Source: Anaeramoeba ignava BMAN (Eukaryota > Protista > Anaeramoebae). From it: 64,000 nt of DNA. Every line of letters starts with the position of its first letter. Position 1 is the first letter of the stretch. The notes beneath the pieces were generated by a model. It was not told the origin of the DNA, searched no databases, and was given only the letters and a program-made list of their open reading frames with translations. The stretch spans positions 248,001 to 312,000 of the forward strand of contig JAPDFW010000114.1 of NCBI GenBank assembly GCA_028826165.1, in the 5' to 3' direction. The position numbers and the translations under genes are program-made. This document shows positions 1-64,000 of the stretch, one piece after another.

Positions 1-1
1 A

Positions 2-1003
2 GATGAAAATTTTATTCAAAAAGTTCAATCAAATTTAAACTTAATATGGAAAGAAACTGAACTTTTAGCATTAAATTTATCATACAATGAATTGAACAAA
101 ATACCATCAGAAATATCAATGTTAACCAAAATAGAGTTTTTAGATTTATCAAGCAATAAACTATCAGAACTTCCAATTGAAGTTGGAAATTTGATTAATT
201 TGAAAAAATTTTATCTTAAACACAATCGATTTGAACTTTTTCCAAATCCAATTTTAAAATTAGAAAAATTAGAAGAATTGGATCTTCGTGAAAATCTTCT
301 TGTTGAAGTTCCTCCAGAATTGGGAAATCTTCCTTTAAAAGTGATTCTTTTATCCAGAAATATAAATATTGTGTTTCCTCCTTTAGAAATTCTTCAATAT
401 GATTCACAAGTTATAATTAATTTTTTGAAAGAAGCAAATGAAGAGAAAATTCGAATTGAAAATCAAAATCAAAATCAATATCAAAATCAATATCAAAATC
501 AAAATCAAAATCAAAATCAAAATCAAAATCAAAATCAAAATAATCAAAATCAAAATCAAAATCAAAATCAAAATCAAAATCAAAATAATCAAAATAATCA
601 AAATGATGAATATAATCTTTCAAGAAGTTTGGAAAATTCAAATATTTCTTGGATTCCTTTTATTCCAACAGAAATTCCAAAAATTGAAGAAGATCATTCA
701 AATTCAAGTCCAATTTTTGAATTGAGGAAAAAACTTCATAAAATTCAAGATATTGTTGGTGAAGATAATATTCCAAGTGATTTTATGTGTCCAATTACTT
801 TGGAAATCTTTGTTGAACCAGTAAAAGCTTCAGATGGATTTAATTATGAAAAATCAGTTATTTCAAAATGGTTAGAAAATCATGATATTTCTCCTCAAAC
901 TAATGAAAAATTTCCAAATAAAAATTTAATCGAAAATTTGGAATTAAAACAAAAAATTCAAATTTATATTAAAAGTTTAAATGAAATTGGAATAAAAATT
1001 TAA
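2..1003 (+). CDS. Leucine-rich repeat + U-box E3 ubiquitin ligase (5' end outside window)
   Basis: Frame open from nt 2; LxxLxLxxNxLxxLP repeats, N/Q linker, C-terminal U-box (IPSDFMCPITLEIFVEPVKASDGFNYEKSVISKWL...SPQTNE). Confidence 0.9.
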   Translation, partial: DENFIQKVQSNLNLIWKETELLALNLSYNELNKIPSEISMLTKIEFLDLSSNKLSELPIEVGNLINLKKFYLKHNRFELFPNPILKLEKLEELDLRENLLVEVPPELGNLPLKVILLSRNINIVFPPLEILQYDSQVIINFLKEANEEKIRIENQNQNQYQNQYQNQNQNQNQNQNQNQNNQNQNQNQNQNQNQNNQNNQNDEYNLSRSLENSNISWIPFIPTEIPKIEEDHSNSSPIFELRKKLHKIQDIVGEDNIPSDFMCPITLEIFVEPVKASDGFNYEKSVISKWLENHDISPQTNEKFPNKNLIENLELKQKIQIYIKSLNEIGIKI

Positions 1004-1338
1004 TTTAAATTGTGAAAATAATAAAATTATTAATAAATAAATATAAAAACAATTTTATTTTATTATTTTATTTTATTATTTTAAAAAATTGTTTAAAAAA
1101 TTTTTTATTTATTTAATTAATTAGGGGGCATAATTAATTCTAAATTAAAAAAAAAAATTAAATTTTTTCTTTTTTTTTTATTTTCATTTTTTCATTTTTT
1201 TTCCCTTCATTTTTTTTTTAGTTCAAAAAAAGGTATAATAATAATTAATTAAGAAATTTTAACTGAAAAAAAAAAATCAATTTAAATAACAAAAAAAAAT
1301 TAATAAAAAATAAAAAAAAATTTAAATTGGAAAGTTAG

Positions 1339-3796
1339 ATGCGGACATTTTTATCAATTTTCTTTTTTGCCTTTATTATCTTGACAACAATACAAGAGGC
1401 AAATGCAGATACTTGCGTATGGCAACCTTCTACTCATGTATACAACTTCACAACAACAAGAAGATCCTATTCAAATTATCAGTATTTTGACACAGAAGAA
1501 GATATACTTTTCGAATTGAATTTGTGCGGTAGTTTGAATTCTATCGACAACACTTTATGTCCTTGTTGTGATACTACTTCTGCTCCTTATACAGGTTATA
1601 CTATGGATACTGGTCAACAATGTACTTCTTGGGGAATGTCTAATAATACTGAAGGATGGCAATATATAGGTATGTTTTATTTCATATCTTTATTTTTTTT
1701 TCTCTTAATTTCTTTGTTGAATTCCCTTTTTGATATTTTAAAAATTGGCGAAAAAAAAATATTTATTTTCCTATTTTTTGCTTTTTAAATATTCAAATAT
1801 TTAAAATATAAATATAATTATAAATATAAATATAAATATAAATATAAATATAAATATAAATATAAATATAAATATAAATATAAATATAAATATAAATATA
1901 AATATAAATATAAATATAAATATAAATATAAATATAAAAATAAATATAAAAATAAAATATATAAAAAATAAATAAAATAAAAATAAAAATAAAAATATAA
2001 ATATAAATATAAATAAACATAAATATAAATATAAATATAAATATAAATATAAATATAAATATAAATATAAAAAAAATATAAATATAAATATAAAAATACA
2101 AAAATAAAATATAAATAAATAAATATAAATAAAATAAATATAAAATATAAATATAAATATAAATATAAATATAAATATAAATATAAATATAAATATAAAT
2201 ATAAATATAAATAAATATAAATATAAATATAAATATAAATATAAATATAAAATATAAATATAAATATAAAATATAAATATAAAATATAAATATAAATATA
2301 AATATAAATATAAATATAAATATAAATATAAAATATAAATATAAATATAAAATATAAATATAAAATATAAATATAAATATAAATATAAATATAAATATAA
2401 ATATAAATATAAATATAAATATAAATATAAATATAAATATAAATATAAATATAAATATAAATATAAATATAAATATAAATATAAATATAAATATAAATAT
2501 AAATATAAATATAAACATAAATATAAATATAAATATAAATATAAATATAAATATAAATATAAATATAAATATAAATATAAATATAAATTTAAATTAATTT
2601 ACATTTAGATGATGATCTTCCTGGAGTTGGTGTTATTTTGAGTTACTATATTCTTACAAGTTTAGGACATGTTCAACGTTCAATGTCTTACAATATGTTC
2701 TGTAATGACAACGAATTTTTCCAAATTATCTCAGCATTCATTTATGATACAATGCCACCACATATTCATGTTAATGTTGCAACAATGTATGCATGTTTAG
2801 AACCAACACCTTCTCCTGAACCAAGTCCAACACCAGCACCAACATTCTGTAAAACTTTCATTGGAAATGAACTTTTTGATTTGTCAGACCTTTCCAAAGA
2901 ATGGTATTATTATGATCCTTGGAATAATGGTCAATATTATCTTTATATTTGCGGAAATGTTGGCTCAGATACAAATTGCACAGTAAATTATTTATTATTT
3001 TAATATTTATTTTAATATTTTATTTATTATTTTAATATTTATTTTAATATTTAATTTAATATTTTATTATTTTAATATTTTAATTTAATATTTTAATTTT
3101 TTAATAATATTTATTTTTATATTTAATTTAATATTTTAATATTTATTTTTAATATTTAATTTAATATTTTAATAATTTAATAATTTAATATTTAATTTAA
3201 TATTTTAATAATTTAATAATTTAATATTTAATTTAATATTTTAATTTTTTAATATTTATTTTAATATTAATTAGTGCTGTGTTAGTAATACATCAACAGG
3301 ATGGCTTCTTGATGATACTAACTCATGCTCAATGCTTGGTTACTTAAATACATCAACATGGGGATATCTTCAAGGAAGTGAAAATCCAGAAGATGGAATT
3401 TCACTAACCTACAGAAAAACAACATCACTCGGACATGTATCACATACATTACGATGGGATTTCGTATGTGATTCAGATGCATCAACAGGAGAAATCATTG
3501 ACGTTGAAGAATATTCAATCCTTCCAGGATTAACAGAAGTAACATTTGTTTCAAATCGAGCTTGTCCGTTGGATCCATTCTCACCAACACCAGTTCCAAC
3601 ACCTTGTCCTTCATGGGTGCCTTGTCCTGATATATCATGCTCTCCAATACCAACAACAGCTTCATCATCATCAACTACAGGTATGAAGGGCGGTTATGTT
3701 TTCCTTGTTGTTTGCATGGCTGGTGCTGCAACGTTCATTGGCGGTTGGTTCGTCCATAAATACAGAAATGACAGAAATCAATATGCTAATCTTTAA
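1339..3796 (+). CDS. Type I membrane protein with three MRH (mannose-6-phosphate receptor homology)-like domains; probable lysosomal sorting receptor
   Basis: Exons 1339-1669, 2609-2982, 3275-3796 joined in frame by GT-AG introns; signal peptide, Cys-patterned repeats (FELNLCG, FDLSDL..YYLYICG, GISLTY..FVCD), Pro/Thr linkers, TM helix, tail ending YANL (YxxL). Confidence 0.7.
1800..2590. repeat. (AAATAT)n microsatellite inside intron 1 of the MRH-like gene
   Basis: Direct hexamer repetition. Confidence 0.95.
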
Positions 3797-4179
3797 GAAT
3801 TTAAAGTTCTTTTTCCTTTAATTTTTCTTTTTACTTTTAATTTCAAATTCTTAATCAAATTTCTAATCAAATTTCTAATCAAATTTTTAATCAATTTTTT
3901 TTCTCTATCTTTCTTCTTGATCAAAAAAAAAAACAAAAACAAAACAAAAACAAGAATAGTAATGATGAAAAAGAATTCTTTTTTTTTCTTTTCTTTTCTT
4001 TTCTTCTTCTTCTTCTTCGTTCCTGTCTCAACTCTTTTTTTTTTCTTTTTTGGTTTTTTTGAGAATTGATTCTCAAAATACTTTTGATATTTTTTTTTTT
4101 TGATGGAGAAATAATAAAAAAGGAACTTTTTCTTTTTAAAACAAAACAAAACAAAACAAATTTGATTTAAATTTATTTC

Positions 4180-5590
4180 AATTTTATTTTTAATTTTATT
4201 TTTAATTTTGAATTTAATTTCATTTTCAATTTTCATTTTGATTTTGAATTTAATTTTAAATTTTATTTTAATTTCATTTTCAATTTCGATTTTGAATTTG
4301 ATTTTGATTTTGATTTTGATTTTCATTTTGATTTTCAATTTGATTTTGATTTTGATTTTGATTTTGATTTTGATTTTTAATTTAATTTTGAATTTGAATT
4401 TGATTTTGATTTTGATTTTGATTTTGATTTTGATTTTCAATTTCATTTTGAATTTGATTTTCATTTTCATTTTCATTTTGATTTTCATTTTCATTTTCAT
4501 TTTGATTATTTTCATTTTGATTTTGATTTTGATTATTTTGAATTTGATTTTCATTTTGATTTTCATTTTCATTTTGTATTTCATTTTCATTTTCATTTTG
4601 TTTTTCATTTTCATTTTGATTTTGATTTTCATTTTGTTTTTCATTTTCATTTTGAATTTTGATTTTGAATTTCAATTTCATTTGAATTTATATTTTGATT
4701 TTCATGTTGATTTTGATTTTGAATTTGAATTTGAATTTGAATTTGAATTTGATTTTGATTTTGATTTTGATTTTGATTATTATTTTGATTTTGATTTTGA
4801 TTATTTCCATTTTGATTTTCATTTTGAATTTGATATTGATTTTGATTTTCATTATTTTGATTTTGATTATTTTGAATTTGATTTTCATTTTCATTTTCAT
4901 TTTGTTTTTCATTTTCATTTTGATTTTGATTTTCATTTTCATTTTGATTATGATTATTTCCATTTTGATTTTGATTTTGATTTTGATTTTGAATTTGATT
5001 TTGATTTTGATTTTGATATTGATTTTGAATTTGATTTTGATTTTGATTTTGATTTTGATTTTGATTTTGATTTTGTTTTTCATTTTCATTTTGTTTTTGA
5101 TTATATTGATATTGATTTTGATTTTGATATTGATTTTGATTTTGATTATGATTTTGATTATGATTTTGATTTTGATTTTGATTTTGAATTTAATTTGAAT
5201 TTAGATTTTTCTTCTTTTTTCTTCAAAATTTTGAATTTGATTTTGATTATTTCCATTTTGATTTTCATTTTGAATTTGATTTTGATTTTCAATTTCATTT
5301 TGTTTTTCATTTTCATTTTGTTTTTCATTTTCATTTTCATTTTGATTTTGATTTTGATTTTGATTTTGATTTTCATTATTATTTTGATTTTGATTTTGAT
5401 TTTCATTTTGATTTTGATTTTCATTTTCATTATTATTTTGATTTTGAATTTCATTTTGATTTTGATTTTGTTTTTCAATTTCATTTTGTTTTTCATTTTC
5501 ATTTTGATTTTGATTTTGATTTTGAATTTCATTTTCATTTTGTTTTTCATTTTCATTTTGTTTTTCATTTTCATTTTGTTTTTCATTTTT
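4180..5590. repeat. (TTTTGA/TTTTCA)n degenerate hexamer repeat, partly coding (NQ/NE tail of cyclin)
   Basis: Direct hexamer repetition; minus strand reads NENQNQ. Confidence 0.9.
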
Positions 5591-6748
5591 ATTTAAATTT
5601 TCTTGTTTCATAAATTTAGATTGATCTTCTTCTTTTAATTCTGAACGAATTTTATTTAAAATATCCATTTGAATAGGATCACTATCTGTATGAGAGTTTG
5701 ATTGAGAATCTTTAGTTTGCAATGATTGAATAATTTCTTTTCGAATTGGATCAATTTCTTCTTTTGAAACATCAAATAATTCATAAGGATCTGGATAAGA
5801 TCTTTCCAAATAATGAGTGGCAAGAATCAAAGCAGCTGCAGCAATAATTTTAGGAGGATAAAGAAGACAAAGAATAGTATGCAAACTATCATTAACAAAA
5901 TTCCAAGCAACTTGAGCTGTATCATTATCGGCTATAAAAATTTTTAATTTAGAAATTTAAATTCAATTGGATTTTTTTATTTGTTTGCTTTTTGATTATT
6001 AAAAAACCTTCTATTCTTCGTAAAAAAGAAAGAAGTGGATCATATGCATGATCAATTGAAAGATCAAACCCAAAGGTTTGTAAAATAACACGTTCAGAGA
6101 ATAATATTTTATCTCGAAAATTTGTGTATTCCTGATAAAGAATGAGTTAAAAATTTAATAAAATTGTTTTTGTTGTTATTGTTTTAATTCACTTTATTTG
6201 CTTCACTAATCTGTATTTTTCGATTAAATAATAAAAGGTATGAATTGGAAATCACATCTTCTAATTTTTTTGGTGTTTCTTCTACTTTTGCAGCTAAAAA
6301 AACACAAGCAATAGCAACATCCTTTGAGAATATAAATTTTTAAATTAAATTTTTTAAATTAAATTTTTTAAATTAAATTTTTTAAATTAAATTTTTTAAA
6401 TTAAATTTTTAAATTAAATTTTTAAATTAAATTTTTTAATTTTGATTTTTAATACAATTCGTGAAAATTGCTCAAAAGAACGAAGTGTAAAAAACCTGTG
6501 GAAATAAACAATCGCTGTTGCAATTGTAAATTGTTGTCTAAAATTATTTAATAAATTTTATTTAATAAATTTTATTTGTTGATATTTTGTTTTTTAATCT
6601 ACATTTCAAGACTTAAACCGAGACTTTGTATAAAGGCTGTGGTTTTCTGTCGAGTTGCCATTTCTTGTTCCCAACTCATAAAATTTGCTGAAGGGGAATG
6701 TTCTTGAACTTCTTCTCGAGTAAAAAACCATCGCCCATATTTACTCAT
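5201..6748 (-). CDS. Transcriptional cyclin (cyclin T/K family)
   Basis: Five exons (6748-6603, 6537-6456, 6321-6193, 6131-6008, 5931-5201) with in-frame GT-AG introns: MSKYGRWFFTREEV..., TIATAIVYFHRFF, ACVFLAAKVEETPKKLEDVI, ERVILQTFGFDL, AQVAWNFVNDSLHTILCLLYPPKIIAAAA. C-terminal end uncertain inside repeat. Confidence 0.9.
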
Positions 6749-6920
6749 ATTCAAAAAGAAAAAAAATTTAAAATGAAAGAAAAAAATGAAAAATGAAAAA
6801 TGGAAAAAAATATTTTTTTTCTCCTTTTCTTGTTTTTGAATTTTTTTTCCGATTCTTTTTTTTTTTCCGGTTTGAAATTTATTTTTTCATTTTTTTTTTC
6901 CTTTTCATTTTTTTTTTAAA

Positions 6921-9900
6921 ATGAGTTCTAAAAAAGTAAAATTATTAATTTGGTTAATAATTAATGAAAAATTTATAAAAAACTTGGAAAATATTCAAGT
7001 TTTTATAAATTCTAAACATAAGACAGAATTTAAACAAAAAAGTAAAACAGATTCAATTTGGTTTTGTGAAACTGAAATTAAAATGGAAAAAGAAAATAAA
7101 GAAAATAAAGAAAGTAAAGAAAATGAAGATCAACCCTTTCAAAAAAACATCAAATTTATAATAAAAGCTCAAAAAAATGATCTTAAAGAAAAAATTCAAT
7201 CTGCAAATTATAAAATTATTGAAACTAATCCTCATCAAACAATCTTTTATTTTTTCCAATTTACTAATGATGAAAAAAAAACCGAAATGTTGAATACCTC
7301 ATCTATTTTGAAATTCCTTAATATAATTCTTTTCTCAAAAAAAACAAAAATCCTCAAAGAAGATATTTCTAAAAAATGGGAAATTGTTTCTGCTTTATCC
7401 CAAATCAAAAAACCCCAAAAAGTAGAGTTTTATGATTGGATCAAAAAATTAAAAATTACTCAAAATACTCAAATATTCTTATTGATATCTTTAATTTCAA
7501 AAATATTCAATCTTAAAGTTGCCCAAAACTTGTTATTCGGTTCAAATAAACCAGAAAATAAATTCCAAGATTTAACTGAACTCACTTTTGAATTCTTTTC
7601 TCAAGAAAATCAAGAAATAGAATCACTTAAAAACAGTTTCAAAACAACAATTTCTAATATTTGTAGAAAATCAAAAAAAGTGGATTATGTCAAATTAGTT
7701 CCTTTTTATTTAATGCTTAAAAAAATGCAAATCAATCATAATTTCCAAGTTTGCTTGAAATCTCAAGAATTAGCACCAAATTTTATCATTTTGTTAAATG
7801 TCACTTTCCTCAATAAATCTTTCTTGGATTTTTTTAACATTTCACTATTCACATCAATTTTTGGAACAGATTTTCATTCAACAAAAGCTTACGAACAATT
7901 TCTTCTTAAACTTGTTTCACATTTCGAAATAATCAAAAATATCGAACGTTATTTATCTGTTGATAATTTCCTCAAGCTTTTTGATAAACTAAAGTTCAAT
8001 GATATGAATAATTTTTTTAGTTTTTGGAGTCCTTTTTATATCCATGTGAAAAAAATCATAGAACAAAATAAAAAAAAAGTAGATAAAATAATGACAAAAA
8101 CTTTCGAAAAAATATTAAAAGGTTCTAGATCTACTAGCAACACTATTTCTTCAGAAAAGAAAATAGAACTTCTTCAAATTGAAGAAATTATTATGAAGAA
8201 TTTCTCTGATCAAAAATTTCAATCAGATCAGGATATTCTTATATTGGTTAATTTTGCAAATCCCGATATTATTTCTCATATTAGCAAATTCTCCACAAAT
8301 CTTTTTAATTATTTTTCTTCAGAAATTACCAAACTTTACAAAAAAGTTGATAAAGATTCCATTCTAGATAATGACAAAATAATAAAACATATCCCTTTCG
8401 TTCAAATTCAATGCAAAGAATGGCAAGATTTTTCAGGAATAGATCCTCAAAATATAAATTATCAAAGCTCTTTCTCTTCATTAATTCCTGAATTTAAAAC
8501 ATCAGGAAAAATTCCAAAATTATCTCAATCATTCCTTTGGTTTAAAAAATCTCAAAAATTAATCAAAGATTGGTCAACAAAAAAAATCCCGTTTTTAAAA
8601 TTACTCAAAAAATATAAGGAAAATCTCGTGAAATTTGCTGGGAATTTGTCTTCTTGTTCGTGCACATTTCAGGATTTCTCAATCTTTTCTCAATATAAAA
8701 CCGATTATCAAAATCTTTTCAAATCTTTATTAATAAAAGATTTGAATTTCGAAAAGGCAGAATCAATTTACAATCAAATACAATCCAAATCAAAATGTTT
8801 ATCTGATTTCGCTGATTTTTATTTACCAGAAACAAACGAAATGTGCCAAAAAATTCATAATAAATTCATATCTAAAACTAAAACTATTGAAACAGAGCAA
8901 AAAAAACTAAGTGATTTCGATCTCACTTTTTCTGATTTCGAGATTGATTTCGATCTTTTGAAATGGATGAATATTCTCCAAACATCATCAATCTTCTGGA
9001 ATTTGTGGAATTCCCAACTTCAAAAAACTTCACAAGAAAAACCTATCAAAATCGAACAACTCAAAACTAAAATTATTAAAAACACAAAATCTGAATGGGA
9101 TCAAATCCATAAATCTATTACTGATCAATCTATTAAAATCTCCAAATTGGATTTACTTTTTTCTGAAAACATTAATGATAAGACCTGGATTCAAAAGGAG
9201 ATTAAATTCCTCAATCCAAAATATAAAAATGAAAAATCCAATAATGAAAAATCCAAAAATGAGAAATATCTTGAAGAATACCTGAAAGTAAAAGAAATTC
9301 AACTTTTTCTGCTATCTTTCTTTAAATTTTGTGAAAAATATTCCTTCGAAAATAACCAAAACAATTATCAAGATTTATTCTCAAATTGGGATAATTGGAC
9401 TCTTAGCGATACAACATTAATATTATCAAATTTAAATCAGGAGTTCGGTTCTGTTGAAAGTTCTATTATCACTTTTTTCCAGAATTTAATTGAAATCAAA
9501 TATCAAGAAAACACTTCAAAAACAGAATATTTATATAATACTGATTTACTTGATTTTCTCTTGCAAAAAAAATACCAAAATGACGAACTCTTTTTTTCAG
9601 AAATTGATCCAGATAGGATGGAAGATGGAATATACAAGGAAGCTGTGCAGCAATTAATCAATTTAAGAAAAAGAATGAAAGCATACTTGTATTCTAATAA
9701 TACATACAAATCAAAAAAGTATCTCTTGCAAATCATTTCCCATGAAGAAGCAAGACTCAAATCTTCCTCTCATCAAATTTCATTTTCCTTAATTCGTAAT
9801 TCCCTTCCTGGTATTAAAGAATGGATTCAATCACAAAAAGAATCATTCCAAACAAAAGCAAAAAGAAATATTTCCAAAATATTTTCTGAAGGATCTACAT

Positions 9901-12900
9901 TTCTATTTCAGTCTTCTATTACCGAAAACAAAACATTTATTTGTGAAACTTCCCAATCTGAGAAATTTACATTTGATGATTTCACAGATTTTTATTCTTT
10001 TTTCCATGATTTCGACTTTAATCAAAATTCAATTCAACCCCAAAATATCAAAAAAAACAAAAGCAAAAAAAACAAAGACAACAACCAAAATATAAAAAAA
10101 AATAAAGAAAATAAAGAAAATGACAAAGAACAAATAGAGGATTTTCTTGATTCGTTTAAATACATTGAAAAATGTACGGAACTTCTTTCTAAACTTACTT
10201 CAAACTCTCATTTCAAATACAAAAATTACTCTTATAAAATTCCAGTCAATAAATCCAAAAAATATAAACAAGATTTGAATAATTTCCAAATTAAATTAGA
10301 ACAAGATTTGGCAGAATGGAAAAAAACAGTAAATGAAATTTTTGTAGGATTTCCTTTTCTTTCTTTCTTTTCTCAAGAACAAATTTTGGGATTTTTACAC
10401 ATGATTCAATCTTTTTTTGATAAACAACAAAACTCTTCAAATTTGCTCAACTCAAACGAAAAAGAAGATTTCATCCAAATATTAAAACTTTATTCAAAAT
10501 CACTCACAGTTGAAATTATTGAAACAGAAATCAAAAAAACACAAAATACAAATTCTGAATTCAAAGAATATGCCAAAATCTTAAACGATATTTTGCAAAA
10601 ACATTTCGATCCAAACAGAACAATCAAAATTGAAGATGATACTCTATTTGAGAATCACATTTACAAAGAGGCAAACAAGGAATTAAACAAACAATTCAAC
10701 AAGAAAAGCGGCAAAGTTACAGATCCAAAAATTTTCGTTCATTCTTCAAAAAATGAATTGAATGTTTATGATATTGTTTGCACTTTCTATTATATATTTT
10801 CTCGCAAATTCCCATTAAGGGAACAAGTACTAATTTGCAACGAAGAAACATCAGAAGGAGATATTTCCCAATTCTTGAAAGTTTACGAATTTTACAACTT
10901 AGATAGAAACATACAAACAAATCAAAACACACACTCTTCTCTATTCTCTATTGTTCATGCAAACAGACTCTCAAAAAAGAAAGCAAATTTCCTCATTTCA
11001 AGTATCCATTCTATATCCTTTGATACCCAATTCCCATTGGTCATTTTTTGCTCAGGTAGTGACTATCTAACTAAAAACTTACTTTATGTATTTTCTACAG
11101 GAGAAATTCAAAACACAGATATAGAACCAATCCAAAACAATGAACTCAAAAAGTTTATGAAAATAAACCCATTTTCACAAAGAATGAAAGTTTTCACATC
11201 AAAACTTGCTGGATTTGGCAAAACATTCCGCATTCGCCAAGTTTGTTACAAAGAAAATCCTTCATCAAATTATCACCACATTGTTGTTACATCAGAAAAA
11301 AAATCTGAAATTATCAAACAGATTATTGATAAATTGGCCAATCATGAAAAAAAAGATATAATTTATTTTCATATTGAATTTCCTTATTCACCAAAAAGTA
11401 CAATTTCTGATTATATTTGGACTCTTCTAATGTGGGGATCAATAGAAGACAAAAGATCTTTCTCATCCATAAATTCTGCATGGAATATACCAGAAAATGT
11501 TAGATTGATGTTCGAAGTTCCAAGTCATAGAACTGAAGATTCTTTGCAGGGACTTAAATTCTTTCCTCCTCTTAAATACTTGGAACAAAATGAATGTGAA
11601 GTCAACTCAAAATCCTTTTCTTTTAATTCCTATTCTCCAACAAATAGTGGTATAATTGTAAAAACAAAGGATTGGGATCTGATTTATGTTCGAAATTTAT
11701 TTAAATTTTATGACCAAGAATTTGAGATACTAAGAGGCAAAAACAAAGAAGCTCGTATTACAATTTTCAAAGATATATCAGATCTCAAATCCAAAGAACA
11801 AAAAGAAGCAGCCAAAAAAACATTCTACAAAAAGAGCAAAAGAATTTATTTACGAAGTAAATGAAGATGAAGAACTAACTTTTCGATTATTTGCAAACTT
11901 TTGGAGAGTCTTGAAATCTCACATTCATGCTTTGATGTCTTATAATTTTCTTAATCTGAATATGGCGAAAGAGTTGTTCAATAACGAATCAATGGGAAAA
12001 CTATTCCTAAAGCAATTCATAAAAGCCTATTTCTCTTCCGTTTCAAAAATGATTGCTCGCTCATTTGATTGGACAAATACATCTCCAGATTCTGGATTGA
12101 CAGAACTAAAAGATTTATGTAATACGTTCGATAAGGCTCTTCCTTGGGAAAAAAGAGATCTTTTTATTATTCTTTTTGTAATTTCAATAACCAAAACAAA
12201 CGATCAGAAAACATCTGTAAACTTAAGTGGAATTAATCTTCTGGGAAGAGATGAAAACGAAATGAGAAATTGCTTCAATCCTGCTTTGCATAAAGCATTA
12301 GAAACAAATGGTTTTGTTTTCCACAAATCTCTTCCTCCAGATTCAATTATTAATGAGTACGAGAAAGCTTTTTCAGCTCTCAATTCATTATCCTTCAAAA
12401 AATTTGATTTCAAAAAATTATCCAAAGAACATCAAGAAAACAAATCAAAATATACATTCACAACAGATAACTTCTTGAAGATGCTATTTATACAATACAA
12501 ATTATTTGCAAGACTGCCTGTGATTTTGCTTGGAGAAACTGGATGTGGAAAAACTTCCTTAATTACATATTTGTGTGAAACTGTGATGAACCAAAAACTA
12601 AAACTTCTTACTATTCATGGCAAAATCAAGAGAAAAGAAATCTTTAATTTTGTAGAAAATGCCCAAAAAGAAGCTGAACAAATAGGTGAAAAGATTGCAA
12701 TTTTCTTTGATGAATTCAATACAGCTCCCAAAAAATGTCTTATGATTTTAAAAGGTTTGTTTTCTGATCGTATTCTCAATGGAATTCCCATTTCTGATCA
12801 AATTTACATTTTTGGAGCTGCTAATCCTTATCGTTTGAGAGAAGAGAAAAGTGAAAATGATGATTTCTTAACAGATGAAGGATTGGCGTTCGATTACGGA

Positions 12901-15900
12901 GAAAGACAAGAGGAAATGAAACTTTTAAGAAGAGCCGTATATCGTGTTCATGCAATTCCAGATTCGTTTTTCGATGATATTTTTGATTACGGAATACTAT
13001 CACAAAACTCTGAACAAAGATACATTGAGAAAATGATCCAAAACTCCTTTTCTGAAATTGATGCTAAAAAAAATCAAATTGTTACAAACAGAGAAGCAAC
13101 ATTCATTTTGCTTTCTCGAGTCCTATTCGAATGTCATAATTTTCTTCGAGAAAACTCAAACGACGAACGCAGCGCTGTTTCTTTGAGAGACACATCAAAA
13201 GCGCTCAGAATTTTCAAATGGTTACTAACAGAAAAAATTGGAAATTTAATAATCGATTCAAAAAACCCCAAGGAAAAACTCGTAAATGCTTTTATCGTTT
13301 CATTATTTGTTTGCTTTGGATGCAGATTTAATACTGGAGTAAGGATTTGATTTCTACAAAATGATTGAAAAGAAAATATCAACAAATGACAGTAAATTTT
13401 CTGAAGGTAAAATTATTTCAGATGTGATCGCAAAGTCACAGGATAATCTTATAAAAGAATTAAATATAAATTTCAAAAAATGGACTGTTGCTTTAAATCA
13501 ATCACTAAGAGAAAATTTATTTTTGATCTTCTTTTGTTCATACACACAAATCCCATTGTTCTTGGTCGGTAAACCTGGCTCATCAAAATCAATTTCAATA
13601 GAGATTTTAATGCAAGAATTAGGACCACCAAAATCTACAAAAAAATTTTTAGAAAAATGGAATCTTCCTTCTTTAAAACCGTTTTATATTCAGTGCTCAC
13701 CAATTACAACAGCTTTGGGAATCACTAAAATATTTGAGCAAGCTAGAAGTTATGCATCACATTTGGATCCAGAAAATGCTCTCAGTGTTGTTATTTTTGG
13801 ATGAAATTGCACTAGCTGAGTTGAGTCCAGATCTTCCATTAAAAGTTCTTCATTTTGAACTTGAAAAGGTTGATAAAAAAATAATGAACCAAGAAAATTT
13901 AATAAGCCAAAAAAACGAACCTTTAGTTTCTGTTCTAGCTGTTTCAAATTGGCAATTGGATCCAAGTCAAACAAATCGAGGAATATTATTAAGAAGAGTT
14001 GATCCAAATTCATCTGAACTTTTTTCAACAGCTCTCCAAATTCTCCGCTCTTTTGATAAACGTTTCCCAAAAAATTTTGCAGAGAAAATTTCTAGTGTTT
14101 ATGAATTGATTTTCAGAACTCAGATGAGTGAATTCCAAATGTCAAACATGAAACAGAGCCAATCCCAAATACAAAACAACGATCCAAGAAATTATTTTGG
14201 ATTGAGAGATTTTTACTATTTTATCAAGATGATCGGCTTTAATTTCGCAAATAACAAAATCAAATATGATGATCCTTATATGATTTGGAATGTTATTTAC
14301 CGCAACTTTGGATCAAAACCAGATTTTATTGGGAATCTCAGACCAGAAATTATGAAAATTTTCAACTTTAGTAGTATGCCTAAACCTCCTTCAGCTTTAT
14401 CACTTATGCAACAGAACTTATCATTATCTATTGTTGATCAAAAAAGATTTCCTGATGTTAAACTTCCCCAAAGTATTTTAAATCATCCACAAAAGTTTTC
14501 TCGACATCTAATGATATTGCCAAACAGGGCATCAATTCTTCCGTTAATTCTTTCTCAAATAAAACGGAAATATATTGTTATTTTTGGTTCTTCTTTTGCT
14601 GAAGATAAAAAAGCACTTAGAATCATCCAAAATCTCAAAAAAGTCGAAAGAGCTGTTACTGAAGGCAAAACCATTGTTTTATGCTATAATGAACAACTTT
14701 ATGAGCCTCTATATGATTTATTGAATCAGAATTATATTCAAGAAGATGATAGATTGTTTGCTCGTATTTCATTTGGGCATATTACCCAAAACATTTCCAT
14801 TAATCAAAACTTCAGGATTATTACTATAATTGATAAAAACTCGAGCATATGAAACACAATTTCCACCCATTTTGAACAGATTTGAAAAGCAGCTTGTTTT
14901 ACCTGAAGATTTCATCGTGCAAAAAGAATTTATCTCATTTCTAACTGAGCAAACTACTAACCTCAGCAATATAAAAAAATATACAAAATTCAGAATCAGT
15001 AATAAGAATTTGATCATCAATTATCACGAAGATCTTTTGTCATCACTTGCAGTAAAATTAAAAGATGATAATGGAGTTGAAGAGAAGATCAGAAAGAAAT
15101 ATAAAAAAAGCAAAAATATCGAAAAGAAAGTAATTGAGGAGAAAAAGAAATATGGTGAGAAGTGTTGGATTAGACTTTGTAAAACAGAGAAGATGATCCA
15201 GCTTTTTGATATCATTTCAAATGAGAAATTAGAAGAATCAGAGAAAACATTTCTTCAAAATATCTGGAATACTTTCGAAAGTCAATATTGCTACAACTTT
15301 TCAGAACTTTTTAAAAAAGAAATATCAAAATACAAAATCAAGAACTGCGCCATTTTAACTTATTCATCATACACAAACCAGAAAATTGATATACCAAAAG
15401 AATATAAATTGGAAGAGATTGATCTCTCAAATTATACAAGTGATACTGAATTGAAAAGAGATTTAGAAGATAATTGGTACAACCAAATTAATAATAGCAA
15501 ATTTATTTTGGGAGTTCATCTGAATCTTGCTGAAAAAGAATCATTAGAACTGTTTTATCAAACAAAATATCTGATCGAAAGTATGATTGAAAGGAATTCC
15601 TCCAAAATAGACAACCAACATAGTATTGATGAATCTGAGAACAGAAGTTATTTATTGAAAACACATAATTGTTATATTGTTTTTTTCCTCCATTTACCAC
15701 CAAAACAAACAAGTAATTCATTTTACTATTGTTTTGAAAACGATTGGGAGTTTTATTACCTGGATGAATTGGAACAAAAATACAATTTTGATTTGATTAA
15801 ATTGAAAAAGGAAAACTGGGATCTTAAGGATATTCTTAACAACTTCCAAAACAATTTCAAAGAATTTATTACACAAATTTTTCCAGTTTCAATATCTCAA

Positions 15901-18900
15901 TTTTCAGATCCTTTGAACCCAAATTATTCTCAAGAATTTCAAGAATTGGATAAATTGTTGAACACTAATGACCAACTTCAAAAAATTATTTTTAACAACA
16001 TTTTAAATATGATCACTGAAGGAAATGAAAAAGGTTTGGAGTTATATAAATGGGACATAACAACTATTATATCGAGTTATAATCAAAATGTCTCAGTTTC
16101 GGAATATGTATTTAATATCTTCATAGAAAAAATTACACGAATTTTCGCAATATTACTTAACAATTTGAACCGAAACGAAAATTTTAGACTAATTAAAGAA
16201 AATGAGATTATCAGAGATATTTGGTTTTCGATTGTGAGTGAATATCAAATTCCTTTTTATGATGTTTTCATTCCAGATCAGTTCAAAAAAGCAGAATTCC
16301 CATTTTCATTTTTAATATATTCATTAATTGAAGATTTTGGATCAGTTCCCAAAGAAAAGAAATATCTAAGGAATATTATCAACATTCCATTCAGTAAAAT
16401 TAAAACTTTTAAAAGCAGTAATAATGATAATGAAAATATTGATAAAAAGATTATCAAAGATATTGTTATTCGATATTTCCATGATTTTCTGAAGATTTCA
16501 CTAGGAAATCAAATTGAAAAAATTCAAGAAGTTCAAAATCATTTAATTAATGCAATTGAAGGATTTAATAACCAAAAAATTATTGACATTTCATTGAAAA
16601 GAATTCACTCAACATTTTCTGAAAAAGTTAAACCTCATTTGCAAGATATACTTTTACTTCATAAATATTACAACTTATTAATAACACAAGATGAATCATC
16701 GCAAAGAAAAAACCCAAAATCTAAAAAAAAGCATTTCTCTATCTTTTCACTTCTTCAAAATTATTTTAAGGCTTTAGAAAACACATATAAAAAAGGAAAT
16801 CTAGAAAATAAGAAATATTTGTGTGGAATCATTTCCGAATCAATCCCATTTGTTCAAAATTTGATGATATCACTTACAAATCAATCAAAAAAAGCAAATG
16901 AAATCAGCTCTTTAAGTGATCACTGGAGTAGAGTTTTGATACTAAGAAATGTTTTTATTTGTTTCCTTGTTCCTTTTGGGAAAGAGTTATCAATTTCTTC
17001 ACAAACAACAAGCCTCCTATTTTTGGAAAATAATGAAAATAATGAAAATAATGAAAATAATGAAAATACAAATATTGTTGATCATTTTTTTAATGATATT
17101 TGGGGTGAAATTGAAAAAAAGTTTGTTTCTTTCAAGAAAGATTCAGTTCTAAAATATATTGAAATGATTGGAGAAAATCCGAAAAAAAATAAATTGAAAA
17201 ACATTTGCTTTTGCGAAAATAATAACCATCCAATATTAACAAATGAAATTAAACAAAAGAAGCCTTATATCTGTTCTTGTTGTCAAAAAGAATATAAAAG
17301 TAAATCAAAACATTACGAAAAAGCAACTGCAGAAAAAATAAGTAATTATAAACAAAAATTGGCCAAGTTTGCGAATTATTCCTCATTTTTCTTGGAGAAC
17401 TTTGGCAAAATTTTATTCCAACAAATCTTGATTAAATTTTATTTGAAGGAAAAATTAGATCAAATTAAAGGAAATTTTGTTAAATATATAGATAATTTAC
17501 TTAAAGATACTTCCAGAGTTACACCTTCGCTATTTAATTCTTTAATTAGAGATTTTGTGTTTCCACCAATAGAAGATCCGGAACTAAGGGATTTGTTTAT
17601 GGATATTCTTAATATTTTTTTAAACAAAGTCGATTTATCAGAACAAAATATTAATAACATATTTGGAGCTTCATGCTTACAAATATTGATAAACCAAGAT
17701 TCAAATGAAGAAATTGATCAAATAGAACAAATCATGGATACTAGTAACATTAATGAACTTCTTCCAAAAAAGAAGTACACTCTAAGAAAAATTTATAGAA
17801 TCGCTAATTTTAGGAAACTTCTTATTGAAAATACAAAGAATTTTGTGAAAAAAAATCAAGAATTTTTTCAGAAAAAAGAAGGAAAAAAATGGATTATGTT
17901 TTTATTCAGGTTCATATATCATGAAAAAGGTAGTGCAGAATTAAGTCGATTTGTTGCAGAAAATCTTCATTTTCTCCGAAAGAATATTAAAGAGGTTGGG
18001 GATATCATTAGTATAGACACTAATGCTTTTAATTGTGAAGTTATCATCCCAAATTTGAAAAATGAAGAAACTTTAGTTAAACATTTCCAAAACAAAATTA
18101 TGGGGATTCCCAACAAAAAAGAGTACAAATCAAAAGTTTCTTGTTTACAATTTGCTTTTGATTTTAGTGATACAATTCAAAACACAATTAAAGATGTTGG
18201 AATAATAAGATTGCTTTTCCATACATTAGAAATTGTTAATAGTATTAATTTTGAGCCATTAGTAAAATTAGTTTCAATAGAAATTACAAGAAATTCTAAT
18301 GATCCAACAGCCAAAAAAATGATAGATAAATTAAGCAGTATTTATTGGCCTAGCATGCCTGAACATCCTGATTTGCAAAGCTTCAAAAAGAAACCAAAGA
18401 ATTGGTGGATTTGTCCCAATAAGCATCCCTTTTATATTGATGGATGCGGGAAACCAATGTATATTTATAATTGTCAGACCTGCGGCGCAAGAATTGGAGG
18501 AACTCATCACCAACCTATTGAAGGAACAGTACGAGCTACTATTGAAAATTTCCCAGAATATTTGGGTTACTCACATTCAATTTTTCCAATCGATGAATCA
18601 TTAAATGTTCGAATATTATCTCCAATATCATATTTAATACTTAAAATTATGACAATTTCTTGTGTTCTTTCTTTAGCAACCATAAATGATTCATTTGCGG
18701 ATAATTTTTCTTTGATAATCAATCCAGAATTAGAAAAACCTGAAAATAAAACTCAAATTATTGGTAATTTCTTGAAAATTATTAATAAATCAATTTCAAT
18801 AATGAAGAATATTCTCAAAATATCAATTGAAGATACCTTTAAATATTATCACAAAGTCTTGAATTTACTAGCAAAAGATGAATACTCAAAGCATCTTAGA

Positions 18901-20595
18901 TATGAAATTGATGATCTTCAGACGATAGAAAATCGAAATCAAATTGAAGAGCATTTTAATCAAATAATTGTCAAAGAACATGAAAATATTATTACTCAAA
19001 TAAAAAACGAAAAATCAAATGAAAAAGAGAAAAAAAGCGCGCTGAAACATTTAGAAAAAGAAGAAGTACTTTGGCCCTATTTATATTACAAAACACAAAC
19101 TTATGATGAATTTCTTGGGTTGTTTCATCGAGATCAAGCAAATTCCAGAAATTTTCCAATAATTCATTTTGTGAATGAAAATCGAGAGAATTTAGAAATA
19201 CTCAGATTATTCCCACAATTTATTCGATTCACATCACTTATCATGCAAAGGTTTAATGGAATATTGTCATCTAACGATATTCAAGATATGAAAATATCTC
19301 ATTTTATTGAAAAAGAAAAAGAAAAAGGAAATATAAGTAATTCAATTGAGAATTTATATCAAGATTTTGAGAATTTTTGGAACTTAACTTGGAAATATGT
19401 GAAACAATTGTTAGTCTGTCATGAAACACCTGAATATCTTCAAAAAATTGTAATGAATAAAGATCAAAGTATTGGGTTATGTTTAACTGGAGATGAAGAT
19501 GTGTATCTTTGTGTACCAAATTTAATAAATCATGTAATTGATTTACATAATAATTTGATAAGACAAGAATCTATTCAAGAAAATATCAAACAACAAATTT
19601 TGTCAAATCAAAAGAAAAAGAAAAAGAAAAAGAAAAAAAATAACAATAATAATAATAATAACGAAAATGATAATAATGAAATTATTGAATATGAAGATGA
19701 AGATGAAGATGAAGATGAAGATAAATTTGATATTCTTCATTTCCCAACTCAAAACTATTTTGATTGGTCGAAATTAATAAGTATTGATATCAATGGAATC
19801 ATAAATTTTATTAATGATCATCAAATTGATCAAATTTCTTATGAAATTTTGGAACAATATCTAATTGAAAAATTCAATTTCTCAACTAAGTCAAAAAAGA
19901 TTGTATCTCAAATTGAATTTTTCTCATTTAAAGATAAAATTGATAAAAAAGTTTATGCTTTACAAAATCTGAACTGGAAACAAGAAAAAATACCAATTGA
20001 AAAATGGGATCGAATTGTTGGAGAATTAACTGTTTCAAAATCGATAGAGCAATGCAAAAATTTAACCAAAACAGTAATTTTTTCTTGCTCAAATATTCCA
20101 CTAGATTCTGTTCATTTAAACAACATTCCAGATTTAAATTTAATTGAATTTGCAGCTGAAAAACTTAAATTAAAAAAAAATGATGATTTAATTGCGACTA
20201 AAGAAGGCTCAAAAATTTTTACAAAAGAGATTCAATTGAAACATTTACTTGATTTATATAAAAAATTTGAAGAACATTTTACTGATTTAAGAGAAAAAAT
20301 TTCAGATAAATTTAAAGAGCAAATCAATCAAAATCAAAAAGAAGATTTGGATAAAATTCAAGATCATTTTGATATTGAAACTCTTTTAATAATTTGGAAA
20401 AGATCACTTTTAAAATTAAATGAAACAGCTTCAGTTTCTTATCTTTTTAAAGAATACATGAGTTATATTCCATATGAAAATGATCAAGAAAAGCAATGCA
20501 TAAGTTTACTTGATAAACATTTCCCTAAATCCATTTCCTGTTCTCATTCATTATCTGCTTTTGAATATGCTTCCAATTTTAAGAAGATAAAATGA
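6921..20595 (+). CDS. RNF213: RNF213 (mysterin)-like giant AAA+ ATPase / RZ-finger E3 ligase, ~4,550 aa, split by four +1 frameshifts
   Basis: YTFTTDNFLKM, LPVILLGETGCGKT, FFDEFNT, AANPYR, VSLRD, IPLFLVGKPGSSKS, (L/F)DEIALAE, SNWQLDPSQTNRG, YFGLRDFY, RHLMIL, FGSSFAED, LYDLLNQNY, LNRFEKQ follow RNF213 core order; RZ finger at 18403-18513. Frameshifts near 11820-11860, 13347, 13797, 14838. Confidence 0.9.
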
Positions 20596-20669
20596 TCTTT
20601 CTTTTTTTTTTTCAAATTTTTTTTTTTCATTTTTCTTTTTCATTTTTTTGAATAAATAAATATATATTA

Positions 20670-23079
20670 ATGGCACTTGAAATTTCTGGGAATTCTAAAA
20701 CAATGAATCTTCCACAAACACATTTGCACCCAATTCAAGTTTCTCAATATTTTAAAGGACTTTTTAAATTAAAAACATATCATGAAGTAATAGATGAAAT
20801 TTATTATCAAGTTGATCATTTAGGTAAATAAAAAACGAATTAACGAATCAATAAATTAAAATTCATTTATAAATTAAAATTCATTTATAAATTAAAATTC
20901 ATTTATAAAATTAAAATTCATTTATAAAATTAAAATTAAAATTAAAATTAAAATTAAAATTAAAATTAAAATTCATTTATAAATTAAAATTAAAATTCAT
21001 TTATAAATTAAAATTCATTTATAAAATTAAAATTTATTTATAAATTCAAATTTATTTATAAATTAAAATTCATTTATAAAATTAAAATTAAAATTAAAAT
21101 TAAAATTAAAATTAAAATTAAAATTAAAATTTATTTATAAATTCAAATTTAAAAATTAAAATTAAAATTAAAATTAAAAATTAAAATTCATTTATAAATT
21201 AAAATTCATTTATAAATTAAAATTAAAATTCATTTATAAAATTAAAATTCAAATTAAAATTAAAATTCATTTATAAATTAAAATTCATTTATAAATTAAA
21301 ATTAAAATTAAAATTAAAATTAAAATTAAAATTCAAATTCATTTATAAATTTAAAATTAAAATTAAAATTAAAATTAAAATTCATTTATAAATTAGAACC
21401 TTGGGTTCCTTTTTCTAAAGAACCTTCTCCTGCTTTTTGTTTAATGTATAAATTATTTACATTGAAAATGACAAAAAAACAAATGAAAGGTCTTGTCACA
21501 CACAAAGATTCTCCTTTTATTAGAGCTATTGGATTTCTATATCTTAGATTTTCTTATCCTCTTGAAAAAATTCTTGATTGGTATTCTGATTATCTTGATG
21601 ATAAAGAAGAATTTCAACCTTTTAGTTCTTCTTCAAAAATGTAATTATTCTCTTTATTATTTCTTTTCTTTTTATTTTTCCTTTAAATTTTTTTCCCTTT
21701 CTTATGATTCCTTTTAATACTTTCTCTATTTTATTTCTATTTGTTGATTTTATTTTTCTTCCTTTCTATTTTTGGTATTACTTTTTTTTTTCTTCTTAAA
21801 TTTAATTATTCAACACAAAATCATTCCAAATTTTTTTTTAATATTTAAAAATATTTCCGATTTTTATGTTGATTTATTTGTTTTTTTTTTGAAAGAAAAA
21901 GAAAATTTATTGTTTTTTTTTTGATTTAACTTCTTTTCATTTTCAATTTTCATTTTTATTTATTATTTTTTTTGAAAATAAATTCATTTAGAACAATTGG
22001 TCAATTTATTCAGGATTTATTATTTGAAAGGAAATATTTTGATTTATTTTTACCCAGAATTCCTGAACCAAAATTACGAGAATATAAACAAAAAATTAAA
22101 GGAAATGAAAAAAATAAATCTAAAAAATTGAAAAATGAATCAGAAAGTGAAGATGATTCATATTCATATTCAAATTTAGATTCCGAAAGAGAAAAAGAAA
22201 GAAATGGAAGATTTTATCGAGAAAGAAGAAGAGATTCATATTATCCTGATCATTCAAAAGAAAAAGCAGATTCATATCATTCACATCATTCACATCATTC
22301 AAAAGAAAAAAAAGATTCACATCATTCACATCATTCAAAAGAAAAAACAGATTCAAATCATTCACATCATTCATATCATTCAAAAGAAAAAAGAGATTCA
22401 AATCATTCACATCATTCAAAAGAAAAAACAGATTCATATCATTCACATCATTCACATCATTCAAAAGAAAAAGCAGATTCAAATCATTCACATCATTCAC
22501 ATCATTCACATCATTCACATCATTCACATCATTCAAAAGAAAAAGCAGATTCATATCATTCACATCATTCACATCATTCACATCATTCAAAAGAAAAAAA
22601 AGATTCACATCATTCACAAAATTTATCATCTTTATCAATTTCTTCATCTGATTCATCTTCAGATTTAGAAATTCAAAGTAAAAAAAGAAAACCAACAAAA
22701 AGAAATGATAATGAATTTGAATCGCATATTCATTCTAATAAAGATAATAAAAGAAATAGAAAAAGAGAAATGGTTCAATATGAAGATATTGATTCACCAC
22801 CAACATCAAATTCAAAAGAATTAAAAAAATCAAAATCAAATTCAAAATCAAAAGAATTAAAAAAATCAAAATCAAAATGAATTAAAAAAATCAAATAATG
22901 AATTTATTAATCAAAATCTTCGAGAAATTAGAAATAAATATTGTTCTATTACTCCTTCAAATAAAACAAATGATCAATTAATTACAAGAAGTTTAATAGA
23001 TGATGAAGAGAAAATTTCAACTCAAAAATCTTATAATGCAAATCGAAGATTTCTTGAAACTGTTCAAAATAGAAAATGA
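20670..23079 (+). CDS. PRPF38B: Pre-mRNA splicing factor PRP38B-like with His/Ser-rich tail
   Basis: Exons 20670-20823, 21397-21640, 21992-23079 (one +1 frameshift near 22877); GNSKTMNL, LKTYHEVIDEIYYQVDHLEPW, AFCLMYKLFTLK, DSPFIRAIGFLYLRF, FLPRIP. Confidence 0.9.
20850..21390. repeat. (TTAAAA)n / AAATTCATTTATA intronic repeat
   Basis: Direct repetition within PRP38B intron 1. Confidence 0.9.
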
Positions 23080-23328
23080 ATGAAATTAAAAAATATTTCA
23101 AATTAAAATTTCATCTTTTAATTCAATTATCCTTCCTTTTTTTTTTTATTAATAAAAAAGGAAAAAAAAATTTAAATTCACCAAGAAATTTACTTACTTT
23201 CTTTTTTTTGGATAATTTCTTCCAATTTATTAAAAAAACAAATCAATTTTAAAAATGATTTTTTCAAATGATTTTTTTATTGTTTTTTATTTTCTTTTTC
23301 TTTTTTTTCATTCATTCATTCATTCATT

Positions 23329-26300
23329 TCAATTATTTTGAGAAGATTTTGGAGATGGTTCAGTTAAATCACAAGCAGAATCTTGTGGAAGATTAAAAAA
23401 TTCAGCAGCAATAGTTGGTTGTTGTTTTCTTTTTTTTGATGTTGGACTTTTAGTGAATTGATAAAGATTTTCTCCATTGCTATAAAATTGAGAAGTTTTC
23501 AAATAATTTGGTTTTATTTTTGGAAATTTTTGATTTTCTTGATTTTCTTGATTTTCTTGATTTTCTTGGTTTAATGTTTTTGGTGTTCTTGGTGAAATAT
23601 TTTGTTTATTACTTGATTCATTCATATTTTGATTTTGAAGTATGTCTCTTCGAATTGGAGTTCCAAATGGAATTTTTGTGAATGAAGTATTTTGGAATTG
23701 ATCTAATAAATTCTCTGCAGAATACTCCATTTTACAAAACCAATCTTTCATTTCAATTTGAAAAAGTGAATAATAAAAATTAATCACATCAAAATTTTTT
23801 GAAGATGATTGAAAAACATTCAAAAAAACACTTTTATTTGATTGAGGCTGCTTCAGATACTCTGAGATAATATCATTGAATTTCACTTGAATTTTAAATA
23901 TTGAGCAAACAGAATAAACACAACATACCATCACTTGATCGATATGTCTATGAATGAGCATATGATGATGTGCTACAAGAACATGTTTGAAAGTTTTCCA
24001 AATTTCTTGAAAAGTCAATTCATTAAATTGAGGAAAAGAAGATACAAGCAAGGCAATTCTTTGATAAACAAGCATCAAAAGTTTCATAATAAATATTCTG
24101 AAAGGAGCTGATATTTCGATCTTTTCATTGTTCTCTTTTTGTGGTTTATTTTTTTTCACTTCCAAATTTGATTTTTTCATGATTCCTGTTGATTCAATAA
24201 TTTCTTCTCTTTGACTCTGATCAAATTTATCAAGAATAACAACAACTTCAGAATCCTCACTTTCCCAAGCAAGTGATTCAATTATTGCTTCCTCATTTTT
24301 TTGTAGATATTCTTTCAATGTTTTGGGCAGTATTTCTTGCGCTTTCATTATTATTAATGTGTGTATTTTAAAGAAAACAAATGGTGAAATTTTCAAATGT
24401 TTTAAAATAAATGGAAATGGTAATCGAACAATCTTATAAATATTAATCAAAACTTGACAACTAAATCCAATCAAAGCTTTTTTAAATTCTGTATTTGGTA
24501 AAATATAACTTTCATTATTTGAATTCAGATTGGTTTTATCTTCAATCATTTGAGCAAGAATAAATAAACTGAATTGAACTGCAAGTTTTTGTCTTTTTGA
24601 AAGTTTTAAAATTTCTTTTTCGATCATAATTTTTTTGTTTTGAATTTCATTTTGATTTTGATTTTCATTTTTTAATTCATTTAAATTTTGATTTTCATTT
24701 GTATTTTCATTTTGATTTAAATTTGTATTTTCTTTTTTTGGTATCAAATCATTGATCTTATAAGTTTTAACTTGATTAAAAGGAATTGATTTAATAATTT
24801 CAACTGAATTCTCAAGAAAATTTAAAAGAAAATTTTCTGAAAATCTTGAAGAGAATTGATGAAAAAAAAGAATTGGAGGAAGAGGAATTTCGGAAATTGT
24901 TTGAGAAAACCAATTATAAATAAGAGTTCCAGGTGTTCCTCTTCTCATCATAGGTGTTTTATTTATTGCTTGTGAAAATGGAGTTGCAGGTGAAAAATTA
25001 ACTTGTTTTGGTTGTTTAACTGGTGTTTGTATTTCATTTTGTTTTTTTTTCATTTCTTCCAATGAATTTTCAAAATCTTTTTGAATTTTTTCATTCATTT
25101 TCTTTCTTTCATTTTTTGATTTTTCCAAATCTTTCGTTTGAGAATTTTGATCAGTTTTTTCAGCTTTATTTTCGTTATTTTCATTTTCATTTTCGTTTTC
25201 GTTTTCATTTCCATTTTCTTTTTTGGTAAACAAGTTGCTTTGACTTCGAGAATTCAAATAATTTTCTGATAATAAATCAATTTCCATTGCTTCTTGCTCT
25301 TCTTCTTTTTCAGCTTCTTTTTTTCTATCTATATCAAGAAATACTCTCCCATCCAAAATAATAATGTTTAATCTCTTTTCTTCTTCGATGATCGATTGAT
25401 ATTTTTTTTTCAAATTTTCATAATTATATTCGATATGACTTAATAGAGTTGAAAAGAATTCATCCTCATTTTGTTTTTCTTTGTTTGTAATATGCAAAAT
25501 ACTTTGATTTTCCAACTAATTTTTTTAAAAAGGAAATGAAATTTCAAGATGAATATAAAATATGAAAAATAATTTGAATCAATATAATATAATATAATAT
25601 ACTTTTCTAACACATGGAACAAAAAAATTATCATAAATTTCTTGTATCTTTGTGGATTCGGATTTCATCTGGGAGAAATCAAATTGTGAAGAAACAAAAT
25701 CCTTGACAGACAAATTCATCATCTTGATTATACATCCAAGCAAACAATAAGAAAGAAATAAATTGAATTGATCCACTAGAAGCAACTTTTTAACAATAAC
25801 AAAAATAAGCCAGCCAAAAGAAAATAGCAGAGAATTCATTCCTGTGTTTTTTTCAAAAGCATTAGCTGGATATTGATGTACATTTGATTGATTCCTTAAT
25901 GAATTTTCTTCCATTGATTGAAAAGGAAAGGTTTGAGAATTAAAACTTGAATGAATTCGAACAAAGTCATTAAAAAAATGCTTATATTTTTCGAAAAGAA
26001 TTGTCAAATGAACCAATTCCTTTTGTAAAGATGTTAATAATGTTTGTTTTTCTTTTGTTGGTTTAATAACAGAACAAAATTGTTTATAATAGTGGAAAAA
26101 TGTTGTCCATTCAAATCTTTTCAATTTCTCAATTTGAATAGGATTTTCGCAATTATTAAATATTGAGCACATCACCCAATATTCTAATTCATGCTTATTT
26201 GGTTTAATTTTTGTTTTTGTTTTTCTTTTTTTTTTTGATTTAAAATATTTCTTTTCAAATTGATTTAATTCTAAACTTATTTTTTCAATAAATTTCTTTT

Positions 26301-26346
26301 TTGAAATTTTAAGTTTTTTGCATAAATGATTTAAAACATCATCCAT
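23329..26346 (-). CDS. Retinoblastoma-family pocket protein
   Basis: Exons 26346-25603 and 25515-23329 (87-nt GT-AG intron); N-domain LLFSFGWLIFVIVK..SYCLLGC, pocket A (FPFIL..FFKI..EEAIIESLAW), pocket B (RHIDQVMVCCVY..FNDIISEYLKQPQ..DVINFY), many TP/SP CDK sites. Confidence 0.88.
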
Positions 26347-26447
26347 TTTCAATTATTTAATAATTTCTTTTTTTTTTTTTAAAAAATGAAAAATGAAAAA
26401 TGAAAAAAATATAAAAGAGGAAAAAATTTTATTAATTTATTTTAATA

Positions 26448-26518
26448 GAAGAAGTAGCTTAAAGGCAGAGTGTGAGAATCGGATCTCAAGGTTATTGGTT
26501 CGAATCCAATCTTCTTCA
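26448..26518 (+). tRNA. tRNA-like gene, dispersed member of the common-scaffold family; 6-nt anticodon loop (ATCGGA), isotype undetermined
   Basis: GAAGAAG/CTTCTTC acceptor, D arm GCTT-AAAGGCA-GAGT, TGAGA/TCTCA stem, ATTGG-TTCGAAT-CCAAT T arm, downstream T run. Confidence 0.75.
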
Positions 26519-26568
26519 TCCAAAAAAATGAATAAATTTTTTCAATCTTCTTTTCATTTTTATTATTT

Positions 26569-27571
26569 TTATAAGAAATCTGCTTTTGAAAGTGCATTTA
26601 ATATTGTAAGTACTGAATTAGAAGTTCTAAGAGCATTAACAGAAGAATCAATTTCAGGATTTGAAAGTTGAGTAAGAATATTTTGAGGAATTGAATCATT
26701 TTCATTTTGATTTTCTTTATTTATTTTATTTTTATTTTTATTTTCATTTTCATTTTCAATCTCAATTTGAATTTCATTATTATTGTCATCAACAATTAAA
26801 TCATTATTTCCTTTTTTTTCTTGATTTTGATTTTGATTTTGATCTTGATCTTGATTTGGATTTTGATTTGGATCTTCTTTTCTTTTTGACTTTTTTTCAA
26901 ATTTTGGTTTTCCAACCATTAATTTCTTATCAGAAAAAAATTCTAAAACTTTCAATGGATCTGGTATTTGTTTATAAATATTTTCCTTAATTTCAGAAAC
27001 CATTTTTTTAAAACCTTCATGATAAAATCGAGAAGGAACAAATTCAATTTCAAGAAGAATTCCAACATTTTTTGAAGAAATGATGATATTTCCAAAATGA
27101 AGAATAAAATCACTGAGAGAATATTCAGATCCAACAATTTCTATTTGTTTTACTTTTATAAAATCAAGACGTTCAAGTATTGGATCTGATTTACTCATAA
27201 TTAAAACGTTTTGATCATTTGAAATGAAATAAAAATGAGATAATGAATCCGAAAAAGCAAGTCCAAAATATACTGGAAAATCCGTTTTAATTATTAATTC
27301 TGTCTCTTCTTGCTCATTTGATGATTTTGTTGGATTTGTTTTGGATTCTTTTGGAATTGATCTTGTTTGATTTTTCTTTTGAAATTTCGATATTTTTGAT
27401 TTCCATCCACTTTTCTTTTTCGCTCCTTGTGATATCAATGCATCTTGTATTAATTTTGTATCAGTATCCTTGAATAAAATAACTCTTTTTATCAAATTAT
27501 TAAAAACAAAATTTATATTTATAATTTGAATTTTAATTTAAATTTTAAATTTTAAAATTTTACAAAGTCAT
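26569..27571 (-). CDS. MED20: Mediator subunit Med20 (Srb2)-like
   Basis: Micro-exon ATG ACT TT at 27571 then GT-AG intron; IEIVGSEYSLSDFILHFGNI..VGILLEIEFVPS resembles the Med20 signature. Confidence 0.65.
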
Positions 27572-27683
27572 TTAAAATTGATTTAGTTTAAATTTTTAAT
27601 TTAATTTTTAATTTGAAAAAAAAATGAAAAAAAAAAATCAAAAAATTTTTTTTCATTTTTTTTCTTTTTGATTTAATTTAATA

Positions 27684-30600
27684 ATGCAAAATATTTTTGA
27701 AGAATCTTTTGAATCCCATTTGGATTTAAAAACTAAATTATTTAACCAAAATTTCTCTCAAATTAATGATATTTTAGATGCAAAAATTTTTTCAAATTTT
27801 CTTGCAATTCGAAAAAAAAATAAAACATTTTCAATTTATCATCTCAAACAATCTCAACAAAATGAATATGAATTAATTTTGATTAAATGATACAGAAATT
27901 GAAAATACTTTAAAATACAATTGGTTTATTTTAGGAAACTTAAATATTTTCTGTTTATTTGTTGTTAATTTGACTGAATTAACAATTTTCACTTTTCAAA
28001 AGAATTCTCAATTTAATTCAAAAAAGAATATTCAATTTAATTCCAAACAAGAAAATATTAATTTATCCAAAAAAGAATACAAAAGAACAGAAGATTTAAA
28101 ACCTATCCATTTTATTGATTTGAAATTATTGTTCCAAAACGAAATTGATAATACAAATCCTTCTCAAAATTTCCAATTCTTCATTTCAAAATCAACTTTT
28201 AGTTTTGATTATTTTTCAACTTTATTCTCACCTTTAATTCAACAAGAAAATCTTCAAATTTCAAGTCTTGATTTTGTATTTTCTTCTCAAAAAAATTGGA
28301 AACGGAAAAGAATAGCTTTTATTGTTAATAATCAATACATTTTTGTGTGTAGTTTCAATAAAAATTACATCATTCAATGTGATTCTATTCTCAAATTCCA
28401 AGAATCAATTACTCAAGATCCTCCTAAATTTTCAATCTCAAACAACTTTCTCTACTGTTTATTCAATAATCACATTTCAATTTGGAAACTTAAAAACGGC
28501 AAAATTTTTGGAATTGTTGAAAATCCTCTAAATTTGAAAAATGAAAAAATTAAAAAGGATTTCATTATCACTCCAGATGAACGAAAAATAATCATCACTT
28601 ATTCAAAAGCATTAATTCAAATTATTCAACTGGATGAATATTTTTTTTATAACAAACTCCTGAAACCCAAGCACAAAAATACAGAAATTATATTGATACC
28701 TGAAGAAAAAAAAGAAAAGAAGAAAGAAAAAACAAATTCAAAAACAAGAAGAAGAGAACATCACAAAAAACATGAACCAAAAAGAGAGTTTATGAACAGA
28801 AAATGGAATATGTCCTATTTGATTTATTCAAACAGATTTATTGATTTGCCACATCAAGTTCAGAAAATTAATTCGGAATTCTACGTTCATTGGTATCAAG
28901 CAAACCAAAAAAGGAGAAGAGCTCCAAATATTCATCCATCTTCGCATGGATGGTTTCCACATTCATCTCATTATACAGGATCTAGAATGACCGGATTTGT
29001 TCTTCCTAAAATACAGAAGAAAAATCATCTCCAGAAATACATGTCTCAATCTGATCCATCTATTTTAATATCCCAAAATCAAAACAAATCCTTTCGCTCT
29101 CAATATATATTTTACTATCATTTGGATCAAGAACAAAACAAATGGAAAAAATACAATCAAAACCAAATCACAATGGAAAATATCCAAAAAATCAAGGATA
29201 TCCAAATTTATTCCTTACTTGCCACAAACGATAATATTTGCTTTTCTTATGAAGACCAAGATTCTCAAAACCAAAATTCATTGCAAAAAAATATTCTTTT
29301 TTTGGAAATTTTTGATGATCGTCGAATCAAATATCAAGAACATCATAAAGAAATGGAACCTTTGTTGCTTCAATTCAACGAAAATAATCAAGTTGTACTT
29401 ACAATATCATATAAATCAATATTTGTTTTGACTTCCAATTCAATATCTTCTAAAATTATCCATTTCTCAAAAGCTGAACTCTTTCAAAAACTTGCCTTTT
29501 TCCACAATATTGCTCTTGCAGAAAATCTTGTTGAATTAAACGATCATAATGTTCTTCATTTCAGAGAAAATATTATCGAGCATTCTCTTAATTATCAACA
29601 AATAGAGGTTGTAAATGATATTTTGAACAAAATTACTTCATTAAATTCAATCTCAAATCTGGAAAAAATCATAAGCATTCTCAAAATTAAATTGACCAAA
29701 TATCGACCAAATTTTTCAAAACCATTGATTTTAATTTGTTTAAATTTAACACTTGATTTAATTTCTCAAATCTCAACCAAATTATTAAATTCAGCAACAA
29801 ATTCACAACAAGATTCTCACGAAATACAGCTATATTCTTCAATTCAAAACCAACTATCATTCAAATTTTGCACACAACAACCCCAACAACATCTTTTAAA
29901 AGATATCAAATTGATGAATTCTATTCTTGGTTTCTTGATTCAAATACGAATATTAACAGAAAAACTCTACTCAACACTTGCCCAATCATCTTCTCGTTAT
30001 TTTGGTTCGAAAAAATATTCATCCCAAATTTTGAATCTAGAAAAGGAATTACCAAATTATTCACATAGTGTTGTGCAAGATCCTTCTTTGCAATTATTGC
30101 ATCTTTCTCAATTAGTTTACAAATCATTAATTTCAGGAAAAATATCTTTAGCACTTTCTCAAATTAAAGATCCCATTTTTATTAACAAACAAGAAAACTC
30201 TTTAACAATGAATCAACAGATTAATCTTGATTTGAATTTGTTTTGGAATAATTTCTATATGAAAACAGTTTATTTACTTATTGAGAATTCTCAATTTGAT
30301 CAAGCTTCGTTGATAATTGAAAATATGGGAGGAAATCCTTTCAAAATTATGAAAAATTTAAGTTTTTTAACTTTGAAAAAAGAAATTAGAGAAAAATTAT
30401 ATCAATTTTTAAAACAAAACAATCAAATTAATCAAAGTGAAAAACGCAGATATTTAGTTTTATTGATTCTTCATAAACTTTATCCTTCAAGTAGTTATAA
30501 TCAAACCCACAAAATTTTAGAAGATAATTTCATTTCCAAAAATCAATCAAGAAAAGAAATGATTAAAGTAATTGAACAAAGACAATTTCTTTGGTTAGAA

Positions 30601-33600
30601 GCACAAGATTTCCAAGAAGAATGGAAATTTAATCAAGAAAACAAAGATCAATTTAATATTATAAGCAAAGAAGTTGAAGAAATTGTAACTTTCCAAGGAA
30701 TTGAATTGATACAATCCTATTTCAAAGATGTATCAGAAAAGAAATCTGATCCAAAAACTTCCGATAATAATCCTTCTTTAAATCGTTATTTACTCACTAA
30801 ATTTAAATGGTTTCTTTCATGGGATAAATTTACAAAACAAAGAATTATGTTTGAATTTCTTCAAAAAGATGATCCTTTGCTCAATAAATATTTCAATTTT
30901 ATTGGAAGTTTAAACAAACCTCCAGCATTAAAGTATCTTTTCACAGAATTTATCCATCTTATATCTTCATTCAATTACAATAGAATTCAATATTGGATTA
31001 GTAATTTAGCATTAGAAAATATAAATACAGAATCACTTAAAAATATATTTGAATCAATGATTATTTATGTTTTAAGAGGATCAACTTTGAAACTCAAAAA
31101 TTTAGTTTTGAATTTATTTTCTTTGAAAAGAGGAATATATTTTTCATTTGATAATTCGAATGAAACAAATCTATTTCGTAAAATTTGTTTCAATTTCCAT
31201 TTATTATTTAATGATGAAATTAGAGGATATTCTCTTGACAAATTATTACCTAAACAACAAACCAATAATTTCCACCAAAATATGATTAATTTATTCATTC
31301 AAAATGAATTGTTTAATATATTTGAATTTTATTTGGTTCATTTCCAACTTACTCTTCAAGATAAAATGGAAATATCAAATCCTTTGTTTTCAATTATTGA
31401 GTTTTGTGTCAATACAAATCCCACACAAAAAATGGAAAAATACATCAAACATTTACTATTATTAAACACATCAATCTTATTAAATACCCAAATATCAAAT
31501 ATCACAAATCAATTATTAATTAATCAAAACAAGTTTTTGATTGTTTTGGGAATGTTTATGTTTAACCAAAAAGGATTTCTTTCTAACTTTATTTTGCAAG
31601 AAAATGAACAAGAATATGTTCCTCTTGAAACAATTTCGAAATGTATTTTAGATCAATTTCCAAAATTATATTCTTTTATCAATTCAGTTAAATTTTTATC
31701 AAATTTAGTAACAGAAGAATATAAAATTAATGATAATAAACCAAAAGAAATGGATCTTGTTTCATTAAGAAAAGATACATCTTTATTGAATTTAATCAAC
31801 AAAACAACATCAATTCATTTATCAAAATCAATTCAAGATTACTTCTTTTCAAAATTTTTGGATCATAATTCAAATTTCCAAAACAATTTCAAAGAAATTC
31901 TTGATATTTTATTTTATCTATCATATGGACAATCAGTTTCATATTTCTTTCAATTAATTAAACAACAAGCAAACGATTCCTTTTATAATTCCCAAAATAT
32001 CGAGCAAATATGTTTTTTGATTACTAGTTGGAGTATTCAGAATTTTATGAATAATTTATTTGTTACTTCTTGTCAAAATTTATTGAATATTCTTTCCTAT
32101 TCTTGCAAACAATCTAAAACCTATATTCGAAGCTGAAAAGATTATTTATAATTATTATACTCAAAAAGTGCGAAATGATAAATTGGATGGAAAAATTAAC
32201 AATCTTAAAAATATTTTCAAAACATCTATTTATTCTAAAAAATATGAAACAATTTTTTATAAGGAATTCATATTACTAAACAATATTAACGAATCGCAAA
32301 TATCTCGTTTCAAATATCTTTTAATAATGGTATTTCAATCAATTTTGTTCTATAAAGATATTTCTATGATTGAATTTGTTTGCAATGAACTTTCTATAAT
32401 TTGCCAATCTCAACAAAAAAATCAAAAACAAAATTACATTCATTTATCAAAACAAGAAAAAGCAATAAAAACATTGAGGGAATTTATCCAAATTCACTCT
32501 TCAGATATTAATTTTGTTATTCGGGATTGTTTGACTTGGAATAATAATAATTGGATAAGTTATTTAATATTATCAAAATTCACTTGTGATTCTTTAGATG
32601 AATTTGAAAAACATACAAACGAAAATGTTACAAATGAATATTTAAAACAACATTTATTAAGAACTTCTCAATTCATAAAGAAAGAAAAATCCAAAACAGA
32701 AAATATTCATATTATTTCTGATTCTAATGAAATTGAACAAAATTTAAACAATGATAATTCACTTACCAAAGGCAATTTATTTGATATAATTTTGAATATT
32801 CAGAAAAACAATGTAAATCCAAGTGAACATCTTTTATCAGAAGCAATATCCCGAAAAGAACCTATTTTTGCTTTAATTTCATTGAGTTTTGGAAAAAAGG
32901 AAGATTTACTGGATTGTTTAATTTCATTTTTAATTTCTTCAAATCAGAAAAATATTAATTTTCAAGAAAAACTCAAAAAAACAAAACATTGGGAAATTGA
33001 AAATCTAAATGAAATTATAATATGGATTACTGTTGAAATTAAGCAAATTCTAATTTTAATCCAAGCATTTGAATTATTTGATTCTCAAAATCTTATTATT
33101 CATTTCTTTCGATTTCTTAGAGCATTGAATATGAAACAAGTTCGTAAATCAAAAGATCATTTGTTAATGTTTATGAATAGCAAAAAACAAAAATATCTTG
33201 GTAAAATTGAAGATATTAAATGGGTTGAAGATATTACAAAAACAATTATCAAGAATTATTTGGAAAAAGTTGATCAATACACACTTAAATGTTTAGTAAA
33301 TATATTAAATGATGTTGAATTTTCACAAGAATATCATATTTATTGGCAAGTTATGAAAGTTTTTGAAAATATTGATATAACGGAATTATCTATTATAAAA
33401 GAACCAATTGAAAATATCGATATCTTAACAAATCATAAAAAATTTAAAGAATCAGTAAAATATTCTGAAATTGTTGGTGTTTCCTTATTTTATACAATAA
33501 TTCCAAATTCAATTTCGTTAATTCATGAATATCAAAAAAGTGGAATATGGAAAATTGAATCAAAAAGAGAAATTTTATGGAATCAACTTGCGAAAATTGT

Positions 33601-35626
33601 TTACAAAAACACAAAAACACAAAAATCAGAATTGAATGTGGATTTTTTCCTTTCATTAATAAAAATGGTTTTTGTAGAATTGACATATAATGATTTTGTG
33701 GTATTATTCACCTTTGCAAAGGAATGGATCTCAAAATATAAATTCAATGATGAAACAATCTATACTCAAATTGAAAATCAAATTTGGTTATTTTCACTAT
33801 TAAAAGAAATTGAATACAAAGAATTTCCATCATTTTTGCTCAAAATGAATCCAGAACCAAGTAAAGAATTCCAGGAAATTTTTGACAATGTTTTATCAAA
33901 AAATAATTGGAAAGAAAAAATCAAATTACAAACATTAAACTTTGGAAAGTAAAGAAAATGAAGAAAAAAGTATTGAAAAAATCATTTCCATTTTATTGAG
34001 AAATCAAAAAATTCAAGAAGCAGGAAAATTATGTGAAATGACACAGTTTAAATCAAAAGAATTGGCAATTATTCATGCATGTGAAATTATCCAAAAACGA
34101 AATGAGGAAAAAACAAATTTCTTAGAAATGATTTATTCACAAGAATTTAACAAGGATTTCAATATTGCAAAAATCATTCAAACAAGATATCCTCGAATCA
34201 ATTTCAATCTAATATCCAAAGAAAGACTACTCAATAAATTGGTTAATTTGTTGGTATTTGGAAGGAAATATTGTCAAAGATTAATTACAAATTATCAAAT
34301 ATCCCAAATTTTAAAACAAAGTTATGAACAATTAGAAAAGGAACCTTATCAAGTTATTGTACTTCTTCTTTCACAAATAGAAAATAATTATCATTTCATT
34401 GAAAATTTTATCCAATTTAATAATTTAGGAAGTTAATACTTTAGTTAAAACTCTTAATTGAGAAGTATTTTCAATCAATTTTATGGAAATTTGAAAACGA
34501 AGAAAATTTGTTATTTTCAAGTATAATTTCATTTACACAAAAATCGGATAATTTCCAAAAATTTGTTTCTTTATCTCAAGATTCTGTTATGTTTGGAAAT
34601 GAGTTATTAGAAAAAATTAAAGAAATACCTGAAGAAAACCCACATAAAGAGGATATTGAAGTTGATATTATTATTAGATCAAGACAAGCATTTGATATCA
34701 AACAGGATAGTTTGGGTTCACGAAAAATATTGGAAATTATCAAAGAAAAATCATTAATTTATACAGAAAAAACAAGGTTTGATTTGTTAGCACAACTTCT
34801 AACAGGAATGACTGAATATCAAGAGATTCAACTTTTGCTTTCCATTTTAGTGGAACATAACCAATTCAAGTTGATTTCAAATCAAATCCAAGAAAAACTC
34901 ACAATTTCCATTTTGAAAATATCGTTGATTGAATTTATGAAAACTTACACTGATGATGATGAAAAATTGCTTCTTTTTTATTGTACTTTCCGACTTTGGA
35001 CTGAATTGGGAAATCATTTTTTCTCAAAAGCATTTCGAATGATTTCAAAATTTGATCCAAATGGTTCATTTGAAGAAACCGAAATGAGAAAACTGATTGA
35101 AATTGGGGATTTATTTTTCAATGCAGCCGACTCTTTTGCAAAAAGCGATTGTCCACAAAAAATATTGGATTGCATTTCTTATGCTTCTTTAATAGGTGCT
35201 CAAATAAGGAATCCAGATCTATTTTTATTAAATCAAGAAAAATCAAGGATCAAAATAAGAAAATTAATTGGGAATGAAACAATAAATTTCTTTGATGCAT
35301 TGATTATATCAGAAGTTTATCATTTTTCATTAATTGAAGATTGGTGTGAAATTGTTTTTAAGCAATTTATTGAGCAAAAGAATATTAATTTTTTGGATAT
35401 GTTTTTTTTCTATTTTGATCCTCAACCTAAATTTTTCTCTAATTTTATGAATATTTATATTGGAAGTCAAAAAAATAATTCTATTGAAAATCAAATGAAA
35501 AGTTTTATTTTAATGATTCCTGATAAGATTTTACAATTTGAAATTGGATCACAATTAAAATTTGACAAAGTAGTTTATCAATTAAAATTAATTATTCCTG
35601 ATATTTTTAACATTAAGAAATTTTAA
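27684..35626 (+). CDS. SPG11: Spatacsin (SPG11)-like protein, ~2,645 aa, split by five +1 frameshifts
   Basis: N-terminal beta-rich region, long helical solenoid, C-terminal VDIIIRSRQAF...RFDLLAQLLTGMTEYQEIQLLLSILVEHNQFKLI...FFDALIISEVY..DW resembling the spatacsin C-terminal domain; shifts near 27886, 32131, 33942, 34429, 34457. Confidence 0.75.
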
Positions 35627-35747
35627 AAAACAAAACAAGAAAAAAAAAAGGGAAAAAAATTTTTTTTAGTTCTTTTTCTCTTTAAAAAAATTTTTTTCAT
35701 TTTTTTTTCATTTTTTTCATTTTTACTTTTTCTTTTAAAAAAATAAA

Positions 35748-38689
35748 ATGAAAAAGTTAATTTTTGCATTTTTTTGTTTAATTCTAATTTTTCAATGTTT
35801 ATCTCAATTAGAAACAAATAAAAATAATAAAAATAAAGAAAATAAAAATGAAAATGAAATGAAAATTAATCCATTAAAAAAAAGTTATAAATGGGAAGAA
35901 ATTGCAGAATTAATAGCAAATGATGGGAAATCAAACGATTATTTTGGATATTGTCCTAAAATTTTACAAAACATAATTGTTGTTGGTTCAGCATATTCAA
36001 CAATTGGGGAAAATGAGTATCAAGGAAAGGCATATATTTTCCGAAACAACGGAACAAATTGGAATCAAGAGGCAGAATTAATAGCGAGTGATGGGAAATC
36101 AAACGATTATTTTGGATATAGTGTTTCAATAGCTTCAAGTGATATAATTGTTATTGGTGCTTATAAATCAAAAATAGGAAATAATATATCGCAAGGAAAG
36201 GTTTATATTTTTCGAAACGACGGAGAAAATTGGAATGAGGATCAAATATTAATAGCGAGTGATGGGAAATCAAACGATTATTTTGGATATAGTGTTTCAA
36301 TAGCTTCAACCAATACAATTGCGATTGGCGCTCCTTATGCTGAAATTGGTAATCATATGAATCAGGGGAAGGTTTATGTGTTCCAGAATAACGGAACAAA
36401 TTGGAATGAGTATGGAATATTGATATCAAGTGATGGAGCTAAATCTGACAATTTTGGATATAGTGTTTCAGTTTCTTCGATTGATGTAATTGTTATTGGT
36501 GCTCCTAATGCGATGGTTGGGAGTAATTCCTATCAGGGGAAGGTTTATATGTTCCAGAATAACGGAACAACTTGGGATGAGGAGGAAATAATAATAGCAA
36601 GCGATGGAGCTTCTTATGATAATTTTGGATATAGTGTTGCAACTTCACAGACAGAATATTTTGCAGTTGGAGCGCCTTATGCAGAAGTTGGAGCGAATTT
36701 TGAGCAAGGAAAAGCGTATGTTTTCCAGAATAACGGGACAACTTGGAATGAAGATACGATATTAGTGGGAAATGAAGGAGCAAGTGGTGATCTTTTTGGA
36801 TACAATCTTGGTTTTTCAGGAAATTAATAATTTCAAGTGCATGGGGAGCCAATTCAAAGCAAGGGAAAGCATATGTTTTCCGAAGAACTCAAGATATTTG
36901 GAATCAAGACTCAATATTGTTTGCTAGCGATGGAGAAGCTTATGATAGATTTGGATATTGTGTGAGTATTTCGGGAGAATACTCAGTTTCAGGTGCTCCT
37001 TATGCCGAAGTTGGGAATAACACTCAACAAGGCAAGGCATATGTTTTTGAAGCCTTTGAGGTTCCAGATCCAGTTCAACTTATAAATTGCACTTCTTTGT
37101 TTTCCAAGTTTGGGTGTTTTTGGTATGAAGTGGAAAGTTTAGTTGATCTTCAATATCAAATCATTTATAATTTTACTTGGAATTTAGTTCAATATCCGAT
37201 TTTGAATGGAGATGTTTACTACCAAGAGTTTAACTCCTCGTTTTATCCCGATATCACTGGAAACCAAGACTACCAAATCCAAATCAAGGCATGCAATATT
37301 AGTTCTTCTTTATGCGGACAAGCATCAAACCAATGGAATTTAACAACAAGAATTGATTCAGTGAAAAATTTTAGTTTGTCTTCTTCCTCAGGCGAAAGCA
37401 TCCAAATTTCGTGGATGTTTCCTGATGTTCCAGTTATTGATTCCGTTCCCAAACTTTCCAATTACATAATTTCCTATAAACAAAAGTCAGAAATTGAGCC
37501 AATAAACATCACAGTCTCAAAGTTATCAACTTCATATATTCTGCATAATTTGCAGTCTCTCACCAATTATTTTGTTGCCATTTGGCCTTGCCGCACAGGT
37601 GATTGTCAAGGAGAAGATCAGGGAGAAATTGTGTCATCATCAATTTCCACTCCTTTTGGACCTGTTCTTTATGCATCGTGTTCTGTTTCGAATATTTACA
37701 ATGTTTTTTGTTCTTGGACTCGGCCAAATGCATCAATTTCTCCAATTTATTACAATTTCACTTACAAATCATCAATAGTAAATGATTCGGGAAGTTTCAA
37801 GCCTCAATCCGCTTCACAATCATTTGAAGTCAAGTTCTCAAATATCGATTATTTCATCAACATTTCTGCATGTGATATCAACGACAAATGCGGAACAGTG
37901 ACAACGATACCTATTACTTCTGGCCAGTTATCAGCACCAACAATTGATGAATCGATTGGAAAAATTGAATCAATTGAATTGAGTTTCACAAAAGTGGAAT
38001 ATTCTCAAGGATATATTGTTTCAAGTGATAATGGAGAAAGCTGGAATAATTTCAGTTCCCTTGATCTGAATGGAACCAATGCTATTGGGATTGAATCAAA
38101 TTTGGCAGGAAATGTCGAATATCAAGTTTGCGTCAAAGCTTGTTCAGAACCTACTTGCAATCCTCTTTTTGCGGGAGCGACTAGCTCAACAATATCAATT
38201 ATTCCCAAGTTAGGAAACATCACTTCTTTGAGGTGTTTTGCTAAAGTTTGTGGGTTTGAATGCAGTTGGGATCCACTTATTTTATCCGAAGGTTTAAAGG
38301 GTTATTCATTCAATTACAATTCAACTTTGATTTGTTTATCGAACATAAACACAAGTCAATCAATCACCAATTTAAGTTGTGGATCCATGTATGAAATTTC
38401 AGTTTTTTCTTCTGCAGGTGAAAATTGCAGTTTCAGTAATTATTCTGGGGTATCTTCAACAGCAATAATCACAACTCTTACCAATCACAAATCGAGTTCA
38501 TCTTCTCATAAAAAAACTATTGTCATTGCTATTGTTGTTCCAGTTGCTGTTATTGTGATTTCTATTATTATTATTGCTGTTGTTTTAATTAAAAGAAGAA
38601 TATCCATTAAAAAGAAAATTAGTTCAGTGATTAATAGTTCTGATGAGAACGAGAAACAAAATTTATTAAATGATTCAAAAATCAATTAA
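35748..38689 (+). CDS. Cell-surface receptor: signal peptide, seven FG-GAP repeats, FN3-like domains, TM helix, short tail
   Basis: Seven LIASDG..DxFGYSV..IGAP..QGKVYVF repeats across the two ORFs (one -1 frameshift near 36824); FN3 motifs (ISWMFP..YIISY..LQSLTNYFVAI); TM IVIAIVVPVAVIVISIIIIAVVLI; tail EKQNLL. Confidence 0.85.
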
Positions 38690-40240
38690 AAATTTAAACA
38701 AAATTTATGAAACAATTTAACAAAATTTATAAAACAATTTATAAAACAAATTTATCAACAAATTTATAAAATAATTTATGAAATAATTTAACAAAACTTA
38801 TGAAACAATTTAACAAAACTTATGAAACAATTTATAAAACAATTATAAAACAATTTCTAAAACAATTTATAAAACAATTCATAAAACAATTTATAAAACA
38901 ATTTATAAAACAATTTATAAAACAATTTATAAAACAATTTAACAAAATAATTTATAAACAAAATTTATAAAACAATTTATAAACAAAATAATTTATAAAA
39001 CAATTTATGAAAACAATTTATAAAACAATTTATGAAAACAATTTATAAAACAATTTATAAAATAATTTATAAAATAATTTATAAAACAATTTATCAACAA
39101 TTTATCAAAACAATTTATGAAACTATTTATAAAAACAATTTATAAAACAATTTATAAAACAATTTATGAAACAATTTAACAAAACTTATGAAACAATTTA
39201 TGAAACAATTTATAAAAACAATTTATAAAAATAATTTATAAAACAATTTATAAAACAATTTATAAAATAATTTATAAAATAATTTATAAAATAATTTATA
39301 AAACAATTTATAAAACAATTTATAAAACAATTTATAAAACAATTTATAAAACAATTAACAAAATTTATAAAACAATTTATAAAATAATTTATAAAATAAT
39401 TTAAACAATTTATAAAACAATTTATAAAACAATTTATAAAACAATTTATAAAACAATTTATAAAACAATTTATAAAACAATTTATAAAACAATTTATCAA
39501 CAATTTATAAAATAATTTATAAAACAATTTAACAAAACTTATAAAACAATTTATAAAACAATTTATCAACAAATTTATAAAATAATTTATCAAAACAATT
39601 TAACAAAAATTATGAAACAATTTATAAAACAATTTATAAAACAATTTATGAAACAATTTATAAAACAATTTATAAAACAATTTATAAAACAATTTATAAA
39701 ACAATTTATCAACAATTTATCAAAACAATTTATAAAACAATTTATAAAATAATTTAAACAAATTTATAAAATAATTTATAAAACAATTTATAAAACAATT
39801 TATAAAACAATTTATAAAATAATTTATAAAACAATTTATAAAACAATTTAAACAAAATTTATAAAACAATTTATAAAATAATTTATAAAATAATTTATAA
39901 AATAATTTATAAAATAATTTATAAAATAATTTATAAAATAATTTATAAAATAATTTATAAAATAATTTATAAAATAATTTATAAAATAATTTATAAAATA
40001 ATTTATAAAATAATTTATAAAACAATTTATGAAACAATTTAACAAAACTTATGAAACAATTTATAAAACAATTTAACAAAATAATTTATAAAATAATTTA
40101 TAAAAACAATTTATAAAACAATTTATAAAACAATTTATAAAACAATTTATGAAATAATTTATAAAACAATTTATAAAATAATTTATAAAACAATTTAAAA
40201 CAAAATTTAAACAAAATTTATAAAACAATTTAAACAAAAA
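38690..40240. repeat. 12-bp satellite (AAAACAATTTAT)n
   Basis: Direct repetition over ~1.5 kb. Confidence 0.95.
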
Positions 40241-40263
40241 GATTATTAAAAAATGAATTTTTT

Positions 40264-40335
40264 TGAAGATGATTGGATTCGAACCAATGACTTTTAGATT
40301 CAGAGTCTAACGCTCTACCTCTGAGCTACATCCTC
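40264..40335 (-). tRNA. tRNA-like gene, anticodon CTG (Gln)
   Basis: GAGGATG-TA-GCTC-AGAGGTA-GAGC-G-TTAGA-CTCTGAA-TCTAA-AAGTC-ATTGG-TTCGAAT-CCAAT-CATCTTC-A; full cloverleaf. Confidence 0.85.
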
Positions 40336-40516
40336 TTTTTTTTTTTGAAAAAAATTCTTTTAATTCTTTTAATTCATTTTTTCATTTTTTTCATTTTCAT
40401 TTTTTTCCTTTTTCTTTCCTTAACAATATAACGATAATAAATTTTCAATCTCATTTCAAAAATTAAAATCTATTTTTTAAAAAAAAATTTGAATTTAATT
40501 TAAATATATTTTGTTT

Positions 40517-40588
40517 TGAAGATGATTGGATTCGAACCAACGACCCTTAACTCGACAGGCTAATACTCTACCTTTGAGCTACATCTTC
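40517..40588 (-). tRNA. tRNA-like gene, anticodon GTC (Asp)
   Basis: Same scaffold; arm TTAGC-CTGTCGA-GTTAA. Confidence 0.8.
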
Positions 40589-40762
40589 TTTTTATATTAA
40601 TTAATTAATTTATTTATTTAAAAAAAATTTTGAATTAACGATATTATTTATAACTTCAAATTCAAATTCAAAATTGGATTAAAAATTGGATTAAAAATAA
40701 TTTGAATGATTCTAATATTATTTTATCAATTTATCAAATTTATCAAAAAAAATATTTTCTTT

Positions 40763-40834
40763 TGAAGATGGTTGGATTCGAACCAACGACCTCTGGATTA
40801 TGAGTCCAGCACTCTACCTTTGAGCTACATCCTC
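40763..40834 (-). tRNA. tRNA-like gene, anticodon CAT (Met)
   Basis: Same scaffold; arm CTGGA-CTCATAA-TCCAG-AGGTC, T stem GTTGG/CCAAC. Confidence 0.85.
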
Positions 40835-41323
40835 TTTTATTAATATTAATCAATATTAATTTATTTATTCAAAAAAAATTTTGAAATAACAGGATTATTT
40901 ATAACTTCAACAAAATTATTTAATTTAATAAATTCAATTCAAAATTAAATTCAAAATTAAATTCAAAATTAAATTCAAAATTAAATTCAAAATTAAATTC
41001 AAAATTAAATTCAAAATTAAATTCAATATCAAATTCAAATTCAATATCAAATTCAAATTCAAATTCAAATTCAAATTCAAATTCAAAATCCACAATAAAA
41101 TTGAATATTGAAATTGAAATAAAAATTGAATTAAAAATTGAAATAAAAATTGAATATTGAAATTGAAATAAAAATTGAATATTAAAATTGAAATAAAAAT
41201 TGGATACAAAACTAGATAAAAATGAAATAAAAATTGGATATTAAAAAAAACCAAAAAATTGGATTAGAAATAATTTGAATGATTTCAATATTAATTTATC
41301 AATTTTATCAAAAAAAGAATAAT

Positions 41324-41397
41324 TGAAGATGATTGGATTCGAACCAACAACCTTTAATTTGAGAAGTTATAACACTCTACCTTTGGGCTACATCTTC
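41324..41397 (-). tRNA. tRNA-like gene with 19-nt expanded anticodon arm (CTC/Glu if loop is TTCTCAA); possibly pseudo
   Basis: Same scaffold; arm TTATAACTTCTCAAATTAA; D stem GCCC variant. Confidence 0.65.
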
Positions 41398-41766
41398 TTT
41401 TATTAATATTAATCAATATTAATTTATTTATTCAAAAAAAATTTTGAAATAATAGGATTATTTATAACTTCAACAAAATTATTTAATTTAATAAATTCAA
41501 ATTCAAATTCAAAATTCACAATAAAATTAAAAATTGGATTAAAAATTGGATTAAAAATTGGATTAAAAATTGGATTAAAAATTGGATTAAAAATTGGATT
41601 AAAAATTGAATTAAAAATTGAAATAAAAATTGGATACAAAACCAGATAAAAATGAAATATAAATTGGATATTAAAAAAACCAAAAAAATTAAATTAAAAA
41701 TAATTTGAATGATTTCAATATTATTTTATCAATTTATAAATTTTATCAAAAAATATATATTTCTTT

Positions 41767-41840
41767 TGAAGATGATTGGATTCGAACCAACAACCTTTAA
41801 TTTGAGAAGTTATAACACTCTACCTTTGAGCTACATCTTC
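41767..41840 (-). tRNA. tRNA-like gene with 19-nt expanded anticodon arm; possibly pseudo
   Basis: Same scaffold; arm TTATAACTTCTCAAATTAA. Confidence 0.65.
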
Positions 41841-42252
41841 TTTTATTAATATTAATCAATATTAATTTATTTATTCAAAAAAAATTTTGAAATAACAGGA
41901 TTATTTATAACTTCAACAAAATTATTTAATTTAAAAAATTAAATTCAAAATTAAATTCAAAATTAAATTCAAAATTAAATTCAAAATTAAATTCAAATTT
42001 AAATTCAAATTCAAAATCCACAATAAAATTCAAATTCAAATTCCACAATAAAATTGAATATTGAAATTGAAATAAAAATTGAATATTGAAATTGGAATAA
42101 AAATTGGAATAAAAATTGGATACAAAACTAGATAAAAATGAAATATAAATTGGATATTAAAAAAAACCAAAAAATTAAATTAAAAATGATTTGAATGATT
42201 TCAATATTATTTTATCAATTTATAAATTTTATCAAAAAATATATATTTCTTT

Positions 42253-42324
42253 TGAAGATGATTGGATTCGAACCAACAACTTTTAGATTATGAGTCCAGC
42301 ACTCTACCTCTGAGCTACATCTTC
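42253..42324 (-). tRNA. tRNA-like gene, anticodon CAT (Met), chimeric anticodon stem
   Basis: Arm CTGGA-CTCATAA-TCTAA-AAGTT. Confidence 0.75.
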
Positions 42325-42765
42325 TTTTATTAATCAATTAATCAATATTAATTTATTTATTCAAAAAAAATTTTGAAATAACAGGATTATTTATAACTTC
42401 AACAAAATTATTTAATTTAATAAATTAAATTCAAATTCAAATTCAATTCAAATTCAAAATCCACAATAAAATTGAATATTAAAATTGAAATAAAAATTGA
42501 ATTAAAAATTGAATATTAAAATTGAAATAAAAATTGAATTAAAAATTGGATTAAAAATTGGATTAAAAATTGGATTAAAAATTGGATTAAAAATTGAATT
42601 AAAAATTGGATTAAAAATTGGATTAAAAATTGGATACAAAACTAGATAAAATTGAAATAAAAATTGGATATTAAAAAAAACCAAAAAATTAAATTAAAAA
42701 TAATTTGAATGATTTCAATATTATTTTATCAATTTATAAATTTATCAAAAAATATATATTTCTTT

Positions 42766-42839
42766 TGAAGATGATTGGATTCGAACCAACAACCTTTAAT
42801 TTGAGAAGTTATAACACTCTACCTTTGAGCTACATCTTC
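42766..42839 (-). tRNA. tRNA-like gene with 19-nt expanded anticodon arm; possibly pseudo
   Basis: Same sequence as copy at 41767-41840. Confidence 0.65.
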
Positions 42840-43188
42840 TTTTATTAATTTTAATCAATATTAATTTATTTATTCAAAAAAAATTTTGAAATAACAGGAT
42901 TATTTATAACTTCAACAAAATTATTTAATTTAATAAATTCAAATTCAAATTCAAATTCAAATTCAAAATCCACAATAAAATTGGATTAAAAATTGGATTA
43001 AAAATTGAATTAAAAATTGGATTAAAAATTGAATTAAAAATTGGATTAAAAATTGGATTAAAAATTGGATACAAAACTAGATAAAAATGAAATATAAATT
43101 GGATATTAAAAAAAACCAAAAAATTGGATTAGAAATAATTTGAATGATTTCAATATTATTTTATCAATTTTATCAAAAAAAGAATAAT

Positions 43189-43261
43189 TGAAGATGATTG
43201 GATTCGAACCAACGACCTATAACCCGATGTGCTAACGCTCTCCCCTCTGAGCTACATCTTC
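43189..43261 (-). tRNA. tRNA-like gene, loop ACATCGG (anticodon position ATC, no U33); possibly pseudo
   Basis: Same scaffold; arm TTAGC-ACATCGG-GTTAT. Confidence 0.65.
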
Positions 43262-43715
43262 TTTTATTAATATTAATCAATATTAATTTATTTATCAAAA
43301 AAAAATTTAAATTAAAAGGATTATTTATAAATTAAATATAAATTAAAATATAAATTAAATTCAAAATTAAAATATAAATTAAAATATAAATAAAATATAA
43401 ATTAAATATAAATTAAAATCGGATAAAAATTAAAATAAAAATTAAAATATAAATTAAAATATAAAATAAAATATAAATTAAATATAAATTAATTATAAAT
43501 TAAATATAAATTAAAATATAAATTAAATATAAATTAAAATATAAATTAAATATAAATTAAAATATAAAATAAAATATAAATTAAAATATAAATTAAAATC
43601 GGATAAAAATTAAAATAAAAATTTAATAAAAAAAAGGAAAAAAAATTTAAATAAAAAAGGAAAAAAACAATTTTTCAATTTTTCATTTTTTTCATTTTTT
43701 TGCATTTTTTTTTAA

Positions 43716-44416
43716 ATGGAAGGATTTCATTTGAAATGTTTTTGGTGTGAACAATATACACCTAAACCTTTTTTAATTAATTGTCAATGTGGAGCAGTTT
43801 ATTGTTTTAGTTGTTTTTATTATAAAGTATTAGGAAATCTAGAAGGAAAATGTTTTAATTGTAAAAAATTGATACCAATAGAAAATTACACAAACGAAAC
43901 AGGACTTGAAAATATGAAGATATCAACAGAAAAAATAAAATCAAATGAAGATGAAATGAAAGTAGTAGAAGCTCTTATACAAGCACAAGAAAAAGGAAGA
44001 CAAAAAATGGCTTGTCCTTATTTGGAATTTGATGGTATTTGTAAACTTAAGGATCATATCGAGCATAGATTTGAACCCCAAATGTTAAGGCTTCATAAAC
44101 CTGAAATTGTTGTTTGTCCAAATTTATTTAAACCTTGTGATAATCCAATTTGTCCTTATCAACATCCAAATTTAAAAGAGATTCAAAATGTTATTCAAAA
44201 AGATACAAGAAAAATAAAATTAGACAAAGTTTGTGATTAGATTTTAATATTAATATTAATTTTAATTTTAATTTTAATTTTAATTTTAATTTTAATTTTA
44301 ATTTTAATTTTAATTTATTGATTTTAATTTTAATTTTAATTTCTTAGTTTGTCTTAATTATTTTTATCAAGGTCGAATGTCCTAATTATGGTTGTCCTTT
44401 TGAACATAAAAGATAA
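43716..44416 (+). CDS. Small RING-like + CCCH zinc-finger protein
   Basis: CFWC..CQCGAVYCFSC..CFNC, then C/H fingers (CPYL..C..H, CPNLFKPCDNPICPYQH); probable intron 44233-44347 and a last finger CLNYFYQGRCPNYGCPFEH that needs one extra A removed near 44376. Confidence 0.65.
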
Positions 44417-44499
44417 TCTTCTTCTTTTTTTCTTCATAATTTTCTTTTGTTACAAAAAAAAATTATAATAATATTAATGGAAAAATTTCCAATAATATT

Positions 44500-44571
44500 T
44501 GAAGATGACTGGATTCGAACCAATAACCTTTAGATCTGGAGTCTAACGCTCTCCCTTTGAGCTACATCCTC
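44500..44571 (-). tRNA. tRNA-like gene, anticodon CCA (Trp)
   Basis: GAGGATG-TA-GCTC-AAAGGGA-GAGC-G-TTAGA-CTCCAGA-TCTAA-AGGTT-ATTGG-TTCGAAT-CCAGT-CATCTTC-A. Confidence 0.85.
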
Positions 44572-44694
44572 TTTTATTAATATCAATTAATCAATTAATT
44601 AATTTATCAAAAAAATTTTATTTTCTTATTTTTTTAAATAAAACTCTTTTAAATCATTTTTTGGATTTTATTTTAATTTTAATTATTAAATTTG

Positions 44695-44998
44695 TTAATT
44701 AATAAATTTATTAATTAATAAATCAAATAAATTTGGATTTGTTTGATTTAATTGAAAATAATCAATTCCTATTTGAATTTCATCAATAATTTCTTTTGTA
44801 ATTTCAATTTCTTCTTTAATTTGATTTGAATAAATCCAATATTCAAATATTTGAAATGATTTATTACTTAATTCACTTATTAAAAGTATCATCTGTTACA
44901 GATAAAAACATTCCTCGATATAATTCACTTCTCATTATTAATATTAATTTAGGAAATTTATATTGTTTTTCTTTTCTTTCAATTATAAAATCTTTTCA
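44695..44998 (-). pseudogene. 3' fragment of an RCC1-BTB gene
   Basis: Near-identical to 48814-49140 (KDFIIERKEKQYKFPKLILIMRSELYRGMFLSVTDD...QIGIDYFQLNQTNPNLFDLLINKF) with a small internal deletion and no 5' part. Confidence 0.85.
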
Positions 44999-45550
44999 TT
45001 AATTTATTTCAAAAATGAAATAAAGAATATTAAATAATTAAATTTAAAATTAATTATATTTTATATATTTTATTAATATTTCTTTATTTAAAATAATATA
45101 AAATTATTCCCAATAATTTAATAAAATTAATAAAATCTTTTAATTAATTTATTTCAAAAATGGAATAAGGAATATTAAATAATTAAATTTAAAATTAATT
45201 CTATTTTATATATTTTATTAATATTTCTTTATTTAAAATAATATAAAATTATTCCCAATAATTTAATAAAATTAATAAAATGTCTTAATTAATTTATTTC
45301 AAAAATGGAATAAAGAATATTAAATAATTACATTTAAAAAAATTAATTTTTTATATATTTTTAATAATTTAAAATGTTTTTATTCCCAATAATTTAATAA
45401 AATTAATAAAATGTTTTAATTAAATTATTTCAAAAATGGAATAAAGAATATTAAATAACTAAATTTAAAATTAATTATATTTTATATATTTTATTAATAT
45501 TTCTTTATTTAAAATAATATAAAATTATTCTCAATAATTTAATAAAATTG
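44999..45550. repeat. ~130-145-bp AT-rich tandem repeat, four copies
   Basis: Unit starting aatttatttcaaaaatggaataaagaatatt at ~45001, 45146, 45291, 45422. Confidence 0.85.
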
Positions 45551-46363
45551 AGAAAGAAAATTGAAATATTTTAATAAATATAAATATTTAATTTTAATAA
45601 TATTTAATAATAATTTGATTTAAATTGATTTTATTTTGATTTAAAATAATATTTTTATTTATTATATTAATATTTTTAATTATTTATTATTCCAATTTTA
45701 ATTATAATAAAATATATTAAAAAGTGGAATAAATATTTTAATAAAGATAAATAATTAATTTTAATAATATTTAATAATAATTTGATTTAAATTGATTTTA
45801 TTTTGATTTTAATATAATATTTTTATTTATTATATTAATATTTTTAATTATTTATTATTCTAATTTTAATTATAATAAAATATATTAAAAATAAAATTAA
45901 AAAATTAAAAAATTTTAAATAAATTGAATTTAACATGATTGAATAAGATAAACTTTCTAAAAAAATAATTTACTAATTATTCTATTTTTGATTTTTGATT
46001 ATAATTTATTAAATATTTAAATATTAATTAATAATAAATTTTATTTGATTTTTTTTATTTTAATATTTTAATTAATGAATTTAAATTTAATTATTATTAA
46101 TTTCTATTTTTCAATTTTTATTTTTATTTATTATATTAAAAATATTCAATTTTTAAAATTTATTATTTTTTTTTGGATTATTTTTTATTAATTAAATTTT
46201 TAATAAATATTTTAAATTAAAATTAAATTATTTAAAATTAAATTTGTTTTTTATTTATTATTTTAAAGAAATTAATTTGATTAAAAGTAAATTAAAATTG
46301 AATTAAATTTTGAAAAAAAAAATTAAAAAAAAAAAGTTTGATTTTCTTATTATTAATTAATTT

Positions 46364-47878
46364 TTAAATGAAATAAGTTTCAAGTTCATCAACAATCCAT
46401 TTATTATAAGAACCAGCTAAATAATTTTTAGCTTCATTTGATTGATGAGTTATTCCATTAGGTAGATTATAACTAAAACCAAAATTTGAATAACCAGGTT
46501 GTAAATTAGAATTTAAATAAAAATCATTTCCACCACCAAATAATGGACCATACCTTAAACTAGAACAAATTGCACGACCTTTGCCATTATATGTAAACTT
46601 TGCAGGTATTCTATCCCCTTTATCATTTCTTAATGAAAAAATAAATGCATTTGAATCATTAATGTTTTCTTCACTTGTTGAATTTTTAAATCCAACTTGA
46701 GTAAAACCTCCAAAAATAAAATTATCTTTTGTTTTGATAATAACTAATGTTTTTCCTTTCCAATCAACTTTTGAATGCCAATTTTGAGAATTAAATCCAT
46801 CTTTTTTTGCTGAAAATCCTTTTTTCATTTTAGAAAAAAAATCATTATCATTTATCCATTCTTGTAATTTCTTAACATATTCAATATCTTGAACAATTTC
46901 TGAATCTGAAAATGCTTTCATTTGTTGTTCATATTCCAAATCTTTTTGATATTGATCTCGATATTTATCAAAAATAGGTTTCATATCTTCAACTTCTTTC
47001 TTCCATTTCTCTTCAATTTCTTTCTTTAAATTGTGATTTTCTTTTCTTTTCAAATTTATTTTCTTTTCTTGGTTCTTATTTTCTTGAATAACTTTGTTTT
47101 GAATATCAACTAAAAAAGATTTAGGAAGAAAAATTTGAAATTGTTTTAATTTATCAAAATCTTGTTTTGAAATTGAATCTTTATCAAATAATGAAAAAAA
47201 AGAATGAAATAATCTTTTCTTTGCATTCATTTTGTGTTCATCTTTCTTTAATTTTAATCTTTCGTTTCTTTTTTTAATCCAATTATTTAAAAATTGAAAA
47301 AAATCAAATTGAAAAATTTCTTTTTTTTCTTGTTTAAATTGAATAAATTTGATAATTTCTTCTTTAGTTAAATTGAATAAATTTTCATTATTCTGAATTT
47401 GGGAAAAATTTTGATTTATTAATTCAAAACATTTTATTTCAATTTCATTTGAATTTAAATTTCGATTTTGGAATAAAAATTGGAAAAAAATTTTAATTGA
47501 ATTTGAAATTTTTTTTGAATAATTTCTTTCAATAAATTTAATTTAAAATAAATTGAAATTTTCAATAATTGAATTGATTTTGATAAGAAAAATATTTCCA
47601 TAATAAATATAACTCAAAATTGATTCCATTTCTTTTTTATTAAATTGATTTAAAGAAATAGAAAGAGATTCTTGCCTTTATGACTCATTAAAAAAAGGAG
47701 ATCTTGAAGATAAAATTGATTTATGAACTTTAATTTCAAAAGAATTTGATTTATTCTCAACAAAAATTGAATAATCTGTAAATGATTCATTGGATAAAAT
47801 ATTGGAATAATCTTGCTTTAAGTTTTTTGTTACTGATTGTTCATAATCTGTTTCTTGTTGATTTCTGTTGTTATTCAT
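46364..47878 (-). pseudogene. BTB/BACK-TLDc family gene, disrupted in its 5' half; TLDc part open
   Basis: BTB start (FTDYSIFVEN..IKVHKSILSSRSPFF), in-frame TAA at 47678-47680, further frame breaks, then TLDc (FSAKKDGFNSQNWHSKVD.KGKTLVIIKTKDNFIFGGFT..GPLFGGGNDF..VDELETY). Confidence 0.8.
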
Positions 47879-48249
47879 TTTCAAGTTTTTGAAAAAGGAA
47901 AAAAAATGAAAAAAAAAATTTAAAAAAAAAAATGAATAAAAAAAGTGGATTTTGAAAATAAATAAAAATATAAAAAATAAGAATAAATTTAAATTAATAA
48001 TTAATTTAATTTCTTTTTTAATTTATTATTTTAAATTAATTTATTAATAAATTATTATTATTTTTTATTAATTTTTTTTATTAAAAAAAAAGGAAAATTA
48101 TTTTAATTTAATTTTTAATTTAATTTTTTTTTTTTGGAATTTAAAAATTATTAATAAATTTAAATTTAAAAACAAATTTCCAAATTAATATTAATTCAAT
48201 TTAATTCAAAAAAAAAGATAAAATTTTAATTTCAAAAATCAATTTTCAA

Positions 48250-48813
48250 AATATTTTTAAATAATAAAATATTTAAATCTAAAACAATAAATTATTATTT
48301 TAAACATGAAATTAAATATTAAATTATATTTTTAAATTAATTTATAAATTAAATATTAAATTAAATCTATTCTTATTTTTATATTTATATTTTAAATATT
48401 TAAATAATAAAATATTTAAATTTAAAACAATAAATTATTATTTTAATAATAAAATTAAATATTAAATTATATTTTTAAATTAATTTATAAATTAAATATT
48501 AAATTAAATCTATTCTTATTTTTTATATTTTTATGTTAAATATTTAAATAATAAAATATTTAAATCTAAAACATTGAATTAACATTTTAATAATAAAATT
48601 AAATATAAAATTATATTTTTAAATTAATTTATAAATTAAATATTAAATTAAATCTATTTCCATTTTTTATATTTATATGTTAAATATTTAAATAATAAAA
48701 TATTTAAATCTAAAACATTAAATTATTATTTTAAACATGAAATTAAATATTAAATTATATTTTTAAATTAATTTATAAATTAAATATTAAATTAAACTTA
48801 TTCTTATTTTTTA
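48250..48813. repeat. ~143-bp AT-rich tandem repeat, four copies
   Basis: Unit aaataataaaatatttaaatctaaaac...attaaatctattcttatttt repeated directly after the RCC1-BTB stop. Confidence 0.85.
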
Positions 48814-50595
48814 TTAATTTTGATTATTAAATTTATTAATTAATAAATCAAATAAATTTGGATTTGTTTGATTTAATTGAAAATAATCAATTCCAATTTG
48901 AATTTCATCAATAATTTCTTGTGTAATTTGAATTTCATCTTTAATTTGATTTGAATAAATCCAATATTCAAATATTTGAAATGATTTATTACTTAATTCA
49001 CTATAATCTGTAACTTTATTAGAAATATCATCTGTTACAGATAAAAACATTCCTCGATATAATTCACTTCTCATTATTAATATTAATTTAGGAAATTTAT
49101 ATTGTTTTTCTTTTCTTTCAATAATAAAATCTTTTTCATTTTCATTTTCATTTTCATTTAAATAAATTCTTTTCATTGTTTCTTCAATCTTTTCATTTGA
49201 ATTTATAATTTCTTTAATTTCTGAATATAATTTTGGATTTATTATTCTGTTTGAATAAATCATTTCAAATATTTGATTTGATTCTTTAATTGATTTTTTT
49301 GAAATAATTTCTTTAAGTTTTTCAATTTGATTTTGATTTTGATTTTGATTTAATCTATATTTTAATATTAATTTATGAGCTTCAATTATTTCTCCATTTT
49401 CGGTTTTAAATGAAATATTACAAAATTCTTTTCTTCTAAATAATTTTATCAAATCTTCTTCAAGATTGGAAAAAGAAGAAGGAGAATAATAAAGAAATGA
49501 ATTGTGAAATCCACAAGAAATATGATAATTGGAAATATTTTCATTAAATCTTAATTTAGGAATTTCAATTTGAATTGGAATTAATTGTTCATTTGTATTT
49601 CCAGTTCCTAATTCACCAGAATAATTATTTCCAAATCCAATTAATTTTGAATTAGAAGTTAAAATCAAAGTATGGAAACAACCAACAGAAAAATCAATAA
49701 TATTATCATCATCTTCAAATAAAGATGATTTGATTTCAGTAAATTCATAAGTATTTTGATATTTTCCGAGACCATTATATCGATAATCTCCACATGAATA
49801 AAGTTTTCTTTTTGGATTTTGATCTTCAATCAACATTATTGAATGGGAATCTGCACATTGAATATCAATTATTTTGCCTTTTGGAATATTTTGTATTTTG
49901 GTTAATTTATAGATTTCTTTTCCAATTAACGATTTTCCTAATCCAAGTTGACTATATTTATTATATCCACATCCAAATAATTCTTGATTTGAATTTAAAA
50001 GAAAAACATGATCTGAAGCATTTCCTGAAAATATTTTAGAAACATTTTTCATCATTAAAATTGGTTTTTCTGTTTTTTCAAGTGTTTTAGAATCAAAACC
50101 AAGTTGACCAAAATCATTTGAACCAATTCCATAAGCATTTTGATTTGAAGTTAATAAGTAAACCGAACTGTATCCAGAAACAATATCTTCAATTATTCTA
50201 TCGTTTGCATCTTCAATTAATGATGAAATATTGATAAATTCTTTTGGATTTTTTGGATTAATATATTTTCCTTTGGCAAATACTTTTCCTTCTTTTGTTA
50301 AAATAGCTTCATTAAAATAACCAACAGTTACTTTTTGAATATTTTCTTCAATTTGGATTTTTGAAGGATTTGGATTTGGATCATTTTCATTTAGATATTC
50401 TATTGCTTTTCCATTTTCAAAAAGGAAAATTGTTGAAAACTTTGATAATGAAATTTGTTTAATTTGTTTTTCATTTTCATTTTCATTTTCATTTTCATTT
50501 TCAAATTTAAATTGAATTGGTTTTGTTATTTTTTTTGTTTCATTTTTTAAAAGAGTTGGATATTGATTTAAACCAAAAAATAAAATTTCATTCAT
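48814..50595 (-). CDS. RCC1-repeat + BTB-like domain protein
   Basis: GSNDFGQLG, GYNKYSQLGLG, SVGCFHTLIL..GNNYSGELGTG repeats, followed by FCNISF..IEAHKLILKYR and a second BTB-like block. Confidence 0.9.
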   Translation of the reverse strand: MNEILFFGLNQYPTLLKNETKKITKPIQFKFENENENENENEKQIKQISLSKFSTIFLFENGKAIEYLNENDPNPNPSKIQIEENIQKVTVGYFNEAILTKEGKVFAKGKYINPKNPKEFINISSLIEDANDRIIEDIVSGYSSVYLLTSNQNAYGIGSNDFGQLGFDSKTLEKTEKPILMMKNVSKIFSGNASDHVFLLNSNQELFGCGYNKYSQLGLGKSLIGKEIYKLTKIQNIPKGKIIDIQCADSHSIMLIEDQNPKRKLYSCGDYRYNGLGKYQNTYEFTEIKSSLFEDDDNIIDFSVGCFHTLILTSNSKLIGFGNNYSGELGTGNTNEQLIPIQIEIPKLRFNENISNYHISCGFHNSFLYYSPSSFSNLEEDLIKLFRRKEFCNISFKTENGEIIEAHKLILKYRLNQNQNQNQIEKLKEIISKKSIKESNQIFEMIYSNRIINPKLYSEIKEIINSNEKIEETMKRIYLNENENENEKDFIIERKEKQYKFPKLILIMRSELYRGMFLSVTDDISNKVTDYSELSNKSFQIFEYWIYSNQIKDEIQITQEIIDEIQIGIDYFQLNQTNPNLFDLLINKFNNQN

Positions 50596-50715
50596 TTTTG
50601 AAAAAGAAAAAAATGAAAAAAAATGAAAAAAAATAAATTTGGAATTTGAATTGAATTTTGATTTTAATTGATTTGAGAAATGATTTGTAAAGAAAAAGAA
50701 AAAGAAAAAAAGAAA

Positions 50716-53061
50716 TTATTTTTTGAGACTTTTTGAATAAAGGTTATTAAGCCTTATTTTATAACTATCCAAAATGGCTTGTCTTCTAATCTTCATTGTA
50801 GTAGTTAAAAATTTGTTTTCAACAGTAAACGGTTCAGGTTCAATAATCAAATCCCTAATCAATTCAAAACCATATCTTTTTTCAGATCTACCAAGTTGTT
50901 CCAAATCATCAAGAATAAGTTTTTTGGTTTGTTCAAGTTGGCATAATTGATTGAAATCAAGTTCGGATTCTTTCAATTTATTATCGGAAAAAAATTTCTT
51001 CAAGTTTTCAGGATCGGGAACAATAACAGCAACAAGATAGCTTTCGCTTGAGTTTCCGTAGACCATGATCTGGGACACATATTGAGAGCGTATGTATATG
51101 CCCTCGAGTGTTTCTGGTGAGACATACTCTCCTTGGGAGATTTTGAAGATGCTTTTTCTGCGATCGATAATTTTAAAAGCGCCGTTTGGAAGAACTTCGG
51201 CTATATCGCCAGTCATGAACCAACCGTCTGATGTAAAAGATGATTTCGTTGCTTGTGGGTTGTTGTAGTATTCTGAGAACACATTTGAGCCTCTGACAAG
51301 AAGTTCGCCTCTTGGGTTTGGTTTATCTTCTGTTGTGTAATTAAGATCAGGAAGTGACATCAATTTGAATTCTGAACAAACAACTGGTGAACCGACAACT
51401 CCCAGTGTTACATCATCTTCATAGACCTGAACTAACCCTGCGGCGCCTGTTTCCGTCATGCCCCAACCTTGTATGAATTTTCTGGTGAAAATTGCCTTGA
51501 AGAATTCCTGGTGGTTTGGCAACAACGGTGCGCTTCCTGAAATTATTATGTTAATTTTTCCTCCAAAAGCTTGTTTTGTTTTTGAAAACACTAGTTTGTC
51601 CCACAGAAAAGTGGATTCTCCTTTGCGCAAGGCTTTGACCTTTTGGTCTAATGCTGTGTTGAATAGTAATTTTTTGATAAGTGATCCTTCTTGTGTTTTT
51701 GGGTATATTTTGTCGTATAGTTTCATAAATACTCTTGGAACTCCAATAAATAAAGTTGGTTTTACTAGATTGATTTCGTCAAATAGTTTTAAAAGATCTC
51801 CGCTGAAAAAGCCTACTTTTGCGCCTACTGCTATCATTGTTCCAAAAAGTACTCTTTCAAAGATGTGACTTAGTGGGAGATAGCTGATGTAAGATTCTTC
51901 ATCGCAGAACTCGTAACCCACATACATAAATCCTTTATAAAAGAATTTTGATTTATAAAAGAATTTTAATTTATAAAAGAATATTAATTTTAATTTTAAT
52001 TTTAATATTAATTTTAATTTTAATTTTAATTTTAATTTTAAATTTCAATTTTAATTTCATTTATAAAAGAATTTTAATTTTATTTTAGTTTTTATTTTAA
52101 TTTTGATTTTAATATTAATTTTAATTTTGATTTATAAAAGAATTTTAATTTTAATTTTAATTTTAATTTCATTTATAAAAGAATTTTAATTTTGTTTTAA
52201 TTTTATTTTCAAAAAATATTTACCAGTAATTGCAGAAATCAAATGCTTGTGAAGATAAACAACACCCTTGGGAAGAGAAGTTGTACCACTTGTATAAATA
52301 ATAGAACAAATATCATCCTTAGTTTGAGGATCATGTTTTTTCATATCAGCTTTTCCAGCTTGCATAACATCATCAAAACTATAAATTTGGATACCAGCAT
52401 CACGAATAGTTTGGATATCATCATTCTTCTCAAGCTTATCAAACTTCTTATCAGCATCATCAAGAACAATCATAATTTTCAAAGATTTTGAATTATTGCA
52501 AATTTGACTAATTTTTGGAAGATGTTTTGTTTCAGTAATAATTGCTTTAACATTTGTATTATTCAAAATATATTGAATATTTTCAGCACCAAATGTATGA
52601 TATAACGGAACAGAGACAATTGAAAAGGCATAGCAAGCCTGTTCTGCAGTTGCCCATTCGAGTCTATTTTTCGCGAATATCCCAAGATTTGTATTTTTTG
52701 TGACTCCGATATTGAGTAATCCACTCCCAAAAATATCTCTTTGATTAGCAAATTCCGAATACGTTATCCAATCATAATCTTCATATTCTTTTTTTTCTTG
52801 ATTAAATCTGCGCGTTCCATAAATTGGTCTGTTTTCGAATTCAAATCGTGATTTTTCAAAGTTTTCATAAAGTGTTGTAATTTTTGGATTCCAATTCGTG
52901 TTTGAAACGTATTTTGCTAGTGGTGAACTGTAAACTATCTCCCCGTTTTCTTCGTATTTAAAACTTGTTGTTAGAACCCCATCTTGCTCAATTATTCGTG
53001 GTTCTGTTGGAAAGAATAATCCTCTTGTGTGACTTGGTTTTCCTTGTGAAATTTTTTCCAT
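50716..53061 (-). CDS. Long-chain fatty acyl-CoA synthetase
   Basis: Exons 53061-52224, 51932-50716; IIYTSGTTSLPKGV, YLPLSHIFER, GWGMTE, GWFMTGDI, IIDRRKSIFKISQGEYVSPE. Confidence 0.95.
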
Positions 53062-53299
53062 TTGCTTTTGTTTTTTACGTTTGTTTTTTACTCTTGTTTG
53101 AGAAAAAAATGATTTTCAATTTTTTTTTTTGTCTTTTGTAAATTTTTTTTTTTTGCTTTTTTTTTGAAGAAAAGTGAGTAATTTTGATGATTTTTTTCTT
53201 TCTTTTGCTCTTAATTTCTTTTTTTATTTTGTTTCTTCTTGATCTTTTTTTTTTTTTTTTAAAATATTTTTTTTTCTTTTTTAATAATTTTTAATTTAA

Positions 53300-54500
53300 T
53301 TTTTATTTGGATATTTGTTTAGATAATTATTTAGATATTTATTTAAATATTTATTTAATATTTATTTAATATTTATTTGGATATTTATTTAGATATTTAT
53401 TTAATATTTATTTGGATATTTATTTAGATATTTATTTAATATTTAATATTTATTTAATATTTATTTAGTATTTATTTAGTATTTATTTAGATATTTATTT
53501 AATATTTAATATTTATTTAATATTTATTTAGTATTTATTTAAATATTTATTTAATATTTATTTAATATTTATTTAATATTTATTTAGATATTTATTTAGA
53601 TATTTATTTAGTATTTACTTAGATATTTATTTAATATTTATTTAGATATTTATTTAGATATTTATTTAATATTTATTTAATATTTATTTAATATTTATTT
53701 GGATATTTATTTAATATTTATTTAATATTTATTTAATATTTATTTGATATTTATTTAATATTTATTTTAGTATTTATTTTAATATTTATTTAGATATTTA
53801 TTTAATATTTATTTTAATATTTATTTGGATATTTATTTAATATTTATTTAGATATTTGTTTAGATATTTATTTAGATATTTATTTGGATATTTATTTAGA
53901 TATTTATTTAATATTTATTTAATATTTATTTAGATATTTATTTAATATTTATTTGGATATTTATTTTAATATTTATTTAATATTTATTTAATATTTATTT
54001 AGATATTTATTTAGATATTTATTTTAATATTTATTTGGATATTTATTTAATATTTATTTAGATATTTATTTTAGATACTTATTTAATATTTATTTAGATA
54101 TTTATTTAATATTTATTTAATATTTATTTAATATTTATTTAATATTTATTTAGATATTTATTTAGATATTTATTTTTAATATTTATTTAATATTTATTTA
54201 ATATTTATTTAGATATTTATTTAGATATTTATTTAATATTTAATATTTAATATTTATTTAGATATTTATTTAGATATTTATTTGGATATTTATTTAATAT
54301 TTATTTAGATATTATTTTATTATTTATTTGGATATTTATTTAATATTTATTTAATAATTATTTGGATATTTATTTGGATATTTATTTAATATTTATTTAG
54401 ATATTTATTTAGATATTTATTTAGATATTTATTTAGATATTTATTTGGATATTTATTTGGATATTTATTGATATATTTATTTAATATTTATTTAATATTT
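53300..54500. repeat. 11-12-bp satellite (ATATTTATTTA/AG/GG)n
   Basis: Direct repetition. Confidence 0.95.
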
Positions 54501-55034
54501 TGATATATTTTTTACTTTGTGAGTTTTTTATAATTTTACAATAGAAAAATTTCTAATTAATTTTGGCATTTTTTGTGTAATCCATTCAATAATTCAATTT
54601 TATAACAAAAAGAAAACAAATTTGATAAATATTTTTGTATAAATTATTTTAAAAATTTTTTGTGTGTAATTTTTATTTTTATTTAATTTGATTAAGTTAT
54701 TTTTAATAAGTTTTTTTTTTTAATTTACTTGATCCTTAATTTCTAAATTTAAAAAAATTCTAAAAAAAAAATTTTAATTTTAATTTGTTTTTGTTTTTGA
54801 AATGAGAAGAAAGAAGAAATAAAAAGAAAAAGAAAAAGAAAAAGAATGAATTTTAAATGTCAATTTTTTTTTATTTTTTTTTTGATTTTCTCCTTTTTAA
54901 TTTAAATTTATTTTTTTTTCTCCTTTTTAATTTAAATTTTTTTTTTTTGCTTTTTATTTTTCATTTTTTTATTTTTTCATTTTTTTTTTATTCTTAAAAC
55001 TTTCAAGTCATCAAAAAAAAAAAAATAAAATAAA

Positions 55035-55763
55035 ATGTCACACGCACCACCAAATTTACAAAGATTTCTTGATGTATTAAATCAAGGAGCAACAAGAGAG
55101 CAATTAAACTCAACATTTTTCACGATGAAGTCAGTATGTTCACCACAAGAAATTGAAGCAATTCAATTCATCATTGACAATCTACCATATTCCTATCCAG
55201 AAATCCAGCCTGAAAACGACATAATTCAAACGGCAATATCCAAAGCTAACGGAAATCAAATGGGAATGTCATTTGAACCAGTGATGAATCAAGAACCAAA
55301 CACAAATCAACCTCAAATGAACTATGGAAATCAACCTCCAATGAATTATGGAAATCAACCTCCAATGAACTACGGAAATCAACCTCAAAATTATGGAAAT
55401 CAACCTCCAATGAATTATGGAAATCAACCTCCAATGAATTATGGAAATCAACCTCAGAATTATGGAAATCAACCTCAAATGATGTTTTCAAATCAACCTC
55501 CAATGAACTACGGAAATCAACCCCAAATGGCTTATAATACTGGAAATTATGCTCCCCCTGTTCAATATCAATCTCCTCAATTTGTTGATCCTGATCCCGA
55601 TCCTGTTCCCATTTCTCATAACCAAAAAAGCAATAATTCTCATAATGCTCATTCTACCTTTTTTTCAGATTCTGATTCAAAAACTACTAAGAAATGGATC
55701 CAATACAATATTGCCGTTGTTTTTTTTGCTCTTATTCTTGTTGGGATTATTGCTTCAGTTTAA
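55035..55763 (+). CDS. Tail-anchored protein with QPPMNYGN repeats
   Basis: ATG after T-rich leader; ~9 octa/heptapeptide repeats; hydrophobic C-terminus IAVVFFALILVGIIASV. Confidence 0.8.
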   Translation: MSHAPPNLQRFLDVLNQGATREQLNSTFFTMKSVCSPQEIEAIQFIIDNLPYSYPEIQPENDIIQTAISKANGNQMGMSFEPVMNQEPNTNQPQMNYGNQPPMNYGNQPPMNYGNQPQNYGNQPPMNYGNQPPMNYGNQPQNYGNQPQMMFSNQPPMNYGNQPQMAYNTGNYAPPVQYQSPQFVDPDPDPVPISHNQKSNNSHNAHSTFFSDSDSKTTKKWIQYNIAVVFFALILVGIIASV

Positions 55764-56015
55764 TTTTCCTTTTTTTTTCTTTTATTTTTCCTTTTTTTTT
55801 CTTTTATTCTTTTTATTTTCCTTTTTTTTCTTTCTTTCTTTCATCAAAATTATTTGATTAAGAAAATCAAAACAAACAAATAATCTATTTTATGCTTTTT
55901 TTTTGAAAAAATTTTTAAAGAAAATTTATTTTAAATTGATTCTTTTGTTTTAAAAAGTAAAAAGTAAAAAGTAAAAAGTGGAACAAAAAAAAAAAGAAAA
56001 AGAAAAAAGTGGAAT

Positions 56016-58411
56016 TTAACCATAAATTCCAAGTAACATTGCAAAAACAAGTGTTGTAATTGCAACACTACTAAATATTATTAGATTTTTTTTCCCTGAT
56101 ATTTCTTTGAATACAAATATTCCCCATAAAGCCGCAACAACAACTGCAAGTTGTGTTAATGAAAATCCTTGTGACATTCCTAATGGTGATAATGTTGCAT
56201 ATGTTGCAAAAAAGTTTCCAAGACTCCAAAAAATTCCAGAAATCATTCCTGGAATCATTGCTTTTTTAATTTTTAAATCTGAAAGTTTTAAGAAAGGTTT
56301 TTTTGTTGGATTGCATTTGTTTCTTATAATTCCAATAAAATAAAATATAAAAAAAACTATTGGAGTAACAATTATTGTTCCAATTCCAAATGAAACAATA
56401 TAAATAATTCCATTTGATTCAGAAGGAACATAAGATAAAGGAACCATCATACTTCCATTTAAAAGTCTATTAAAATTAAAATTAAAATTAAAATTAAAAT
56501 TAAAATTAAAATTAAAAATAAAAATAAAATTAAAATCGGATAAAAATTAAAAATCGGATAAAAATTATTTTTTTGAATTATTTTTTACCCACAAGTAATT
56601 GCAGAAAGAATTCCAATTATAAAATCTTTTTTTGAAACATTTCTTTGTACTCTTTTTCTGGGATTTCTCAAGTTTCTTCTTTCTTCTTCACTATTTTCAT
56701 CATTATCAATATTTTCAATTATATTAATTCTTTCATGGTTATCATTATTCTCAATATTGTTAACACTTTGAATAGTTTCAATATTATCCTTATTATCTTC
56801 ATTATCCTTATTATCCTTATTATCTTTATCATCTTTATTATCTTCATTATCCTCATTATCTTTATTATCTTTATTATCTTTATTATCCTCATTATCTTCA
56901 TTATCTTTATTATCTTCATCATCTTCATCATCTGGTTGATTTGGTTTTATAAAACCGAAACAACTAACACCAAGAATAAGAAAAATAACAAAAACAATTG
57001 ATAATTTTTGATTTTTTGGTGTATGTCCAGGTAAAATAGATCCCCAAACAAAAGAGACACCAATAGTAACAGCACTCTAAAAATAAATTTCAATTTTGAT
57101 TTAAATATATTTTGATTTTAATATATTGATTTAAATATATTAATTTTAAATATATTGATTTAAATATATTGATTTAAATATTTTGATTTAAATATAATTG
57201 ATTTAAATATATTGATTTAAATATTTTAATTTAAATATATTGATTTAAATATTTTTGATTTAAATATTTTGATTTAAATATTTTGATTTAAATATTATTG
57301 ATTTAAATATATTTTAATATATTGATTTAAATATATTTGATTTAAATATATTGATTTAAATATATTGATTTAAATTGATTTAAATATTTTTGATTTAAAT
57401 ATTTTGATTTAAATAATTGATTTAAATATATTGATTTAAATATATTGATTTAAATATATTGATTTAAATATTGATTTAAATATTTGATTTAAATATTAAT
57501 TTAAATAAATTGATTTAAATTGATTTAAATATATTTGATTTAAATTGATTTTAGATATATTGATTTAAATATTTTGATTTAGATATTTTGATTTAAAGAT
57601 ATTGATTTAAATATATTAATTTTTAAATATTTGATTTAAATATATTAATTTTAAATATTTGATTTAAATATATTGATTTAAATATTTTGATTTAAAAATA
57701 TATTGATTTAAATATATTTTGATTTAAATATATTTGATTTAAATTGATTTGATTTTAAATATTTTGATTTAAATATATTTTGATTTAAATATATTTTGAT
57801 TTAAATATTTTGATTTAAATATTTTGATTTAAATATTTTAATTTAAATATATTGATTTTAATATATTGATTTAAATATTTTGATTTAAATATATTTGATT
57901 TAAATATTTTGATTTAAATATATTAATTTAAATATTGATTTAAATATTTTGATTTAAATATTTTGATTTAAATATATTGATTTAAATATATTGATTTTGG
58001 AAATACCCAAATGCTTTGTCCAATGGAAACTCCAATTTTAGAAATTGCTAATAAAGCAAAACAACTCGCAGGAACCCAAAGAGCTGGCCCAACAATTCCT
58101 TTTTTTTTGTTGATTTTTTCATTTTTTTTATTTTTTGTAATGTTTTGATACAAAAAAAATCAAAAATAAGATCATTTATAATAAAGAATAATTTAATAAA
58201 ATTTACCAAGATAAGTAAATTCCCATTTATTATATGTTAAAACTAAAAAACTTGAAATAAAAATAATTAAAGAAAGTGGAAGTTGAAAAACCATTTGTGA
58301 AATTTTAGCTTTTCTTATTCTTTTCATTTTAGCAGGAAGTCCATAACTCCCAAATGTTAAAATTGCAAGAATAACAGAAACCCAACCAAACCATAAAGGA
58401 ATTGAACTCAT
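56016..58411 (-). CDS. TMEM144/GRP-family (DMT superfamily) transporter, copy A
   Basis: Exons 58411-58207, 58098-58007, 57076-56589, 56466-56016 join in frame; FGSYGLP, GPALWVPA..IGVSIGQSIW, PGMISGIFWSLGN, ALWGIFVFKEISG. Confidence 0.85.
57095..57995. repeat. (TTGATTTAAATATA)n-type intronic satellite
   Basis: Direct repetition in intron 2 of copy A. Confidence 0.9.
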
Positions 58412-58642
58412 TTATTAATAAAAAAATTTAGAAAGAAGAAAATGAAATCAAAAAAAAATAAATTCAAAAAAAAATTTTTTTAAAAAAATCTAAATCAAAA
58501 AAATAAACAATTAAACAATCAATTTTTGTGTTTTTTCATTTTAAAATTTAATATTCAATCTAATTTTAAATTGATTCTTTTGTTTTAAAAAGTAAAAAGT
58601 AAAAAGTGGAACAAAAAAAAAAGAAAAAGAAAAAAGTGGAAT

Positions 58643-59966
58643 TTAACCATAAATTCCAAGTAACATTGCAAAAACAAGTGTTGTAATTGCAACACTACTA
58701 AATATTATTAGATTTTTTTTCCCTGATATTTCTTTGAATACAAATATTCCCCATAAAGATGCAACAACAACTGCAAGTTGTGTTAATGAAAATCCTTGTG
58801 ACATTCCTAATGGTGATAATGTTGCATATGTTGCAAAAAAGTTTCCAAGACTCCAAAAAATTCCAGAAATCATTCCTGGAATCATTGCTTTTTTAATTTT
58901 TAGATCTGAAAGTTTTAAGAAAGGTTTTTTTGTTGGATTGCATTTGTTTCTTATAATTCCAACAAAATAAAATATAAAAAAAATTATTGGAGTAACAATT
59001 ATTGTTCCAATTCCAAATGAAACAATATAAATAATTCCATTTGATTCAGAAGGAACATAAGATAAAGGAACCATCATACTTCCATTTAAAAGTCTATTTA
59101 AAATTAAAATTAAAATTAAAAATAAAAATAAAAATCGGATAAAAATAAAAATAAAAATCGGATAAAAATTATTTTTTTGAATTATTTTTTTGAATTATTT
59201 TTTTGAATTATTTTTTACCCACAAATAATTGCAGAAAGAATTCCAATTATAAAATCTTTTTTTGAGACATTTTTTTGAGTTTTCTTTTGCGGATTTTCCA
59301 ATTCTTCATTTACAAAATCAATCATTTCAATTTCACCTTTTTTTTCTTCTTCTATTTGATTTGGTTTTATAAATCCAAATAAACTAACGACAAGAACAAG
59401 ACAAATAACAAAAACAATTGATAATATTTGATTTTTTGGTGTATGTCCAGGTAAAATAGATCCCCAAACAAAAGAAACTGTTATAGTTACAGAACCCTTA
59501 TTAAGGAAAAAAATTTTTTTTTTGTGAGAATTTTTTCAATTAGGGAAAAAATTAGAAGAAAAAAAAGAAAAAAAAGAAAAATACTAAAATGCTTTGTCCA
59601 ATGGAAATTCCAATCTTAGAAAATGCTAATAAAGCAAAACAATTTGCAGGAACCCAAAGAGCAGAACCAATAATTCCTTTTTTTTTATTGTTAATTAAAA
59701 TAAAACAAATTTAATTAAAAAATTTTTTTTTATAATAAAGAATAATTTAATAAAATTTTACCGAAATAAGTAAATTCCCATTTATTATATGTTAAAACTA
59801 AAAAACCTGTTAGAAAAATTGAAATTGAGATTGGAAGTTGAAAAACCATTTGTGGAATTTTTAGTTTTTTAGTTTTCTTCATTTTGAGTGGAACTGCAAA
59901 ACTTCCAAATGTTAAAATTGCAAGAATAACAGAAACCCAACCAAACCATAAAGGAATTGAACTCAT
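58643..59966 (-). CDS. TMEM144/GRP-family transporter, copy B
   Basis: Same four-exon structure; last exon nearly identical to copy A. Confidence 0.85.
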
Positions 59967-60401
59967 TTATTAATAAAAAAATTTAATAAAAAATTTAATA
60001 AAAAATTTTAATAAAAAAGTGAATTGAGGAAAAATTAGGAAAATGATTGTTTTTTTTTTTTTAAATTCTAAATAATAATTTTGGTTTTACTCTTTATGAA
60101 TTTATGACGTGGCTTGAAATAAAAAAAGAAAAGATTTTATTTATTAAACAAATTCACAATAAGTTTCTTTTTTTGTTTTGTTTTGTTTTGTTTTAAAAAA
60201 GAATTTATTTTTGTTTTGATTAGATTTGAAAAAGAAAAAGAAAAAGAAAAAGAAAAAGAAAAAGAAGAAAATCGAAAAAAAATTGAAGAAAAAAAAAGAA
60301 AAAATTTTTTGATGAAAGAGATCTTGCAATTTTTGTTTTTCGAACTAAAATTTGATTTTTTTTTTGAAGGGAATTTTAAAAAAAAAAAAAAGAGAATTTA
60401 T

Positions 60402-61777
60402 TTAGAGATCATCTTTAGCAACTGGACCAGTTGGTTTTCCTTTTAATGTAGTTTTTCCGTTAACTGGTTCACTTGCTTTTCTTGAAGATTGAGGACCAGA
60501 TTTTGGTTGTTTTCCTTGTCCAACTTGTTCAACAATTTTCAAAACATCATCTGTTTTCAAGTCTTCATAAAATTGACCATCAATAACAATAACTGGTGCA
60601 TTTGCACATGCTCCTTGACATTCAACTTCAGATAATTGAAACTTTCCATCTGTTGTTGTGTTTCCGCAATCAATTCCAAGTTTATCTTCAAGTGTTCTTA
60701 AAATATCATTTCCTCCTCTTAACATACAAGGAGTGCAAGTACAAACTTCAATATGATGTTTTCCAATAGGTTTTCTTTTAAAATTAAAATTCATTTATAA
60801 AATTAATATTAAAATTAAAATTAATATTAAAATTAAAATTAAAATTAAAATTAAAATTCATTTATAAAATTAAAATTAATATTAATATTAAAATTAAAAT
60901 TAATATTAAAATTCATTTATAAAATTAAAATTAAAATATTAAAATTAAAATTAAAATTAATATTAAAATTAATATTAAAATTAAAATTAAAATTAAAATT
61001 AAAATTAAAATTAAAATTAAAATTAAAATTAAAATTAAAATTAAAATATTAAAATCAAAATTAAAATTAAAATTCATTTATAAAATTAATATTAAAATTA
61101 AAATTAAAATTAAAATTAAAATTAAAATTAAAATTAAAATCAAAATTAAAATTAAAATTAAAATTCATTTATAAAATTAATATTAAAATTAAAATTAAAA
61201 TTAAAATTAAAATTAAAATTAAAATTAGAATTAAAATTAAAATTAAAATTAAAATTAAAATTAAAATTAAAATTAAAATTAAAATTAAAATTAAAATTAT
61301 AATTATAATTAAAATTATAATTATAATTATAATTAAAATTATAATTATAATTAAAATTAAAATTAAAATTAAAATTAATATTAAAATTCATTTATAAAAT
61401 TAATATTAAAATTAAAATTAATATTAAAATTAAAATTAATATTAAAATTAAAATTAAAATTTTAAATCATGCAAACTTGTTAAACATTGTATAAAAAGTT
61501 GCAACTTCATAAACTTGAGTTGGAGGACAACAAACAATATTTGAAACTTTATTCATTGCAGCCTAAAAAAAAAGTATTTAAAAATGAAAAATAAAAAATG
61601 AAAGAAAATAAAATAACTTACACGACTAACCCAACCCTCTTGTTCTTGAACAAGATGAAGTAAAGGAATAATTGCTGATGACTTTTTATCTGTTGGATAT
61701 TTTCTTAAAATTTCGTCAATTTTCTTGTAATTTGTTTGAGTAAAATCAAATTTGGTTTGTTCTTCATTTTTTTCAAA
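60402..61777 (-). CDS. NDUFV2: NADH dehydrogenase 24-kDa subunit (NuoE/NDUFV2), first exon(s) outside window
   Basis: Exons 61777-61622, 61562-61477, 60774-60402: [64 protein letters not shown] (2Fe-2S ligands). Confidence 0.95.
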
Positions 61778-61799
61778 CTTAAAAAAGAAATTAACAAAA

Positions 61800-64000
61800 A
61801 GAAATTTTAATTTTTGAATTTGAATTTGATTTTGAATTTGAATTTAATTTTGAATTTGAATTTGATTTAAATTTTGATTTTCATTTTGATTTTGATTTTG
61901 ATTTTGATTTTAATTTTGATATTGATATTAATTTTGATATTGATTTTGATTTTGGTTTTAATTTTAAATTTGAATTTGATATTGAATTTGATATTGAATT
62001 TGAATTTGGTATTGATATTAAATTTAAATTTGAATTTGAATTTGAATTTGAATTTGAATTTGAATTTGAATTTGAATTTGAATTTGAATTTGAATTTGAA
62101 TTTGAATTTGAATTTGAATTTGAATTTGATTTTAAATTTGATATTGAATTTGAATTTGATTTTGATTTTAATTTTAATTTTGATTTTAATATTGAATTTG
62201 ATTTTGATTTTGATTTTGATTTTAAATTTGATTTTAATTTTATTTAAATTTTGATTTTAAATTTGAATTTGATTTTAATTTAAAATTTCATTTTGAATTT
62301 AATTTTAATTTTGGTTTTGATTTTGATTTATATTTTGATTTTGATTTTGATTTTGAATTTGATATTGAATTTGATATTGATATTGATATTGATATTGATA
62401 TTGATATTGATATTGATATTGATATTGATATTGATATTGATATTGATATTGAATTTGATTTTGATTTTAATTTTAATTTTGATTTTGATTTTGATTTTGA
62501 TTTTAATTTTGATTTTGATTTTGATTTTAATTTTGATTTTGATTTTGATTTTGATATTGAATTTGATTTTAATTTTAATTTTAATTTTAATATTGAATTT
62601 GATTTTGATTTTGATTTTGATTTTGATTTTGATTTTGATTTTGATTTTGATTTTGATTTTAATTTTGATTTTAAATTTGATATTGATATTGATTTTGATT
62701 TTGATTTTGATTTTGATTTTGATTTTAATATTGAATTTGATATTGATTTTTATTTTAATTTTGAATTTGAATTTGAATTTGAATTTGATATTGAATTTGA
62801 TATTGATTTTGAATTTGAATTTAATTTTGATTTTAATTTTGAATTTGAATTTGAATTTGAATTTGAATTTGAATTTGAATTTAAATTTGAATTTGATTTT
62901 GATTTTGATTTTGATATTGATTTTGATATTGAATTTGAATTTAATTTTGAATTTGAATTTGAATTTGGTATTGATATTGATATTGATATTGATATTGATA
63001 TTAATTTTGATATTGATATTGAATTTAAATTTGAATTTTAATTTGATTTTGATTTATATTTTGATTTTGAATTTGAATTTGATATTGAATTTGAATTTGA
63101 TTTTGATATTGATATTGATATTGATATTGATATTGATATTGATATTGATATTGATATTGATATTGATATTGATATTGATATTGATTTTGATTTTGATTTT
63201 GATTTTGATTTTGATTTTAAATTTGATTTTGATTTTGATTTATATTTTGATTTTGATTTTAATTTAAAATTTCATTTTGAATTTGAATTTGAATTTGAAT
63301 TTGATTTTAAATTTGATATTGAATTTGATTTTGATTTTAATTTTGAATTTGAATTTGATATTGAATTTGAATTTAAATTTAAATTTGAATTTAATTTTGA
63401 TATTAATTTTGAATTTGATTTTGATTTTGATTTTAAATTTGATATTGAATTTGATTTTAATTTTAAATTTGATTTTAATTTTGAATTTAATTTTGAATTT
63501 GATTTTGATTTTAAATTTTGATTTTGAATTTGATATTGAATTTGATATTGAATTTGAATTTGGTATTGATTTTGATTTTAATTTTAATTTTGATATTGAT
63601 TTTGATTTTGAATTTGATTTTGATTTTGATTTTGAATTTGAATTTGAATTTGAATTTGAATTTGAATTTGAATTTGAATTTGAATTTGAATTTGAATTTG
63701 AATTTGAATTTTAATTTTGAATTTGAATTTGATTTTAAATTTGAATTTGAATTTGAATTTGAATTTGATTTTAAATTTGATATTGAATTTGATTTTAATT
63801 TTAAATTTGATATTGAATTTGATTTTAATTTTAAATTTGATTTTGATTTTGAATTTGATTTTAATTTAAAATTTCATTTTGAATTTAATTTTAATTTTGG
63901 TTTTGATTTTGATTTATAATTTGATTTTAAATTTGATATTGAATTTGATTTTGATTTTGATTTTTGTTTTGATTTTAATTTTGATTTTGATTTTGATTTT
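61800..64000. repeat. (TTTGAA/TTTTGA/TATTGA)n microsatellite, probably filling a long NDUFV2 intron
   Basis: Direct hexamer repetition upstream of an AG acceptor at 61778-61779 (minus). Confidence 0.9.

Follow-up and report, generated by a model that had tools for sequence, protein, structure and literature searches.

Eukaryotic nuclear genomes offer documented cases of alloacceptor anticodon shift (Rogers and Griffiths-Jones 2014, PMC3923123), nearly all of those reported being single-base changes of the anticodon in otherwise unchanged genes, one gene at a time. A tRNA array in the anaerobic amoeba Anaeramoeba ignava resembles these shifts (PMC3923123), as well as the remolding of mitochondrial tRNAs (PMC4783518), in that a duplicate keeps the body of one tRNA family and gains the anticodon of another. 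Unlike the nuclear cases, however, it carries at least four identities on one body within a single tandem array, its anticodon stems have also changed, with compensation, and two more such clusters occur in the same genome.

The array also recalls those of Entamoeba (PMC2652664), likewise tandem tRNA units in an AT-rich protist genome, whose spacers are complex short tandem repeats differing in length. The Entamoeba arrays are said there to hold almost all tRNA genes of the organism and to occupy more than 10% of the genome, whereas the ordinary tRNA genes of A. ignava are dispersed, often in pairs, and their array, a small family, occupies a single locus and has one body. Like the silent clusters of Arabidopsis (PMC7544208, PMC12308677), it is made of tandem, redundant tRNA genes distinct from the dispersed, expressed population; but those clusters consist of tRNA-Ser and tRNA-Tyr genes whose silencing was measured, whereas in the A. 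ignava copies the signals that flank dispersed genes are mostly missing and expression is probably weak. Finally, three copies combine a non-alanine anticodon with G3:U70 and A73, which likens them to the G3:U70 mistranslators (yeast tRNA-Pro C70U, PMC5389508) and to the anticodon variants of tRNA-Ala (PMC10543346, PMC12084884). The mistranslators described in these sources are single mutants of normal tRNA-Pro or tRNA-Ala with measured charging, whereas the array body is not Ala-like and any charging with alanine is hypothetical.

One body in ten copies

The window analysed here is a stretch of 64,000 nt of A. ignava contig JAPDFW010000114.1. As the earlier note on this DNA had described, nine tRNA genes lie on the minus strand between positions 40264 and 44571, where both ARAGORN and Rfam RF00005 (50-77 bits) detect them; a tenth copy with the array body lies apart from the others. 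The features are given below, with cloverleaf energies in kcal/mol set against those of the MFE structure.

26448-26518, plus strand: t0, same body, about 14 kb from the array on the opposite strand; anticodon loop of 6 nt, stem TGAGA/TCTCA, compensatory change at acceptor pair 6:67 (ARAGORN, Rfam 57 bits, family model 86.5 bits)
38691-40232: satellite of 12-nt units, 1.5 kb, about 129 copies, adjoining the 3' side of t1 (Tandem Repeats Finder)
40264-40335, minus strand: t1, intact cloverleaf, anticodon CTG (Gln codon CAG), arm TTAGA/CTCTGAA/TCTAA; G3:U70 and A73; cloverleaf -16.4, MFE -17.7; T-run at +11, upstream ATAAGAA absent (ARAGORN, Rfam 76.7 bits)
40517-40588, minus strand: t2, intact cloverleaf, anticodon GTC (Asp), arm TTAGC/CTGTCGA/GTTAA; A3:U70 and A73; cloverleaf -14.7, MFE -20.7; T-run at +30 (ARAGORN, Rfam 69.1 bits)
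40763-40834, minus strand: t3, intact cloverleaf, anticodon CAT, loop CTCATAA, arm CTGGA/TCCAG; G3:U70 and A73; cloverleaf identical to the MFE structure, -20.7 (ARAGORN, Rfam 76.2 bits)
40835-43188: spacers of the young array core, with conserved proximal flanks and 12-mer microsatellites of variable length; higher-order periods of the core 443 and 486 bp (Tandem Repeats Finder, flank comparison)
41324-41397, minus strand: t4, damaged, 19-nt arm with just 3 pairable stem positions; C12:A23 mismatch in the D stem; cloverleaf -7.1, MFE -14.6 (ARAGORN, Rfam 50.2 bits)
41767-41840, minus strand: t5, damaged, 19-nt arm identical to that of t4 and t7; cloverleaf -8.7, MFE -15.3 (ARAGORN, Rfam 55.6 bits)
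42253-42324, minus strand: t6, chimeric arm, anticodon CAT; cloverleaf -14.0, MFE -17.5 (alignment, Rfam 66.8 bits)
42766-42839, minus strand: t7, damaged, 19-nt arm identical to that of t4 and t5 (ARAGORN, Rfam 55.6 bits)
43189-43261, minus strand: t8, degenerate relative of t2, nominal anticodon ATC; D loop of 8 nt (ARAGORN, Rfam 52.3 bits, alignment)
44500-44571, minus strand: t9, intact cloverleaf, anticodon CCA (Trp), arm TTAGA/CTCCAGA/TCTAA; G3:U70 and A73; cloverleaf -16.3, MFE -16.7; the sole array copy with ATAAGAA, at -58 (ARAGORN, Rfam 70.0 bits)

Pattern searches and a covariance model confine the array body to these ten places in the 42.8 Mb A. ignava genome, all of them within 18 kb on one contig. 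The model built on the family gives its ten copies 82-97 bits and its next match, an odd tRNA-Cys elsewhere, 68 bits; ordinary tRNA-Ala genes score nowhere near the family. With RF00005, t1 has the top score in the genome list and t3 the second best. The array is one local tRNA family, not a dispersed repeat.

Alignment of the copies recovers the near-invariant body that had been noticed earlier: the acceptor is GA(A/G)GATG / CATCTTC and the discriminator A, a perfect B box (GGTTCGAATCC) is present in ten of ten, and the D-arm region is highly conserved. Variation is concentrated in the anticodon arm, again as had been claimed, with every one of its 19 columns variable as against 17 of 56 in the body (Fisher p = 3e-8). 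The covariation reported for the stems is likewise real: 96.3% of stem cells are paired, both partners have changed in five pairs, of which the anticodon stem has four, and none of 500 shuffles matched this combination of pairing and two-sided change. The 15:48 tertiary pair fits in seven of the ten copies, as G15:C48 or A15:U48.

The variation within this family is non-neutral, and the body changes more slowly than the upstream flank: t2 and t5 differ at 2 of 55 body positions but at 22 of 90 in the alignable upstream flank (p = 0.0009), and t9 and t5 at 5 of 55 and 29 of 90, respectively (p = 0.001). Simple drift does not predict that the acceptor stem stays invariant while the anticodon stem covaries freely, which counts against the reading preferred below. 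Structurally intact cloverleafs number four (the CTG, GTC, CAT and CCA copies t1, t2, t3 and t9), and in the other six of the ten copies the anticodon arm is damaged by a 6- or 9-nt loop, by C33 or by a mismatched stem. The possibility raised earlier of a dead tRNA-derived repeat captures part of the pattern: half of the copies are visibly broken, but the older members look structurally constrained, not dead.

Arms reshuffled by recombination

To call the arms unrelated, as the earlier note did, was an overstatement, and they are related to each other and not foreign. Five arm types are well formed and three are damaged (the arm common to t4, t5 and t7, the t6 chimera and t8), most having one stem type and few substitutions. 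The stem TTAGA/TCTAA is common to t1 and t9, which differ only in the loop, and the stems of t3, t2 and t0 are one or two compensatory pairs away from it. Minus the anticodon triplet, the t1 arm is that of A. ignava tRNA-Arg(TCT) and the t9 arm that of the ordinary tRNA-Arg(TCG), the ordinary tRNA-Trp arm being 2 differences away from t9; the loops of t0 and of t4, t5 and t7 resemble damaged Arg(TCG) and Arg(TCT) loops. The t8 copy, listed earlier under ATC, has that anticodon nominally, but in a defective arm where C33 replaces U33 and one stem pair is mismatched.

The flanks of copies 3-8 are nearly identical, as had been observed: the upstream 90 nt of copies 3-7 have 0-5 differing positions, and two types of flank lie downstream. 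Arms do not follow these flanks. The upstream 90 nt of t3 and t5 are identical, yet their arms differ at 10 positions (p = 2e-9), and t4 and t8 have 1 difference in 70 downstream, yet 9 in the arm (p = 1e-6). In t6, the 5' stem strand and loop are t3-like (CTGGA CTCATAA) and the 3' stem strand, with the beginning of the variable loop, t1-like (TCTAA AAGT), and because its stem strands come from these two types it loses two of five stem pairs. Informative sites of the body were compared pairwise, and 14 of 15 comparisons contain all four gametes. Flanks, body sites and arms are thus mosaics across units, and this points to unequal crossing-over and short-tract gene conversion; recombination is pervasive in the array, whose spacers are filled with microsatellites (Tandem Repeats Finder).

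The order of events that we infer begins with one divergent, AT-rich tRNA gene, which would have been duplicated inside satellite-rich DNA. Its arm would have changed chiefly through point substitutions, accompanied by compensation in the stem, a process called alloacceptor anticodon shift or tRNA remolding, while unequal crossing-over and short-tract gene conversion between conserved gene halves would have reshuffled flanks, body sites and arms, leaving the same flanks with different arms, the chimeric t6 and a broken arm in triplicate (t4, t5 and t7). With moderate confidence, we take the array to be a tandem family of tRNA duplicates, specific to this lineage and shifted in their anticodons, of which some are dead; it would have formed by ordinary duplication, mutation and recombination.

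These ordinary processes explain the pattern better than would a dedicated cassette machine. The earlier proposal of a cassette system for new specificities finds no support if a dedicated mechanism is meant: the number of arms is small, they are interderivable by few substitutions, ordinary recombination reshuffles them, and the neighbouring genes, as annotated by Pfam, include no recombinase or reverse transcriptase. The best supported of the three options offered earlier was a tRNA-derived mobile repeat diversified by gene conversion, of which the conversion stands and the mobility does not, this being a strictly local tandem family. If gene conversion is as frequent as the four-gamete result implies, however, five distinct well-paired arms that survive it suggest selection on the arms, and this would favour a functional alternative.

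Expression, charging and alternative explanations

Ordinary genes with GC-richer bodies for tRNA-Trp(CCA), Gln(CTG), Asp(GTC) and Met(CAT) sit elsewhere in the genome, so that the question of whether canonical-body tRNAs also exist for these anticodons is answered for all four, and the array is therefore redundant. Its members are far more alike mutually than they are to the same-anticodon genes of their own genome. In a partial sample of ordinary tRNAs (55 loci, 35 species), the motif ATAAGAA occurs at -29 to -62 in 32 of 51 genes, against a background of 1.3%, and in the array it occurs in 1 of 10 copies (p = 0.004); this candidate promoter is a correlation from the present comparison and is absent also from 19 of the 51 ordinary genes. 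The T-runs noticed earlier some 10-20 nt downstream are present, but they start at +8 to +30, later than in ordinary genes (+1 to +12, mostly +1 to +6). Transcription, if any, would rely on RNA polymerase III and on the internal promoter, which is intact and has a perfect B box, and since ATAAGAA and an immediate terminator are mostly missing from the copies, expression is probably weak.

As to the candidate charging enzymes, GlnRS, AspRS, MetRS and TrpRS all read the anticodon. The array could then be a selected multi-specificity set of working tRNAs, each charged according to its anticodon, with conversion homogenising bodies and flanks, selection or sequence heterology keeping the arms distinct, and the broken copies arising as recent by-products. 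Such a set would account for the high scores of t1, t2, t3 and t9 (69-77 bits), for the compensatory changes in the anticodon stem and at acceptor pair 6:67, for the fit of the 15:48 pair in seven of ten copies, for the conservation of the body relative to its flanks and for the persistence of distinct arms despite pervasive conversion; in t9, G1:C72 and A73 are as in ordinary tRNA-Trp and ATAAGAA is in place at -58. We nonetheless consider this unlikely. Ordinary genes serve all four anticodons, the usual flanking signals are missing, six of ten copies are damaged, and the AT-rich stems are weak, the intact cloverleafs having energies of -14.7 to -20.7 as against -20.5 to -29.2 in ordinary tRNAs. 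In addition, t2 has A73 where the ordinary A. ignava tRNA-Asp has G73, and G3:U70 in t1, t3 and t9 conflicts with cognate charging.

Selection might instead act on the A and B boxes and the fold, and not on the arm, if the units had a function outside translation, either in binding TFIIIC/Pol III, as boundary or chromatin elements, or in giving rise to small RNAs. A perfect B box in every one of the ten copies and a highly conserved D-arm region, with an intervening arm that is free to vary, would agree with such a role, as would the position of the array in satellite DNA, and there are precedents in the silent or boundary-element tandem tRNA clusters of Arabidopsis and human (PMC7544208, PMC4041453). 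This role is nevertheless quite improbable: the conserved acceptor stem, with its compensatory change, and the paired anticodon stem point to constraint at the RNA level on a tRNA-like fold, and ordinary tRNA genes could provide Pol III sites just as well.

The combination of G3:U70 and A73 is found in exactly the three best-formed copies (t1, t3 and t9), and among the 35 other sampled tRNA species it is confined to the two species of tRNA-Ala. G3:U70 with A73 is the alanine identity set, and its presence in these copies gives a new argument to the earlier suggestion of mischarging or decoy tRNAs: AlaRS might charge all three regardless of anticodon. Two reports state that AlaRS does not read the anticodon (PMC10543346, PMC6055181). 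One G3:U70 pair was enough to turn yeast tRNA-Pro into an alanine acceptor, with about 6% mistranslation (PMC5389508). If these were natural mistranslators, alanine would enter at CAG, AUG and UGG codons, whether at a low level or under regulation, or else the copies would be kept silent as harmful. We find this decidedly improbable, in that a single transition opposite an invariant U70 separates G3 from A3 and may, in poorly expressed genes, amount to neutral noise, the body is otherwise not Ala-like (ordinary tRNA-Ala being far from the family model), and substitutions of Met and Trp by Ala would be costly.

Very improbable indeed is a decaying repeat whose arms mutate in bursts, with template switching in hairpin replication making paired stem changes in one event and without selection: this process creates and maintains perfect RNA hairpin stems (PMC8794818), and the changes do cluster in one short local hairpin between two promoter boxes of an AT-rich, repeat-prone region, but it leaves unexplained the U33, purine 37 and 7-nt loops of the four intact copies, the long-range compensatory change at acceptor pair 6:67 and the conservation of the body above its flanks.

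Other one-body clusters in the genome

The reading that we prefer, a tandem family of anticodon-shifted duplicates, concerns a locus that has counterparts. In a cluster on C93, ten genes combine a single Glu/Asp-type body with the anticodons GTC, TTC, CCC, ACC and TAC; in another, on C2, a single Phe-like body carries TTG, CAT, GAA and TTT in four genes. A Gly-type gene of the former is still Gly-like in its end pairs and arm, but in the inner acceptor and the T arm it matches its Glu/Asp-type neighbours; it looks like a product of body homogenisation between different isotypes, a resemblance that speaks for the selected multi-specificity set. With these two further clusters, anticodon diversification on one body is a general process in the A. 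ignava genome. A point against the preferred reading is that the whole-arm differences and four identities on the one body of the array are well beyond the norm of documented eukaryotic anticodon shifts.

One tRNA body confined to a single contig

Anaeramoeba ignava is an amoeba, anaerobic and free-living, and along the window GC content varies from about 13 to 36%. The nine minus-strand tRNAs that the earlier note had reported at window positions 40264-44571 (t1 to t9) were recovered both by ARAGORN and by the Rfam model RF00005, as was a tenth copy on the plus strand (t0, window 26448-26518), which has the same body in alignment. The ten score 50-77 bits with RF00005, against a gathering threshold of 29, and all possess the four arms of a cloverleaf. 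In their common body, likewise recognized by that note, the acceptor strands are GA(A/G)GATG and CATCTTC and the discriminator is A; the D-arm loop, A(A/G)AGG(T/G)A, is unusual, and the B box in the T arm is perfect.

Two pattern searches of the whole assembly (42.8 Mb in 147 contigs) located this body at ten places only, all within 18 kb of one contig. When a covariance model built from the ten copies (the family model) was run against the genome, the members scored 82-97 bits, and the next matches were an odd tRNA-Cys on another contig (68 bits) and an ordinary tRNA-Cys (64 bits). Because the body is restricted to ten places and bit scores drop outside the family, this is one local family rather than a dispersed repeat; a filter-free search of the window found no further fragments of it. 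A tRNA-derived SINE or other mobile repeat can be dismissed, since there are only ten copies, in 18 kb, and these are complete tRNAs without an appended SINE body. Nor is the array likely to be an artefact of misassembly, as its copies differ at many sites and lie within a 1.03 Mb contig.

Two sequences outside the family that resemble it, the first in the same genome and the second in a metagenome contig, are as follows.

G000:C56:352331-352402 (L058:5332-5403): odd tRNA-Cys(GCA), 68 bits with the family model, closest relative outside the family
ERZ1292644.13207 (L070:393-469): CCA-encoding tRNA-Arg(TCT), probably bacterial or phage, with an identical 24-nt 3' end

The odd tRNA-Cys has A as its discriminator, where the ordinary Cys gene has U73, and is like the window family in its D arm and variable loop. 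Leaving aside a few chance-like matches, the D loop A(A/G)AGG is confined to the window family, this tRNA-Cys and a cluster on contig C93. In an exact scan, the 24-nt 3' end of the family matched two metagenome contigs, both bacterial or phage-like in appearance: one bears the tRNA-Arg(TCT), whose acceptor and D arm are also similar to those of the family, and the other is a tRNA-bearing fragment. We judge this identity to be coincidental, tRNA sequence space being limited. The same exact scan, a weak test, found no match in viral contigs, so that on this test a viral origin of the family is unsupported.

Variation and mosaicism among the anticodon arms

Variation is concentrated in the anticodon arm, where 19 of 19 columns are variable, as against 17 of 56 in the body (p = 3e-8). 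The claim that the stems covary was borne out: 96.3% of stem cells pair, and five pairs are altered on both sides: four belong to the anticodon stem, and the fifth is acceptor pair 6:67 of t0. These values were reached in none of 500 column shuffles, a test in which related sequences may beat the shuffles without any structure, and slid-partner controls collapsed; the signal is still clear because the stem types TTAGA/TCTAA, CTGGA/TCCAG, TTAGC/GTTAA and TGAGA/TCTCA are distinct. To call the arms unrelated, as the earlier note did, is too strong, however: every arm column does vary, but there are shared stems, identical copies and a chimera. The arms of t1 (anticodon CTG) and t9 (CCA) have the same stem and differ at three loop positions; the stems of t3 (CAT), t2 (GTC) and t0 lie one or two compensatory pairs from it; t4, t5 and t7 carry identical 19-nt arms; and t6 (CAT) is a composite, its 5' strand and loop being those of t3 and its 3' strand of the t1 type.

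At every position but the anticodon triplet, the arms of t1 and t9 are identical to those of the ordinary (dispersed, isotype-typical) tRNA-Arg(TCT) and tRNA-Arg(TCG) of the same genome, and the arms of the ordinary Gln(CTG) and Trp genes show two differences (one compensated pair) from them. Since t1 and t9 are nearer to the Arg arms, with no exact donor tract, and no arm is an exact copy of that of a cognate ordinary gene, copying from cognate ordinary tRNAs is unsupported. In alignment, the t0 loop resembles the Arg(TCG) loop with a deletion, and the arm of t4, t5 and t7 looks like that of Arg(TCT) after two one-base insertions and decay of the stem. Plausibly, the ancestral arm of the family was of Arg type, and Arg(CCG) would be a plausible intermediate, CTG and CCA each being one transition away.

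Units 3-8 have a common proximal upstream flank and a downstream flank of two types. The 90-nt upstream flanks of t3 and t5 are identical while their arms differ at 10 positions (p = 2e-9); those of t4 and t8 downstream have one difference in 70 while the arms differ at 9 positions (p = 1e-6); and the broken 19-nt arm occurs with both downstream types. Within the 72-nt genes, all four allele combinations are present in 14 of the 15 pairs of informative body sites. Filling the spacers are 12-mer microsatellites, which vary in length and produce higher-order periods of 443 and 486 bp, and a 1.5 kb 12-mer satellite adjoins t1. Discordance among flanks, arms and body sites, together with microsatellite spacers, is the mark expected of unequal crossing-over and short-tract gene conversion. 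Acting between the conserved gene halves, these processes alone would yield identical flanks with different arms, the chimera t6 and the spread of the broken arm.

Dedicated cassette machinery is not needed to explain the array. The cassette or repeat-spacer system that had been proposed is also at odds with its content, which comprises five well-formed arm types and three damaged ones, with three identical copies and one chimera. Nine neighboring ORFs, a selection and not an exhaustive set, were screened, and none encodes a recombinase, reverse transcriptase or nuclease; they belong to ordinary host families (FG-GAP/fn3, TLDc, RCC1-BTB, AMP-binding and Med20), plus one orphan. A further suggestion, that of a mobile repeat diversified by gene conversion, survives in part: the mosaicism and the four-gamete result favor gene conversion, but ten copies in one 18-kb stretch do not make a mobile element.

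The orphan, a Cys-rich 174-aa ORF (window 43716-44240, plus strand), lies within the array in the interval from t8 to t9, on the strand opposite to theirs. Pfam gives no match for it; the sole database match is to the product annotated for it in A. ignava (193 aa), and look-up of that product found no other contig. The TLDc and RCC1-BTB neighbors (window 46364-47230 and 48814-50595, both minus strand) are each members of an A. ignava paralogue family that is both very large and recent: the RCC1-BTB protein has more than 700 matches, most at 80-85% identity, and the TLDc protein about 300 paralogue matches, none usable as an orthologue. A protein search with Med20, which adjoins t0, matched only itself and one weak match.

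Body and alignable flanks have not changed at the same rate. Between t2 and t5 there are changes at 2 of 55 body positions as against 22 of 90 in alignable flank (p = 0.0009), and between t9 and t5 at 5 of 55 as against 29 of 90 (p = 0.001). In a genome-wide RF00005 search that yielded about 2470 candidates, t1 and t3 have the two highest scores among the best 63, those that were scored. A body that changes more slowly than its flanks, along with these top scores, argues that the older members of the family, at least, are not simply dead repeat. Slow body change is also what ongoing gene conversion of the body would produce, and the paired stem changes could arise without selection by template switching at hairpins, a process able to make them (PMC8794818).

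Copy quality, flanking signals and the G3:U70 pair

Four copies are sound (t1, t2, t3 and t9), each having U33 and a purine at 37 in a 7-nt anticodon loop, and a 5-bp stem that is paired throughout. Their cloverleaf energies range from -14.7 to -20.7 kcal/mol; the cloverleaf of t3 equals the minimum-energy fold, those of t1 and t9 are at most 1.3 kcal/mol above it, and that of t2 is 6 kcal/mol above. The remaining six are damaged: t0 has a 6-nt anticodon loop; t4, t5 and t7 have a 9-nt loop and 3 pairable stem positions, their cloverleafs lying at -7 to -9 vs. a minimum near -15; t6 has two anticodon-stem mismatches; and t8 (ATC) has C33 and one stem mismatch. Against values of -20.5 to -29.2 for the genome's ordinary tRNAs, the AT-rich window family is comparatively weak.

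Comparison was made with a partial census of 55 other tRNA loci (L001-L055), in 51 genes of which a flanking element was scored; three loci chosen from B-box pattern matches held no tRNA, that pattern being too unspecific. Canonical-body genes for Trp(CCA), Gln(CTG) and Asp(GTC), and for Met(CAT) of the elongator type, were sought and found elsewhere in the genome, where they are richer in GC, and their existence makes the array redundant. With the family model, the ordinary Trp, Gln(CTG) and Met genes score 61, 49.5 and 52.9 bits, and Asp is not among the matches listed. The window-family body is thus nearer to genes with other anticodons than to the ordinary genes with the same anticodon, as remolded tRNA genes should be.

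The motif ATAAGAA lies at -29 to -62 (mostly -29 to -44) in 32 of the 51 ordinary genes, against a background of 1.3% per equivalent window, but in only one of the ten array copies (t9, at -58; p = 0.004 vs. ordinary genes). Long T-runs start at +1 to +12 in ordinary genes, mostly by +6, and at +8 to +30 in the array. Most copies thus seem to be without the flanking signals typical of expressed tRNA genes in this genome, the association of the element with such genes being a correlation. From this correlation, the missing ATAAGAA and the late T-runs, we infer that the array copies are probably weakly expressed. In this eukaryotic lineage, which has hardly been studied, the motif is itself a candidate for an upstream promoter element of Pol III.

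The three best-formed copies (t1, t3 and t9) read GAGGATG and CATCTTC, which places G3:U70 before A73; the other seven have A3:U70. Elsewhere, among 35 distinct tRNA species sampled, G3:U70 with A73 occurs in two tRNA-Ala species only. G3:U70 is the element that specifies alanine identity, and AlaRS ignores the anticodon (PMC6055181, PMC8583063); a single G3:U70 pair made a yeast tRNA-Pro an alanine acceptor, with mistranslation of about 6% (PMC5389508). Given this identity element, an anticodon-blind AlaRS and the yeast case, t1, t3 and t9 would, if expressed, be candidates to put alanine at CAG, AUG and UGG codons. We consider such insertion very improbable: G3:U70 with A73 is otherwise restricted to tRNA-Ala in the sample, but G rather than A at position 3 is a single transition opposite an invariant U70, and apart from G3:U70 and A73 the body is not Ala-like. 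The broader proposition, that arrays are re-armed by gene conversion and that t1, t3 and t9 are expressed and charged with alanine as natural Ala-inserting decoders of CAG, AUG and UGG, is a long shot; if true, these decoders would be regulated mistranslation or the raw material of codon reassignment. The body presumably bears a resemblance to a human tRNA-Ala. Its derivation from tRNA-Ala was rejected, as the A. ignava tRNA-Ala genes are not close to it and only G3:U70/A73 stands.

Further one-body clusters and the possible birth of tRNA specificities

The one-body pattern is not unique to the window locus. Following weaker matches led to two further clusters, listed here with one odd single tRNA.

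G000:C93:540774-545226 (L056:2774-7226), plus strand: second one-body cluster, about ten genes with a Glu/Asp-type body
G000:C2:756454-758751 (L062:4455-6752), plus strand: third one-body cluster, four genes of about 135 nt with a Phe-like body
G000:C71:170836-170906 (L065:4837-4907), minus strand: well-formed tRNA with anticodon CTA, 67 bits

The body of the C93 cluster reads TCAGAAG...CTTCTGA, with D loop AAAGGTA, and its anticodons are GTC (three times), TTC (twice), CCC, ACC and TAC, and a 6-nt loop occurs once; a single Gly-type member combines Gly-like end pairs and arm with the inner acceptor and T arm of its neighbors. In the C2 genes, which ARAGORN missed and Rfam scores at 43-50 bits, the anticodon stem is interrupted at position 28/29 by an insert, conserved and about 60 nt long, and the anticodon loops carry TTG, CAT, GAA and TTT. 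No gene of either cluster has ATAAGAA at the usual distance. The single tRNA on C71 has a Glu/Asp-like body and a T-run from +15, is without ATAAGAA, and its CTA anticodon would read the UAG stop codon.

Alloacceptor anticodon shifts occur in eukaryotic nuclear genomes, where 31 have been counted, nearly all of a single base (PMC3923123), and identity-changing shifts occur also in mitochondria (PMC4783518). Entamoeba has tandem tRNA arrays whose spacers are microsatellites (PMC2652664), and silent clustered tRNA genes are known in Arabidopsis (PMC7544208). Among the titles and abstracts listed for papers that mention Anaeramoeba and tRNA, none deals with tRNA gene arrays in that lineage. The locus is best filed as an unusually dense case of tRNA duplication accompanied by a shift of anticodon, with recombination in satellite DNA as the driving force; several identities at several stages are visible in it, the process of shift itself being already known.

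The identity of a tRNA is usually taken as frozen, each amino acid having its own tRNA body. Here, one body bears at least four anticodon identities side by side, and intact genes, a recombinant and dead copies make all stages visible together. Because the pattern recurs at two other loci of the genome, A. ignava offers a natural system for asking how new tRNA specificities are born, what share recombination and point mutation each have in moving anticodon arms between genes, and how the cell tolerates identity signals that conflict, for example a G3:U70 pair in tRNAs with Gln, Met and Trp anticodons. Should the copies be silent, the locus would be an instructive nursery of tRNA birth and death; should they be expressed, it would have a bearing on natural mistranslation and on how changes in the genetic code begin.
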